The notes under the pieces are model-generated. The model worked only from the letters and a program-made list of their open reading frames with translations, searched no databases and was not told the origin of the DNA. The translations under genes were made by a program, and so were the position numbers. From positions 1-52,740 of IMG/VR virus record IMGVR_UViG_3300036861_000578: DNA of 52,740 nt; one strand, given 5' to 3'. The stretch's first letter is position 1. Every line of letters begins with the position of its first letter. Shown here in pieces: positions 1 to 52,740 of the stretch. This stretch comes from a virus (lineage: Duplodnaviria; Caudoviricetes).

Positions 1-36
1 GTGGTGCGGGTTGTGTAGCGGCCGTGGGGGGGGACC

Positions 37-411
37 TTGGCTAGGGGTCCGGTGGAGCGCGCGACCCGCCGCGATGTGAAAGCCCTCGGCGACCTGGCCG
101 GCGTGCAGCGGTCGCTGGCTGAGGCCGCGTACAACCTCGCGAAGACCCTCGACGATGGTGCCGGTCTGGCGACGGCGGCGGTCGCTCGGGAACTACGGGC
201 GACCCTGCTCACGTTGAAGGAGGCCGGCGGTGTCGGTGCTGCTACAGACGCCCTCGCCGACGCGTTGTCCTCCCCGATGGACGACCCCGCGATCCCCCGA
301 GCGGCGCACGCTGGGCGGGAGGGTGGCGCAGGTGGCGGCGGCGTTGGGGACGCCGCTGATGCCGTGGCAGCGGCACGTCGCCGACGTCGCGCTGGAGGTC
401 CATCCGTCTAG
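37..411 (+). CDS. putative terminase small subunit
   Basis: First gene of the window, overlaps the large terminase; helical 124-aa protein; called from position. Confidence 0.6.
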   Translation: MARGPVERATRRDVKALGDLAGVQRSLAEAAYNLAKTLDDGAGLATAAVARELRATLLTLKEAGGVGAATDALADALSSPMDDPAIPRAAHAGREGGAGGGGVGDAADAVAAARRRRRAGGPSV

Positions 412-1717
412 CGGGCGGCTGGTGTACCGGCGGGTCGTGCTGACGGTTCCCCGGCAGTCGGGCAAGACGACCGAGCTGCTGTCGGTGATGGTGCATCGGG
501 CGCAGGCGTGGCAGCGGCAGCGGATCACCTACACGGCGCAGACGCGGTTGAAGGCCCGGAAGAAGTGGGACGAGGAGCACGTGCCGGTGCTGGAGGCGTC
601 CCGGTTCCGGCCGTTGTTCCGGGTGACCCGGCAGATCGGACAGGAGGGTATCCGCTGGCGCAACGGCAGCATCCACAGTCTTGACGCGCCGTCGGAGGAG
701 GCTTCCCATGGGGACACGCTCGACCTGGGCGTGATCGACGAGGCGTTCGCGCAGGTGGACGCGCGGGTTGAGCAGGGCATGGCACCGGCGATGATTACCC
801 GGCCGCAGCCGCAGCTGTGGGTCGTGTCGACCGCGGGGAAGTCGAAGGCGGCGTCGCCATATCTGTGGGGGAAGGTCGAGGCTGGCCGCCTCGCCGCTGA
901 AGCAGGGATCACGTCGGGGGTCGCCTATTTTGAGTGGTCGGCTCCGAACGATGCGGACCCGTCCGACCCGGCGACGTGGTGGGCGTGTATGCCGGCACTC
1001 GGCCATACGATCACCGAGGAGGCGATCCGGGCCGAGTTTCAGGATATGGCGCTGCCGGAGTTCCGCCGCGCGTATCTGAACCAGTGGTTGGACGAGACCC
1101 CGGCCGAGTGGCTGGTGATCGGGCAGACCGCGTGGCAGGGGCTCAAGGACCCGGCCAGCCAAATCGTTGACCGGCCGGCGTTCGCGGTTCACATGAGCCG
1201 GGATCGGACCTGGGCGTCGATCGGGGCGGCCGGGTGCCGCGCTGACGGCCTGCGGCATGTGGAGTCGGTCGAGAACCGCCGCGGCAGCGGTTGGGTTGTG
1301 CCCTGGCTGAAGGAACGGGTCGACCGGGCCGACCAGTGGTCGCCGTGCGTCATTGTCATTGCGCCGTCCGGTCCGGCGGTGTCGCTGATCGCTGAGGCTG
1401 AGGCGGTCGGCTTGGAGATCCTGAAGCCTGGCATTCCCGAGGTCGCCGCTGCTACGGGAGCGTTCTACGACGCCAGCGGCGCGAACCCCGAGGTGGATGA
1501 GCCGGCGAGCATGCGGCACCTCGGCCAGCCTGTCCTTGACCTTGCGGTGGCGGGCGCGACCCGCCGGGAGCTCGGCGACCGGTGGCTGTGGAACCAGGAA
1601 ACCGCGTCTGTGGATATCTCGCCGCTGATGGCGGTGACCCTGGCCGCGTGGGGTCACGCCACAAGGGCGCACCTCGAGGACTCGAACGTATCGGAGCCGT
1701 GGGCAGCATGGCAGTAG
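230..1717 (+). CDS. terL: terminase large subunit
   Basis: Walker A VPRQSGKTT, Walker B LGVIDEAF, VVSTAG motif, C-terminal nuclease region (DISPLMA); the true start may lie further downstream. Confidence 0.93.
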   Translation: MSVLLQTPSPTRCPPRWTTPRSPERRTLGGRVAQVAAALGTPLMPWQRHVADVALEVHPSSGRLVYRRVVLTVPRQSGKTTELLSVMVHRAQAWQRQRITYTAQTRLKARKKWDEEHVPVLEASRFRPLFRVTRQIGQEGIRWRNGSIHSLDAPSEEASHGDTLDLGVIDEAFAQVDARVEQGMAPAMITRPQPQLWVVSTAGKSKAASPYLWGKVEAGRLAAEAGITSGVAYFEWSAPNDADPSDPATWWACMPALGHTITEEAIRAEFQDMALPEFRRAYLNQWLDETPAEWLVIGQTAWQGLKDPASQIVDRPAFAVHMSRDRTWASIGAAGCRADGLRHVESVENRRGSGWVVPWLKERVDRADQWSPCVIVIAPSGPAVSLIAEAEAVGLEILKPGIPEVAAATGAFYDASGANPEVDEPASMRHLGQPVLDLAVAGATRRELGDRWLWNQETASVDISPLMAVTLAAWGHATRAHLEDSNVSEPWAAWQ

Positions 1718-1959
1718 CGTTTCCGATCGACCTGCTCGGCGGGCTGCGGCAACGCTGGACCGCGGCCGCGATCGCCGCGTGGGTTCGCGCCCGCAGCGCC
1801 TCCCGGGTCGCCCGCGCCCGGGTCGGCTATGCCGCCGGCCTCACCACGTCAGCGTGGGGTGTTGGGGTGCTGTGGGGGTTCGGGTGGACCCTCATCGTCG
1901 GCGGGATCGCGTGTTCGGTATCGTTCCTGCTGCTCTATGACGTGGATGGTTCTCGTTGA
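1708..1959 (+). CDS. small membrane protein
   Basis: ATG overlaps the terL end; two hydrophobic segments; lies between terL and portal. Confidence 0.55.
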   Translation: MAVAFPIDLLGGLRQRWTAAAIAAWVRARSASRVARARVGYAAGLTTSAWGVGVLWGFGWTLIVGGIACSVSFLLLYDVDGSR

Positions 1960-3470
1960 CGAACCTGTTGCAGCATTCCCGCCGCGGGCTGGTGTGGCCG
2001 TTCCCGACCGAGGCGATGGAGGGGTTCTCCTATGGCGGGTCGACCTACTTCGGGCTTGCCGGCGCTGGGCAGCCGAACGAGGAGAATATCGAGGCGAACT
2101 TCGCCGGCCTGGTCGACGGCGCGTTCAAGCACAACGCGGTTGTGTTCGCCTGCGAGTTGAAGCGGCTGTCGATCTTCTCCGAGGCGTGGTTCGTCTTCCA
2201 GGGCTTCAACGCGGGCAAACCCGGCCGGCTGTTCTCCACCCCGGCACTGGACATCCTCGAGGAGCCGTGGCCGCGTGGGGTGACGGGGGATCTGCTGTCG
2301 CGGATGCTCGCCCACGCCGACCCGGGCGGCAACGCCTACGTCGCGCGGACGATGGACCAGCCGGACCGGCTGCGGATGATGCGGCCGGACTGGGTCACGA
2401 TCGTCATGGGCGACTCCAGCGGACAGCCGGTGCAGACCGCAGCGCAGCTGGACGCGGAGATCATCGGGTTCATCTACGACCCGAAGGACGGGCAGACGCA
2501 GCCGGAGGCGCTGACCGCGGAGGAGGTCGCCCATTTCGCGCCGATCCCCGACCCGCTGGCGCGCTACCGCGGGATGTCGTGGCTGACGCCGGTGGTGCGG
2601 GAGATCCTCGGCGACCAGGCCGCGACCGAGCACAAGCTGGGATTCTTCGCCAACGGCGCGACACCGCAGCTGGTCGTGTCGTTCGACACCAGCGTGAGCT
2701 CCGAAGCGTTCCAGAACTTCGTCGCCAAGATGGAACGAACCCATTCGGGCTGGCAGAACGCCTACAAGACGCTCTATCTGGGTGGCGGCGCGGATGTGAC
2801 CGTCGCGGGCAAGGACCTGCAGCAGCTCGACTTCAGCAAGACCCAAGGCAAGGGCGAAACTCGGATCGCGGCGGCGTCGGGGATCCACCCGGTTATCGCG
2901 GGCCTGTCGGAGGGATTGCAGGGATCATCGCTGAACGCGGGGAACTTCAACGCGGCTCGGCGGATCACCGCCGATACGACGATGAAGCCGCTGTGGCGCA
3001 ACGCCTGCGGATCCTTACAGACGATCGTGCCACCGCCGAACTCGGGCGCGCGGCTGTGGTACGACGAGAGCCAGATCGCGTTCCTGCGGGAGGACGCCGC
3101 CGACCGCGCCCAGGTCCAGTTCGTCAAGGCGCAGACGATCCGCCAGTACGTCGAGGCAGGGTTTGAGCCCGCGACGGCGGTGGAGGCGGCCAACGCCGAG
3201 GATGAGACCCTCCTCAAGCACACCGGCCTGACGAGCGTACAACTCATCCGACCCGGCGAAGGCGACGGGCAGACCGCACAGACGCCCGCCGAGGAGGCCC
3301 GCAACCTCGTTGAGATGGTCCAGAAGGTCTACCTCGGGGTTGGCGTAGTCCTGTCGGCTGAGGAGGCCCGCGGGCTGCTGAACCAGGCCGGCGCAGACCT
3401 CTCCCCCAGCGGGTTGCGCGCCATCGCGGCCGGTAACGGCAAACCGCCGATTCCCGCCGGGATGGGCTGA
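1956..3470 (+). CDS. HK97-family portal protein
   Basis: GNAYV, YRGMSWL, FFANGATP and RIAAASGIHP portal motifs; position after terL. Confidence 0.92.
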   Translation: MTNLLQHSRRGLVWPFPTEAMEGFSYGGSTYFGLAGAGQPNEENIEANFAGLVDGAFKHNAVVFACELKRLSIFSEAWFVFQGFNAGKPGRLFSTPALDILEEPWPRGVTGDLLSRMLAHADPGGNAYVARTMDQPDRLRMMRPDWVTIVMGDSSGQPVQTAAQLDAEIIGFIYDPKDGQTQPEALTAEEVAHFAPIPDPLARYRGMSWLTPVVREILGDQAATEHKLGFFANGATPQLVVSFDTSVSSEAFQNFVAKMERTHSGWQNAYKTLYLGGGADVTVAGKDLQQLDFSKTQGKGETRIAAASGIHPVIAGLSEGLQGSSLNAGNFNAARRITADTTMKPLWRNACGSLQTIVPPPNSGARLWYDESQIAFLREDAADRAQVQFVKAQTIRQYVEAGFEPATAVEAANAEDETLLKHTGLTSVQLIRPGEGDGQTAQTPAEEARNLVEMVQKVYLGVGVVLSAEEARGLLNQAGADLSPSGLRAIAAGNGKPPIPAGMG

Positions 3471-3473
3471 GCA

Positions 3474-4907
3474 GTGCCCTGGCATGTTGCCGAGACGGCG
3501 GAGTGCCCGGCGTCCAAACCCTACGGCGTCATCAAGGATGCTGACGGGTCGGTCGATGGCCGATGCCACGCCACCCGCGAACAAGCCAACAAGCAGATGG
3601 CCGCCCTGTACGCGGCCGAGCCGCAAGCCTCAAGGAGGGCAGCCGTGGCCGTGTCGAACCGGCCCTGGTCGGACTTCACCCAGGCCGACTACACCGATGA
3701 GCAGTGGGCCCGCGCCTGCCTGATCGATACTGGCCAAGGCGAAGGCAAGCAGCGTTATAGCCTGCCGGTACGTGAACCCGGCGGGACGCTGAACCGCAAC
3801 GCCGTCCACAACGCCGCTGCCCGCCTCAACCAGGTCCAGGCACCAGCAGAGAAGAAGACGGCCGCCGCGCGGGCGCTGGTCCGCCTCTACGGCGAACTGG
3901 ACGAGGAACCACCCGACAGCCTGCGGCAGATGGCCGGCCAGAGCAGCAGTCGCGACGGTCAGCTGCTGGCCGGCCCCCATCTCTATGTCCGGTCGTTCCC
4001 GCTGGAGGACATCCGTATCCGCTCCGGCGGCGACGGCCGCACCGTCGAAGCCTACGCCGCCGTGTTCGACACTCCCGCGGAGATCCACGACCAGGACGGC
4101 CACTACACCGAGGTGAACGACCGGGTCATGTTCAACCGGGCCATCTCGGACGCCGCTCCCGCCGGCAGCCGCACCGGCTGGCGGGTGCGGGTGTTCTACA
4201 ACCACGCCCGCACGATCTACGGCACCCCATCCGAACGCGGGTCGATGCCGATCGGGACGCCGCTGGAGATCAAGGCCGACACCCGCGGCCTGCTCACCGT
4301 GACCCGCTACCACCGCACCGCGCTGGCTGATGAGGCGCTGGAGCTCATCCGCGAAGGCGCAATCGACGGGTACAGCTTCCAGGGCATGTACCTGCGGTCC
4401 TCGGCGACGGACACGGCTGGTCGGCCGATCACCCGTATCCCCCGCGGCGGGTTCCGCCCCGACCCGGCCGGCAAGCTGGTGACAGTACGGCGGATGGAGT
4501 CGACCCTCAAGGAGTACGGCCCGACCCCGTTCCCCGCCTACGTTGAGGCGGGCGTGGTCGGGATGCGCGCCGAGGCTGCCGCGCTGCTGTTGAGCGGCCT
4601 CGCCCCCGGCGAGCGTGCGCAACTCGCCGAACTGATCCGGGATGGCGCTCCCCCCGACGCTCCAGCCGAAGAGGCGGATTCGTCGGACGACCAGTCATCC
4701 CCCGACGCTCCCGACGATGGATCGGGACTCGTCGCCGACGACCCGCCCTCGGAACAGACCGAGGCGCACTCGAGCCGGCATGCCCTGCTGCAGCGGATCG
4801 CTGCGGCGAAGACGACTCGGCCGGGCCTGGCCCACGACCCGTACGTGGAGACGCTCCGCGAGCGGGCCCGCCAGATCGCCCGGCCGAAGGAAGGCGGCTC
4901 CGAGTGA
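3474..4907 (+). CDS. HK97-type prohead protease with a long N-terminal extension
   Basis: VEAYAAVFD, FYNH, GYSFQG and EYGPTPFPAY protease motifs; about 170 aa of extra N-terminal sequence. Confidence 0.85.
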   Translation: MPWHVAETAECPASKPYGVIKDADGSVDGRCHATREQANKQMAALYAAEPQASRRAAVAVSNRPWSDFTQADYTDEQWARACLIDTGQGEGKQRYSLPVREPGGTLNRNAVHNAAARLNQVQAPAEKKTAAARALVRLYGELDEEPPDSLRQMAGQSSSRDGQLLAGPHLYVRSFPLEDIRIRSGGDGRTVEAYAAVFDTPAEIHDQDGHYTEVNDRVMFNRAISDAAPAGSRTGWRVRVFYNHARTIYGTPSERGSMPIGTPLEIKADTRGLLTVTRYHRTALADEALELIREGAIDGYSFQGMYLRSSATDTAGRPITRIPRGGFRPDPAGKLVTVRRMESTLKEYGPTPFPAYVEAGVVGMRAEAAALLLSGLAPGERAQLAELIRDGAPPDAPAEEADSSDDQSSPDAPDDGSGLVADDPPSEQTEAHSSRHALLQRIAAAKTTRPGLAHDPYVETLRERARQIARPKEGGSE

Positions 4908-6301
4908 ACCTGCAAGACATCGTGAAGCGGCAGGAGGCGATCCGCGCCGAGCTGCAGACGATCGAGAAGAACCCGGCCTCCACCGAGGAGACCGACAGCG
5001 ACTACGTCGACACCCTCATCGGTGAGTTCGACGCGTTGGAGGAGCGCCGCAAGCCGCTGGCGGCTCGCGCGCAGAAGCTGAACCTCATCAGCGTCGCCGC
5101 CAAGGACCAGCCGGACGCCACCGAGGACGGCTCCGACCGTCAGGCGCCCGAGCAGATCTACCGCAACCGCCGCGACCCGTTCGACGCGATGGAGTCGGTG
5201 CGTTCCTCCGGCCCGACCGGGCTGCTGCCCGCCGGCGAGATCCGCTCCCGCGCGCAGGACGCGATCGAATGGGTCGGCCGCGCCGGGTTCGTCGACTTCC
5301 CCCACGATCACGCCGAACGGGCCAGCCAGCTCGTCACCAGCGTCCCGGGCGTCGCCAAGCACGTCCTGCTCACCGGCAGCCAGGAGTACTTCGAGGCGTT
5401 CCGGTCCTACCTCGCAGACCCCGAGGGGATGAGCCAGCGTGCCACCACCCTCGGCACCGGCAGCTTGGGCTTCATGCTCCCGTTCGTCCTAGATCCCACG
5501 ATCATCCTCACCAACGCCGGCAGCTCCAACCCCTACCGGCGGGTGTCGCGGGTGGAACAGACCACCAGTGTCGACTGGAATGGGGTCTCCTCGGCGGGTG
5601 TGAACGCCGCGTTCGTCGGTGAGGCGGTCGCTGCTAGCGATGCCTCCCCGACCGTCGGGCAGATCAAGATCACCCCCAAGCGGGCGCAGGCGTGGGTCTT
5701 CGGTAGCTATGAGTCGCTGGAGGACTCCAACCTCGGCACGCAGCTTCCCCGGCTGTTCGGCGACGCGAAGGACCGGCTGGAGGAGTCGGCGTTCTCCACC
5801 GGGGTCGGCACCGGCAACATCCCGCAGGGTGCGATGACTGCCGCGACGACCGGGAACACCGCCGCCGCGACCGCGTACGCCGTCGGCGACGTCTACACCC
5901 TGCAGGGTCGGCTCGGGCCGCGGTTCCGCAGCTCGCGGTCGACGGCATGGATGGCCAACCTCTTCTACATCAACAAGACCCGCCAGTTCGACACCTCCGG
6001 CGGTGCTGCATTCCTGGTCAACCTGGGTCAGGGCACCCCGAACATCCTGCTCGGCCAGCCCCTCTACGAATCCAGCTCGCTCTCGTCGGCGACCGGTTCC
6101 GGCTCCAAGGTCCTGCTGTACGGCGACTTCGAGCAGTATATAATTGTGGACAGAGTGGGCATGCGGGTTCTTTATAACCCAATGGTCACAGCGGCCGCAA
6201 CGGCCAACTTGCCCACCGCGGAAGCAGGCTGGTTCGCATACTGGCGCGTTGGCGCAGGGGTCAGTACTGCCAACGCTCTTCAGGCGCTGCTCATCCAGTA
6301 G
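4904..6301 (+). CDS. HK97-fold major capsid protein
   Basis: N-terminal coiled-coil delta domain; LLGQPLYES, LYGDFEQYIIVDRVG and FAYWRVG motifs. Confidence 0.92.
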   Translation: MNLQDIVKRQEAIRAELQTIEKNPASTEETDSDYVDTLIGEFDALEERRKPLAARAQKLNLISVAAKDQPDATEDGSDRQAPEQIYRNRRDPFDAMESVRSSGPTGLLPAGEIRSRAQDAIEWVGRAGFVDFPHDHAERASQLVTSVPGVAKHVLLTGSQEYFEAFRSYLADPEGMSQRATTLGTGSLGFMLPFVLDPTIILTNAGSSNPYRRVSRVEQTTSVDWNGVSSAGVNAAFVGEAVAASDASPTVGQIKITPKRAQAWVFGSYESLEDSNLGTQLPRLFGDAKDRLEESAFSTGVGTGNIPQGAMTAATTGNTAAATAYAVGDVYTLQGRLGPRFRSSRSTAWMANLFYINKTRQFDTSGGAAFLVNLGQGTPNILLGQPLYESSSLSSATGSGSKVLLYGDFEQYIIVDRVGMRVLYNPMVTAAATANLPTAEAGWFAYWRVGAGVSTANALQALLIQ

Positions 6302-6421
6302 CTACTGTCCTGGCGGGTTGGTGACCGCGCGCGAGTAGCTGCTCTTCCACTCACCCACCAATCCGGTCCCCGGGGCGCGCTGTTTCCCATGCGGCGCGCC
6401 CCGGGTCATGGGAGGCCAACC

Positions 6422-7447
6422 TTGCCCCTCTCCGAACCCACCGACCAGCTCACGATCCTCGGCTACCCCCATCAGGCTGACGGGTCCGGCTACTACCGGT
6501 TCTATCTGCCCTACCAGCATCTCGCCCGCGGCACCCATCACCGTATCCTGCTGCCCGAACCGGGGACGAAGTTCACCCCCAACGATGAGCAGACCGAAGA
6601 GATCGACATGATCGTCGGGCAGCGGTTCAGCGGCCCGGATTCGGTTCCGCTGTGGAGCCGCTGGAAGGACAAGGCCAAGCTCGTCTACGAGATCGACGAT
6701 GACGTGCTCCAGCCGGACACCTGGAGCGGCATGGCGGTCTGGTTCGACCCGCTGTGGCGCGACTCCTGCGTCGAGTGTCTCAGGATGAGCGATCTAGTGA
6801 CGGTCTCAACGGAGCCGCTGGCCGAGCGGATGCGCCAGTACAACCCCAACGTCAAGGTCGTGCCCAACCACATCGACGCGGATGCGCTGTATGTTGACCG
6901 GCCGCGGCGGGACCGCCTTGTTGTCGGCTGGTCGGGTGGGATGAGTCACCTGCGCGATTGGATGGATGTGGCCGACCCGGTCCGGGAGGTCCTGACCGCC
7001 CATTCGCAGGTCGATATGCATTTCCTCGGGATCGACTATTCCCCGGTGCTCAAACTGGACCGCCCATGCCGGTACACGCCATGGAAGCCGGACGTCTGGT
7101 CGTTCTTCAAGGCCAACGACTTCGACATCGGCCTGGCGCCGCTCGCGCCGACCCCGTTCAACGACAGCAAGTCCCACATCCGCGCGCTCGAGTACATGGC
7201 CTTGGGGATCCCCGTGATCGCGGCGGACCGGCCCGCCTACCGCGACCTCGTCATCGACGGCGTCACCGGCTACCTCGTCTCCACCGCTGAGGAATGGGCG
7301 GCACGGTTGCGGGAGCTCATCAACGATGAGGCCGCCCGCGACGAGCTCGGTGCCAAGGGACGGCAGGTCGCGCAGGGCTGGACGATCCAGACCGGTTGGA
7401 AGCTGTGGCGTGACGCCTATGAGGAGGTCGCTGGATGGCCAAGCTGA
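6422..7447 (+). CDS. glycosyltransferase, GT-B (GT4-like)
   Basis: YEIDDD, VTVSTEPLA, DIGLAPL and KSHIRALEYMALGIPVIA motifs; GGAGG precedes TTG 6422. Confidence 0.88.
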   Translation: MPLSEPTDQLTILGYPHQADGSGYYRFYLPYQHLARGTHHRILLPEPGTKFTPNDEQTEEIDMIVGQRFSGPDSVPLWSRWKDKAKLVYEIDDDVLQPDTWSGMAVWFDPLWRDSCVECLRMSDLVTVSTEPLAERMRQYNPNVKVVPNHIDADALYVDRPRRDRLVVGWSGGMSHLRDWMDVADPVREVLTAHSQVDMHFLGIDYSPVLKLDRPCRYTPWKPDVWSFFKANDFDIGLAPLAPTPFNDSKSHIRALEYMALGIPVIAADRPAYRDLVIDGVTGYLVSTAEEWAARLRELINDEAARDELGAKGRQVAQGWTIQTGWKLWRDAYEEVAGWPS

Positions 7448-7626
7448 TGCGGGCTGCGCAGTCGTACTGGGCAGGGAACAACTTCGTCGCGGAGAACAAG
7501 GTCATGCACGAGGGTGACCCGGACATGATCGCGGACTACTGCGAGGAGTTCACCCTGCCCGAATCTCCAGCAGCGCCGGAGGAACCCAAGCGGGGCCCGG
7601 GGCGGCCCCCGAAGGCGCAGGGGTAG
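7435..7626 (+). CDS. small protein with a C-terminal AT-hook-like motif (KRGPGRPPK)
   Basis: Overlaps the GT stop; basic GRP motif. Confidence 0.6.
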   Translation: MAKLMRAAQSYWAGNNFVAENKVMHEGDPDMIADYCEEFTLPESPAAPEEPKRGPGRPPKAQG

Positions 7627-7730
7627 CCAGGGACTGGCGATAGGAGCCCGCTTCCCGGCGGGTGAGCGCAGGCGGGTTACCTCCGTGGCCCGCCTGCGCG
7701 CTCAAGGGACACGGAGGAGACGGAGGAACC

Positions 7731-7961
7731 ATGGGACCCAAGATGATCCATAGCCGGAGCTTCTGGCAGGCGCTGGTTGACGCGGGCGTGTTCCGCGAGG
7801 ACGAGAAGATCCTCCGCTGCATCATCGACATGAAGGCCGGCGAAGCGGTCGTCATGCACATCCAGCGATGGGGCGACGAGCGGCTGCTCGAAGTCGACCT
7901 GGCGATGCTCAAGGAAGCTGAGATCCGCGAGGTCGGCAAGGACGGTAACGATGCGCCGTGA
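7731..7961 (+). CDS. hypothetical protein
   Basis: GGAGG RBS before the ATG; overlaps the next gene. Confidence 0.6.
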   Translation: MGPKMIHSRSFWQALVDAGVFREDEKILRCIIDMKAGEAVVMHIQRWGDERLLEVDLAMLKEAEIREVGKDGNDAP

Positions 7962-9219
7962 GGTCTGCGGTGGCTGCGGCGCCGACCAACTCGAACCCTT
8001 CCTCGACCTCGACAAGACCCCCCTCGCCGACCGGTTCCCCGCCACCGAAGATGAACCGGAGCCGACATTCCCGCTTGAGTTGGCGGTGTGCCGGTCATGC
8101 TGGTTGGTGCAGCTTCTGGAGGTCGTCGACGACGATCTGCTGTTCGGGGCCGACTACGGGTTCTACTCGGGTACGTCGCCGTCGAAGGTCGCCGAGCACG
8201 AGGCACTCGCCGCTGAGCTGCTGACCGCGTACCCGGACCAGGCGAAGCGGCTGACGGTCGAGGTCGGCTGCAACGACGGCGACCTGCTGCGCCACTTCAA
8301 GGCGGCTGGTTGTGACACCTTCGGGGTCGATCCTGCGAAGGGACCTGTAGAAGTCGCTCGCGACCGAGGGCTCGACGTGGCCCTGGGAGCGTTTGGGCGC
8401 CACTCGTCCATGGCACGCGCTATGGCCGGCAAAGCTGGGCTGGTCATCGCCCGGAACGTCGCCGCGCACGTCGCCGACCTCGACGACTTCTTCGGCGGCA
8501 TCCATGATCTGCTCGCCCCCGACGGTGTCGCCGTGGTCGAGGTGCAGTACCTGCCGGACCTGCTGCTCGGCAATCAGTTCGACCACGTCTACCACGAGCA
8601 CCGGTTCTACTTCTCGGCCGGGTCGCTGAGTGAAATCCTCAGCCGGCATGGCCTCTGGGCCTATGACGTGCAGCACACACAAGCCCAAGGTGGCAGCGTG
8701 CGGATTGCCGCCGGGAAAGCCCACGGGCATGGTGACGCGTGGGTGAATTACTGGCGTCAGGAATCGTGGCTGCGAAACCAGACCGCCTACGAGAACTTCC
8801 AGGGCCGCACCGAATACCTCCGATCCCGCCTGCTCGACCTGCTCGACGAGGTGCTGAACCCGGGCGCCACGATCGCCGGGTACGGCGCGACGGCGAAGTC
8901 GACGACGCTGTTGAACTGGTGCGGGATTGGTCGGCCGATCCTGCCGTACATCGAGGACACCACCCCGACGAAGATCGGCCGGTACTCCCCAGGGATGCGG
9001 ATCCCGATCGTCGCACCACCCAAACAAGATGACATCAAGCGGATTTGGCCCTTTGGACCGGGGCAGGTGGTAGAGGTCACCGGGCTAGACCACGCCTATC
9101 CGGATGTGTACCTCCTCCTGCTCTGGAACGACCTGGCGGGCGTCCTACGCCGCGAGCGTGAGTTCCTCGACCGGGGCGGCCGGTTCCTGGTCCCGATTCC
9201 GGTCCCGGTGCTGCTGTGA
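7951..9219 (+). CDS. NDP-hexose C-methyltransferase (TylCIII/EryBIII-like, Zn-binding)
   Basis: CxxC...CxxC N-terminus, SAM motif VEVGCNDG, FDHVYHEH, GYGATAKS and KIGRYSPG...IPI motifs. Confidence 0.85.
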   Translation: MRREVCGGCGADQLEPFLDLDKTPLADRFPATEDEPEPTFPLELAVCRSCWLVQLLEVVDDDLLFGADYGFYSGTSPSKVAEHEALAAELLTAYPDQAKRLTVEVGCNDGDLLRHFKAAGCDTFGVDPAKGPVEVARDRGLDVALGAFGRHSSMARAMAGKAGLVIARNVAAHVADLDDFFGGIHDLLAPDGVAVVEVQYLPDLLLGNQFDHVYHEHRFYFSAGSLSEILSRHGLWAYDVQHTQAQGGSVRIAAGKAHGHGDAWVNYWRQESWLRNQTAYENFQGRTEYLRSRLLDLLDEVLNPGATIAGYGATAKSTTLLNWCGIGRPILPYIEDTTPTKIGRYSPGMRIPIVAPPKQDDIKRIWPFGPGQVVEVTGLDHAYPDVYLLLLWNDLAGVLRREREFLDRGGRFLVPIPVPVLL

Positions 9220-9461
9220 CCCGCTACCGGATCCCGGTCGCGGTCGAGGTGCTGGTGGCACCCAACCTGGAACTGCCGCGCGGGATGCTGATCGCCGCTA
9301 CCGGCGAGCCAGATCGTTATGGGGTGTGTCTGGTCGAGGTCGAAGACGACGATGCCCCGGCGGACCTTGAAGGGAAGACACTCTCGCCGACGTTCACGAA
9401 GAACTCCGTCACGGGCGAAGTGACCATCGCCGACTATGGCGAGCCGGTGAACTACCCATGA
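9216..9461 (+). CDS. hypothetical protein
   Basis: 4-bp overlaps with both neighbours. Confidence 0.55.
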   Translation: MTRYRIPVAVEVLVAPNLELPRGMLIAATGEPDRYGVCLVEVEDDDAPADLEGKTLSPTFTKNSVTGEVTIADYGEPVNYP

Positions 9462-10411
9462 GAGCCCTCATCACGGGCGTCACCGGCCAGGACGGCTCCT
9501 ACCTGGCCGAGCAGCTCACCGCGGATGGCCATGACGTGTTCGGGCTGGTCCGTGGCCAGGCGAACTTGAAACGCGGATGGATTCAGCAGTTGGTGCCTTC
9601 CCTCCAGTTGCTGGATGGCGACCTGCTCGACCAGTCGTCTCTGGTGGACGCCCTCCAGGCCACCAAGCCCGACGTGGTGTTCAACCTCGGCGCGGTCACC
9701 TATGTCGGCATGAGCTGGCAGCAGCCGACGCTGATGACGGAGGTCACCGGCCTCGGCGTGCTGCGGCTGCTGGAGGCGATCCGGCAGGTCGACCCGGCCA
9801 TCCGTCTGGTCCAGGCCAGCTCGAGCGAGATGTTCGGCAGCGCGCCGGCGCCGCAGAACGAGCTGACACCGTTCCGGCCCCGCTCGCCGTACGGGGTCGC
9901 CAAGGCGTTCGCGCACCATACAACCGTCAACTACCGCGAGTCCTACGGGCTGCACGCGTCCACGGCGATCATGTTCAACCATGAGAGCCCGCGGCGCGGG
10001 GAGGAGTTCGTCACCCGCAAGATTACCCGCGCGGTCGCCCGAATCGCCGCCGGCCAGCAAACCGAACTCGGCCTCGGTAACCTCGACGCCCGCCGCGACT
10101 GGGGCTGGGCCCCCGACTATGTGACGGCGCTGCCGCTGATCGCCGAACAGGATCGCCCTGGTGACTATGTCCTAGCAACTGGGGAATCCCACACCGTTCG
10201 GGAGCTCGTCGAGGTCGCATTCGGGCGGGCCGCGCTGAATTGGCGCGACCATATCCGGCTCGACCTCGCGGCCTGCCGACCTGCCGACGTTGCCCATCTG
10301 CAGGGCAATCCGATGTACGCGGCGAAGCAGCTGGGTTGGCAAGCCACGGCCCGGTTCCGCGGAATCGTCGAGTGGCTGGTCGCCCACGACCTGCAGCAGC
10401 TGGCAGCGTGA
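9458..10411 (+). CDS. gmd: GDP-mannose 4,6-dehydratase
   Basis: ITGVTGQDGSYLAE, QASSSEMFG, SPYGVAK, FNHESPRRG..FVTRKI and GNLDARRDWG motifs. Confidence 0.95.
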   Translation: MRALITGVTGQDGSYLAEQLTADGHDVFGLVRGQANLKRGWIQQLVPSLQLLDGDLLDQSSLVDALQATKPDVVFNLGAVTYVGMSWQQPTLMTEVTGLGVLRLLEAIRQVDPAIRLVQASSSEMFGSAPAPQNELTPFRPRSPYGVAKAFAHHTTVNYRESYGLHASTAIMFNHESPRRGEEFVTRKITRAVARIAAGQQTELGLGNLDARRDWGWAPDYVTALPLIAEQDRPGDYVLATGESHTVRELVEVAFGRAALNWRDHIRLDLAACRPADVAHLQGNPMYAAKQLGWQATARFRGIVEWLVAHDLQQLAA

Positions 10412-11127
10412 CCGCCCCCGGCCCGGCGGTCACCTGCCTCCTGACTGCCCACATGAAGCCCTACCTCCGCGACGCGCTCGAATCGGCGGTCAACCAGACC
10501 CGGCAGGATATCCACATCCTGGTGGTCGACTCGGGCCGGTGGCGCGGCCAGCCAGGGCGCGAGTCGAAGCTGATGGCCCGCATCCACCGCGACTACGCCA
10601 AGTATCCGCTGGTCGAGTGGACGTTCACCGACGAGGGCCCGGACCTGAAGCAGATGGCGTGTCCGGTGGCGCTGGCCACCAACAATGCCATCCGTGCCGG
10701 GCTGGTCCGCGGCCGGTACATGTGCACCTTCTACGACGACGACCGGTACCTGCCGACATTTATGGAGCGGATGGCCGGCTACCTCGACCAGTTCCCCCAG
10801 GTCGGCGCGGTCTGGTGCTCGCAACTGCTCACCGTCGTCGCTCCGGACGGCACCGAGACGGAGGTCGGCCTGCGGCCAGCGACCGACGTCAAGTACGGCG
10901 CGTCGATGGACTGCCGCGTGGATGGCGGCCAGGTGATGTGGCGGACCGCCCTGCTCGACGAGATTGGCGACCCGTGGCTGCCGGAAGCGCCGCAGACCTG
11001 CTACCACTCCGACGGGATCTTCCTCGACAAGCTCGGCAGCGTCTGCGGGATGGTCCCCCCGATTCCCGAGGTGCTGTGCGTGCATCGGTACACGCCGCTG
11101 TCGACCTACTCGCCCTCGCCCGTCTGA
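10408..11127 (+). CDS. glycosyltransferase, GT2-like
   Basis: YLRDALESAVNQT, LVVDSG and FYDDD (DxD) motifs; GTG overlaps the gmd stop. Confidence 0.82.
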   Translation: MTAPGPAVTCLLTAHMKPYLRDALESAVNQTRQDIHILVVDSGRWRGQPGRESKLMARIHRDYAKYPLVEWTFTDEGPDLKQMACPVALATNNAIRAGLVRGRYMCTFYDDDRYLPTFMERMAGYLDQFPQVGAVWCSQLLTVVAPDGTETEVGLRPATDVKYGASMDCRVDGGQVMWRTALLDEIGDPWLPEAPQTCYHSDGIFLDKLGSVCGMVPPIPEVLCVHRYTPLSTYSPSPV

Positions 11128-11281
11128 GGATATGGCCAAGCGCGGCCCCGGCCGCCCCCGCAAGTCGGAGTAGGAGGGGCCGGCCCGGCGACCCATCCCG
11201 CGACGCGGGTTGGAGGCTGACCACCCTTTCGCCAGGCCGGCTCAGTCGGCCTATACCCACCACTACGGAAGGTCATATCTG

Positions 11282-13390
11282 ATGCCGCTGGCCGCAGAAA
11301 ACTTCGTCCAGGAAAACTCCGGGGTCATCTCCACCCCCGGCACGTCCTGTGTGGTCAGCGTCCCATCCGGTACCACCGATGGGAACACGGTGCTTATCGT
11401 CCTCAAGTCCTCAATGGGACCAACGGCGCCCGCCGGGTTCGCGGAGGATAAGGCCGTCGGCAGTTTCCTGCGTGTGTACCGCAAGTCCGAGGTCGCCGCG
11501 GGAGAGACCTCCTGGACGTTCACGACGGCCTCCAACAGCCTTTTCGACTGGTACGTCGCGGAGGTGTCAGGTATCGGCCTGGTGGAGCCGCTGGACGCTT
11601 CAGCGTCGACCGTCGCTGCCCCGGCGGCGAACGGCGGCACCGTCACCAGTGGCACGGCGCCGTTGAACGCATCGCTTAACACAGTGGTGCTCGCGGCGTT
11701 CGGCTCAGCCTCAATCGCCGGTGATACACACTCCTGGAGTGGCTACACCAACGGCTTCGACGAGGTCGTTGATATCGGGCCGTCCCCGGTATCGGGGTTC
11801 CAACTCGCGGTGGCGCGGAAGTTCGTCACCGGTCAGACCGACCAGTTCGAGTGCACCGCGACGTTTGCCACCTCCGGAAGTACCACCAGCGCCGATACGC
11901 TCCTGGTGGCGTACCGGGCGGCCGATTCCCCGATCGCGGCACCGCTCGCGATGCTGGCCGGGTTCGAGTGGGGGACCCACGGTGGCATCACCGCCACCAC
12001 CGGCGACACCGCCATGCTCGGCAACCCAATCGTCACCACGGGCACCTGGGACACGAACTATCTGATCCAGGCTGGCTCGGCGCGGAATTCGGGCTACGGA
12101 CTCCGCATCGTGCAGTCTGCGGCAGCGACGGCGGTCCGTTTGGGGAACCTCGCTGGCGGGTCGGCCTCCTGCGGGTTCAACGTGCGGGTGGTGTCGGCGT
12201 CCGGCACGGTCTCGGTCGCCTACATCGCCACCAACATCGGCAGCGTCCTTGCCCAACTGCTCTACGACACCTCCACCAGCAAGTTCGGCGTCAGGTGCGG
12301 CAGCACCGGCACGGTGTCGTGGCAGCCTGGCACCACTGCGATCAACACCTGGGTATGGGTCGACCTGCGGGTCAAGGTCAACATCTCCACCTGGCACGCA
12401 GAGTGGCGGTTGGAGACCGCCACCGACACCTACACCGACCAGACCGCCGCCGATTTGAGTGGGCAGTCCCCGGCCACGGTCTCCTTGTTGACCCTCGGCA
12501 ACGCCAACGCCCAGACGATGACCGCTGACTACGACGACGTGGTTTTGTCCCGCTACTACGTCGCCTATCCGCTCGGCCCCCACCAGATCCGGCTGCTGAC
12601 CGTTGACCCGGCCGGCACCCCGACCGTGTCCGGCACCAGCACGAACTTCTCGGTGTTCACCGCCAATGGCACGCTCGGCGCATGGAACGCGACCAACGCC
12701 CGTGACGCGGTCGATGAGGTTCCCCCGACCGTCTCGGCGTCGGCTGATGGGGTGTGCCAGACCGCCGTCGCAGCCAATGACTACATCGAGTTCCCCATGG
12801 CCGCCCCGACGGTCGCCGCCGACGAGATCATCGCCGGGGTGCGGGAGTTGGCGGCGATGTGGGGCGGCACCGGCACCGGCACCGGCACCGTCGGCATCCG
12901 CGGCTGGGACGGCACCACCGAAACCATTCTGGTCGCGGCCAGCGTCTCCTATGACGCGGGCAGCCCCACCGCGTACTCCACGACCGAGCCGCGCTGGCAA
13001 TGCGCCATGTGGCCGTTCCCCACGGGCGGTTGGACCGAAGCCTTGCTGGCCGGCGCCGCGCTCCGGTTCGGGTTCTCCACCGACGCAACCCCCGATATGG
13101 GCTGCGATGCGCTCTACCTGGAGTACGCGGCCCGCAAGACAGTCACCTCCGCGCAGTTCGGCGATCTAGTCGCCTCGGCCAGCAACCCCAACACCGCCGG
13201 GATCCGATCGATCACAACCACCCCACCCGCCGGCTACGACGCGACCCTGCACTATGAGGAGAGCGGCAGCCCAACCGACGTGGCCACCCCCGGGGGGACG
13301 ACGACGGTCGAGGTGATCGACGCACCCGACGCACCCGCCGTCAATTACGTCGCCGCGTACCCGCCGCCCGAAGACATCTCCGACGCCTGA
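11282..13390 (+). CDS. large Ser/Thr/Gly-rich beta-strand protein, putative accessory virion (fibre or decoration) protein
   Basis: About 700 aa, beta-rich composition, lies between head and neck genes. Confidence 0.55.
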   Translation: MPLAAENFVQENSGVISTPGTSCVVSVPSGTTDGNTVLIVLKSSMGPTAPAGFAEDKAVGSFLRVYRKSEVAAGETSWTFTTASNSLFDWYVAEVSGIGLVEPLDASASTVAAPAANGGTVTSGTAPLNASLNTVVLAAFGSASIAGDTHSWSGYTNGFDEVVDIGPSPVSGFQLAVARKFVTGQTDQFECTATFATSGSTTSADTLLVAYRAADSPIAAPLAMLAGFEWGTHGGITATTGDTAMLGNPIVTTGTWDTNYLIQAGSARNSGYGLRIVQSAAATAVRLGNLAGGSASCGFNVRVVSASGTVSVAYIATNIGSVLAQLLYDTSTSKFGVRCGSTGTVSWQPGTTAINTWVWVDLRVKVNISTWHAEWRLETATDTYTDQTAADLSGQSPATVSLLTLGNANAQTMTADYDDVVLSRYYVAYPLGPHQIRLLTVDPAGTPTVSGTSTNFSVFTANGTLGAWNATNARDAVDEVPPTVSASADGVCQTAVAANDYIEFPMAAPTVAADEIIAGVRELAAMWGGTGTGTGTVGIRGWDGTTETILVAASVSYDAGSPTAYSTTEPRWQCAMWPFPTGGWTEALLAGAALRFGFSTDATPDMGCDALYLEYAARKTVTSAQFGDLVASASNPNTAGIRSITTTPPAGYDATLHYEESGSPTDVATPGGTTTVEVIDAPDAPAVNYVAAYPPPEDISDA

Positions 13391-14172
13391 TGCCACCTAC
13401 TGTTGTCGGGGTCTCCGCCAGTCCCGCCGCCAGCGCCTCCGCGATCACCCCAGCCTTCCCCGCCTCGCTCGCGGTCGACGATGTGCTGCTGGGGATCGGC
13501 GAATCGGTTGGTGGGGCGAACTTCCCCTCGATCGCCACCAACGGATTCGCCCACGTCTCCTCCGACGCGACTCCGGTCAGCCCGGTCGTCCAAGGGGTCA
13601 ACACCCAGCTCAGCGTGGTGTGGCGCCGCTACGACGGGGTGGTGACCGCGCATGCGTGGGGGGACTCCGGCGACCACAACATCGGCCGGTATATCGCGGT
13701 CCGTGGCTGCCCCACCACCGGCAACCCGTGGCACGTCGTCGCGGTCGCCAGCTCAGCGACCTCGAGCACCGCGGCATCGTGGCCGGGGCTGACCACCACG
13801 GTGGATGACTGCCTGATCCTGGAGATCCTGGCGACCGGCGCCGACATCAGCACCGCGCAGATCGCCAGTATCACCAACGGCGCCTACACCAGCATCACCG
13901 AGCAGATGGACAACGCGACCGCCCTCGGTGGCGGCGGGGTCATCATCTGCTACTCGGCGACCAAGGCCACCGCCGGCGCCACCGGCTCCAGCACCGGGAC
14001 GCTGACCACGGCGGCGACGAAGGCCTACATGACGATCGCGTTCGCGCCGGCCGCCGGCGGCGGGGTCGCGCCGCAACTGCTGCACCGCTCCCCACGCCCG
14101 GCTGAACAGGGCTCTCCCTACGGCCCGTACAGCCAGCCACACATGGCACCCCACATCCGCCCTGGAGGCTAG
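13390..14172 (+). CDS. Thr/Ala-rich putative virion protein
   Basis: Coupled to the previous gene; composition resembles its N-terminal domain. Confidence 0.55.
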   Translation: MPPTVVGVSASPAASASAITPAFPASLAVDDVLLGIGESVGGANFPSIATNGFAHVSSDATPVSPVVQGVNTQLSVVWRRYDGVVTAHAWGDSGDHNIGRYIAVRGCPTTGNPWHVVAVASSATSSTAASWPGLTTTVDDCLILEILATGADISTAQIASITNGAYTSITEQMDNATALGGGGVIICYSATKATAGATGSSTGTLTTAATKAYMTIAFAPAAGGGVAPQLLHRSPRPAEQGSPYGPYSQPHMAPHIRPGG

Positions 14173-14619
14173 ATGGCCCGCTACTCCGCTGCCTGGCGCT
14201 CGACCGGTGCCGGGTCGACCACCCTGCCTATCGGTGGGCTGATGGCGCAGGCCTCCACGCCGCTGTGGGTCGTCGAGGTCTGGGTGACCAACACCACCAC
14301 CACCGCGTTTTCTTGTGGCTTGCGCAAGATCACCGTTGTTGGCACGCCCGGTGCCGCCAAGACAGTGTTCCCCGAGGAGAACGACACAGTCACCCTCAAG
14401 GGCGACCCTCGTGACACCTGGACAGTGGCTCCAACGATGACGGGCACCGCTGAGGGCTACCGAAATGCCGCTGTTGGCGCATCAATCGGGTCGGGTGACG
14501 TGTGGACCTTCGGCGGCCGAGGTCTCTATATCCCCCCCGGGACGGGGAACGGTATCGGCGTCATACCGCTCACCGGCGCCGGCCAGATCTCCGATCTGAC
14601 GTTCGTTTGGGACGCCTAG
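14173..14619 (+). CDS. putative virion protein
   Basis: Abuts the previous stop; beta-rich 148 aa. Confidence 0.55.
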   Translation: MARYSAAWRSTGAGSTTLPIGGLMAQASTPLWVVEVWVTNTTTTAFSCGLRKITVVGTPGAAKTVFPEENDTVTLKGDPRDTWTVAPTMTGTAEGYRNAAVGASIGSGDVWTFGGRGLYIPPGTGNGIGVIPLTGAGQISDLTFVWDA

Positions 14620-14625
14620 CCGCCC

Positions 14626-14754
14626 ATGGGCTGGGCATGGGCGGCCCTGGCCGTCGCCGGCCTGGTCGGGCTGCTATGGATCTGGCTGGCCCGACGGTTC
14701 GACCGGCTTGAAATCCTGATTTTTCGCGGCCCGCCGCCGCCAGCGGGAGGCTGA
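14626..14754 (+). CDS. 42-aa single-TM protein (not in the ORF track)
   Basis: MGWAWAALAVAGLVGLLWIWLARRFDRLEILIFRGPPPPAGG; fills the intergenic gap. Confidence 0.4.
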   Translation: MGWAWAALAVAGLVGLLWIWLARRFDRLEILIFRGPPPPAGG

Positions 14755-14758
14755 GCCG

Positions 14759-16420
14759 ATGCCCAGAGTCCGCCGGGCCCCGACTAGGCCGCGGCTGCCG
14801 CGGGCACGGCTCGGGTCGCGGATCCTGCGGCCGGCGCCGGCCGCGCCATCCCGTACCGCCCCGGTCTTCTCGACCACCCGCGGGTCCGTGTCCGGCTCGA
14901 CCCAGGCGATCACGACCAGCTCGTTCACCCCTGCGGCGAATTCGATCCTGATTGCCTGGTCGTGGACGAGCACCGATGTCCGCGATGTCGTCACCGACTC
15001 CCTCGGCGGTGGCTGGACGGCGTTCCTGGGACGAGACTTCACCGAGGGTGGTGAGCGGTCCGGCTGGCAGGCGTCCTACCAACTCATCGGCGCGAGCCCC
15101 GCATCGCGGACGGTGACGTTCACCGCCAGCGCGGTCGACGACCACGGCGGCGGGGTCGAGGAATGGACCAGCCACGACGCCGCCAGCCCAATCGGCGCGA
15201 CCTCTGAGACGAGCTTCGCGCTGTCCAGCGCGGACCCGCGGACGCTCGCGCTGACCACGCTGAACGAGAACAGCTGGGTCATCGGCGGCCTATCCAACTG
15301 GGACAACACGTCCTGCTCGTCGGGTGACGGTGGTTCCACCGTCATCATCAACCAGTCGACCATCCCGCCCGGCGGCGGCGGCTGCTCAGCCCGCCGGTCG
15401 GCCGCGACCGCGGCACCCGGGTCGGTCACCCTGTCGATCAACCGGGCTGGGGTCGCCGAACGCGGCAACATCTGCGCGTTCGAGCTCAAGGGTGCGATTT
15501 CGGCTGGCGGCCCTCAGACGATCGCCGCCGATCAGGCGATTGAGACTGAGACCGCGCAGGCGGTCGGCAAACTCAAGACCGCCGCTGCAGCGCAGGCCAG
15601 TGAGACCGAGACTGCGCAGGCAGTTGCCGCCAGCAAGACCAGGGCCGCCATCCAAGCGACCGAAACCGAAACAGCGCAGATACTCGGGAAGCTCAAGACC
15701 CGCGCTGCAGCGCAGGCCAGTGAGACCGAGACCGCGCAGGCGATCACGGTCCGCAAGACAGTCGCCGTCGGGCAGGCAACCGAAACCGAAACCGGCCAGG
15801 CGGTCGCCGCCAGCGGCGTCCTTGGCCAAGCCGCCGAGACCGAGACCGCGCAGGCCCTCACGGCCCGTAAGGCAAAGGCGCTAGCGCAGACCATTGAGAC
15901 CGAGACGGCCCAGCCGATCACGGTCCTCAAAATCCGCAGCGTCGCGCAGGCCAGCGAGACGGAGACCAGCCAGGCCCTCGGCCGGACCAAGGTCAAAGCC
16001 GCCAGCCAAGCCATCGAGACCGAAACCGGCCAGCAGACCAGTAGCCGCAAGACCCGCAGCCTCGGCCAGGCCAGCGAGGCCGAGACCGCGCAGACGGTCC
16101 AGCCAAGCGGGCCCAAGCTCGTCGCGGTTGGCCAGGCCATCGAAACCGAAACTGCGCAGCCCCTTGGCAAGGCCAAAGTCAAGGCGCTCAGCCAGGCTGC
16201 CGAATCCGAAGCGGCGCAGACGCTGATCAGGCTGCGGGCCTATGGCGTCGCGCAGGCGCTTGAGCTAGAAACGGCGTTCGGGGTTGTGACCGGAGTCACC
16301 CCCAGCAGCCCCCCAGGGTTCGCCGCCGTCGGCGCCACCGCTGGTCGCGCCCAGACCGCTGGTATGTCCGGCAGCGTCATCGCAGAAAGCACAGAAGGAA
16401 CCGTCAGGGTCGGCGAGTAG
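14759..16420 (+). CDS. putative fibre protein with 13 tandem ~20-aa QAxETETAQ repeats
   Basis: Repeats read directly from the translation; N-terminal beta-rich domain. Confidence 0.65.
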   Translation: MPRVRRAPTRPRLPRARLGSRILRPAPAAPSRTAPVFSTTRGSVSGSTQAITTSSFTPAANSILIAWSWTSTDVRDVVTDSLGGGWTAFLGRDFTEGGERSGWQASYQLIGASPASRTVTFTASAVDDHGGGVEEWTSHDAASPIGATSETSFALSSADPRTLALTTLNENSWVIGGLSNWDNTSCSSGDGGSTVIINQSTIPPGGGGCSARRSAATAAPGSVTLSINRAGVAERGNICAFELKGAISAGGPQTIAADQAIETETAQAVGKLKTAAAAQASETETAQAVAASKTRAAIQATETETAQILGKLKTRAAAQASETETAQAITVRKTVAVGQATETETGQAVAASGVLGQAAETETAQALTARKAKALAQTIETETAQPITVLKIRSVAQASETETSQALGRTKVKAASQAIETETGQQTSSRKTRSLGQASEAETAQTVQPSGPKLVAVGQAIETETAQPLGKAKVKALSQAAESEAAQTLIRLRAYGVAQALELETAFGVVTGVTPSSPPGFAAVGATAGRAQTAGMSGSVIAESTEGTVRVGE

Positions 16421-16431
16421 GAGAGGTCAAG

Positions 16432-16962
16432 ATGAACAGGCGACACGCTCTCGGCGTAATGCTCCTCGCCGCACTGCTGCTCACGGCTGGGATTGCCTAC
16501 GCCTCCATCCCCGGCCCGGACGGCGTCATCCATGCCTGCTACAAGAGCAACAATCCCGCCCAGGGCGCCATCATCGTCATCGACCACACCGCGAGCTGCC
16601 CAAGTGGCTACACCGCGCTGAACTGGAACCAGACCGGTCCGCAGGGTCCGGCGGGCCCGCAAGGCCCGGCCGGCATCTCGGGATATGAGATCGTGGTCGC
16701 CCAGAACACCTTGGTGCTGAATCAGGGAAACGGATGGCAGGCGGATGCCAACGCCGTATGCCCAACGGGCAAGGTCGCCTTCTCCGGCGGTGTGGCAACC
16801 AACTCCAGTGGAACCTTCTACATGATCGGGGACTTTCCATCGCTCGTCGGCGGCACATACCGGCAATGGAATGTCCGCTACAGGGTGAATCCCCATGGAG
16901 ATCCCCAGTACTCGGAGCAATTCGAGGCGCCCGTCATAGCGGTTTGTGCCATAGCGAACTGA
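16432..16962 (+). CDS. secreted protein with a short collagen-like segment
   Basis: GGAGAGG RBS, signal peptide, GPQGPAGPQGPAG, four Cys. Confidence 0.7.
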   Translation: MNRRHALGVMLLAALLLTAGIAYASIPGPDGVIHACYKSNNPAQGAIIVIDHTASCPSGYTALNWNQTGPQGPAGPQGPAGISGYEIVVAQNTLVLNQGNGWQADANAVCPTGKVAFSGGVATNSSGTFYMIGDFPSLVGGTYRQWNVRYRVNPHGDPQYSEQFEAPVIAVCAIAN

Positions 16963-16993
16963 AGCTAGGCTCAGTTCTCTCGTCCTAAAAGGG

Positions 16994-17512
16994 GTGTCTG
17001 CGACGGCCGACTTCGTTTTCAATATCGCGCGTGGCGCAAGCCACTACTACTACTATGCAGTGAAGCAGAGCCTCGTCGTGACTGCGACTGGCACGCCCCC
17101 GTTCACCTCAGCGGCCGACTCCGCGCTCATCGTCGTGGCGATCAACGCTGGCGGGGAAACCGACCCTGTCCTGAGGGACTATGACACCCTTGATGCGCTA
17201 CTCGTCGCTGCCAACCCGGCTGAGGTTACTAACACCAACTACGCCCGCAAGGTCCTAACCGATACCGAACTCGCGGCCGTACCAGCCCCAGATGACACCA
17301 ACGAGCGCTACGAACTCGACATCCCCGACCAGACCTGGACAGCGGTCGCGGCTGGGACCGCCTGGACGGACCTGCTGGTCTGCTTCCGACCCAACGCCGC
17401 CGCTGCCGATACCGCAATCATTCCGCTGACCTGCCATGACTTCGCTGTAACTCCAGACGGCAGCGATATAACAGCACAAATAGCTGCTACAGGTTTCTAT
17501 CGTTCCGCCTAG
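16994..17512 (+). CDS. putative virion structural protein
   Basis: 172 aa with TNTNYARK and HDFAVTPDGSDIT segments; lies in the structural operon. Confidence 0.55.
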   Translation: MSATADFVFNIARGASHYYYYAVKQSLVVTATGTPPFTSAADSALIVVAINAGGETDPVLRDYDTLDALLVAANPAEVTNTNYARKVLTDTELAAVPAPDDTNERYELDIPDQTWTAVAAGTAWTDLLVCFRPNAAAADTAIIPLTCHDFAVTPDGSDITAQIAATGFYRSA

Positions 17513-17535
17513 CATATTCGTGCTAGAATGCAGGC

Positions 17536-18162
17536 ATGGAATTGGCCTGCACGATCTGTGGCACAACGTTCGAGTGGCGGCAGCGCGGTCATCAGCCCGA
17601 GACATGTGGCTCCGATGAGTGCCGCCGACGACGGCGTGCAAGAAGCGTGGTGGAGCACCGCTGGCGCACTCGGGGCGGTTCAACGATCCAGATTCGCACC
17701 TGCCTGGGATGCGGCAACGTCTTCGAGTTCATACGCATTCAGGGAGTGCGGGGCCGGGGTCCGGGCTTCTGCTCCGACGAGTGCCGCCGCCAACGGCATC
17801 TGGCGCAGGCAAGGAAGAAGCGCGCGACCTATTGGGACGCGATACCTAAGACCGAGCAAGCACGCCGCCGCCGAGCGGCCCTGCTGGCCAGGTACAACCT
17901 GACCCCGGAGCGGTACATCGAGATGGTCGCCGACCAGGGCGGGATCTGCGCGGTCTGTGGCAAGGCGGAGGCCAAGCATCACAGCCTGCTATTGAAGATC
18001 GACCACGATCGATCCTGCTGCCCGGGGAATGAATCGTGCGGGCGCTGCGTGCGAGGACTGCTGTGCTCCAACTGCAACCGGGCGCTCGGTCTATTCGGGG
18101 ATGACCCGAAGACGCTCCGGGCGGCCATCGACTACCTGGAGAGGACCCGCGTCCTCTCCTGA
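17536..18162 (+). CDS. endonuclease VII-family (HNH) homing endonuclease
   Basis: QGGICAVC...IDHDR...VRGLLCSNCNRALG; N-terminal Zn-finger repeats. Confidence 0.88.
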   Translation: MELACTICGTTFEWRQRGHQPETCGSDECRRRRRARSVVEHRWRTRGGSTIQIRTCLGCGNVFEFIRIQGVRGRGPGFCSDECRRQRHLAQARKKRATYWDAIPKTEQARRRRAALLARYNLTPERYIEMVADQGGICAVCGKAEAKHHSLLLKIDHDRSCCPGNESCGRCVRGLLCSNCNRALGLFGDDPKTLRAAIDYLERTRVLS

Positions 18163-18170
18163 GGACGCAC

Positions 18171-19052
18171 ATGGCTGATTACAACATCGGGGATGCCGTT
18201 AGTCTGGTCTACACCATCAGCGGAACCGCCACGGTCGTGCTCACGGTCACCGCGCCCGACGGGACCTCCAGCACGCCAGGCTTGACCCAGGGCGGCTCAC
18301 CGCCGACGGTAACCTATACCGCCGCGGTCGCCGCCACCCAGGCCGGCACCTGGCTGTACCGGTTCGTCGCCACCGGCGCGGTCACCGACGCCGAAGATGG
18401 GCAGTTCTTTGTCCGGGCGATCTCGACCGACCGTGTCTACACCAGCCGCGAAGAAGTCAAAGGTCGCCTCTCCATCCCGTCAGCGAAGACGCAGGACCAT
18501 GCCAGCATCGACAGCAAGATCCGCGTCGCGACCCGGATGATCGACTCCGACTGCCAGCGGCACTTCTGGAAGATCACCGAAGCGCGCACCTTCACCCCGA
18601 CCGACCCGTGGTGCCTGGAGCTCGGCGCCTACAACGACCTGGTCTCCGCCACCACCCTGAAGACCGACGCCGCCGGCGACGGGACGTTCGAGCAGACCTG
18701 GACGACCGCCGATTATCAGCTGCTGTGCGCCGATGGCAGCCCCAATGTCAACGCCGGCCCCCAGCCGCGCCCGTATGTGCAGATCAAGGCGGTCGGCGGG
18801 CTGCTGTTCCCCTACCCCAGCTTCAGCGGCGCCCGCGCCAACCTCGTCGAGGTCAGTGGGATATGGGGCTGGCCAGCCGTGCCCGACGACATCCGCGAAG
18901 CAGCCGAGATCGCCGCCGCCGAGCTGTTCGCGCTGAAGGACACCAAGTTCGGCGTGTTCGGCGTTGCCGACCTGGGCATCTCACGGGTCCGCACCAACGG
19001 CAAGTATCAGGAGCTCATCGGCCCCTACAAGAAGCTGCTGTCGTTCGCATGA
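18171..19052 (+). CDS. head-tail adaptor fused to an N-terminal Ig-like domain
   Basis: YTSREEVK...IDSDCQRHF and WGWPAVPDDIREAA motifs of actinophage adaptors. Confidence 0.75.
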   Translation: MADYNIGDAVSLVYTISGTATVVLTVTAPDGTSSTPGLTQGGSPPTVTYTAAVAATQAGTWLYRFVATGAVTDAEDGQFFVRAISTDRVYTSREEVKGRLSIPSAKTQDHASIDSKIRVATRMIDSDCQRHFWKITEARTFTPTDPWCLELGAYNDLVSATTLKTDAAGDGTFEQTWTTADYQLLCADGSPNVNAGPQPRPYVQIKAVGGLLFPYPSFSGARANLVEVSGIWGWPAVPDDIREAAEIAAAELFALKDTKFGVFGVADLGISRVRTNGKYQELIGPYKKLLSFA

Positions 19053-19486
19053 CCGCGCCCATGATCGCTGCGACCCTCGACGCGCTCGCCGCCAAGCTGG
19101 CCCTGGTGCCGACCCCCGACGGCAGCGCCACCCTCAACGTTCAGGACACCGTACCCGGGCAGGTCACGGTCCCGGCGGCCGTCATCTGGGTCGACTCGAT
19201 CACCTACGCGACCAGCCAGAGCAGCGCCAGCCACGACCTCACCGTCGCGGTGCTACTGCTCGCCTCGGACGCCAGTAGCGAGGACGGCCAGGAGCTGCTG
19301 CTCGCCTACCTCGAACCCACCGGCACCTCCAGCGTGTACGCGGCGCTGAACACCGACCCCGACCTCGGCGAAACCGGCCTCATCACCTGGGTCGCCGCGG
19401 TCCCGGAGGGGCAGGCCGGCCGGGTGCAGTACGGCGGGGTCGAGTACCAGGGCGCCCGGTTGAACGTCGGGGTGATGCTCGGCTAG
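19049..19486 (+). CDS. putative tail terminator
   Basis: ATGA overlap; size and position; LLAYLEPTGTSSV. Confidence 0.6.
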   Translation: MTAPMIAATLDALAAKLALVPTPDGSATLNVQDTVPGQVTVPAAVIWVDSITYATSQSSASHDLTVAVLLLASDASSEDGQELLLAYLEPTGTSSVYAALNTDPDLGETGLITWVAAVPEGQAGRVQYGGVEYQGARLNVGVMLG

Positions 19487-19686
19487 GCCAGATGGCCGAC
19501 GGGCGGGTCGATCCGGTCTGCCTCGGCCCGCAGCGAGATCCCGACGCAGCGGCTACAGACCAGCCACCCGAACGCATCCGGCGGGATCGGTGGCCCGGCA
19601 GTCTCTACGCCGCAGAACGCCTGACCCTGACCATCGTCGATGTGTAGCGGCGTCTGCTGCTCGCCAGGGTTACGGAGATAACTCAT
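19483..19686 (-). CDS. small Zn-finger-like protein (antisense moron)
   Basis: H...CG...CxxC; TAGACT -10 box 6 nt before the ATG. Confidence 0.55.
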   Translation of the reverse strand: MSYLRNPGEQQTPLHIDDGQGQAFCGVETAGPPIPPDAFGWLVCSRCVGISLRAEADRIDPPVGHLA

Positions 19687-19702
19687 AGCGGGAGTCTAGC
19701 CC

Positions 19703-20725
19703 TTGAAGCGCGTCCTCGTCGTCCACCCGGGCCCGAACTTCTCCGTCGCGGACGTGCACACCGGATGGATCGAGGCGCTCCGCGAACTCGGCCTGATGGT
19801 GTTCCCCTACAACCTCGACGACCGCTTGGCCTTCTACGACAGCACGTATCTGCCCGATGGGGAAGGTGGCTACCGCAAGGCCCTGTCCGATGACCAGGCG
19901 ATCGGGATGGCCACCAACGGGATCGCCGCGGCACTGTTCAAGATCCGCCCCCACATCCTGCTGTCGATCAGCTCGTTCTTCATCGACTTCGAAATGCTCA
20001 AGCACGCGATGCGGACCGGCACCCAGGTCGTTCTCGTCCACACCGAAAGTCCGTATGAGGACGATCGGCAGCTCGGCCTCGCCCCGCACGCGACGCTGAA
20101 CCTTCTCAACGACCCGACGAACATCGACCGGTTCCGCACCCTCGGCCCCACCGAATACGTCCCCCACGCCTACCGGCCCAACCTCCATACGCCGGGTCCC
20201 GTGGTGCCGGAGCTCGCGTGTGATCTGGCGTTCGTCGGGACCGGCTACCCCAGCCGCGAGACGTTCTTCAACGCGATGGACCTCGAGGGCCTCGAGGTGC
20301 GGCTGGGTGGTAACTGGATGCGCCTTCCCCCCGACTCGCCGCTGCGGAAGTTCGTCATGCACGACATCGACGAATGCATGGACAACGAAGATGCCGTCCC
20401 GCTCTACCGGTCCGCGAAGGTCGGCATCAACCTGTATCGCCGCGAGGCCGCCCACCCCGAGCTCCAGCAGGGCTGGGCGATGGGGCCCCGCGAGGTCGAG
20501 ATGGCCGCGTGCGGGCTGTTCTTCCTCCGCGACCCCCGCGGCGAAGGCGACGAAGTCCTGCTGTTGCCGACCTTCACCGACGCCGAGGACGCCTCGGAGA
20601 AGGTGCGGTGGTTCCTGGCCCATGACGGGGTTCGCGAGGCGATGGCCGATAAGGCACGCGAAGCCGTGCAATCCAGGACGTTCACCAACAACGCGAAGCG
20701 GCTGATGGAGCTACTAGGCCAGTAG
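19703..20725 (+). CDS. CgeB-family glycosyltransferase
   Basis: DLAFVGTGYPSR, YRSAKVGINL and PREVEMAACG motifs. Confidence 0.82.
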   Translation: MKRVLVVHPGPNFSVADVHTGWIEALRELGLMVFPYNLDDRLAFYDSTYLPDGEGGYRKALSDDQAIGMATNGIAAALFKIRPHILLSISSFFIDFEMLKHAMRTGTQVVLVHTESPYEDDRQLGLAPHATLNLLNDPTNIDRFRTLGPTEYVPHAYRPNLHTPGPVVPELACDLAFVGTGYPSRETFFNAMDLEGLEVRLGGNWMRLPPDSPLRKFVMHDIDECMDNEDAVPLYRSAKVGINLYRREAAHPELQQGWAMGPREVEMAACGLFFLRDPRGEGDEVLLLPTFTDAEDASEKVRWFLAHDGVREAMADKAREAVQSRTFTNNAKRLMELLGQ

Positions 20726-20899
20726 GTCTGGTTCCTGGTTGTCCGCCCAGCGACCGAACGTCTCGACCGGGTAGACGATGAAGGCCACATCGGCAGGAAT
20801 TATATTAAGCCGGGCAGCGATGCGCTTCACTGGTGATCGCTCGTCCTCAGCCAGAGAACCCCATTCGGCCCATACGGCTTGCTCTAGTTTCGTCAGCAT
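20714..20899 (-). CDS. hypothetical protein, possibly HTH
   Basis: GAAGGGA RBS; VKRIAARLNI. Confidence 0.5.
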   Translation of the reverse strand: MLTKLEQAVWAEWGSLAEDERSPVKRIAARLNIIPADVAFIVYPVETFGRWADNQEPDLLA

Positions 20900-21195
20900 C
20901 GTGATCCCTTCTAGTCGTTCTTGGGGGCTCGAAGTCGTGACGTTGTGACAAGTCCTCGGAGGACGAGGTAGGGTTAAGACGCCCGCTCCACATGAGCAGA
21001 TACCTCATCTGACCAGCCACTTTCGGGGTGGCCAGCCGGCCGGGATGCCGACCGGACCTTGGCGCAGCGGGCGGCGGCGGTCGGTCTGACGGACCGCGGG
21101 TCCTTGAGTGAATTCACCCTGACAGGGCCGATCGCTTGCTGCGGCGTGCCGACCAGAACGGTCGATGCTCGGGGGTCTGAGGGCGAAGCCCTCAC
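20900..21195. ncRNA. candidate structured RNA
   Basis: Gap of about 290 bp with several stems, including a ~16-bp stem enclosing sub-hairpins. Confidence 0.35.
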
Positions 21196-21896
21196 TGGTG
21201 CAGTGCCCGCCAGTGAGCGGGATTCACGCAGCTCTGAGTGCTGCATTGTTGCTTGAACATCGTGGGCTCTGAGATCGGTCCATGGGTCAATTCCCACGCC
21301 ACCCGATGTGCTGATTGGGCCTTGCCCTGCCAGGCAACCCTTCCATAACCGCCGGTACCCTTACCGGCCAGCCATGGCCAGCAGGCATCCGCACCTCCCG
21401 ACCGATCAACCTTCGCCCAGAAGCGCGCGTTGTCTGGAAGCGATGCGATCGGCTGCGCGGTCGTTCCGGCACGTCGCAGCCGCGCTTTGAGCTTCACCTG
21501 CTCGTTCCAGCAGATACGGCACTGCCGACCGGGCTTGCTGGCGACGAGATTGTTGCCGGTCAACTCATGGCCCTTGGGGCAGTGCGTCTTGCGGGCGTTG
21601 ACGGCGGTTGGTGCTTCGCCGCGTAGCACGTTGGTGCGGTGCTGAACCGGCTCTAGATGAGTCGGCTGGCAGCATGCTCGATTGCGGCAGAGGTGGTCGA
21701 TCGTCAGGCCAGCCGGGATCGGCCCATGTGTTAGTTCCCAGGCTATGCGGTGTGCAGGAGTCATCTTGCTCTGCCACCAGACGTAGCCATAGCCAGCCGG
21801 AGTCTTGCCGGCCGTCCATGGCCAGCATCCAGCGGCATCTGTCTGGTCGACCCTCGACCAGAAGTAAGTAACCGGATCAGACCGCCGTCCTGTCAT
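21192..21896 (-). CDS. HNH homing endonuclease with a duplicated degenerate HNH module
   Basis: FWSRVD...CWPW...AHR...IDHLCRNRACC and KTHCPKGH; second module starts RFWAKVD...CWPW. Confidence 0.88.
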   Translation of the reverse strand: MTGRRSDPVTYFWSRVDQTDAAGCWPWTAGKTPAGYGYVWWQSKMTPAHRIAWELTHGPIPAGLTIDHLCRNRACCQPTHLEPVQHRTNVLRGEAPTAVNARKTHCPKGHELTGNNLVASKPGRQCRICWNEQVKLKARLRRAGTTAQPIASLPDNARFWAKVDRSGGADACWPWLAGKGTGGYGRVAWQGKAQSAHRVAWELTHGPISEPTMFKQQCSTQSCVNPAHWRALHQ

Positions 21897-21926
21897 GGAG
21901 GCAGTCTACCATACGGAGGTGACACC

Positions 21927-22322
21927 TTGGCACGCAGCCATGGCAGGTTCGGAAGGGTTTATATGAACCTGACCTCGGCCGGCACCGCCGAGCCGATCGC
22001 GTTCATCCGCAGCTGGAGCTTCAACGCCGCCACCGACAAGGTCGACATGACCGCGCTGCTGGACACCGCCAAGGTCTACTCGGCCGGCCTCCCCGATGGG
22101 TCGGGCGAGCTCACCTTCTGGTATGACGACGCGACGGTGCAGACCTATACGGCTGCTTCGGACGGTATCGCACGTAAGTTCTACTTGTACCCGACCGCTG
22201 CGACCGCCCAGTACTTCTGGGGCACCGTCCTGCCCGACTTCAACGTGTCGGCCGCGGTCGACGGCGGCGTTGAGGGTTCGGCATCCTGGTCGGCGGCGAC
22301 CCCGATCGCGAAGATCGGTTAG
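21927..22322 (+). CDS. major tail (tube) protein
   Basis: GGAGGT RBS plus TTG; IRSWSF and GLPDGSGELTFWYD motifs; 131 aa. Confidence 0.75.
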   Translation: MARSHGRFGRVYMNLTSAGTAEPIAFIRSWSFNAATDKVDMTALLDTAKVYSAGLPDGSGELTFWYDDATVQTYTAASDGIARKFYLYPTAATAQYFWGTVLPDFNVSAAVDGGVEGSASWSAATPIAKIG

Positions 22323-22333
22323 CAGGAATAGGC

Positions 22334-22358
22334 GCGGCCCCCCGATTCGGGGGGCCGC
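22334..22358. terminator. GC-rich hairpin between convergent genes
   Basis: GCGGCCCCCCG-ATT-CGGGGGGCCGC, 11-bp perfect stem. Confidence 0.65.
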
Positions 22359-22419
22359 TTGCCGGGCCAACCGAGGACCCGACCCTTGCGGGGCCGATTC
22401 CGGCGGGGGCCCGTGGCTG

Positions 22420-22923
22420 TTACGAAGACGAGACTCGCTGAATCTCGGTGACCTGTGCCTTGGCGGCCAGCTTCTCGAACGTGGAGAAGTGCACCACTGC
22501 GCGCTGGCCGGGGCGGACCTGCTGTGCGACCGCGTTCGTCCAGTCGATATTGGTGCCGGCCTGGTCGAGGATCACCAGCTCGATGTAGTAGTCGCTGGTG
22601 CCGTCGGAGTGATTGACGATCTCGATCGTGCCCTGGTACTCGCCGTAGTCGCGGTGGCGGAAACTCAGCAGTTTGATATCGGCGGATGCGTCCTTGGTGC
22701 CGAGGCCCTTGCTGATTCCGCTGTCAGCTGGTTCCGCTGCTGGGGTGCTGACCGGGTCGCTGGTAAGCGCGGCGACGGCGAGAATTGCGAGCAGAGCGCC
22801 GATGATCACCAGGATCACCATGCCTGTGTTGCGGTGCTTCTTCGGCGGTGCCGACGGCGTCTGGCCCCACTGGGGCTGCGACGCGGGTGGTGGCTGCGGG
22901 GGTGGTCCCCAGGTCTGACTCAT
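22420..22923 (-). CDS. membrane-anchored protein (Pro-rich N-terminus, TM helix, Ig-like domain), antisense moron
   Basis: GAGGAAG RBS; single TM segment; reversed within the tail operon. Confidence 0.7.
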   Translation of the reverse strand: MSQTWGPPPQPPPASQPQWGQTPSAPPKKHRNTGMVILVIIGALLAILAVAALTSDPVSTPAAEPADSGISKGLGTKDASADIKLLSFRHRDYGEYQGTIEIVNHSDGTSDYYIELVILDQAGTNIDWTNAVAQQVRPGQRAVVHFSTFEKLAAKAQVTEIQRVSSS

Positions 22924-23018
22924 CGGGATCTTCCTCTCGGTTAGGTGTCCCGTGTCCTGAGTATGCGCCTCTTCCGGGCTGGCCGATAGGTGAAAAGGGT
23001 CACGTTTAGGGGGTCATT

Positions 23019-23474
23019 GTGCGCGTCACGGTTCGTGACTCGGCCGACCTGAAAGCGGTCAGTAAGCAACTGCGGCAGGTCGCCGACGGCAAGGCATTGC
23101 GGAAGGAGCTGACCGGCGGGATCCGCGACGCGCTGAAGCCGGTATTGGCGCAGGTCAAGTCTGCCTACGGCAGCGGCCGGATCCGCAGTCACCTGCGCCG
23201 GGCCAGCCGGATCGAGGTCCGCACCTCCGGGCGGATGGCCGGCGCTCGGCTGCGGGTCGACGGTCGCAAGATGCCCGACCAGATGAAGTCCCTCCCAGCG
23301 ATGTGGGAGGGACTGACCCGCTGGCGGCACCCCGTCTTCGGCGACCGCGAAACATGGGTGCAGCAGGACAGCCACCCGACCTTCTACCGGATTGTCACCC
23401 CGCAGGAAGACCGGGTCGGCCGCGCCATCGACCAGGTCCTCGAGGATGTCCGCGACAAGCTGGAGCGAGGCTAA
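23019..23474 (+). CDS. HK97 gp10-like neck or tail-completion protein
   Basis: Basic protein with WRHPVFGDRETWVQQ motif; position. Confidence 0.7.
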   Translation: MRVTVRDSADLKAVSKQLRQVADGKALRKELTGGIRDALKPVLAQVKSAYGSGRIRSHLRRASRIEVRTSGRMAGARLRVDGRKMPDQMKSLPAMWEGLTRWRHPVFGDRETWVQQDSHPTFYRIVTPQEDRVGRAIDQVLEDVRDKLERG

Positions 23475-23922
23475 TGACCGAGAACGAACAGGTGCCGGAC
23501 CGGCCGTCGCTGAACCCGGAGCTGCTCACGCCGCGGGACATGCAGCGCGCCAAGGTCGCACTCGCCGAGGTGCTGGGCGACCGCGACCCCTACGACATGA
23601 TCGAGGAACGAGCCACCGCGGTGCCGTTCACTATCTGGTGCCTCCGCTCCCGGGTTGACCCGTCGTTCACGTGGGAGCAGGCGTTGGACACACCGTTCCT
23701 CGGCGACTTCGAGCCGTTCGGCCCTCCTCAGATCCCCGGGCCCGCCGCGAATGGCGGTTCGCCCGGGAGGAGTACCGCGAGCGGGTCCAAGAGGAAGCGG
23801 CCCGCGCCCGCGACCGCGCCCGGCTCTGCGAGTTCTTCGGGTTGACCCGGCAGGAGCACGACGCGATGACGTTCGAGACGCTCGACGTATGGGCCACGGT
23901 CATGGGCGGCCGCGGTGGCTAA
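23474..23922 (+). CDS. tail assembly chaperone pair (23474-23845 plus a -1 frameshift extension to 23922)
   Basis: Two overlapping ORFs in -1 relation directly before the tape measure; the first ends in a low-complexity tail. Confidence 0.7.
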
Positions 23923-26689
23923 TTCCGTCGTTTGGCGCCTCGTCGCCGACCCGACCGGGTACGGCCGCGGGTTCCGCGAGGCTGACCGGGTCAACGAGCG
24001 GTTCGCCCGCAACACCAAGAAGCATTTTCAGCGCGGCGGCGACGACGCCGGCCAGCAGTTCGGCCTGCGCTTCAACAAACGCCTCGGCCACGGCTTCTCC
24101 GCGTCGACCCGGATCGCGAAGCTGGCCGCCGGCGGGATCGCCGGCGCGTTCGCCGCAGTCCAGATCGGCGGGTTCCTGAAGGGCGCGATCGACGAGGCGC
24201 GGGAGGCCGCGAAGGTCGGTCGGCAGACCAACGCCGTCATCAAGGCCACCGGCGGGGTCGCGAAGGTCAGCGCCCGCGACGTCGGCCGGCTCGCCGATTC
24301 GCTGTCGCGGAAGGTTGGCGTCGATGACGAGGTGATCCAGGCCGGCGCGAACATGCTGCTGACATTCAAAGGCGTCCGCAACGAGGTCGGCCGCAACAAC
24401 GACATCTTCAACCAGGCCAGTGTCGCGATCCTGGATATGACCGCCGCGCTGCATCAGGGGGAGGTCACCCAGCAGGGCCTGGAGAAGGCCTCGATTCAAG
24501 TCGGGAAGGCTCTCAACGACCCGATCAAGGGCATCGCCGCGCTGACCCGCGTCGGCGTCACGTTCACGCAGGGGCAGAAGGACCAGATCAAGTCGCTAGT
24601 CGAGTCGGGCCGCAAGATGGAGGCCCAGAAGATCATCCTCGCCGAGCTGAAATCCGAGTTCGGTGGGGCGGCGAAAGCGGCGGCGGACCCGTGGCAGCGG
24701 GTCGTGGTGGCGTTCAAGAACGTCCAGGAAGCCATCGGGAAGCGGCTGATGCCGGCGTTGGCCTCCGCGGCTGGCTTCCTCACCACCCGGGTCCTCCCCG
24801 CAGCTGAGCGGGTGACCAACCAGTTCCTCGCCGACTTCCGCCCTGAGCTCGGCCGGCTCAAGTTCGCATGGGAGGAGAACAAGGGCGCCATCCTCGGGTT
24901 CGTCACCAGCCTGACCGGCGCCGACGACAAGATGGTCTCCAGCAAGGACGCGGCGGTCGCCCTGGCCGACGGTCTGGAACGGCTCATCAAGTTCGGCGGT
25001 GACCTGGCGACCTTCGGTGACCGCGCCGCCGGACATCTGAACGACATGTCGGACTCGTTGGGCAAGACCGCCCATGGCCTTCGCGAGTTGTTCAAGATCA
25101 CGACCCCATTCGGCGCGATCGCTGACAAGCTTGATCTCAGCAAGGAAAAGACGAAGGAACTCGCCGCCGCGACCGACCTTGCCTCGACCGCGGCTGAGCG
25201 GCATACCCGGGCGTTGACCGGGGAGAAGCAGGCGCTGGAGGAACTCCAGCGCGCACTGGACGACGAGAAGACCAAGGAACTCGATCTCCGTCAGGCCAAG
25301 ATCAACGTCGCGGTCTCGCAGAGCCGCCTCAACGATCTGAAACGGACCGGCAAGACTCGCTCGGTCGACTACAAGCAGGCACAGATCGACCTCGAGCGTG
25401 CCCAGCTCGCTCTGCGGCGGCAGACCGATGCCTACAAGGACGCGCAGAAGCGGGCGAACGCGGCCACCGCCGGTGCGATGACCGCCACCCAGCGTGCCAC
25501 CACCCCGGTCCGGGAATTGGGCCTGGCCGCCCGGACCGGCGGGCAGCGCGCCAACAATGCGCGGGTGCCGTGGCGGAAACTCGGCGAGGACGCCGCCGGC
25601 GCGATGGCCCGGATCAAGAGCAAGCGGGCCCGCATCACCGCGAACTTCGGCTGGCAGGGTCTGGAGGTGTTCCGGGTCGGCCCCAAGGGGCAGACGCGGC
25701 TGGCGTTCGCGGAGGGCGGCGAGGTCAACGGCCCCGGCACGTCCACGTCCGATTCGATCCCGGCCCGGTTGTCGCGCGGTGAGCATGTCTGGTCGGCGAG
25801 GGAAGTCCGAGGCGCCGGCGGGCACCGCGCCGTTGAGGGACTCCGGCGCGAGGCACGCGGATTCGCGCAGGGGGGCACCATCCCACAGTTCGGTATGACC
25901 GGCACTGGCGGGTTCGTGAAGGCGCTCAACAGCTGGGAGAGCCGCGTCACCAGGATCCTCGACGTCGGCGCCAAAGCGTTCGGCAACACCGTCAAGGCCA
26001 TCGGCGGCAACCCGACGATCAAGCGGTTCATCCTGGGTACCGACCCGCTGCCGTACCGGTTGGGCGCTGCCGGGCCGGGCGCCTACGACTGCTCGGGGCT
26101 GGTCGGCGCGGTCTACGGGAAGCTGACCGGCCGCGGCGGCGGCCATGGCCAGCGGTACTTCAACACCGCCACCATCAGCACCGCAGTTCCCGGATTGAAA
26201 CCGGGATTGGGCGGGGTATTCCAGATCGGCGTCACCCCCACCAAAGGTCACATGGTCGGCCGCTACGGCGGCCTCGGCTTTGAAGCTGAGAGCACCCGGA
26301 CCGGCATCAAGGTCGGCGCCGCCGCGTCCCAGCCGGAGTCGTTCGCGCGGCATTTCCACATGGCCCGCGGCGGCCCGGTCGACGACAAGAAGCTGGCCGT
26401 TCTGTCGCAACTGCGCGGCGTCGACATCGGCGGCGACGCCGGGAAGCTCCGCATCAATGGCAAGGTGTTCGACCGCGGCGGCTATCTGATGCCCGGCGCG
26501 ACGCTGGCGGTCAACCGGACCGGCCGACCTGAACCCGTCGGCGGCGGCCGGCTGTCCCGCGAGGATGCGCGGATGATCGCGCAGGAGCTGGCCAAAGTGA
26601 TCCCGACCACCGTCCAGGTCGTGGATGTCCAGGCGGGGCTGCTGAAGCGCAAGCGCAACACCGGCGGGGTCGCCCTGGGGTTGTCCTGA
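23915..26689 (+). CDS. tape measure protein with a C-terminal NlpC/P60-like peptidase motif
   Basis: Ala-rich helical 924 aa; GKALNDPIKG; PYRLGAAGPGAYDCSGLV...GHM. Confidence 0.9.
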   Translation: MANSVVWRLVADPTGYGRGFREADRVNERFARNTKKHFQRGGDDAGQQFGLRFNKRLGHGFSASTRIAKLAAGGIAGAFAAVQIGGFLKGAIDEAREAAKVGRQTNAVIKATGGVAKVSARDVGRLADSLSRKVGVDDEVIQAGANMLLTFKGVRNEVGRNNDIFNQASVAILDMTAALHQGEVTQQGLEKASIQVGKALNDPIKGIAALTRVGVTFTQGQKDQIKSLVESGRKMEAQKIILAELKSEFGGAAKAAADPWQRVVVAFKNVQEAIGKRLMPALASAAGFLTTRVLPAAERVTNQFLADFRPELGRLKFAWEENKGAILGFVTSLTGADDKMVSSKDAAVALADGLERLIKFGGDLATFGDRAAGHLNDMSDSLGKTAHGLRELFKITTPFGAIADKLDLSKEKTKELAAATDLASTAAERHTRALTGEKQALEELQRALDDEKTKELDLRQAKINVAVSQSRLNDLKRTGKTRSVDYKQAQIDLERAQLALRRQTDAYKDAQKRANAATAGAMTATQRATTPVRELGLAARTGGQRANNARVPWRKLGEDAAGAMARIKSKRARITANFGWQGLEVFRVGPKGQTRLAFAEGGEVNGPGTSTSDSIPARLSRGEHVWSAREVRGAGGHRAVEGLRREARGFAQGGTIPQFGMTGTGGFVKALNSWESRVTRILDVGAKAFGNTVKAIGGNPTIKRFILGTDPLPYRLGAAGPGAYDCSGLVGAVYGKLTGRGGGHGQRYFNTATISTAVPGLKPGLGGVFQIGVTPTKGHMVGRYGGLGFEAESTRTGIKVGAAASQPESFARHFHMARGGPVDDKKLAVLSQLRGVDIGGDAGKLRINGKVFDRGGYLMPGATLAVNRTGRPEPVGGGRLSREDARMIAQELAKVIPTTVQVVDVQAGLLKRKRNTGGVALGLS

Positions 26690-28578
26690 TGGCGTGGACG
26701 ATCACGGTCGAGATGGCGTTCGCGACCCAGCCGATGGCGACGACGCCGACGTGGACGGATATCACGCAGTATGTGCTGGTCAAGGATGGGATCGTTCACA
26801 CGTGGGGCCGCACCGACGAGTTCGGCGACGTCCAGCCGTCTACCATCTCGGTGACGCTGAATAACCGTGATGGCCGGTTCACCCGCTTCCTTTCCAGCTC
26901 GCCCTACTATCCGAATGTGCGGAACGGTAAGCGGATCCGGGTGAGCGCGACCCGCAGCGCGGTGACGTACCGCCGCTTCGACGGGCATGTCAACGAATGG
27001 CCGACCGAATGGGTATCGGGCCGCGCGACCTACGCGGAGGCGAGGATCACCGCGACCGATCGGTTCAAACGGTTCGGTGCGCTCGGTGAGCTGCGCAGCA
27101 TGCTGGAGGAGGAGATCCTCCGCGACGACGCCATCGCCTACTACCCGCTCGGCGACCCGTCCGGCTCGACCACGGCGGGCAACATCAGCACCCAGATCCA
27201 GCCGGCTGCGGTGGTCCGGCAGGAAGGCTCCGGCGGGGAGATCAACTTCGCGACCGGGACCGGCCCAGGTACCGACGAGCTGTCGGCGCCGAGCTTCGAG
27301 CCGGTCGACGCCGATAACGGGAAGTACCTGGAGGCCAGCCCGCTGGGCACCAACGTCGGCGGCAACCCCGGCTACACGCTGGAGTGCTTCTTCGATGGCA
27401 TCGCGATCGGCAGCCGGATGCTGGCCGGTATCACCAACGCCTCCGGCGTCCACGCCATCCTGCAGCTGGACTCGACCGGGAAGCTGCAGGCCGAGCAGAC
27501 CATCCCCTTCCTGCCCGACGAGGTGACCACCTCCGCCGTCGAGGTCGATGACGGCGCGACCCACCACGGCGCGCTGACCGTGTCGATCTCGGGCACGACG
27601 GCGACGATGCGGCTCTACCTGGACGGCGTGGAGGTCGGCACCGCCCAGACGTGGTCGGTCCCGGGGGGAGCCCTGTCGACCTACTCGCGGCTGCTGGTGG
27701 GCGGCAACTCGACCGGCGACTGCTTCCGCGGCACGCTGTCTCACGTCGCCGCGCATTCCACCGCCCTGTCGGCTGCGCGCCTGCTCGACCATTACAACGC
27801 CGGCCGCCACGGCCTGGCCGGGGAGCGGACCGACCAGCGAATCGGCCGCATCGGCGACTGGGTTGGCATCCCGTCGGCCGACCGTGCCCTCGACGTCGGC
27901 GACTCGACCGTCAGCGCGCAGGCCACGTCCGGGCGGCAGCCGCTGGAGGTCATGCGGGAAGTTGAGAAGGCCGAAGCCGGCGTGCTCTATATCAGCGGGG
28001 ACAATAAGCTGACCCTGCACAACCGGTCGCGGCGGTACAACACGACACCGGCGGTCACGCTCACCGGCCAGCAGATCTTCGGCGATCTGCAATTCCCCGG
28101 TGACGACTTCGGCCTCACCAATGACATGACCGTGACCCGGTCCAACGACAACGAGGTCCGCGCGGTCGACCAGACCTCGATCGACGAGTTCGGCCTGTAC
28201 CGCGATACCCTGCAGATCCCCGCCGTGGACGACAGCGCGGCCCTGGCGGCGGCGCAATGGCGGGTCGGGAACTACGGCACGCCACGCACTCGGGTGCCGA
28301 ACGTCACCGTCGACCTCCACAAGCTGGAGAGCACCGCGCCCTCGCAGGTCGCGCTCCTGCTCGCTGCGGACATCTCGACCAAGCTGCGGCTGTCCAGCCT
28401 CCCCAGCCAGGCGCCCACCTCAACGGTGGACGTGTTCATCGAGGGCGGCACGGAGACGATCACGCCGAAGTTCTGGCGGATCACGTTCAACACCAGCCCC
28501 GGGGACTTCTCGCAGGTCTGGCAGCTCGGCGTCTCCGGGTTCAGTGAACTGGGTGATACGACGCGGCTCGGTTTGTGA
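26689..28578 (+). CDS. minor tail / baseplate protein with a LamG-like domain
   Basis: WTDITQYV, AYYPLGD, LYLDGVEV and GTLSHVA motifs. Confidence 0.75.
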   Translation: MAWTITVEMAFATQPMATTPTWTDITQYVLVKDGIVHTWGRTDEFGDVQPSTISVTLNNRDGRFTRFLSSSPYYPNVRNGKRIRVSATRSAVTYRRFDGHVNEWPTEWVSGRATYAEARITATDRFKRFGALGELRSMLEEEILRDDAIAYYPLGDPSGSTTAGNISTQIQPAAVVRQEGSGGEINFATGTGPGTDELSAPSFEPVDADNGKYLEASPLGTNVGGNPGYTLECFFDGIAIGSRMLAGITNASGVHAILQLDSTGKLQAEQTIPFLPDEVTTSAVEVDDGATHHGALTVSISGTTATMRLYLDGVEVGTAQTWSVPGGALSTYSRLLVGGNSTGDCFRGTLSHVAAHSTALSAARLLDHYNAGRHGLAGERTDQRIGRIGDWVGIPSADRALDVGDSTVSAQATSGRQPLEVMREVEKAEAGVLYISGDNKLTLHNRSRRYNTTPAVTLTGQQIFGDLQFPGDDFGLTNDMTVTRSNDNEVRAVDQTSIDEFGLYRDTLQIPAVDDSAALAAAQWRVGNYGTPRTRVPNVTVDLHKLESTAPSQVALLLAADISTKLRLSSLPSQAPTSTVDVFIEGGTETITPKFWRITFNTSPGDFSQVWQLGVSGFSELGDTTRLGL

Positions 28579-28696
28579 GAGGGGCGGGCCGGCGGGAGTT
28601 GAACCCGCGAGTTCGGTGGGCCACAGCCGCGAGTCACCGAACCGCCCTGTGACGACGACCACTCTTCCTGCCAGTGGCAACTAGCCCGCCCCTCTC
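28577..28696 (-). ncRNA. tRNA-like RNA (non-canonical cloverleaf)
   Basis: T-arm GCGGG-TTCAACT-CCCGC, anticodon-like arm TCGTC-GTCACAG-GGCGG, long variable arm, 13-bp closing stem. Confidence 0.55.
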
Positions 28697-28714
28697 CTCG
28701 AGGATACCCCCTCC

Positions 28715-29095
28715 ATGGCCCAGATCAAGGACGGCAAGGAGTACGTTCGCGACGGCGTCGCCGATGCCGGTGCCGCGACCATCATCGACCTGCGCCGCAA
28801 GGCCGGGATGTTCCTGCCCGACCCGGCCGCTGGTGCCCCGACCGGCGCGGCGGTGCTGGCGCGGCTGAACCATGGGCGCTGGATCGGTGACTGCAATCTC
28901 TGGGACGAAAGCCAGAACCGGACGTGCCTGAACGCGCAGTTCCTTGACGAGGGCGACAAGCGGTTCTGGTGCGTGGAGTGCTTCAACGTCGCCAACACCG
29001 GCCGGTGGCGGCCGGTGACCTGGCCGGCCAGCCGCGCCACGGTCGAGGCGCCACTCGCGGACCTGCCGGCACCCGAGCAGAACTGGGAGCCGTAG
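28715..29095 (+). CDS. Cys-containing hypothetical protein
   Basis: GAGGA RBS; C...C and CxxC motifs. Confidence 0.65.
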   Translation: MAQIKDGKEYVRDGVADAGAATIIDLRRKAGMFLPDPAAGAPTGAAVLARLNHGRWIGDCNLWDESQNRTCLNAQFLDEGDKRFWCVECFNVANTGRWRPVTWPASRATVEAPLADLPAPEQNWEP

Positions 29096-29647
29096 ATGGC
29101 GCTGCCGACCGTAAGAACCTGGGTGGCCAGCGAGTTCGTCACGGCGACCACCATGAACGGCGACCCCCGCGACGTCGAGAACTTCCTGTGGCAGCCGCCA
29201 CGGGTCAGCGTCTACAAATCCGCCAACCAGACCCTGACCAACAACGTCGAGGCGGTCGTCAGCTTCAACACCGAGTTGTACGACCCGTACTCGACGGCGA
29301 TGCACGATAACGCGACGAACAACAGCCGCCTGGTCGCCCGCGAGACCGGCCTGTACACCGTCAATCTGTTCATGATCTTCGGCGCGGACATCGACGGGCA
29401 GCGGCAGTACACGGTGGAGAAGAACGCCGGCGGCACCCCCAACGCCGGTACCGAGCTGGCCAACGCTGCCTTCGACGCCACCAGCGCCACGATCGGGATG
29501 CGGATCTTCCGCACCTTCGATGTGCCACTGACCTCCGGGGACTACATCGAACTGTTCGCGTTCCACACCGCCGGCGCCAACCTCGACCTGGTGGGCGGCA
29601 CCCAGTCCGACACCAGCTTCCAGATGCGCTGGTTCAGCAAGCAGTGA
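29096..29647 (+). CDS. minor tail or tail fibre protein with a C1q-like head
   Basis: RTWVASEFVTATTMN N-terminus; TGLYTV...LTSGDYIELF. Confidence 0.7.
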   Translation: MALPTVRTWVASEFVTATTMNGDPRDVENFLWQPPRVSVYKSANQTLTNNVEAVVSFNTELYDPYSTAMHDNATNNSRLVARETGLYTVNLFMIFGADIDGQRQYTVEKNAGGTPNAGTELANAAFDATSATIGMRIFRTFDVPLTSGDYIELFAFHTAGANLDLVGGTQSDTSFQMRWFSKQ

Positions 29648-29670
29648 CAGGCTTCTAAAGGACTGAGGAT

Positions 29671-29856
29671 GTGCGTCACCTCCGCGACATCATCATCCTC
29701 TCAATCGGCGGGGCGCTCTGCCTGTCCCAGATCATCATCCAATTCCAAGGTGGCGAACCGTCCATCCCGATGCTGACCGCAGGTGCGGGTCTGCTCACCG
29801 GGTATCCCCTGTTCAAGATTGGTGACCGCAGAGCCGACAACGACGGCAGGTCGTGA
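29671..29856 (+). CDS. two-TM protein, holin-like
   Basis: Two hydrophobic helices and a charged C-terminus. Confidence 0.5.
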   Translation: MRHLRDIIILSIGGALCLSQIIIQFQGGEPSIPMLTAGAGLLTGYPLFKIGDRRADNDGRS

Positions 29857-30323
29857 GGGCAATGCGAGACCTCGTGCGCGCAGTCTGGTATCGCCGGGAG
29901 GCATGCGCCTGGCTGCTGCTGATCGGTGCCCTTATCACCGTCCAGACCCACACCTACGGCGAGTTCCTACCCGGGCCGCCACCGCCATACACAGATGGTG
30001 CGCTCATCCCATCATGGCCGCCGACCACCCTGCTGACCACGACCCTGCCGCCGCACGGTAGCCCGACAACTACGGCCGGTCAGCCAACCACGACGACGCT
30101 GCCGCAGGGTCCGGGTCGGGGCACGGGCCCGGTCCCCCCTCCGGGCCTGGCGCCCACCACCACAACCCTTCCCGCCGTCACCAGCAGCACCACAACAACG
30201 TTGGCGACGACGACAACCAAGCTGTGTAACCGGCCGGGGCAACCCAGCCAGAGCACGCTGCGGAACGGGAAGCCGGTCGTGACGAGGGAGGTCGATGATC
30301 GTGTCGTCTGCACCCCCGCCTGA
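29853..30323 (+). CDS. membrane-anchored Pro/Thr-rich protein
   Basis: TM segment followed by TTTT/PPPP tracts; GTGA overlap. Confidence 0.5.
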   Translation: MRAMRDLVRAVWYRREACAWLLLIGALITVQTHTYGEFLPGPPPPYTDGALIPSWPPTTLLTTTLPPHGSPTTTAGQPTTTTLPQGPGRGTGPVPPPGLAPTTTTLPAVTSSTTTTLATTTTKLCNRPGQPSQSTLRNGKPVVTREVDDRVVCTPA

Positions 30324-30669
30324 GCGGCCGGCGGGTTGGACCGGCCGTTGGCCGCCGCTGCGCATCAACCCACTCGACCGGCTCATCCTCCGCGGCCGCG
30401 ACCCATATTACCCCGTGATGCTGGTCCGGTTCGAGCGGATGCGGTATGCGGTCCTGCTCACCGCGCTGGTCGCCCTGCTTTTCACTGGGCTCATCGCCTG
30501 GTCGGGGCAGCAGAAGGCCAAGCAGGTCTGCCTCCAGCGCAATGCCGCGTCGGTTCAGTACCGCAAGGCGCTGGAGGGACTCGCCGCCGCCGCCGAACGT
30601 CGCGGCGACCGTGAGTCCGCGTCGATCTACCGGACCCTCACGCCGCGGGCGCCAATTCCGAACTGCTGA
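30295..30669 (+). CDS. membrane protein of the lysis region
   Basis: TM segment, then C...C extracellular helix. Confidence 0.5.
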   Translation: MIVSSAPPPERPAGWTGRWPPLRINPLDRLILRGRDPYYPVMLVRFERMRYAVLLTALVALLFTGLIAWSGQQKAKQVCLQRNAASVQYRKALEGLAAAAERRGDRESASIYRTLTPRAPIPNC

Positions 30670-30728
30670 GAATCCCAACGTCCACCCGCCCGCCCTGGGC
30701 GCCGAGCCGCCGCCGGAAAGTGAGCACC

Positions 30729-31424
30729 ATGAAACGTGTCCTGTTCGTGCTGCTGCTGGCCGCCGCAGCGGTCGCCGTGGCGGTCCCTGTCCAGGCGACA
30801 CCCAGCGAAGGCGGCCGGCCACGGCGGCACACCTGTCCGACGGGGCAGCTCGTCTACCCGGCTGCCTTCATCCAGGTCTCAGGCCCGCAGGACGCCGAGG
30901 TCGCCGCGGTCGAGTACGCCGGGATCGCGGAGGGCGAGCGGTCCTGGTACGACGCGGCGCAGAACCGGTTCTACACTGAGCACATCCGCAGCTCGGTCGC
31001 GCATGAGGCTGTCGGGACCTGCAACGACTACGACTACTGGGCCTACCGCGCCCACGTCTGGTGCACCTCGGAGTACGGGCCCCTTTCGTACACGACTCCA
31101 TGTGACATGGTCGTCGACCGTGCCGAGCTGCGAACCAAGCCGTGCCGCGAGTTCACCCAATGCACGTCGGAGGCGCCATGGGGCGGCGGGGACTGGGTCC
31201 GCCACAACGACGACGACTACACCTTCCAGGGCAGCTGGCACCTGTTCGGCACCCCCGGCACGGCCTCGGCGTCGCTGCTGACCTTCTCCGACGATTTCCG
31301 CGTCAAGTTCCTGTCCTCGACCGGTGACCACGTCACCAACAATCGGACGGCGTGCTCGGCGTGGGTCTGGGAGGGCAACACCGACTACCAGGCCGACTCG
31401 TGGTGCACGGGGCTGTTCGGCTAG
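30729..31424 (+). CDS. secreted Cys-rich protein
   Basis: Signal peptide MKRVLFVLLLAAAAVAVAVPVQA; 8 Cys. Confidence 0.65.
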   Translation: MKRVLFVLLLAAAAVAVAVPVQATPSEGGRPRRHTCPTGQLVYPAAFIQVSGPQDAEVAAVEYAGIAEGERSWYDAAQNRFYTEHIRSSVAHEAVGTCNDYDYWAYRAHVWCTSEYGPLSYTTPCDMVVDRAELRTKPCREFTQCTSEAPWGGGDWVRHNDDDYTFQGSWHLFGTPGTASASLLTFSDDFRVKFLSSTGDHVTNNRTACSAWVWEGNTDYQADSWCTGLFG

Positions 31425-31594
31425 ACCTCGCGGCCGTCGGCGACCTGCGCGGCCCATGCGCGTAGCTGGTCGGGTAGCTGCTCGAGCCCGGCTGGCGCCG
31501 GCGGCAGCTGGAACTCGACGGCGCCACGGGTCATCAGCTCGACCCTGACCGCCAGCACCAGCAGCTCGTGCGCGAAGACCTGCCTTGCGGCCAT
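31421..31594 (-). CDS. hypothetical protein (57 aa)
   Basis: GAGGGGA RBS before the ATG. Confidence 0.4.
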   Translation of the reverse strand: MAARQVFAHELLVLAVRVELMTRGAVEFQLPPAPAGLEQLPDQLRAWAAQVADGREV

Positions 31595-31685
31595 GGCCGC
31601 TCCCCTCGTCGTCGTCGGGCAAGCACACCCCCGCCAGCATGCGCCCGTCAAGGGTTGCTGCAGCCGCCGCCATGGAGGTGAACGA

Positions 31686-31847
31686 ATGCACGAATCATCC
31701 GACCATGATGTGATGGCGGCCCGGGTCGAACATCCCGACCTCGATGAGGCGGTGGACTGGGACGAGCACGGCCCGGTATTCGAGGCCATCCTCGGGGGTC
31801 TGGACGACCCCGCCCCCGACCAGGGCATGGCAGGCACCGATGCCTGA
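31686..31847 (+). CDS. small acidic protein preceding the endolysin
   Basis: GGAGGTG RBS. Confidence 0.55.
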   Translation: MHESSDHDVMAARVEHPDLDEAVDWDEHGPVFEAILGGLDDPAPDQGMAGTDA

Positions 31848-31945
31848 TCCCGATCTGTGACACGGAAGGGATAGAATCAGCAGGTGAGTGGCCCCGCGGT
31901 GGGGAAACACCCGGGGCCGTGGACGACACCGGAAGGGGTGCCGCC

Positions 31946-32401
31946 ATGCCGAAGGGTATCTACCCTCACCGCCGCAAGTCACCAGAGGAACGGTTCTGGG
32001 CCAAGGTTCAGAAGACGGAGACCTGCTGGCTCTGGACCGGCGCCAAAGAAACGAGAGGCTACGGCCACTTCACCCTTGGCGGCCGAACTGACCGACGGAT
32101 CGTCAAGGCCCACCGCTATGCCTACGAGTTGCTGGTGGGTCCGATCCCCGAAGGCTTGACGCTTGATCACCTCTGCCGGGTGCGATGGTGCGTTCGACCA
32201 GATCACCTAGAACCAGCCACCAATCGCGAGAACCAATTACGTGGCGATGGTCAGGGTGGCCGGAACGCCCGCAAGACCCACTGCCCGAAGGGTCACCCCT
32301 ACGACGAGGCGAACACCTACATCGACTCTCTGGGCAGAAGGGTATGCCGCCAGTGCCGCCGAGCGTATCGAGCCAGATACAGGAGAACGCATGCCCGATA
32401 G
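31946..32401 (+). CDS. HNH homing endonuclease
   Basis: RFWAKV...CWLWTG...LDHLCRVRWCVRPDHLE and KTHCPKGH motifs. Confidence 0.9.
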   Translation: MPKGIYPHRRKSPEERFWAKVQKTETCWLWTGAKETRGYGHFTLGGRTDRRIVKAHRYAYELLVGPIPEGLTLDHLCRVRWCVRPDHLEPATNRENQLRGDGQGGRNARKTHCPKGHPYDEANTYIDSLGRRVCRQCRRAYRARYRRTHAR

Positions 32402-33179
32402 CGACTTGTGGTTTCCAGGGGCACGTCTCAATCAACTAGCACCAGTTGATGGCGGATCCATTTTGGGCGGTAAGCCCAAAATCTTGTGGCATGACACAGA
32501 ATCGTCCGGGTTCCCGTCCTACTCGAGCGGATTCTGGCCGCACATGACGATCAATCCCGCGACCGGTGAGACCCGCCAGCACATCCCCGCCAACCGGGCC
32601 TGCCGCGCGCTCCGCAACGAGTCGGGTGGGGTCCAGACGAACCGGTGGCGGGTTTTCCAGATCGAGATGCTCGGGTTCGCCAACGAGGTCCGGTTCCATC
32701 CGGTGATGTCCGAGGTCGCCCGCTGGGCACACGACCGACTGGGCGTGCCGCTCCGCGAGGGCGTGAGTTGGCGCTCCTACCCGTCCAGCTACGGCCAGAC
32801 CAGCGTGCGCCTGTCCGGCGCCGAATGGAATGACTACGCCGGGCACCTCGGCCATATGCACGCACCGGAGAACGACCACGGCGACCCCGGCTGGCCGTTC
32901 CCGATCACCCAGATCCTCGAAGGGGGAGATATGGCATTCACCGCAGAGGATGAGAAGCTCCTACGGGCGCTGCGCGACACCGTCACCGGCGAGGGCGCCT
33001 ACACCGACCGGATCAACACCCTCAGCAAGGTCCGCGGCGAGATCGACCTCCTCCAGGCCGCCGTCGCCGACCTGCACGCCAAGGTCGATGCCCTCGGCGG
33101 CGGTGCTGCCGGCACGCTCACCAAGCAGGATGTCGAGGACGTCGTCCGCGCCGTGTTCGGCGACGCCTCAACGCCCTGA
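32391..33179 (+). CDS. endolysin, N-acetylmuramoyl-L-alanine amidase
   Basis: ILWHDTE, QIEMLG and GHMHAPENDHGDPG Zn-amidase motifs; AGGAG RBS. Confidence 0.85.
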   Translation: MPDSDLWFPGARLNQLAPVDGGSILGGKPKILWHDTESSGFPSYSSGFWPHMTINPATGETRQHIPANRACRALRNESGGVQTNRWRVFQIEMLGFANEVRFHPVMSEVARWAHDRLGVPLREGVSWRSYPSSYGQTSVRLSGAEWNDYAGHLGHMHAPENDHGDPGWPFPITQILEGGDMAFTAEDEKLLRALRDTVTGEGAYTDRINTLSKVRGEIDLLQAAVADLHAKVDALGGGAAGTLTKQDVEDVVRAVFGDASTP

Positions 33180-33322
33180 TGGCCGACCGCCATCGCTACT
33201 GGCTGGTGATGTACGCAGCCGGAACCCGCTTCCGCCGGTTCGAGAGGCTGGAGGAGGCGCGGCGCTACTTGGCACACCACGATCCGCAGGAAGGGACGCC
33301 AATACTGGTCGGGTGTGACTGA
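33179..33322 (+). CDS. 47-aa hypothetical protein (not in the ORF track)
   Basis: TGATG coupling at both ends. Confidence 0.45.
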   Translation: MADRHRYWLVMYAAGTRFRRFERLEEARRYLAHHDPQEGTPILVGCD

Positions 33323-33633
33323 TGGCCGATGTGACCGCGATCCCAGTCGGCGCCGACGTCCAATGTCGCTGCGTGAAGTGGCACCGGCCGAAGGTCCGCA
33401 TCATCGACGTCCACCACATCCAACCGCTGTCATGGGACGGACCGGATACCCCCGCCAACAAGGTGACGATCTGCCCCAACACCCACCGCCTCGTCCATGA
33501 GTTGCTGGATCGGTACAAGCGGCACGGCGGGGTCCTGTCCGCCGACGACGTGCGGCCGTTCCCACGCTATGTGCGGGAGCTGGCCCGGCAGGGATGGCAA
33601 CGGTACCTGGAGAGTCAGGAGAGGACGCCATGA
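33322..33633 (+). CDS. small HNH endonuclease
   Basis: DVHHIQPLSWDGPDTPANKVTICPNTH. Confidence 0.8.
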   Translation: MADVTAIPVGADVQCRCVKWHRPKVRIIDVHHIQPLSWDGPDTPANKVTICPNTHRLVHELLDRYKRHGGVLSADDVRPFPRYVRELARQGWQRYLESQERTP

Positions 33634-33682
33634 CCTATCGGCTGCGTGAGCAGCATCCACGCCATTGCAGCGGAGGGAACCC

Positions 33683-33925
33683 ATGAGGCTGGCGCGGATG
33701 CGGAAGTTCCTGGTCGTGGCCAGCCTCGGCCTGCTCGAGGCCGCCGCCTACGTCGCCGCCGACCCGCGTGACCTGCCCGCGTGGGTGGTCACGGGTGCGC
33801 TGGCGGTCAACGCCGCTGGGGTGTACTTCGTGCGGAACCGGCCTGCGCCGTCCGCGGAGGCGCTGCTGGCCCAGCGGGTTCGCGAATCGAGGCGGCAGCA
33901 GGCGCCACCGTTCGAGGCGCCATAG
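33683..33925 (+). CDS. putative holin
   Basis: GGAGG RBS; two TM helices; ends in GVYFVRN. Confidence 0.6.
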   Translation: MRLARMRKFLVVASLGLLEAAAYVAADPRDLPAWVVTGALAVNAAGVYFVRNRPAPSAEALLAQRVRESRRQQAPPFEAP

Positions 33926-33970
33926 TAGAATCCGGCTGCGATCCGGGCTAAGGGATCCTGATTCAGTCCC

Positions 33971-34002
33971 CGACCCCCCGCTACTTCGGTGGCGGGGGGT
34001 CG
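33971..34002. terminator. bidirectional terminator at the convergence of the two arms
   Basis: CGACCCCCCGCTAC-TTCG-GTGGCGGGGGGTCG, 14-bp stem with a UUCG loop. Confidence 0.8.
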
Positions 34003-34238
34003 TTCGCGTTCCGAGATGCCCCTTGTCCAGTAAGTGCCCGGAGGGTCGCGATGAATGCATCTTCGATGGAGTCACCCCGCAGTCGATACAGATCGTAGAG
34101 GTTGAGGGCAGCAGGGTCTTGCGGAAGGTACTGCTTGGCTTCCTCATCGGTGGCCGGGATGCTGTCACGCCAATCGGTTTGGCCGGTGGCAAAGTTGTGC
34201 CAGCCATGCGATTGGTTTTGAGGTACATCAGGCGGCAT
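33981..34238 (-). CDS. hypothetical protein
   Basis: TAATG-coupled to a 19-aa ORF that starts in the last junction repeat. Confidence 0.5.
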   Translation of the reverse strand: MPPDVPQNQSHGWHNFATGQTDWRDSIPATDEEAKQYLPQDPAALNLYDLYRLRGDSIEDAFIATLRALTGQGASRNANDPPPPK

Positions 34239-34293
34239 TAAAGGCATCGTCGATCCTCTTGAACCAGCTGCCGCCAGAGCTGCGCAGGGTTGG

Positions 34294-34542
34294 TCATGGC
34301 TGGGAACCTTCGGATGGGTCGTCGGCTTCTCTCTCGACCCATTCGACGATCTCTGCAAACCGCCGATACAGGTCCATGTAGAAACGGGCACGTTTCTCAG
34401 CCTTGTCGCGGTGCTTCCGGCAGTCCTCCCACATCGCCTCGAAGTCGGGAGGCGTCCCGTCCTGCGGAGCGGTGAAGTAATGGGGAGTGGGGTGCTTGCA
34501 GTGCGGGTCAGCGCAGAACTGCCAGACCGACAGGTCGGTCAT
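34294..34542 (-). CDS. cassette gene, hypothetical (CxxxxC..H..H)
   Basis: Starts MTDL, ends PSEGSQP. Confidence 0.7.
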   Translation of the reverse strand: MTDLSVWQFCADPHCKHPTPHYFTAPQDGTPPDFEAMWEDCRKHRDKAEKRARFYMDLYRRFAEIVEWVEREADDPSEGSQP

Positions 34543-34727
34543 GGCTGCTCACCTTCGGGTGAGGGGCCATCATTCTCATTCAGCCAGTCGACAAGAGGTC
34601 CGCGCACCAGAACCCGCGATATGGACGCGGCGGCTTCCTCAAGCGACACACCTGCCGCTCGGGCAAGTTCGTCTGTGACGTCCCAGACTTCAGCCGGGAG
34701 ACCCCATCGTTCCCGCGGGTCGGTCAT
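34539..34727 (-). CDS. cassette gene, hypothetical
   Basis: Starts MTDP, ends SPEGEQP. Confidence 0.7.
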   Translation of the reverse strand: MTDPRERWGLPAEVWDVTDELARAAGVSLEEAAASISRVLVRGPLVDWLNENDGPSPEGEQP

Positions 34728-35089
34728 GGCTGCTCACCTTCGGGTGGCAACTCGGCCTTGTCGGCCTCACCCCATGCCTTCAGGGCATCCCGCAGCCGCG
34801 GCCTGTCGGTGATGGTATCGGGCCCCCATGCCAGTTCATGGATGACGGCGCGGGCGAGGCGTAGTTCGGCCCGCAGCTGCTCGATCTCGCGGCTTCGTTC
34901 GATGGCGACACGGCTTTCGGTTCGCCAGCCGTCAAGCGCACCCACCAGTTGGGTTCGCTTGTCCTCGACCTCGCCGATGAGCGTGTCGAGGACGTTCATC
35001 CTGATACTGATGAGGTCCGTCGGGCCGACAACGTTGGCGCTATAGAGCGAGTCTCGGTAATCCCTGATCTCGTCCAGCGGGTCGGTCAT
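34724..35089 (-). CDS. cassette gene, coiled-coil hypothetical
   Basis: Starts MTDPLDEIR, ends PPEGEQP. Confidence 0.7.
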   Translation of the reverse strand: MTDPLDEIRDYRDSLYSANVVGPTDLISIRMNVLDTLIGEVEDKRTQLVGALDGWRTESRVAIERSREIEQLRAELRLARAVIHELAWGPDTITDRPRLRDALKAWGEADKAELPPEGEQP

Positions 35090-35502
35090 GGCTGGTCGCC
35101 TTTGGGTGGGTTCAGCAGGTCATGAATGCGGGTCTTTGCGGTGGCGAGCATGTCCCGCGTGAATGACGAGCACGCCAAACCTTCGTCCTCGAAGAACGCC
35201 TCAACGGTAGCCACCGTCATGACGAGCGCCGCCAGGAACTCGTCGGCCAGCCCCCGCAGCCGCTCGACCTCGGCGGTGAGGATGGCCACGTCGTCGACCT
35301 TGTACCGCCGCAATTGCTCGACCTCGCCGACGAGCGCGTCGATGTCGGCCGGGGCATGGGCGATGAACTCAGGGTTGCCCACGCCCGACACCTCCGCGAC
35401 AACGAGGTCATCCGGGCTCAGCACTTCATCGCCGATGTGGTGCCAAGGATCGGACGAGACTCCCGCGCGCCGCGCCCGGATCTCGTCCAGCGGATCGGTC
35501 AT
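35086..35502 (-). CDS. cassette gene, Ead/Ea22-like
   Basis: EFIAHAPADIDALVGEVEQLR; starts MTDPLDEIR, ends PPKGDQP. Confidence 0.65.
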   Translation of the reverse strand: MTDPLDEIRARRAGVSSDPWHHIGDEVLSPDDLVVAEVSGVGNPEFIAHAPADIDALVGEVEQLRRYKVDDVAILTAEVERLRGLADEFLAALVMTVATVEAFFEDEGLACSSFTRDMLATAKTRIHDLLNPPKGDQP

Positions 35503-35714
35503 GGCTGCTCACCTTCGGGTGGGCGGTAGTCCTCTAGGATCGGCACCGCGACCACGACCCCGCCGACCTCCTGCGCTCGGCTGCGGGCGAACTCCAGGTC
35601 GTAGACGACCCACATGATGCCGTGAGGCTGGGCGGCTACAACGGCGTAAACTCCCCGCAGCTGCTCGATCTCGGCGAGCGCATCCTTGAGGTTGTTCGGC
35701 TTGTGCTCGGTCAT
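35499..35714 (-). CDS. hypothetical protein (first gene of the cassette array)
   Basis: AAGGAGG RBS; ends PPEGEQP. Confidence 0.65.
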   Translation of the reverse strand: MTEHKPNNLKDALAEIEQLRGVYAVVAAQPHGIMWVVYDLEFARSRAQEVGGVVVAVPILEDYRPPEGEQP

Positions 35715-35725
35715 GGCGTCCTCCT

Positions 35726-35962
35726 TCACCAGCGTCGCCACCAGCGACCCACCGTCCGGTCGGGTCGGCGGCCGCCCTGCAGGTCGGCGGCGAACCGCCG
35801 TAGCACTCCCGGGATGGCGGCGACGTCGGTCGGGTAGCGCAGCCGCTGCGCCTGGCAGAATGCCTGGACGGGTAGGAGCGTCTGGTCGGCGTGGTCGGCG
35901 AGGGCGGTCACGCGGGCGGCGACGGCGCGGCGTCGCGCGTCGGGCGCGTCAGGCGTCAGCAC
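35726..35962 (-). CDS. hypothetical protein
   Basis: Tiles within the minus-strand operon. Confidence 0.4.
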   Translation of the reverse strand: MLTPDAPDARRRAVAARVTALADHADQTLLPVQAFCQAQRLRYPTDVAAIPGVLRRFAADLQGGRRPDRTVGRWWRRW

Positions 35963-36158
35963 GCTCGTTGGCCTTCCTCACCGCTTCGGCGACGACCAGG
36001 GCGGCCATCATCCACGGGTGCCGGTCGTCGTCGTCGAGCTGCTGCCAGGTCGCGTACGTCCAGGACGAGTCGGTGGTGACCTGCATGCTCCACGTGCGGT
36101 AGGCGATCTCGCCGAGCTGGGCGGCCGGCGGAATATGGATCGTCGTACTGTTTGGCAT
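35949..36158 (-). CDS. hypothetical protein
   Basis: AGGAGG RBS. Confidence 0.6.
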   Translation of the reverse strand: MPNSTTIHIPPAAQLGEIAYRTWSMQVTTDSSWTYATWQQLDDDDRHPWMMAALVVAEAVRKANERADA

Positions 36159-36267
36159 GGCGACCTCCTAGCGGGTCGTCCGGGCCCCGGGCTGCTGCCG
36201 GCAGCTGCGGGGCCATCTTATTGGCTGGGCTGGGGCGAAACTATCTGCCATGCGAACTGCCCGAGGC

Positions 36268-36546
36268 TCATCCTTCCCCCTCAAGCTCGAACAGGTGGAA
36301 GACGTAATCGCCGCCGTGGACGAGCGCGGTCGCGACATGTCGGCACGCGCCGAAGTCGGCCGGGTGGCCAGTCCCGACAACGCGGAAGTGGCGCCGCTCG
36401 GTTGCGACCTCGTCGACGTCATGCCGTTCCCAGATGCAGAACCGGTCATGCTGCTCAGCGAAGTGCAGGACGGTCGCGCCCCTGGGAAGGTCGAGGTCGG
36501 CGGCGATGCCTTCGCCGAGGTCATGCTTCCAGATGACGAACTTCAT
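36268..36546 (-). CDS. conserved phage hypothetical protein
   Basis: MKFVIWK...RHFRVVGTGHP...YVFHLFE; ATGA overlap. Confidence 0.65.
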   Translation of the reverse strand: MKFVIWKHDLGEGIAADLDLPRGATVLHFAEQHDRFCIWERHDVDEVATERRHFRVVGTGHPADFGACRHVATALVHGGDYVFHLFELEGEG

Positions 36547-37010
36547 CGGTTTGCCTTTCTCGGCTGGCGCGGGTCGTTGATCCGGTCGACCGCGCGGGTC
36601 CGCGCCCGGTTGAGCGTGGCCTTCTCTCGGTTGCACGTCAGGCAGTAACGGCGACGGCCGGTGCCACGGCGGTATGTGCCATCGAGTGGGTGGCCCTTCC
36701 GGCAATGGGTTCGGGCAGCGCTGGCCCGGCTGATGTTCTCCTGATGCGTCACTGGTTCTAGGTGGTCCGGCTTAACGCAGAGGGGGACACGGCACAGATG
36801 ATCGAGCGTCAACCCCTTGGGGATCGGACCCACCAGCAACTCATAGGCGAAGCGATGGACATAGACCGGGCGGTTGCCGCCAGCGTTGAAGGTGCCATAT
36901 CCCTGAGCGTTCTTACTGCCCGTCCACAGCCAGCACGTCTCGGTCTTGATGACCTTCGGCCAGAACCGTTCCTCTGGTGGCCGCGGCGGTACGCCCGTAC
37001 GCTTACCCAC
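36543..37010 (-). CDS. HNH homing endonuclease
   Basis: RFWPKV...CWLWTG...LDHLCRVPLCV and THCRKGH motifs; start uncertain (37010 or 37082). Confidence 0.88.
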   Translation of the reverse strand: MGKRTGVPPRPPEERFWPKVIKTETCWLWTGSKNAQGYGTFNAGGNRPVYVHRFAYELLVGPIPKGLTLDHLCRVPLCVKPDHLEPVTHQENISRASAARTHCRKGHPLDGTYRRGTGRRRYCLTCNREKATLNRARTRAVDRINDPRQPRKANR

Positions 37011-37078
37011 GTCGATCCCTCCCGTTAGGGGTCGGCCGGGCCCGGGGTGCCGCAAGCGCCGCCGGGCCATTGACCTGC

Positions 37079-38233
37079 TCATTGTCTCACCTGGGCCCCA
37101 CGTCTTGGGTCAAGGATCTTCGGGACCTGCTCAGCCAACTCCCAGTCATACCCAGAAACGTACCGTCTGGTCACTCTGTCTGATTCGTGCCCGAGGAACG
37201 CGCTCACCTGCGACAGGTTGCGGCCTTTCTCAGCCGCCAGCAGCGCTGTTGCTGCGGAGTGCCGAAGGCTGTGCCCGGACTCGTCGACGCCGCAGCCGTG
37301 CATGAAGTCCGATACCAGCCGCGAGAGCGACTTGGCCCGCAGCGGCAGGCCCGGGAAGCGGCGGTTGGCGATCAGGGGCTGGCCGGGTCGGGCATCGCGG
37401 GCGCCGAGGTACTTGCTGATCGCGGCCTGTGCCTCAGGGTGCAAGGGAATCCATCGCTCTTTGCGGCCCTTTCCCATGACGCGGATCTTGCCGGGAAGCA
37501 GCACCGGGTCCTCTTCATCAGATTCTGGTGGGGGGAACCACAAGCGCGGCGGGTAGTAGTCCTCGACTTTGAGGCTGGCGATCTCACCGCAGCGCAACCC
37601 ACCGAAGTAGCCCAGCACGACCATGAGATACATACGTGGGTCGTCTTCGGCGGCGAGCAGCACGGCACGGAGCTGGTCGGCGTCCAGGGAACGTGGCGCC
37701 CCGGGCCGGACCTTCGGTGGGCGCACCAGCTCCATCGGGTTACGTCGGAGGTAGCCGGCCTGGTGGGCGAACCGGTAGAGACCCCGGATCGCGACGATGT
37801 AGTGCGCCCGCGCTGCTGGCGACAGCGGCTGCCCGCGGCGCCGTCCCGTGCGGGCAGGACGGTCAAGGAACCGCACCACATCAGCGGGGCCCGCCTGATG
37901 CCATGCCTTCGTGCGGCCCCGAACCTTGCTGGTGGCCAGGTAGGCGCAGAAGTCGTATGCGACCTTGCGGATCTCGCTGACCGTGCTCTCCGCGCAGTCC
38001 GCCTCGACAAGGAGAAACCGCCGGTAGTCGCGCCACAACGCGGGGAACGTGACGACGCCGAGGAGCTGGAGGTCGACCTCGGCGAGGTGGTGGTGGTCGT
38101 CGAGCCAGATGCTCACGACGGCGACCAGGACGACGCCGCCGACGGGTGCGAGGCGTGGGACGAGGACTTGGAGCCACCGCCAGACGGCGGCGTAGAAGTA
38201 GATATACAGGATGAGATAGGCCAGGACCGGCAT
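37079..38233 (-). CDS. tyrosine recombinase (XerC/D-like integrase) with a hydrophobic N-terminal extension
   Basis: Catalytic R (GLRCGE), K (GKGRKER), HSLRH, LGH and Y (TRRY); SAM-like domain. Confidence 0.92.
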   Translation of the reverse strand: MPVLAYLILYIYFYAAVWRWLQVLVPRLAPVGGVVLVAVVSIWLDDHHHLAEVDLQLLGVVTFPALWRDYRRFLLVEADCAESTVSEIRKVAYDFCAYLATSKVRGRTKAWHQAGPADVVRFLDRPARTGRRRGQPLSPAARAHYIVAIRGLYRFAHQAGYLRRNPMELVRPPKVRPGAPRSLDADQLRAVLLAAEDDPRMYLMVVLGYFGGLRCGEIASLKVEDYYPPRLWFPPPESDEEDPVLLPGKIRVMGKGRKERWIPLHPEAQAAISKYLGARDARPGQPLIANRRFPGLPLRAKSLSRLVSDFMHGCGVDESGHSLRHSAATALLAAEKGRNLSQVSAFLGHESDRVTRRYVSGYDWELAEQVPKILDPRRGAQVRQ

Positions 38234-38395
38234 GGCGCCCCCTCTTCCGCGCGTGCCCTACCACGCGGCTGCCAGAAAGGCGCAGTCTCACCCTGCCAAG
38301 TCACGAGCGGGTCACAACGGCCGAAGGCGGGTAGAAGGCCATACCGACCAATGCAAGCAGGATGTGCATTCCCCGTCGGGGACAACACGGGGCAG

Positions 38396-38647
38396 TCATC
38401 CTTTGGAGAGCTTCTGAATCAACTCGGCAGCAGCCTTCTCGCCCGTTGTTGTGAGCCGGAATAAAGGGCCGCCCTGGTCGTCGATGCTCATTTCAAGCAG
38501 CCCCTCCTCGACGAGTTCGAGCAAGGCTGCCTCTGTCTCATCAGGTGTGGCAATCTTCCGGCAGAGGCGGCAGAAAGGCCCGTGGTCGTAGGCGTCGCAT
38601 TCCCACCACTGGCCACCCCGATCCTTCCACCGATGCAACTGGCTCAT
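38396..38647 (-). CDS. Zn-ribbon plus winged-helix-like small protein
   Basis: C...H..CxxC; LLELVEEGLL...FRLT; AAGGAGG RBS. Confidence 0.6.
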   Translation of the reverse strand: MSQLHRWKDRGGQWWECDAYDHGPFCRLCRKIATPDETEAALLELVEEGLLEMSIDDQGGPLFRLTTTGEKAAAELIQKLSKG

Positions 38648-38659
38648 GCTGCCTCCTTG

Positions 38660-38878
38660 TCATGGCTGCGGTGGGATCAGTTCGACCCGGCCGCCGCATC
38701 GCGGGCAAAGCCTGATGATGCGTCCTCGTGTGCGGCGACGTTCGCCCCTCCAGCCGCACGGGTCGCCCAGTTGTCTCTTCACCAGCCCGTGATCCGCGAC
38801 CCATCTCATCTCGGACCCGACTCCTTGCGCCCATGGGACCAGGCGTCCCCCGCCGGCACACCGGACGTTGGCGGCCAT
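38660..38878 (-). CDS. Zn-ribbon hypothetical protein
   Basis: CGWRG...CPRCGG; TGATG coupling. Confidence 0.5.
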   Translation of the reverse strand: MAANVRCAGGGRLVPWAQGVGSEMRWVADHGLVKRQLGDPCGWRGERRRTRGRIIRLCPRCGGRVELIPPQP

Positions 38879-39312
38879 CACGCGGCCTTCTGACCTGTGA
38901 TGATGGTGAGCGCGGGCCGCTGACCTGCCCAATGGGAAAGCTGGTCCGTTGTGCGTTTGCCCTGCGCGGCAACGGGACGGTCACTGCGGCGGCGCCGGGA
39001 GGTTGCGCTCGCCGCCGCGAGCGCCGGCACCGCGGGGCGCGTGACCATCCGCAACTGCTCGGCGGTCAATCCCGGCGGCCACAGCCCGGCCTTCTCCCAC
39101 GCCGTCGGCGGGTCGAGGTCGAGGATCTCGATCAGCCGGTGGACAAGTTCGGGTTCGAGGTGGCGCTGTTCGCCCCGTCGGAGTCGTGCCACCTGCTTTG
39201 AGCTGAACACGCGGCGGCCGGGCAACAGCCCGATGGCGGCCGCGAGCTGATAGTCGTTCAAGCCGGCTTCCCGCGCGACGCGGTCAACCAGCTCCGCGAA
39301 GGTCGCGTCCAT
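38878..39312 (-). CDS. putative immunity repressor (XRE-type HTH)
   Basis: GLNDYQLAAAIG...QVARLRRG; divergent from the cro-like gene. Confidence 0.65.
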   Translation of the reverse strand: MDATFAELVDRVAREAGLNDYQLAAAIGLLPGRRVFSSKQVARLRRGEQRHLEPELVHRLIEILDLDPPTAWEKAGLWPPGLTAEQLRMVTRPAVPALAAASATSRRRRSDRPVAAQGKRTTDQLSHWAGQRPALTIITGQKAA

Positions 39313-39359
39313 GGTCGTCCCTACCCCTTTCCCTGGACCCGGTTGTCGGCAACGCGCCA

Positions 39360-39435
39360 ACAGTAGTTGGTGTTCGGCCGACAGTCAAGCAGTCTCGGCC
39401 GAGGTGTTGACATCTTGCCGACCCGGAGTTACCGT
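39360..39435. promoter_or_regulatory. divergent promoters of the lysis-lysogeny switch
   Basis: + strand TTGACA(39407)-17-TACCGT(39430); - strand TTGACT(39388)-17-TACTGT(39365); two TCGGCCGA palindromes in between. Confidence 0.7.
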
Positions 39436-39476
39436 CCGTCGTACCGTCCGCCGACTCGGAAGGAAGCCAAGCCCCC

Positions 39477-39698
39477 ATGCTGAACGTCACCCTCGCCAAG
39501 CGTCGGCGCCAGGAACTCGGCCTCACGCTGGCCCAGGTCGGTGAACTGTGCGGCGTGGGTCGCGATGTCATCCAGCGGTGGGAGACCGGCCAGCGGGAGC
39601 CACGTAACGCCCAGTCGCTCCGCATCTACGCCCGCGCACTCCAGGTCGAGCCCGGCGAGCTAGTGGCCGAGCCGGAGGAGGTCGCAACCAGTCCCTGA
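39477..39698 (+). CDS. Cro-like HTH_3 regulator
   Basis: RRQELGLTLAQVGELCGVGRDVIQRWETGQREP. Confidence 0.85.
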   Translation: MLNVTLAKRRRQELGLTLAQVGELCGVGRDVIQRWETGQREPRNAQSLRIYARALQVEPGELVAEPEEVATSP

Positions 39699-39765
39699 AC
39701 GCCAGAGGCGCGCGACCCACTCCAGGGCAAGCCGCGCGCCACCGACAACGAAAGGAGCATACCGC

Positions 39766-40020
39766 ATGGCCACGATCATGAGTGGTGGCGGTGCCATGGG
39801 AGGGCCCAACGGCGGTGACCGCCGTTGCGACGCCAAATGCCATGAGGCCAAGCCCGGATCTTCCTGCGACTGCATCTGCGGCGGTGCCTACCACGCCCGC
39901 GGATCGTCCGAGAGCGCGCAGGAGCAACTGACTAAGGACTGGCTCGGCGAGGACTGGCGCGAGCAGTACGGCCAGTTCGTCAAGCCGGCCCTACAGGAGA
40001 CGCTTGGCGGTGCGGCATGA
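39766..40020 (+). CDS. Cys-rich small protein
   Basis: CDAKC...CDCICGG..H; AAAGGAG RBS. Confidence 0.65.
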   Translation: MATIMSGGGAMGGPNGGDRRCDAKCHEAKPGSSCDCICGGAYHARGSSESAQEQLTKDWLGEDWREQYGQFVKPALQETLGGAA

Positions 40021-40580
40021 CGAACCGCACCCCGACCGGGGAGGCGCCCGAGCAGCCGTCGGTTCCCGAAGGTAACGTTGAGGTTGTCACCGCCGCCGGC
40101 GAACGCAAGCCGGCGTCGCTGCCGCGCCGCGCCGCGGCCAGAATCAAGGAAGTATTCGACCCGGCCGCCGACGCGCAGCAGCTGGCCTCCAGGGACCTGC
40201 CCACCTGGCCCGACGAACTCGGCCCCGACGATGACGACCCGCCCCCCGACCCCGGCGACCAGACCCTCGTCATCGGCAACGGCGACGTGGCCGTGCCCGA
40301 CCAGCCACCCGCGAACGTGCTGGCGGCCTACCGGCGGCAGCACGCCGCCAACACCGCCACCGCGGTGGACGAGGTCGCCCGGAAGGTCGGCCAGCTCGTC
40401 GGCCTGGACCGCCGCGCCCGCCACTACGCCTGGGACGTGCAGCACCTCATCGGCATCCACGCGATCTGCGCCAAGGCCATCGACCAGCTCGCCGACCACG
40501 ACCTGGTCAGCCACGCGCTGATCCGGGAGCTGGCCGCCGAGGTCGCCGGATGGCAGACCGACCGGGAGGTGGGATCGTGA
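40017..40580 (+). CDS. hypothetical protein
   Basis: ATGA overlap; phage-like codon usage. Confidence 0.55.
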   Translation: MTNRTPTGEAPEQPSVPEGNVEVVTAAGERKPASLPRRAAARIKEVFDPAADAQQLASRDLPTWPDELGPDDDDPPPDPGDQTLVIGNGDVAVPDQPPANVLAAYRRQHAANTATAVDEVARKVGQLVGLDRRARHYAWDVQHLIGIHAICAKAIDQLADHDLVSHALIRELAAEVAGWQTDREVGS

Positions 40581-40900
40581 GCGTCCCCACTCGCCATCGG
40601 TCTGAAGTCAGCGGCGGTCATGTCGCTGCGGTCGTCCTGATGATTCCGTTCCTGCTCATGTTCCACGGCTGGGCGGTCAAGACCGTCTGGAACTGGTTTG
40701 TCCCGGCGATCCTCGGCTGGCCACGGCTCGGGATCGCCCAAGCCATCGGCCTGTCCATCGTTGTCAGTGTCGCTCGGCCCCGAACCCCTGACCACCAGGA
40801 TGAGACCCCGACGCAGATGTGGGTCCGCACCTTCACCAATGTCATCACCGTGCTGTTGTCGGTCGGCATCGGCTGGATCGTGCATGAGGTGATGGCATGA
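40577..40900 (+). CDS. membrane protein
   Basis: Three hydrophobic segments; VWNWFVP. Confidence 0.6.
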   Translation: MSVPTRHRSEVSGGHVAAVVLMIPFLLMFHGWAVKTVWNWFVPAILGWPRLGIAQAIGLSIVVSVARPRTPDHQDETPTQMWVRTFTNVITVLLSVGIGWIVHEVMA

Positions 40901-42424
40901 CCCGGGAACTGGACGGCGTCGAGTTCGGCCAGCGCGCCGCACCCATCATCCGTGTCGAGTTCTTCGACGTCATCGGAACGCCACTTGACCGGCGGGAGTG
41001 GATACCCCGGGACGGCATCGTATGGGTTCCCCGGGACGCTCGGCAGATGCGACTGACGATTGTGCCGGAGCCGACACCATGACCGGCCGCGAACTCGACG
41101 CCCTCGAACTCGACGAGCAACGCATCGCCGTGCCCCTGGAGCTCGAGAACCAGGCCGTCACCGACCAGCACATCGACCCGACTCTTGCCATGGCCGCGCG
41201 GCGCGCGTGGGTCGAGTACCTGGCCATGGCCGCCGCATGGGGAGGTGGGTCGTGAACTACTACGCCATCGCCACGGTCCGCGAGGTCCTCGCCGGTCGCA
41301 CCAACTCACGATGTCTCTTGGTCCTGGTCTGCGTACTGGTCGGCCACCGAGATCAAGACATCGTCCCGGGGGTCGCGCAGTGCCGACGCTGCTACCACAA
41401 CGCCCCCATCGGTGACGCGCCGAGAGGCTGGATCCCATGACCGCCGGATGGGGGGATGGGTCGGGATGAGCGGGGACGTGACTTGGCCGGAAGCCTTCCT
41501 CGGGGCAACCATCGTCATCGTCGTCTGCGCCTACTTCGCCTTTGTCGTTTGGCGGGTGGCCCGATGACTCCGTGGCTCGCGCTGCTGGCCGGGTTCGCCC
41601 TCGGCGGGCTGTTGCGCCGCGCGGAGACCATGGCCGCCCGCCGCCGGGCCCGCCAGTGGCGCTGGTCGTCGCAGCGGTGGCAGGCCGAAGCCGCCGACGC
41701 CTACCGCGAAGTCGCGTTCCTCGCAGAGCGGAACGAAGAGCTCCACAAGGCCATCGACGCCACGTTCCCCGCCGGCTATGACATCGGGTTCGGCGAAGCC
41801 GCCGGGATCCGGGTCGACCTTGGGGGAATAGAGCCATGACCGCCGCTGAAGCCGCCCGCCTCGACGCCAACCGGCAGGAACTCCTCTGGGACCTGCTGGA
41901 GCTGCGCCGCCTCGGCCTCGTCCAGATCAGCGAGGACGACGACGGGGTCATCACGTTCCAGCTCAGTCCCGACGGGGAACGCAAGGCCGCCGAGTTCGCC
42001 TTGCTGCTGCTACGAACCAGGGGTCGGCCATGAAATCTCATGCCTATCCGCGTTGCCAGGACACTATTGAAATCCGTGACCTGCTCGGGTTGAACCCGAT
42101 CGCTATCCAATGCCAGCGAGAGATCGTGAACGCCGCCGGCCGGCATGTCGGGCACATCCATCACCACTGCGAGTACGAGGTGGCCGGCTGCGAGCAGGCC
42201 CGGGTCAGCTGGACGAGGAGACCCTGATGAGCGCCGTCAACGGCACCGCCGATACCCCCGACATCCTCAAACGACCTTGGGACGCCGCCGCGGTCGCTGC
42301 CAACCTTCTGCAATCGCTGCTGGAGCGGCAGCAGCAGGGGAAGTTGACGATCTCGCAGGAGATCTCGCTGGCCGCTGCGTTGTCGGAGTTCAGCGAGGCG
42401 CAAAGGTGGATCAATACCGGATGA
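40897..42424 (+). other. run of small coupled hypothetical genes (40897-41082, 41079-41255, 41252-41440, 41564-41839, 41836-42033, 42030-42227, 42227-42424)
   Basis: Successive ATGA, GTGA and TGATG overlaps. Confidence 0.55.
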
Positions 42425-43668
42425 CCAGCGACCTGGAGATCTACCCCGACACCGATCGGACCCCGTCGACCCTGTTCGCTAGCCCGGACCCGGCCGCGAT
42501 CGTGGCGCAGGCGACCCGGATCGCCAACGAGATCGCCCCCCTCATCCGCGAACAGCGGCTCGTGAAACGGATCGGCCAATCCGACCATGTGTTCCTCGAG
42601 GGCTGGACGCTGGCGGGAACCATGCTCGGCGTGTTCCCCATCACCGTCTCGTCCGGCCCGATCGTTCACGAAGGCGAAGTCCTCGGTTACCAGGCCACCG
42701 TCGAGGCCCGCACCATGGCCGGGAACATGGTCGGGCGGGCCGACGCGCAATGCACCCACGACGAGAATGCGAAATGGCGCGACGCGCCGTCGTTCCAGCT
42801 CCGGTCGATGGCGATCACCCGCGCCAGCAGCAAAGCGTTGCGGATGCCGCTCGGGTTCGTGATGCATCTGGCCGGTTACGACGCGACCCCCGCCGAGGAG
42901 ATGGAAGCCGCCGCTGGCCGCGGCGAGACCGTCACCGGTGGCCGTGGGGTGCGGCCCGGGTGGCGCGACCTGGCTGAGCAGCAGCGCGCCCACGCGGAGG
43001 TCGGCCGGCTGATCGACGAGCACGGCTTGCGGTCGTGGGTTGCCAGCTGGTTGGAGTCCAAGTCGTATGAGCGGCCGCTGGCGAAGGGTCAGCTGAGCCA
43101 GCTCCGTAAGGCGATCGAACGTGAGGTCGCGCAGATGTCCGACCCGCCCGGTCCCGTCAGCCCCCCCGCGGACGGCCGAGGCGGGTCGGACCCCACGTCC
43201 CCGGCGTCTGGAAGGGGAAGGCAGAGTTCGGGGACCGCAACGTCCGGGGCGGGCGAGCGCGAGGATGTTGGCTCGCACCTCCGTCCTGACCGCCATGACC
43301 TCGCCCCGGACCTCTTGTCCCCGTCTGCCGACCCTATCGACGCCCACGAGGCACAGGGCACGGCAGGGCAGGGCGGGGACGCCAACGCGGGACCGGCCGA
43401 GTCAGATCCGCCGCGGGCAAATGGGGTCCCGACGGTGGACACGGGAGACTCGGCCGGTCCCGCTTACCCCGTCGAGGAATGGGCCATCAACCAGGACCCA
43501 CCCGTCGACCTGCGGCAGGCCAAGGTCGCGTTGCGGAAGCAGTTCAGGGAGGACTTCGGCTGGCTGAAGGACTGGAAGGACCTTCAGGAGTTGCAGGGCG
43601 AACAGGCTGCGAACGCGATCAAGGCGCTGGAAGCGATCTACCTCGACCCCGGAGAGGGGAAGCCATGA
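42421..43668 (+). CDS. conserved phage protein, possibly a single-strand annealing recombinase, with a hairpin-encoded low-complexity insert
   Basis: HVFLEGW...RSMAITRASSKALR...ATPAEEM; early-region position. Confidence 0.5.
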   Translation: MTSDLEIYPDTDRTPSTLFASPDPAAIVAQATRIANEIAPLIREQRLVKRIGQSDHVFLEGWTLAGTMLGVFPITVSSGPIVHEGEVLGYQATVEARTMAGNMVGRADAQCTHDENAKWRDAPSFQLRSMAITRASSKALRMPLGFVMHLAGYDATPAEEMEAAAGRGETVTGGRGVRPGWRDLAEQQRAHAEVGRLIDEHGLRSWVASWLESKSYERPLAKGQLSQLRKAIEREVAQMSDPPGPVSPPADGRGGSDPTSPASGRGRQSSGTATSGAGEREDVGSHLRPDRHDLAPDLLSPSADPIDAHEAQGTAGQGGDANAGPAESDPPRANGVPTVDTGDSAGPAYPVEEWAINQDPPVDLRQAKVALRKQFREDFGWLKDWKDLQELQGEQAANAIKALEAIYLDPGEGKP

Positions 43669-44243
43669 GCCGTCGGGCCGGTGTTGACGCGAAGTCCAAA
43701 GACGTTCCGCCCGGCGGGTCTAGCGTTCCCGCGCAACCCACAGAACATCCGGCTCGTCGGGCCGCCGCGAAACCGGAGTCCAACCCCCGCGCGCCCGACG
43801 GATCGGGTTATACCGAACTATATGAGGTGATCCGCGCTGCCGACACCGATCGCACCGTGGAGGCAAGAATACTGGCGATGCGGCTCATGGTAAAGCTGCA
43901 TACAGAGAAACGGTGCAGCCTGCTGGTGCCGATCCTCGCCAAGGAAATCGCCCAGATGCGTCGCCGTCATGTGCGAGGCGTCGAACAGAAGGTGAGGTTC
44001 ACCGGCGAGGCGTCAGCAGCGGATGGTGGGTGGCTGCAATTGCTTCCGGAAGGGTTCGCGATTCCAGATGGTCGATTCGTCACCTGGGCCGAGGCGACCG
44101 TCGAAGACCACGAAGCCCGCATTGAATGGCTACAGGGGCAGATCGAGGCCCTCGGCCAAGACGTCGACCGTCACCAGCAGGCCATCAAGCTCATCCGCGA
44201 ACATGGCGTCACCTGCCTTGCCGAAGTCGAGGACGCAGCATGA
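43665..44243 (+). CDS. Tas-adjacent protein whose N-terminus is encoded by TIGR-like units
   Basis: GAGGGG RBS, ATGA overlap; FVTWAEATVEDH...coiled coil. Confidence 0.7.
   Translation: MSRRAGVDAKSKDVPPGGSSVPAQPTEHPARRAAAKPESNPRAPDGSGYTELYEVIRAADTDRTVEARILAMRLMVKLHTEKRCSLLVPILAKEIAQMRRRHVRGVEQKVRFTGEASAADGGWLQLLPEGFAIPDGRFVTWAEATVEDHEARIEWLQGQIEALGQDVDRHQQAIKLIREHGVTCLAEVEDAA
43670..43801 (+). ncRNA. TIGR-like stem-array 1 (3 units, 42-bp period)
   Basis: Spacer pairs GTGTTGACG/AAGACGTTC, GCGTTCCCG/CAGAACATC and CCGCGAAAC/ACCCCCGCG; loops CGAAGTCCA, CGCAACCCA and CGGAGTCCA. Confidence 0.8.
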
Positions 44244-45550
44244 CCACCCAAGCTCGGGAGCGGGCCATACGCCTTGCGGATTCCGTGGCACGTCCGTCCG
44301 CTCCCGAACAACCGTCGGACCAGGCCAGCCGGTCTTCGTTGTCCACGCTCGATGCGCCTGGTTCCGGCTCTAACGGCCAGCAGCCCAATGTACTGCCGCA
44401 ATCCGAAGGGTCCGCGGCTGCTGGCACCAACGGGCAGAGGCGAACCATAGATTTCCCGGACTCCAGACTGCTCGCGGCCGCCTCTGCCTACCGTGAGCTG
44501 CGCGTTTTCGCCGAGCTATTCGCCGATGTACAGCAGACCCGCATCGCATGCGGCCACCGCGCCGGCCGCTGCATCCGCTGCATGCACATCCCCAAGGACC
44601 ACCAGAGAGCATGCGGCAAGGAAGGCTGCGCCTGCCCGAGCCTGTTTCTGCTCGACCCCGGGCAGCTCAAGCCGCAGCTCGACATGCTCGCCGCGACCGA
44701 GCACCAGCTCGGCCTCGCAATGGTCCGCTGCTACCGCCGCATCGTCGACCCGAGCATCCGCACCTGGCAGCAGGAGACGACCGGGATCGGCGAGCACCTC
44801 CTCGCCCGTCTCCTCGGCACCATCGGCCACCCCCGGCACGCCACGCCCTACCACTGGGAAGGTCAAGGCCCCGAGCGGGTCCTGATCTCCGACCCGCCGT
44901 TCGAGCGGAACGTCGCCAAGCTGTGGGCGTACTGCGGCCACGGCGATCCGGACCGGAAGCGGCGCAAGGGCATGACCGCCGAGGATGGCGCGGCGCTCGG
45001 CAACCCACGCGCGAAGATGCTCGTGCACCTGCTCGCCGAAGCCGCGATGAAATGCGTCGGCAGTGCCGCCACCGCCGAAGCGGAAGCCAGCGCGCATCCG
45101 CAGCCTGCCGACGCACAAGATGCCGGGTCGATCGCCACAGACGGCGCGGATTCCAGTGACCCTCCGCGATCGACCCGCGCACGTTCCCCGTACCGCGACA
45201 CTTACGAGGAGGCGCGACTACGGTTCGCCGACCGCGATTGGACCCCCGCACACCAGCACGCGGCGGCGCTGCGGTCGGTCGGTAAGGAGATCCTGCGGGA
45301 TCTGTGGCTGGCGGCCGGGGATCACTTGGCGGTCGAATCCCATACCGGACTCGTCCCCGGCGGCTACTCCCGTCGCGATATCCAAACTACAGCCGCCGCC
45401 GGGGACCATTCTGTTCGCGACATCCATACGGCAGCCGTCCCCGGCGGTTACATGCCTCGCGAAAACCAGCCCGCCCTCGCCGCCGGGGATTCCCTCCAGG
45501 CCGGGCACGCCAGCGTCGGCGTGCCTTCCCAACCGGAAGGGGACGGGTGA
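44240..45550 (+). CDS. TasA-like Nop/IS110-type RNA-binding protein without a nuclease domain, with a Zn-finger insertion
   Basis: Coiled coil DVQQTRIA; TGIGEHLLARLLG (HhH-like); KLWAYCG; GNPRAK; SPYRDTYEE; HAAALRSVGKEILRDLW. Confidence 0.8.
   Translation: MTTQARERAIRLADSVARPSAPEQPSDQASRSSLSTLDAPGSGSNGQQPNVLPQSEGSAAAGTNGQRRTIDFPDSRLLAAASAYRELRVFAELFADVQQTRIACGHRAGRCIRCMHIPKDHQRACGKEGCACPSLFLLDPGQLKPQLDMLAATEHQLGLAMVRCYRRIVDPSIRTWQQETTGIGEHLLARLLGTIGHPRHATPYHWEGQGPERVLISDPPFERNVAKLWAYCGHGDPDRKRRKGMTAEDGAALGNPRAKMLVHLLAEAAMKCVGSAATAEAEASAHPQPADAQDAGSIATDGADSSDPPRSTRARSPYRDTYEEARLRFADRDWTPAHQHAAALRSVGKEILRDLWLAAGDHLAVESHTGLVPGGYSRRDIQTTAAAGDHSVRDIHTAAVPGGYMPRENQPALAAGDSLQAGHASVGVPSQPEGDG
44254..44488 (+). 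ncRNA. TIGR-like stem-array 2 (4 units, exact 60-bp period)
   Basis: CCA at 44265, 44325, 44385 and 44445; each unit is CCA-9-CGNNNNCCR-9-CG closed by its own inverted repeat. Confidence 0.85.
45053..45177 (+). ncRNA. TIGR-like stem-array 3 (2 units, 66-bp period)
   Basis: Spacers CCGCCGAAG/GCGCGCATC and CAGACGGCG/GTGACCCTC; 11-bp flanking stems TGCGTCGGCAG/CTGCCGACGCA and CGGGTCGATCG/CGATCGACCCG. Confidence 0.8.
45314..45489 (+). ncRNA. TIGR-like stem-array 4 (4 units, 42-bp period)
   Basis: Loops CGAATCCCA, CGATATCCA, CGACATCCA and CGAAAACCA; 9-nt spacers; alternating GGGGA/TCCCC and CGGCGG/CCGCCG stems. Confidence 0.85.
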
Positions 45551-46407
45551 CCTGGCTGAAGATCGACGACCACTACGCGACCCACCAGAAGATCATCCGG
45601 GCGGGTCCGGTCGCGATGGCGCTTGACATCGCCGGGATGTGCTATAGCGCCAGCCACGGCACCGACGGATTCGTCCCGGCTGAGGCGCTGCCCGTAGTGG
45701 CACCGCTCCTGTCGAAGGCCAAGGCCGCAGCCTCCGTTGCCAAACTGATCGAGGTCGGCCGGTGGATCAAAGTCGACGATGGCTGGGAGATCCACGATTT
45801 CCTCGTCTACAATCCCTCGGCCGCTGAGCGCGATGAGCGGCTGGCGCTGCATGCGCGCCGCCAAGCCCTGTTCCGCGACAAGGACCTTCGGCAGCTCGTC
45901 CGCGAGCGAGACCATGACCACTGCCGCTACTGCGGCGTCGGGGTCCGGTGGCGTGATCGCAAAGGTCCCCTCGGCGGCACCTACGACCACATCGACCCCA
46001 AAGGCCCCAACTCGCTAGAAAACCTCGTCATCGCCTGCCGCAGCTGCAACTCGAAGAAGAAGGACCGCACCCCCGCCGACGCCGGCATGGATCTACTGCC
46101 GATCTACCTCGGATCTACTGCGGAATCAAACTACGGATCTACTGCGGATCAAGCTCCGGATCTACTCCCGCACGTACGCGCCTCAGATCCCGGCCCGTCC
46201 CCGTCGTCCCGTCCAAAGACGGGACGGGACGACTCCCCCCAGCCCCCCGCTGCCAGCCCGGCCGGCAGTTCGCAAGCGGCCGCCGACCTGGCAGCGGAAC
46301 CCCAAAACAACGGCCAGCCAGCAACAGCTGCGCAGAAGGCGCTGCTCAGGGCTGCGCTGGAACGACGCCGCCAGGACGCCGACGCCGAGGAAGTGAACGA
46401 GCCATGA
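45547..46407 (+). CDS. putative replication initiator with an embedded HNH domain
   Basis: MTWLKIDD...TDGFVP...WEIHDF actinophage Rep-like N-terminus; CRYCG...DHIDP...NLVIACRSCN. Confidence 0.7.
   Translation: MTWLKIDDHYATHQKIIRAGPVAMALDIAGMCYSASHGTDGFVPAEALPVVAPLLSKAKAAASVAKLIEVGRWIKVDDGWEIHDFLVYNPSAAERDERLALHARRQALFRDKDLRQLVRERDHDHCRYCGVGVRWRDRKGPLGGTYDHIDPKGPNSLENLVIACRSCNSKKKDRTPADAGMDLLPIYLGSTAESNYGSTADQAPDLLPHVRASDPGPSPSSRPKTGRDDSPQPPAASPAGSSQAAADLAAEPQNNGQPATAAQKALLRAALERRRQDADAEEVNEP
46089..46166 (+). repeat. iteron-like repeats (candidate replication origin)
   Basis: GATCTAC at 46090, 46101, 46112, 46136 and 46159; CGGATCTACTGCGGA occurs twice. Confidence 0.7.
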
Positions 46408-46622
46408 CGCCTTCTGAGCTGCGCCAACTCTGGCTCACCGCACGCCATCAGCCCGCCGCTCAGGGACACCTAGCACGCGATTTGGCGGCTTGGCCGGACG
46501 CACAAGTCGTCACGTTCCCGACCGAAATCGAACCGGAAGTCGACCAGAAGTCGTCGCGTTCCGTACACGAAGTCGACGCGAGCTGCACCGAAACCGAACC
46601 GGGAACGAGCGGTGATGGCTGA
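46404..46622 (+). CDS. hypothetical protein
   Basis: ATGA overlap. Confidence 0.45.
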   Translation: MTPSELRQLWLTARHQPAAQGHLARDLAAWPDAQVVTFPTEIEPEVDQKSSRSVHEVDASCTETEPGTSGDG

Positions 46623-46695
46623 TGCTTGAGGCGCTGCTGGAGGCCATACAGCTGGTGCTGCTGGTGCTGCTTTACGTCGAGCTGAAGAGGCGCCC

Positions 46696-46926
46696 ATGAC
46701 CCACCTCGACGCCGACCTGGCCCGCGAGGCGGAACTTGACCGGCTGCTGATGGATCGCTGCGCCGCTGCCTGCTGCTGCACGGAGACGGCGACGCTGATG
46801 ACCGAATGGCTTGACCGTGCCCTGCATGGCACGAGTTGGGCCAGGGATGCCTCGACCCGCGAGGTCTGGATGACGCTGCTGGACGAGGCGCGACGCTATA
46901 GCGTGAAAGCAGGCTACCCACGATGA
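46696..46926 (+). CDS. hypothetical protein
   Basis: GAAGAGG RBS. Confidence 0.55.
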   Translation: MTHLDADLAREAELDRLLMDRCAAACCCTETATLMTEWLDRALHGTSWARDASTREVWMTLLDEARRYSVKAGYPR

Positions 46927-47564
46927 CCCAGCTCGACGCCGACCTGACCGCCGAACGGTCGCGGCCTGCGTGGAAGGGGTTGTCACCGCCGTATGCCACG
47001 ATCGTGGCCGACCCGCCATGGCCGCAGCAGGGCGGTGGCCCGCTGGTGCGCGGCGTCGGTGAGCGCTTCCGGCGCCCGGACGAACGGCCCGGCCCGAGCC
47101 TGCTGCTGCCGTACTCGACCATGACCCTTGCGGAGATCGCTGCGCTCCCGGTCGGCGAGCTGGTCGGTCGCCAAGCCCACCTGTACCTGTGGGTCACCAA
47201 CGGGTTCCTCCTGGACACCAAGCCCATCCTGGCTGCGTGGGGGTTCACCTACTCCACCACGCTGGTCTGGGCCAAGGAGCCGATGGGCGGCGGCCTTGGT
47301 GGCGCCTATGGCATCGCCACCGAGTTTGTGGTGTTCGGCTATCGCGGTCGCGTCCGCGCGCGGGCCAGGGTCGGGCGTAACTGGTTCACTTGGAAACGGC
47401 CCTACAGCTACACCGGCAAGCCCATGCACTCTGCTAAGCCACCGGGCCTCCAGGATATGATCGAGCAAGTCTCGCACGGCCCCTACGTGGAGCTGTTTTG
47501 CCGGCAGCCTCGCCTCGGCTGGGACTCGTGGGGCTGGGGCTACGAACAGGCAGCCGCCCAATGA
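46923..47564 (+). CDS. MT-A70-family adenine methyltransferase
   Basis: IVADPPW, LYLWVTN, AWGF, HSAKP and YVELFCR motifs. Confidence 0.9.
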   Translation: MTQLDADLTAERSRPAWKGLSPPYATIVADPPWPQQGGGPLVRGVGERFRRPDERPGPSLLLPYSTMTLAEIAALPVGELVGRQAHLYLWVTNGFLLDTKPILAAWGFTYSTTLVWAKEPMGGGLGGAYGIATEFVVFGYRGRVRARARVGRNWFTWKRPYSYTGKPMHSAKPPGLQDMIEQVSHGPYVELFCRQPRLGWDSWGWGYEQAAAQ

Positions 47565-47916
47565 CAGCCCTGACGGATGACTTGGCCGCCGAACGGTTCG
47601 GCGATGTGGTCCGCGAACTCCAGGCCGCCCTCGACCAGGGCCCGTGGTCGCCGCTGGAGCAGCTGCGCCACCGCGCCGAGCTGCTGGCCGCCATCAAGGA
47701 CGAATCGTGAGGAACGTCATCTGCGACGACTGCCGATGGATGGGTGAACGCCTAACCGAAGGCCGATGGATTGAGCATGGCCCCGGCGGTCGCTACACCG
47801 AAGATGGTTTCCGGCGCGAAGTCATCCGAGCGCGAACCGCCAAACCATGCCCCAAATGTGGCAGTAAGAACATCCGGGTTCTCCGCGATCCGGTGACGGG
47901 CCGGTGGTTTCCATGA
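47561..47916 (+). other. two small genes (47561-47710; 47707-47916 Zn-ribbon)
   Basis: Overlapping starts; CDDC...CPKCGS. Confidence 0.5.
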
Positions 47917-48242
47917 CCACGGCGACCCATCCGGCGACGTTCACCTCGGCGCAGGTGTGCCGCCAGACCGGCCTCAGCTACCGGCAGCTCCACCACTACT
48001 GCCTGCGCGGCTATCTGCGGCCACAGCGGCTCATCAGAAGCAGCGGCAAACTGGTCTTCGATGGTGGCACCGGCCACGATTTCGTCTTCCCGCAGGCCGA
48101 GCTCGATATCGCCCGCATGATGGCCCGCCTGGTCGCCCTCGGCGTCACCGCAGGGTGCGCCGCTGTGGTCGCCCGCGACCCGCAGCAGCGGTGGCGGTGG
48201 CTCGCCGACGTCATGGCCGCATGCAAGGCGATGGACCCATGA
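47913..48242 (+). CDS. MerR-like HTH protein
   Basis: FTSAQVCRQTGLSYRQLHHYCLRGYLRP. Confidence 0.75.
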   Translation: MTTATHPATFTSAQVCRQTGLSYRQLHHYCLRGYLRPQRLIRSSGKLVFDGGTGHDFVFPQAELDIARMMARLVALGVTAGCAAVVARDPQQRWRWLADVMAACKAMDP

Positions 48243-48448
48243 TGCCGGAAATCCTGAGCCGCCGCGTCCCCGGCCACGTCTGGGCGCGGGCTGGCTTCAC
48301 CTTCCACCGCGGCTTCGAGCGCGGCCACTGCTGGCAGTACCACGGGATTATCCGCCGGGACGCCTGGAAACTTGGACCGCTCGGTATCTATCTGCTGCGG
48401 ATGCCCAATCAGGTGGACGAAGAGATTGCAAAGGCACGGATGCCATGA
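48239..48448 (+). CDS. hypothetical protein
   Basis: ATGA overlap. Confidence 0.4.
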   Translation: MMPEILSRRVPGHVWARAGFTFHRGFERGHCWQYHGIIRRDAWKLGPLGIYLLRMPNQVDEEIAKARMP

Positions 48449-48542
48449 CCGCCGTACTCGCCGATAGCCGCAACTACTGCTTGTGCGGTTCGACGTTCCA
48501 CACCCGCAGTGACCTACTCACCGTGACCAGGCTCGGCCGCCG

Positions 48543-49085
48543 ATGAGCGACTGCCCGTTCTGCGACTATGCCGGGCCGAGCCCGGTCCTGGCCGATTATG
48601 GCGGAGCGTTCATCATTGAGCCGCTCAACCCGGTCACCCCCGGCCATCTGCTGGCGGTCACCAAAGGCCACTACGCGGATGCGCTGGAGGCTCCGGACAT
48701 GGCGGCCCGCGTGGTGGTGGCTGCTATCGACTACGCCAACCTGGTCGATGTCGGCGCCTGCAACGTGATCCTCAACAGCGGCGAGATGGCCACGCAGACG
48801 ATCCGGCACCTCCATGCCCACCTTGTCCCGAGGGTGGCTGGTGACGGGCTGCCATTGCCGTGGACCCATCTGCACCCGCACGGCGAAGAGGGCCTGGAGC
48901 TGCTGTCCGCCCGCTTCCACGACATCTACCAGAAGGAAGCCCACCGTCGCGGCGACGTGCGCCATCAGGACGCCTACGAAGATCTCCCGGAGGCGACGAA
49001 AGAGTGGGACCGAGTATTGGCCCGCTGGGTGCTGGAGCATTGGGCTCCCCGGTTCGGTTCGTCCGGGGAGCTGCCGCCGCCATGA
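48543..49085 (+). CDS. HIT-family hydrolase with a C-terminal extension
   Basis: CPFC, PVTPGHLL and QTIRHLHAHLVPR motifs. Confidence 0.88.
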   Translation: MSDCPFCDYAGPSPVLADYGGAFIIEPLNPVTPGHLLAVTKGHYADALEAPDMAARVVVAAIDYANLVDVGACNVILNSGEMATQTIRHLHAHLVPRVAGDGLPLPWTHLHPHGEEGLELLSARFHDIYQKEAHRRGDVRHQDAYEDLPEATKEWDRVLARWVLEHWAPRFGSSGELPPP

Positions 49086-49261
49086 CCCCGACCCGTCTCG
49101 GCTGGCTCCTGCTCGCCCTCGCCGCGGTGCTGGCCGCCTACGCCGCCGACCAGCTCATCGCACGATACGGACCCGTCGGACTCGCTTACGCCGCCGCCGG
49201 CCTCGCCTTCGGCGTGCTGCTGACGTGGGTCGCCAGGCTCATCGAACGGGACCGCCCATGA
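49082..49261 (+). CDS. small two-TM protein
   Basis: ATGA overlap; hydrophobic. Confidence 0.5.
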   Translation: MTPTRLGWLLLALAAVLAAYAADQLIARYGPVGLAYAAAGLAFGVLLTWVARLIERDRP

Positions 49262-49496
49262 GCCCCATGCGAGGCTGGGACAGCATCGGCCGCATGCCTA
49301 AGCATCGGCGTCAGCGCCCAACGCGCCGCCCTGGTCGCCCGCGACCCCCACCAGCGGCGCATATGGCTGAACGAGCTGCTGGAAGCGGTGAGCTCATGAC
49401 CCGCAAGCATCCACTTCATCGAGATAGCCAACTCGGCTGGATGTGCCTTCGTCACGGCGGTTGCTGGCTGGCCCGCATTATTAGGCGGTTGCTACC

Positions 49497-50138
49497 ATGA
49501 GGCGGCCGAGGCTTCTTGACCTCTTCTCTGGTGCCGGTGGCGCGGCGATGGGCTACCACCAGGCCGGATTCGACGTAGTCGGGGTGGACATCGCCGCGCA
49601 GCCGCACTACCCGTTCGAGTTCCACCAGGCCGATGCGCTCACCTTCCCGCTAGATGGGTTCGATGCCATCCACGCCAGCGCCCCCTGCCAGCGATTCACT
49701 GCGTATGGTCGGCGACGGGGCGTTGACCGCAAACGGCATCTAGACCTAATCGGCCTCACCCGAATCCGGCTCCAGGCGACCGGGTTGCCCTACATCCTCG
49801 AGAATGTAGAAGGCGCCCCCCTTCACAACCCAATCCGGCTATGTGGCACCAGCTTCGGTCCCGATCTGCAGCGTCACCGACTGTTCGAGAGCAACACTGC
49901 CTTGGTTGGGCTTCCGTGCGATCACGACCGCAACACCTCGCGTTGGCCGCAGGCCACTAACCGTCAGAACCGGCGCCGGACGATCGAGATCGGTGTCTAC
50001 CGCATCTCACTGCGTGACCAGCGGCGAGCCATGTGCATCGGCTGGATGACCCTCGAGGAACTAAGCCAGGCGATCCCGCCCGCCTACACCCGATTCATCG
50101 GCGAGCAGCTCCTAGAGCACCTGGGAGCCGCCGCATGA
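49497..50138 (+). CDS. C5-cytosine DNA methyltransferase (short form)
   Basis: LDLFSGAGG, ASAPCQ, ENV and QAIPP motifs. Confidence 0.88.
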   Translation: MRRPRLLDLFSGAGGAAMGYHQAGFDVVGVDIAAQPHYPFEFHQADALTFPLDGFDAIHASAPCQRFTAYGRRRGVDRKRHLDLIGLTRIRLQATGLPYILENVEGAPLHNPIRLCGTSFGPDLQRHRLFESNTALVGLPCDHDRNTSRWPQATNRQNRRRTIEIGVYRISLRDQRRAMCIGWMTLEELSQAIPPAYTRFIGEQLLEHLGAAA

Positions 50139-50506
50139 CCCAACTCCCGCAATCCGAGGACGACTGGGCTCTCACGGTCTACCAGTACGCCCGGCTGATG
50201 GGCTGGCTGTGCCACCATGGCCGCCCCGCGCAGAACCGCCGCGGCAAATGGGCAACCCCGATCCAAGGCGACCCCGGCTTCTTCGACTGGGTGTTCCTCC
50301 GTGAGCGCACGCTGTTTGTGGAGCTCAAGCGGGAAGGTGAGGACCTGACCCCCGACCAGGTCCGCTGGTACGACCGCCACCAGCGCGCCGGCAACGAGGT
50401 CTACGTCTGGCGGCCATCCGACTGGCCCCTGGTCCAGGAAGCCCTCAAACGGCGCCCGCCGAAGGTCCGCCGGGCCGGGGACGTGGACGCTGGTGGGCGG
50501 CTATGA
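50135..50506 (+). CDS. VRR-NUC domain nuclease
   Basis: PGFFDWVF...FVELK...Q..W...VWRP. Confidence 0.8.
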   Translation: MTQLPQSEDDWALTVYQYARLMGWLCHHGRPAQNRRGKWATPIQGDPGFFDWVFLRERTLFVELKREGEDLTPDQVRWYDRHQRAGNEVYVWRPSDWPLVQEALKRRPPKVRRAGDVDAGGRL

Positions 50507-50913
50507 CCCGACCCACCCAAGAGGCCCTCGTGCAAGCTCAGCATCAGCTGAGCGTGCTCGCGTGCGACACCGCCACCGAGGACGCCTTCAACGACCTCGC
50601 CGGCATGATCGCCCTCCTGGTCTGGGTCGACCCCGCCCTCGAGCAGGCCCGCCGGGAATCGGCAGCGGGTCCGGGTGTGCAGGTGAACACGATCGGCCGG
50701 CATGGGCTGAACCGGCCAACCGAGGACCGGCTGGCGTGGGGTGCGGAGCACGGCAACGGCCAACGCGGCGGCCCCCTCCAACCCCCCGTGGAACCTAACG
50801 ACCGGGTCTACCAGGATCTGCGGCGTATGCGGGAGGCGTGGCATCGGCAGCTCGGCAGCTGGCGCGACCGGTGGGCTGATGAGGCGAAGAGTAAGGCAGG
50901 ATGGCCGAAGTGA
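50503..50913 (+). CDS. hypothetical protein
   Basis: ATGA overlap. Confidence 0.5.
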   Translation: MTRPTQEALVQAQHQLSVLACDTATEDAFNDLAGMIALLVWVDPALEQARRESAAGPGVQVNTIGRHGLNRPTEDRLAWGAEHGNGQRGGPLQPPVEPNDRVYQDLRRMREAWHRQLGSWRDRWADEAKSKAGWPK

Positions 50914-51085
50914 GCCACATGGCAGGCTCGGTATAGCTCGATAGGTGCGCATCGCGAACACTGCTGGTCGATCCGGTTATTGCGTCGACTTGCATGTGCT
51001 GCTTGAATATACTCAGTGGAGAATGCCCCGGCGCTGAGGGAACAGCCCGGGGCGTGGCCGACCAGATCCTCGAAGGGTGGTCGAC

Positions 51086-51745
51086 ATGGCCGATGCTACG
51101 CTGCCCAAGCGCAACCATCGTCACCGAGCGCAAACCAGCCGAGCAGTCGTCGAGCTGATACCAGCCGATCAAGCGAACAGCTGGCATGTGGCGATCTTCC
51201 GAGACCGGCACCTCAAGTGCAGCCGCAGACCCAAAACGGCCGAGCTGCTGCCGACCCTGCTTGGAGCCATCGATCTTGACGGTGCCGCCTGGGAGCACAA
51301 TTGGCATTGGCCACAGGAGACCAATCCGTACCTTGAGATAGAGCGGATCGGTTCCGTCTACTACATAGAGGCCGAAGGGCTGAACCTCGTCAAGATCGGC
51401 TATAGCATCGAGCCGCTAGTCCGAATGACGGTGCTACAGGAACAAAGCCCGGTCACGCTCCGGCTGCTGTACACCTGCACAGGTGACAGGAAGCTGGAGC
51501 ATGAGCTTCACCGCAGGTTCGCTGAGCACCGCCACCGCGGCGAGTGGTTCCGCATCACGCCTGAGATCATGGCGTTCATGCAGACCGAGATCCAGGACGC
51601 CCAGCAGCTCTATGCTCGACTTGCCCTGCCCTGGGAACCCCGGCATCCGGCACCGATGTCAACAGTCGAGGACTTGGTAGAACGCCAAGCCGACTATGCT
51701 CTGAGCCCTGCCATCAGAAGCGGATCGGTGATGCGGCGGCGATGA
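51086..51745 (+). CDS. GIY-YIG (T5orf172/Mug113-like) domain protein
   Basis: VYYI...VKIGYS...E.ELH..F...GEWF. Confidence 0.82.
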   Translation: MADATLPKRNHRHRAQTSRAVVELIPADQANSWHVAIFRDRHLKCSRRPKTAELLPTLLGAIDLDGAAWEHNWHWPQETNPYLEIERIGSVYYIEAEGLNLVKIGYSIEPLVRMTVLQEQSPVTLRLLYTCTGDRKLEHELHRRFAEHRHRGEWFRITPEIMAFMQTEIQDAQQLYARLALPWEPRHPAPMSTVEDLVERQADYALSPAIRSGSVMRRR

Positions 51746-52056
51746 GCCAGCACAGCCACGACAGCCGGGCCTGGCGCCGCTACGTCGCCTGGGTCAAGAC
51801 CACCGGACCCACCTGCTGGATCTGCGCGCATCCCGGCAGCGACCAGGGCGACCACGCCCTTCCCGTCAGCCTGTTCCCCGACTTGGCCGCCGATCCTGCG
51901 AACTGGCGTCCCGTGCATGGAGTGAACGGCTGCCCGCACTGCCCGCCCAACACCAGCAGGGACAAGCGCCGCAACGGCCAACCCCAACGGTGCAACCAAG
52001 CCAAGGGGGCTAAGCTGGAACTGCCCCGACCACCAGTCACGTCTAGGAGATGGTGA
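51742..52056 (+). CDS. HNH endonuclease, probably packaging-associated
   Basis: CWIC...DH..P...N...H...CN..KG; position at the genome end. Confidence 0.78.
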   Translation: MSQHSHDSRAWRRYVAWVKTTGPTCWICAHPGSDQGDHALPVSLFPDLAADPANWRPVHGVNGCPHCPPNTSRDKRRNGQPQRCNQAKGAKLELPRPPVTSRRW

Positions 52057-52070
52057 GGAGAAGGCGAACT

Positions 52071-52277
52071 GTGAACTTCGTCTACTCCCCCGACGCAGAC
52101 GCGCTCTACATCGAGCTCAAGGCCGAGCGGGTCGGGAAGGTCGCGCGCACAGTCGAGGTCTCGCCGAGCTGCCTGGTCGACCTGGACGGTGAGGGTCGGC
52201 CGCTCGGAGTCGAGCTGCTCAATGTGTTGAGTTTGGGCGTTAGGTATTCAACCGTACGACACAAGGAGACACCATGA
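52071..52277 (+). CDS. DUF2283-like protein
   Basis: YSPDADALYIEL...VDLDGEGRPLGVEL. Confidence 0.75.
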   Translation: MNFVYSPDADALYIELKAERVGKVARTVEVSPSCLVDLDGEGRPLGVELLNVLSLGVRYSTVRHKETP

Positions 52278-52674
52278 CCAAAGCCCGCATCGCCGTCGTT
52301 GGCATCGCCCTGTTCGCCATGTCCATCATCAGCATCGCCGCCGCCCTCGCCGACGCGCAGCCTCCGACCAATGGCGGAAATGGAGCGGGACAAAGCGGTC
52401 AGTGCACCGGCAACCCCGACTCGCGTCCTGCCTCCTGCGGTCCGTGATCCGCTGATGCTCGCACTCATCGCTGCTGCTCTCCTGCTCCTCGCCGCGTTCG
52501 GCGTCGACTTCGGCAAGGTCGACCTGCTCCTGCTCGGCCTCGCGTTCTGGGCTGCGCACTTCGCCGTCGGTATCGCGCTGCCGTGGCCACGACGAGGCTG
52601 ACCCCATGAGCCTCGTTACCATCCTGGTCATCGTCCTCGTCGTCATCCTCATCATCTGGGTCGTACGGCGCTGA
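52274..52674 (+). other. three tiny envelope-targeted ORFs (52274-52447 secreted, 52455-52601 two TM, 52606-52674 one TM)
   Basis: Translated by hand; AAGGAG and GAGG RBS; hydrophobic. Confidence 0.5.
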
Positions 52675-52740
52675 CCAGCAACGATAGGGTGAGGGGTAGG
52701 GGGGAGGGGTCGGCACGGGTGTCGAGAGGCGGCTGCCGAC

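Follow-up and report, generated by a model that had tools for sequence, protein, structure and literature searches.

A phage-borne stem-loop TIGR array inside protein-coding genes and its candidate 17-bp targets in head and packaging genes of other mobile elements

Introduction

Described in 2025, TIGR-Tas systems (TIGR, tandem interspaced guide RNA) are under development as compact genome tools that need no adjacent motif. As the rule is given there, spacer A and spacer B of a unit pair with opposite DNA strands, and the structures of TaTasR, CsTasR and PlTasA, as far as the available accounts go, contain nine plus nine abutting pairs, that is, an 18-bp target. The described systems closest to the locus studied here are stem-loop TIGR arrays with a TasA protein, such as PlTasA from a Peromyscus leucopus gut contig, which likewise has 13 stem-loop units (excerpts of Faure et al. 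2025; Guan et al. 2026). Intragenic tigRNA arrays are already in print, BlTasA having its tigRNAs within its own coding sequence, and repression by other TasA proteins has been published as well (Xu et al. 2026, bioRxiv, in the part available). Both Faure et al. 2025 and Xu et al. 2026, in their accessible sections, state the natural targets of TIGR-Tas and the origin of its spacer pairs as open problems.

Here, we analyzed a 52,740-nucleotide stretch of viral DNA (Caudoviricetes; hereafter the window) with a 13-unit array. With stem-loop TIGR/TasA systems, as described in the available text, this array has in common two 9-nt spacers, each between a box C (CCA) and a box D (CG or TG), a loop of ~9 nt, palindromic stems that replace edge repeats, and a division into sub-arrays. 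The locus also shares with TasA systems a nuclease-less Nop-domain protein and the order A + revcomp(B) on opposite strands, and, as in the published part on BlTasA, its units lie within the coding sequence of the tas gene, in disordered regions and with the frame intact. It departs from the same published accounts in that natural matches fit 17 bp with the central bp common to both spacers, whereas the published complexes read 18 abutting bp; in that the array is not confined to tas, some of its units being in the coding sequence of a neighbouring gene; and in that candidate natural targets can be named, where the TIGR papers, in the parts accessible, report natural targets as not yet determinable.

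More distant relatives are instructive too. TasR and TasH (TaTasR, 9mty; SpTasH, 21kl, and others) resemble the protein encoded here in fold, in box C CCA and in the tandem-spacer rule, but this protein is without their RuvC or HNH domain, and dual-repeat TIGR arrays have 8–12-nt edge repeats and box D UG where stems and box D CG are found here. TaTasR tolerates gaps of 1–2 bp, and its report describes arrays without A/B covariation; the part available makes no mention of a 1-bp overlap. IS110-family recombinases with bridge RNA (IS621, ISCro4) have a related RNA-binding domain and a guide split between two strands, yet no DEDD/RuvC domain and no element ends were found here, and the array has thirteen units instead of a single two-loop bridge RNA. 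The array resembles CRISPR arrays in that short conserved elements alternate with spacers that change quickly and have matches in other mobile elements. Unlike in CRISPR, however, the repeats consist of 2–3 conserved bases plus a stem of free sequence, with no identical direct repeats of about 20 nt or more; each unit has two 9-nt spacers on opposite strands, there are no cas genes, and the array is translated.

Results

The 13 units constitute a phage-borne stem-loop TIGR array of four sub-arrays inside protein-coding genes. Units were located by a scan of positions 43600–45600 for CG-N4-CC-R and then laid in register, with spacer A at core-9 to core-1 and spacer B at core+9 to core+17; 43681 is A1 of unit 1 and 45477 is B9 of unit 13. 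Each unit reads stem, box C (CCA), 9-nt spacer A, box D (CG), N4, box C, 9-nt spacer B, box D, stem. In unit 1 (43678–43709; core start 43690), the first box C is CCG, spacer A lies at 43681–43689, the loop is CGAAGTCCA, spacer B lies at 43699–43707 and is followed by box D CG, the ninth bases A9/B9 are G/C, and the stem has 8 bp. The first sub-array, all units being on the plus strand, continues with units 2 (43720–43751; core 43732; G/C; 11-bp stem) and 3 (43762–43793; core 43774; C/G; 8-bp stem). Units 4 (44265–44296; core 44277; G/C; 11 bp), 5 (44325–44356; core 44337; T/G; 8 bp), 6 (44385–44416; core 44397; C/G; 9 bp) and 7 (44445–44476; core 44457; C/G) follow, and then units 8 (45069–45100; core 45081; G/C) and 9 (45135–45166; core 45147; G/C; 11 bp). 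The last units are 10 (45322–45353; core 45334; T/T; 8 bp), 11 (45364–45395; core 45376; G/C; an 11-bp stem common to its neighbours), 12 (45406–45437; core 45418; G/C; 11 bp) and 13 (45448–45479; core 45460; G/T; 11 bp).

The succession of box C, 9-nt spacer and box D occurs twice, 4 nt apart, in 13/13 units. Box D is CG at both places in all 13, and the second box C is always CCA or CCG; the first is CCA in seven units, CTA in two and CCG, TCA or TTA in four, and these last three triplets are absent from the published TIGR box C list. Counted with its boxes, the loop from box D to box C (CG-N4-CCR) measures 9 nt in every unit, the mode for stem-loop TIGR being 9–10 nt. Palindromic stems of 8–11 bp directly adjoin the boxes in 11/13 units, stem-loop TIGR being defined by at least 5 bp; the exceptions are unit 7, with 11 bp after a 2-nt skip, and unit 8, with an offset stem seen by RNAfold only. 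Where 1.83 occurrences of the strict motif would be expected in the window, 14 are found, and 7 of these fall within the tasA-like gene. General-purpose searches did not detect the array: TRF found no tandem repeat in 43681–45477, a repeat finder was likewise blind to it, an Rfam search of the array gave nothing above chance, blastn of the region against phage records gave no match, and the conserved 8-mer CGGATTCC, with one mismatch allowed, has 65 matches against 63.5 expected, i.e., chance level. Since the TIGR layout fitted, other ideas suggested by the sequence were set aside, namely iterons, centromere-like repeats, an antisense overlapping gene and DnaA boxes.

Every unit falls within an open reading frame, and the spacings of 42, 60 and 66 nt are each a multiple of three. 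Such a pattern would also be produced if no RNA element existed and the array were degenerate peptide repeats in a disordered protein, combined with GC-rich codon usage. This was the reading first considered, and the loosely similar peptide motifs that homologues retain at corresponding places speak for it as well. It is refuted by the synonymous-shuffle, codon-phase and stem tests. Synonymous-codon shuffling of both genes leaves 2.68 +/- 1.49 loose motifs (maximum 8 in 2000 shuffles) where 16 are observed, and 21/31 homologous ORFs exceed their own synonymous shuffles at P <= 0.02. One and the same DNA motif occurs in two codon phases (position 2 in units 1–9, position 3 in units 10–13), even within single homologous ORFs, and the 8–11 bp stems flank the units. 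In homologous loci, the gene strand carries 284 units and the opposite strand 19. Furthermore, spacers are replaced block by block between genes that are otherwise 93–100% identical nearby. In the genes of loci L020 and L022, identity per 30-nt window is 93–100% across the first 270 nt of flank and 80–100% over the remaining gene, whereas spacer-bearing windows fall to 57–63% beside adjacent windows at 90–97%; boxes, loops and stems are unchanged while the spacers differ, which is the spacer variation characteristic of TIGR-Tas. Spacers are thus replaced wholesale between close relatives, and we give the peptide-repeat reading practically no credence.

Units 1–3 occupy the N-terminal codons of gene 1 (43665–44243, plus strand; 192 aa, no known family), whose start and stop each overlap the adjoining genes by 4 nt. 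It has no Pfam family and a single weak PHROG match; its homologue in locus L015 (49% identity) also carries four units, at 42-nt spacing, at the 5' end. The remaining units lie in the tasA-like gene (44240–45550, plus strand), which encodes 436 aa with a coiled coil and a Nop-type domain and without a nuclease domain: units 4–7 at residues about 5–83, units 8–9 at about 277–309 and units 10–13 at about 361–414. The protein matches PHROG 4285 (E 1.3e-27) and, by PDB profile, the TasR entry 9mty (E 2.4e-9) and TasH 21kl (E 8.3e-7). Its AlphaFold model consists only of a helical hairpin, a Nop-like domain and disordered tails, with low pLDDT exactly at the unit positions; when this model was searched with Foldseek, ranks 1–10 were TasR and TasH chains (E 7e-7 to 7e-5) and ranks 12–15 IS110-family recombinases. 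Pfam detected no domain in the protein, and no RuvC or HNH is fused to the Nop domain, as is characteristic of TasA. Judged by PDB profile and predicted fold, the product of 44240–45550 is a nuclease-less Tas protein of the TasA type. Across 63 members of its family, Pfam gave two weak Transposase_20 matches and nothing else. PHROG and some GenBank records label relatives of the protein 'transposase'. The downstream gene (45547–46407, plus strand), whose start overlaps the tasA stop, carries an HNH domain (Pfam HNH, E 2.6e-7) and matches PHROG HNH and replication-initiation families; it is an ORF separate from tasA.

The initial annotation had noted that the ninth bases of the two spacers covary as a base pair. 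Its thirteen A9/B9 combinations agree exactly with those given above, and our recount from the units gives the same tally of 10/13 Watson-Crick pairs, two G/T and one mismatch (T/T); the same motif elsewhere in the window has Watson-Crick pairs at this place in 25/121 cases. When B9 was re-dealt among the 13 units, at least 10 pairs arose in 0.08% of 100,000 shuffles, and with all 81 A x B column pairs allowed, 10 was reached in 3.8% of 20,000 shuffles (family-wise P 0.038). Swapping B9 between neighbouring units still leaves 10/18 pairs, since both columns consist largely of G and C. Taken by itself, the signal in the window is real but marginal.

The annotation had staked this proposal on two further observations, covariation in homologous arrays and an excess of matches over shuffled spacers, and both were made. 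In homologous arrays, 77/214 units pair at A9:B9 against 56.0 +/- 5.4 under within-locus shuffling, a count reached in 0/5000 shuffles; in the non-redundant set, 75/219 pair against 52.9 expected (P 0.00065). The column pair A4/B5, for which there is no rationale, attains an equal z score (3.6), and the shuffle null may therefore be too narrow. Complementary ninth bases occur in ~35% of homologous units (82/232), and some homologous arrays have none at all (0/5, 0/5 and 0/6). Outside the window, A9:B9 complementarity is thus replicated weakly; Faure et al. 2025, in the accessible part of their report, saw no obvious A/B covariation in their arrays.

Two explanations of the covariation had been put forward with it. 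In one, each spacer reads a different strand and the two have a single bp in common at the centre, so that the target is the 17-bp A + revcomp(B); in the other, the two bases pair within the RNA and effective spacers of 8 nt remain. Natural matches support the former. Two of the three 17-mers offered as examples were found exactly in viral contigs, TAGATTTCCGAGCAGTC (unit 7) in 12, all in major-head genes, and TACGCCTTGACGTGCCA (unit 4) in 18, portal and terminase genes among others; for the 18-bp abutting forms of these units, 0/8 and 0/9 two-base matches have the predicted middle. Across 33 target-family loci (230,741 nt), a 1-bp overlap gives 37 cognate matches with <= 2 mismatches, and overlap 2 or gaps of 0–3 give none, while mispaired spacers yield 1.08 matches per 13 pairs; the enrichment at a single overlap that the annotation had named as support is thereby found, at 1 bp only. 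In a count on 26 loci that were new to the analysis and fetched by portal homology alone, only the outer 16 bases were scored. With <= 1 mismatch these loci contain 7 cognate matches at 17 bp and 0 at 16, 18, 19, 20 and 21 bp; when <= 2 mismatches are allowed, the 17-bp spacing has 27 and the other spacings have 0–3. The target loci are related to one another, so that these counts correspond to about five independent sites plus the L015 site, not to dozens. That site comes from the independent array of L015, whose Tas protein is 57% identical (best tblastn segment): in 23 loci, one of its units matches the same portal site with a 6-nt shift, at 17-bp spacing only. The strong natural matches are all in the order A + revcomp(B), in agreement with the published orientation; the opposite order gives 5 matches, of the GC-rich unit 8 only.

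If the published 18-bp abutting geometry held here as well, the A9/B9 pairs would have to be chance or composition and the 17-bp matches chance. The family-wise P value and the neighbour swaps lend this some credit, as does the fact that the 16-base patterns match 37 to >120 places each in the viral collection; short spacers yield many false matches, as the available text of Xu et al. 2026 warns. Yet the 9 + 9 abutting target gives 0 cognate matches against 37 or 27 at 17 bp and is a feature of the Tas members studied rather than part of the family definition. Unit 1 is moreover a perfect 17/17 match in loci fetched by portal homology and not by spacer, four different units find their sites in the head module of a single element family, and the L015 array matches the same portal site. 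What chance looks like can be seen in the scans of the viral collection with units 5, 10 and 12, which gave a chance-like spread and no conserved target family, the predicted middle being present in 1/10 one-base matches of unit 12. We consider it very improbable that the 18-bp geometry applies here.

A further alternative keeps the 17-bp geometry but has only eight bases of each spacer read, with the central bp unread (8+1+8); the A9/B9 complementarity would then either reflect pairing of the two bases within the free RNA or be a by-product of the way spacer pairs are made, for instance if the 5'-terminal 9 nt of both strands of a 17-bp duplex were copied. According to the accessible part of Guan et al. 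2026, the heteroduplexes of SpTasH fall one pair short of the nine pairs formed in PlTasA and TaTasR, which favours this alternative. So do a G/G unit of L015 that still matches its site, the centre fitting one spacer only, the mere ~35% of complementary homologous units, and the 3/13 units of the window that are non-Watson-Crick. The central target base equals A9 in 10/10 matches of unit 1, 10/10 of unit 8 and 10/14 of unit 4 in the portal-fetched loci, i.e., in 30/34; the by-product model predicts the same, so this does not decide. As to a pair within the RNA, each ninth base borders on a box D motif of its own, and in the published figure-eight RNA the two positions are pseudo-symmetric, which makes an intramolecular pair unlikely in the complex, and the adjoining columns show no pairing and no helix context, in the window or in homologous arrays. 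Altogether, we rate the 8+1+8 reading as rather unlikely, and the matches support two 9-nt spacers that would read opposite strands with one central bp in common.

Under this overlapped geometry, units 1, 4, 7 and 8 match major-head (phrog_10), portal (phrog_12) and terminase large subunit (phrog_9) genes of one family of small high-GC viral contigs, which encode a serine integrase and a head module, and they do so only as A + revcomp(B) with 1-bp overlap. L279, L282 and L289 contain the 17-mer of unit 1 without a mismatch (17/17), at the 3' terminus of the major-head gene and a short way upstream of the portal gene. Unit 4 is exact in 18/25 one-base-gap matches in viral contigs, lying in the target family in the portal gene (peptide WHVKAY), and unit 7 in 12/15, all of them at peptide DCSEIY of major-head genes. 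The 17-bp site of unit 8 occurs with 1–2 mismatches in 10 target-family loci; in 7 of these the site is found ~2 kb beyond the portal, and where there is an annotation (L283, L289) this is the terminase large subunit gene; in the remaining 3 it falls within the portal match. Unit 9 is ambiguous: its 17-mer is exact in 7/19 one-base-gap matches, with terminase large subunit genes in 2/5 contexts, and the phage's own terminase differs from it by 3/17 mismatches at 1634–1650. To judge from these matches, at least units 1, 4, 7 and 8 appear aimed at major-head, portal or terminase genes of other mobile elements, and unit 9 probably is too.

For 8/13 units there is no candidate target. Unit 2 has one match with 2 mismatches in target-family loci, which is not convincing, no target was found for units 3 and 6, and in seven major-head loci no other unit of the window has a further cognate match with <2 mismatches. 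The phage's own head genes are without target sites, and the earlier impression, gained by eye, that the window holds no convincing self-target was borne out: there is no cognate A + revcomp(B) match with <= 2 mismatches at any spacing. The opposite order gives one match of unit 8, which is control level, and with <= 3 mismatches cognate counts equal those of mispaired controls.

Discussion

Four points are direct results: the anatomy of the array, the relationship of the protein to Tas proteins, the wholesale spacer replacement between close relatives, and the confinement of the 17-bp matches to one geometry. Taken together, they make it probable that the TIGR array, written into translated but disordered stretches of the phage tasA-like gene and its upstream neighbour, reads 17-bp overlapped targets in head and packaging genes of rivals. 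We propose that each unit would be excised as a small RNA, stem to stem, which the nuclease-less Tas protein would hold as a dimer. Spacer A would pair with one DNA strand and spacer B with the other, their 3' ends meeting centrally, and in this clade the two 9-nt spacers would share the central bp, making the target a 17-bp A + revcomp(B) with one-base overlap. On this proposal, A9 and B9 tend to be complementary because both spacers share the central base pair. Binding of TasA may then block transcription or replication of the rival element; most targets would lie in the one family of small contigs with serine integrase and head module. We lean, by a slight balance of probability, towards a soil phage whose TasA system, with guides in its own genes, reads both strands of the central bp at 17-bp sites and shuts down the genes for capsid, portal and terminase both in small capsid-encoding elements and in rival phages of the same host.

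Since the published targets are 18 bp and natural targets are reported as not yet determinable, the 17-bp overlap and the head-gene targets look new, although the TIGRFinder tables and figure S4 of Faure et al., outside the part available, might already show clade-specific A/B covariation or this locus. If true, these would be the first natural target set for any TIGR-Tas system and a second, overlapped targeting geometry, and they would hint at an origin of spacer pairs from the two 5' ends of a 17-bp duplex. The candidate targets all lie in head or packaging genes of other mobile elements, which would point to warfare between mobile elements as the native role of phage TasA. For other arrays, A + revcomp(B) with one-base overlap, controlled by mispaired spacers, might serve as a target-finding rule. 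The spacing of half-sites would then not be fixed at 18 bp across the family, which is relevant to target prediction and tool design. When 231 homologous units were compared with all fetched viral loci, matches stayed near control level with two exceptions, the L015 portal match and, counting against the overlapped geometry, one unit of L026 for which 7 related target-family loci contain an abutting 18-bp site with a single mismatch.

Results

The array stretch 43681-45477 spans two genes on the + strand, gene 1 (43665-44243, 192 aa), which holds units 1–3, and a second, tasA-like gene (44240-45550, 436 aa), which holds units 4–13; both have 4-base start/stop overlaps with their neighbours. 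Among the other phage genes of the window, which is the whole 52,740-nt IMG/VR virus record (estimated completeness 73%), are those for a tape measure protein, a terminase large subunit (230-1717) and a major head protein (4904-6301). Scanning the array stretch for CG-N4-CC-R and putting the matches in register recovered 13 units in four regularly spaced groups (3 at 42 nt, 4 at 60 nt, 2 at 66 nt and 4 at 42 nt). In the whole window, the full motif CCA-N9-CG-N4-CCR-N9-CG has 14 matches versus 1.83 expected from shuffles, 7 of them inside a 1.2-kb part of the second gene. We also applied a simple unit finder that requires the boxes and a stem of at least 6 bp. On the + strand of the window it returned 12 of the 13 array units and one match at 27789, and on the − strand 4 units; across 67 homologous loci it returned 284 units on the tas strand versus 19 on the opposite strand. 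The extra strict-motif match at 27789-27820, with a 6-bp stem and remote from the array, is probably due to chance. The gene 1 homologue in L015, one of the loci fetched as homologous arrays, shares 49% identity and has four units at its 5′ end as well. Shortly upstream of the first sub-array, within the gene at 42145-43668, lies a perfect 17-nt inverted repeat (arms 43387-43403 and 43447-43463, 43 nt apart) that contains, by eye, one CAA-N9-CG interval and may be a decayed or atypical unit.

Within each unit, the two 9-nt spacers each have a box C before them and a box D after them; spacer A comes first, a 4-nt loop separates its box D from the box C of spacer B, and a stem encloses the whole. 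This arrangement corresponds to a stem-loop TIGR array. In the available text of Faure et al. 2025 (PMC12045711), TIGR units have CCA as box C, UG as box D and 9-nt spacers, spacers A and B pair with opposite strands, and stem-loop arrays are found alongside TasA; the most frequent loop length given in the available text of Xu et al. 2026 (bioRxiv 10.64898/2026.09.09.750476) is 9 nt. The second gene product is a Tas protein. A profile built from 12 family members matched PDB entry 9mty, a TasR complex (E 2.4e-9), and TasH (E 8.3e-7), and in a Foldseek search the top-ranking chains were those of TasR and TasH (E 7e-7 to 7e-5), with IS110-family recombinases next. In its AlphaFold model (mean pLDDT 72), a helical hairpin and a compact domain are of high confidence, and the low-confidence parts coincide exactly with the unit positions. 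Pfam yielded no domain for this protein, which has no nuclease domain and is therefore of the TasA type.

Because all units are translated, we first suspected that peptide repeats and GC-rich codons are the source of the motif, an explanation that four tests reject. Gene 1 and the second gene together hold 16 loose motifs versus 2.68 ± 1.49 (maximum 8) in 2000 synonymous-codon shuffles, and 7 strict motifs versus 0.31. Homologous ORFs exceeded their own synonymous shuffles at P ≤ 0.02 in 21 of 31 cases; the other ten had P > 0.02, eight of them having no motif at all. The core C occupies codon position 2 in units 1–9 and position 3 in units 10–13, and both phases are mixed inside single homologous ORFs, sometimes with the same 9-mer in both. 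Between the homologous loci L020 and L022, unit-flanking 30-nt windows are 93–100% identical over the first 270 nt and 80–100% further along the gene, whereas identity falls to 57–63% in spacer-bearing windows, with boxes, loops and linkers unaltered. Furthermore, stems of 8–11 bp flank the units and begin right at the boxes in 11 of 13; the stem of unit 7 forms only after a 2-nt skip, and unit 8 has an offset stem only.

The ninth bases of spacers A and B (A9/B9) form 10 Watson-Crick pairs, two G/T and one T/T, exactly as listed in the initial annotation. When B9 was re-dealt among the 13 units, 10 pairs were reached in 0.08% of shuffles, the family-wise figure over all 81 A × B column pairs being 3.8%; swapping B9 between neighbouring units still gave 10/18 pairs, and motif matches elsewhere in the window pair in 25/121 cases. 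The signal from the window alone is marginal. The covariation on which the initial annotation had made its reading depend is present, weakly, in the homologous arrays: 232 distinct units from 46 loci show 82 A9/B9 Watson-Crick pairs versus 56.2 expected and, when the shuffling of B spacers was confined to single loci, 77 of 214 units pair versus 56.0 ± 5.4, a value reached in none of 5000 shuffles (family-wise P 0.007 over 81 column pairs). Removal of near-duplicate units left 75/219 pairs versus 52.9 expected (P 0.00065), and among same-phase neighbours cognate spacers pair in 47/144 cases versus 27/144 for swapped partners. Several results weigh against the covariation: the effect is weak, about 35% of units being complementary; some arrays have no A9/B9 pair (0/5, 0/5 and 0/6), and heterogeneity among arrays is borderline (P 0.054). 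In the same arrays (L009–L075), column pair A4/B5 shows an excess of complementarity as strong as that of A9/B9 (z 3.4–3.6), for which there is no rationale.

The decisive test of the target geometry used loci chosen without any spacer, 34 being retrieved as homologues of the portal protein encoded at locus L209. In 33 of these portal-homology loci (230,741 nt), A + revcomp(B) with at most 2 mismatches gave 37 cognate matches at a 1-bp overlap (unit 1, 12; unit 4, 13; unit 8, 10; units 2 and 7, one each) and none at an overlap of 2 or at gaps of 0–3. The control, pairing each A with the B of another unit, gave 1.08 matches per 13 pairs, and the opposite spacer order gave 5, all from unit 8. 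Scoring the outer 16 bases, which is fair to all spacings, in 26 loci new to the analysis (169,154 nt) gave 7 matches at 17 bp and none at 16, 18, 19, 20 or 21 bp with at most 1 mismatch (mispaired 0.08 per 13), and 27 at 17 bp versus 0–3 at other spacings with at most 2 (mispaired 2–4). Unit 1 matched 17/17 in three loci (L279, L282, L289), and in the 26 loci the central target base equals A9 in 10/10 cases for unit 1, 10/10 for unit 8 and 10/14 for unit 4. The search over overlaps and orders suggested initially thus shows enrichment at one geometry (37 vs 0), and independent natural matches support the first of the two initial readings, in which the spacers read opposite strands of a 17-bp target and share one central base pair.

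In the L015 array, the homologue of unit 4 (A9/B9 G/G) has matches in 23 loci, at the 17-bp spacing only, to the portal region that unit 4 matches but displaced by 6 nt; the central base fits B9 or A9 depending on the sub-family. Judged by these sequence matches, L015 independently confirms the 17-bp geometry. A contrary result comes from another homologous array, L026, whose unit at position 2115 matches, with one mismatch, an 18-bp site of the abutting form in seven related target-family loci (L146, L286, L287 and L291–L294). Chance alone is expected to produce as many contexts in that screen, and either the fit is due to chance or it indicates that both spacings are used.

We also scanned the viral collection for A1-8, 1–4 free bases and revcomp(B1-8), so that a single scan takes in targets of 17 bp (overlapping) and 18 bp (abutting) as well as gaps of 1–2 bp, and scored one-base (17-bp) and two-base (18-bp) matches for the predicted middle. 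The predicted middle was found in 12/15 one-base and 0/8 two-base matches for unit 7 (84 places), in 18/25 and 0/9 for unit 4 (60 places), in 7/19 and 1/17 for unit 9 (54 places), and in 1/10 and 1/19 for unit 12 (67 places). One-base matches were chance-like for unit 10 (37 places) and, among the matches listed, for unit 5 (at least 120 places). Every one of the 12 exact matches of unit 7 falls where a major-head gene encodes the peptide DCSEIY, and three divergent families are represented; its three-base excess (53 matches) stems mostly from one unrelated low-GC family. Unit 4 matches exactly in high-GC contigs (portal genes), in a mid-GC family (terminase genes) and in three single contexts, and the exact matches of unit 9 fall in five contexts, two being terminase genes. 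The window's own terminase carries, at 1634-1650, a stretch homologous to the unit 9 target with 3/17 mismatches, central base included, which by sequence is consistent with a phage that spares itself while matching relatives.

Within the target family, the unit 1 site falls in the last codons of the major-head gene and, in L274 and L282, precedes the portal start by 11–12 nt; units 4, 8 and 7 have their sites in the portal, terminase large subunit and major-head genes, respectively. A search of the window's own head genes found no cognate site, and the proteins that these genes encode are not similar to the head protein of the target family. The target-carrying contigs (L289 and its relatives among L274–L304) are all 4–13.5 kb long, and the gene order of L289 (whole contig, 13,496 nt) is serine integrase, major head protein, portal, head protease, terminase large subunit. 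Rather than full phages, these contigs may be small integrative elements with capsid genes, and presumably resemble the phiRv1-type elements of mycobacteria.

Discussion

We propose that the units would be cut from the mRNA or a longer transcript and bound by a TasA dimer, and that the two spacers would open the target, each pairing with a different strand and with its 3′ end pointing inward. By our derivation, A + revcomp(B) is also the order expected from the cleavage rule and 8-nt 3′ overhang given in the available text of Faure et al. 2025 (PMC12045711). The two heteroduplexes would meet on a single shared base pair, which would explain why A9 and B9 are complementary here and, less markedly, in relatives, where a mismatch at one ninth base is seemingly tolerated. 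The outcome would be that head and packaging genes of rival elements are blocked, which is likely because this TasA has no nuclease domain and other TasA proteins repress transcription, according to the available text of Xu et al. 2026 (bioRxiv 10.64898/2026.09.09.750476). RNA processing, binding and repression by this protein are what we infer by analogy.

Earlier publications already describe arrays of this type, their placement inside genes and the pairing of the two spacers with opposite strands. In the available texts, CsTasR "recognizes an 18-bp target overall" (Xu et al. 2026, bioRxiv 10.64898/2026.09.09.750476), and PlTasA and TaTasR form nine pairs per spacer (Guan et al. 2026), whereas the present array yields 17-bp matches with a 1-bp overlap. 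Natural targets are described as not yet determinable in the available portions of Faure et al. 2025 (PMC12045711) and Xu et al. 2026 (bioRxiv 10.64898/2026.09.09.750476). The available texts of these tigRNA papers hold no report of a 1-bp overlap or of natural targets, and supplements may hold clade-level covariation data. The 17-bp overlapped reading and the predicted head-gene targets hence appear to be new relative to stem-loop TIGR-TasA.

The stop codon of the tasA-like gene is overlapped by the start of an HNH protein gene (45547-46407), whose product resembles PHROG 'replication initiation protein' families in its N-terminal part. In TasH the HNH is fused to Tas, whereas here it is encoded by a separate gene downstream. 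About 500 nt further on lies an MT-A70 DNA methyltransferase gene (46923-47564). Inside the HNH protein gene, TRF (periods 11 and 23) found about seven head-to-tail copies of the 11-nt unit GGATCTACTGC at 46089-46166, which look like replication-origin iterons.
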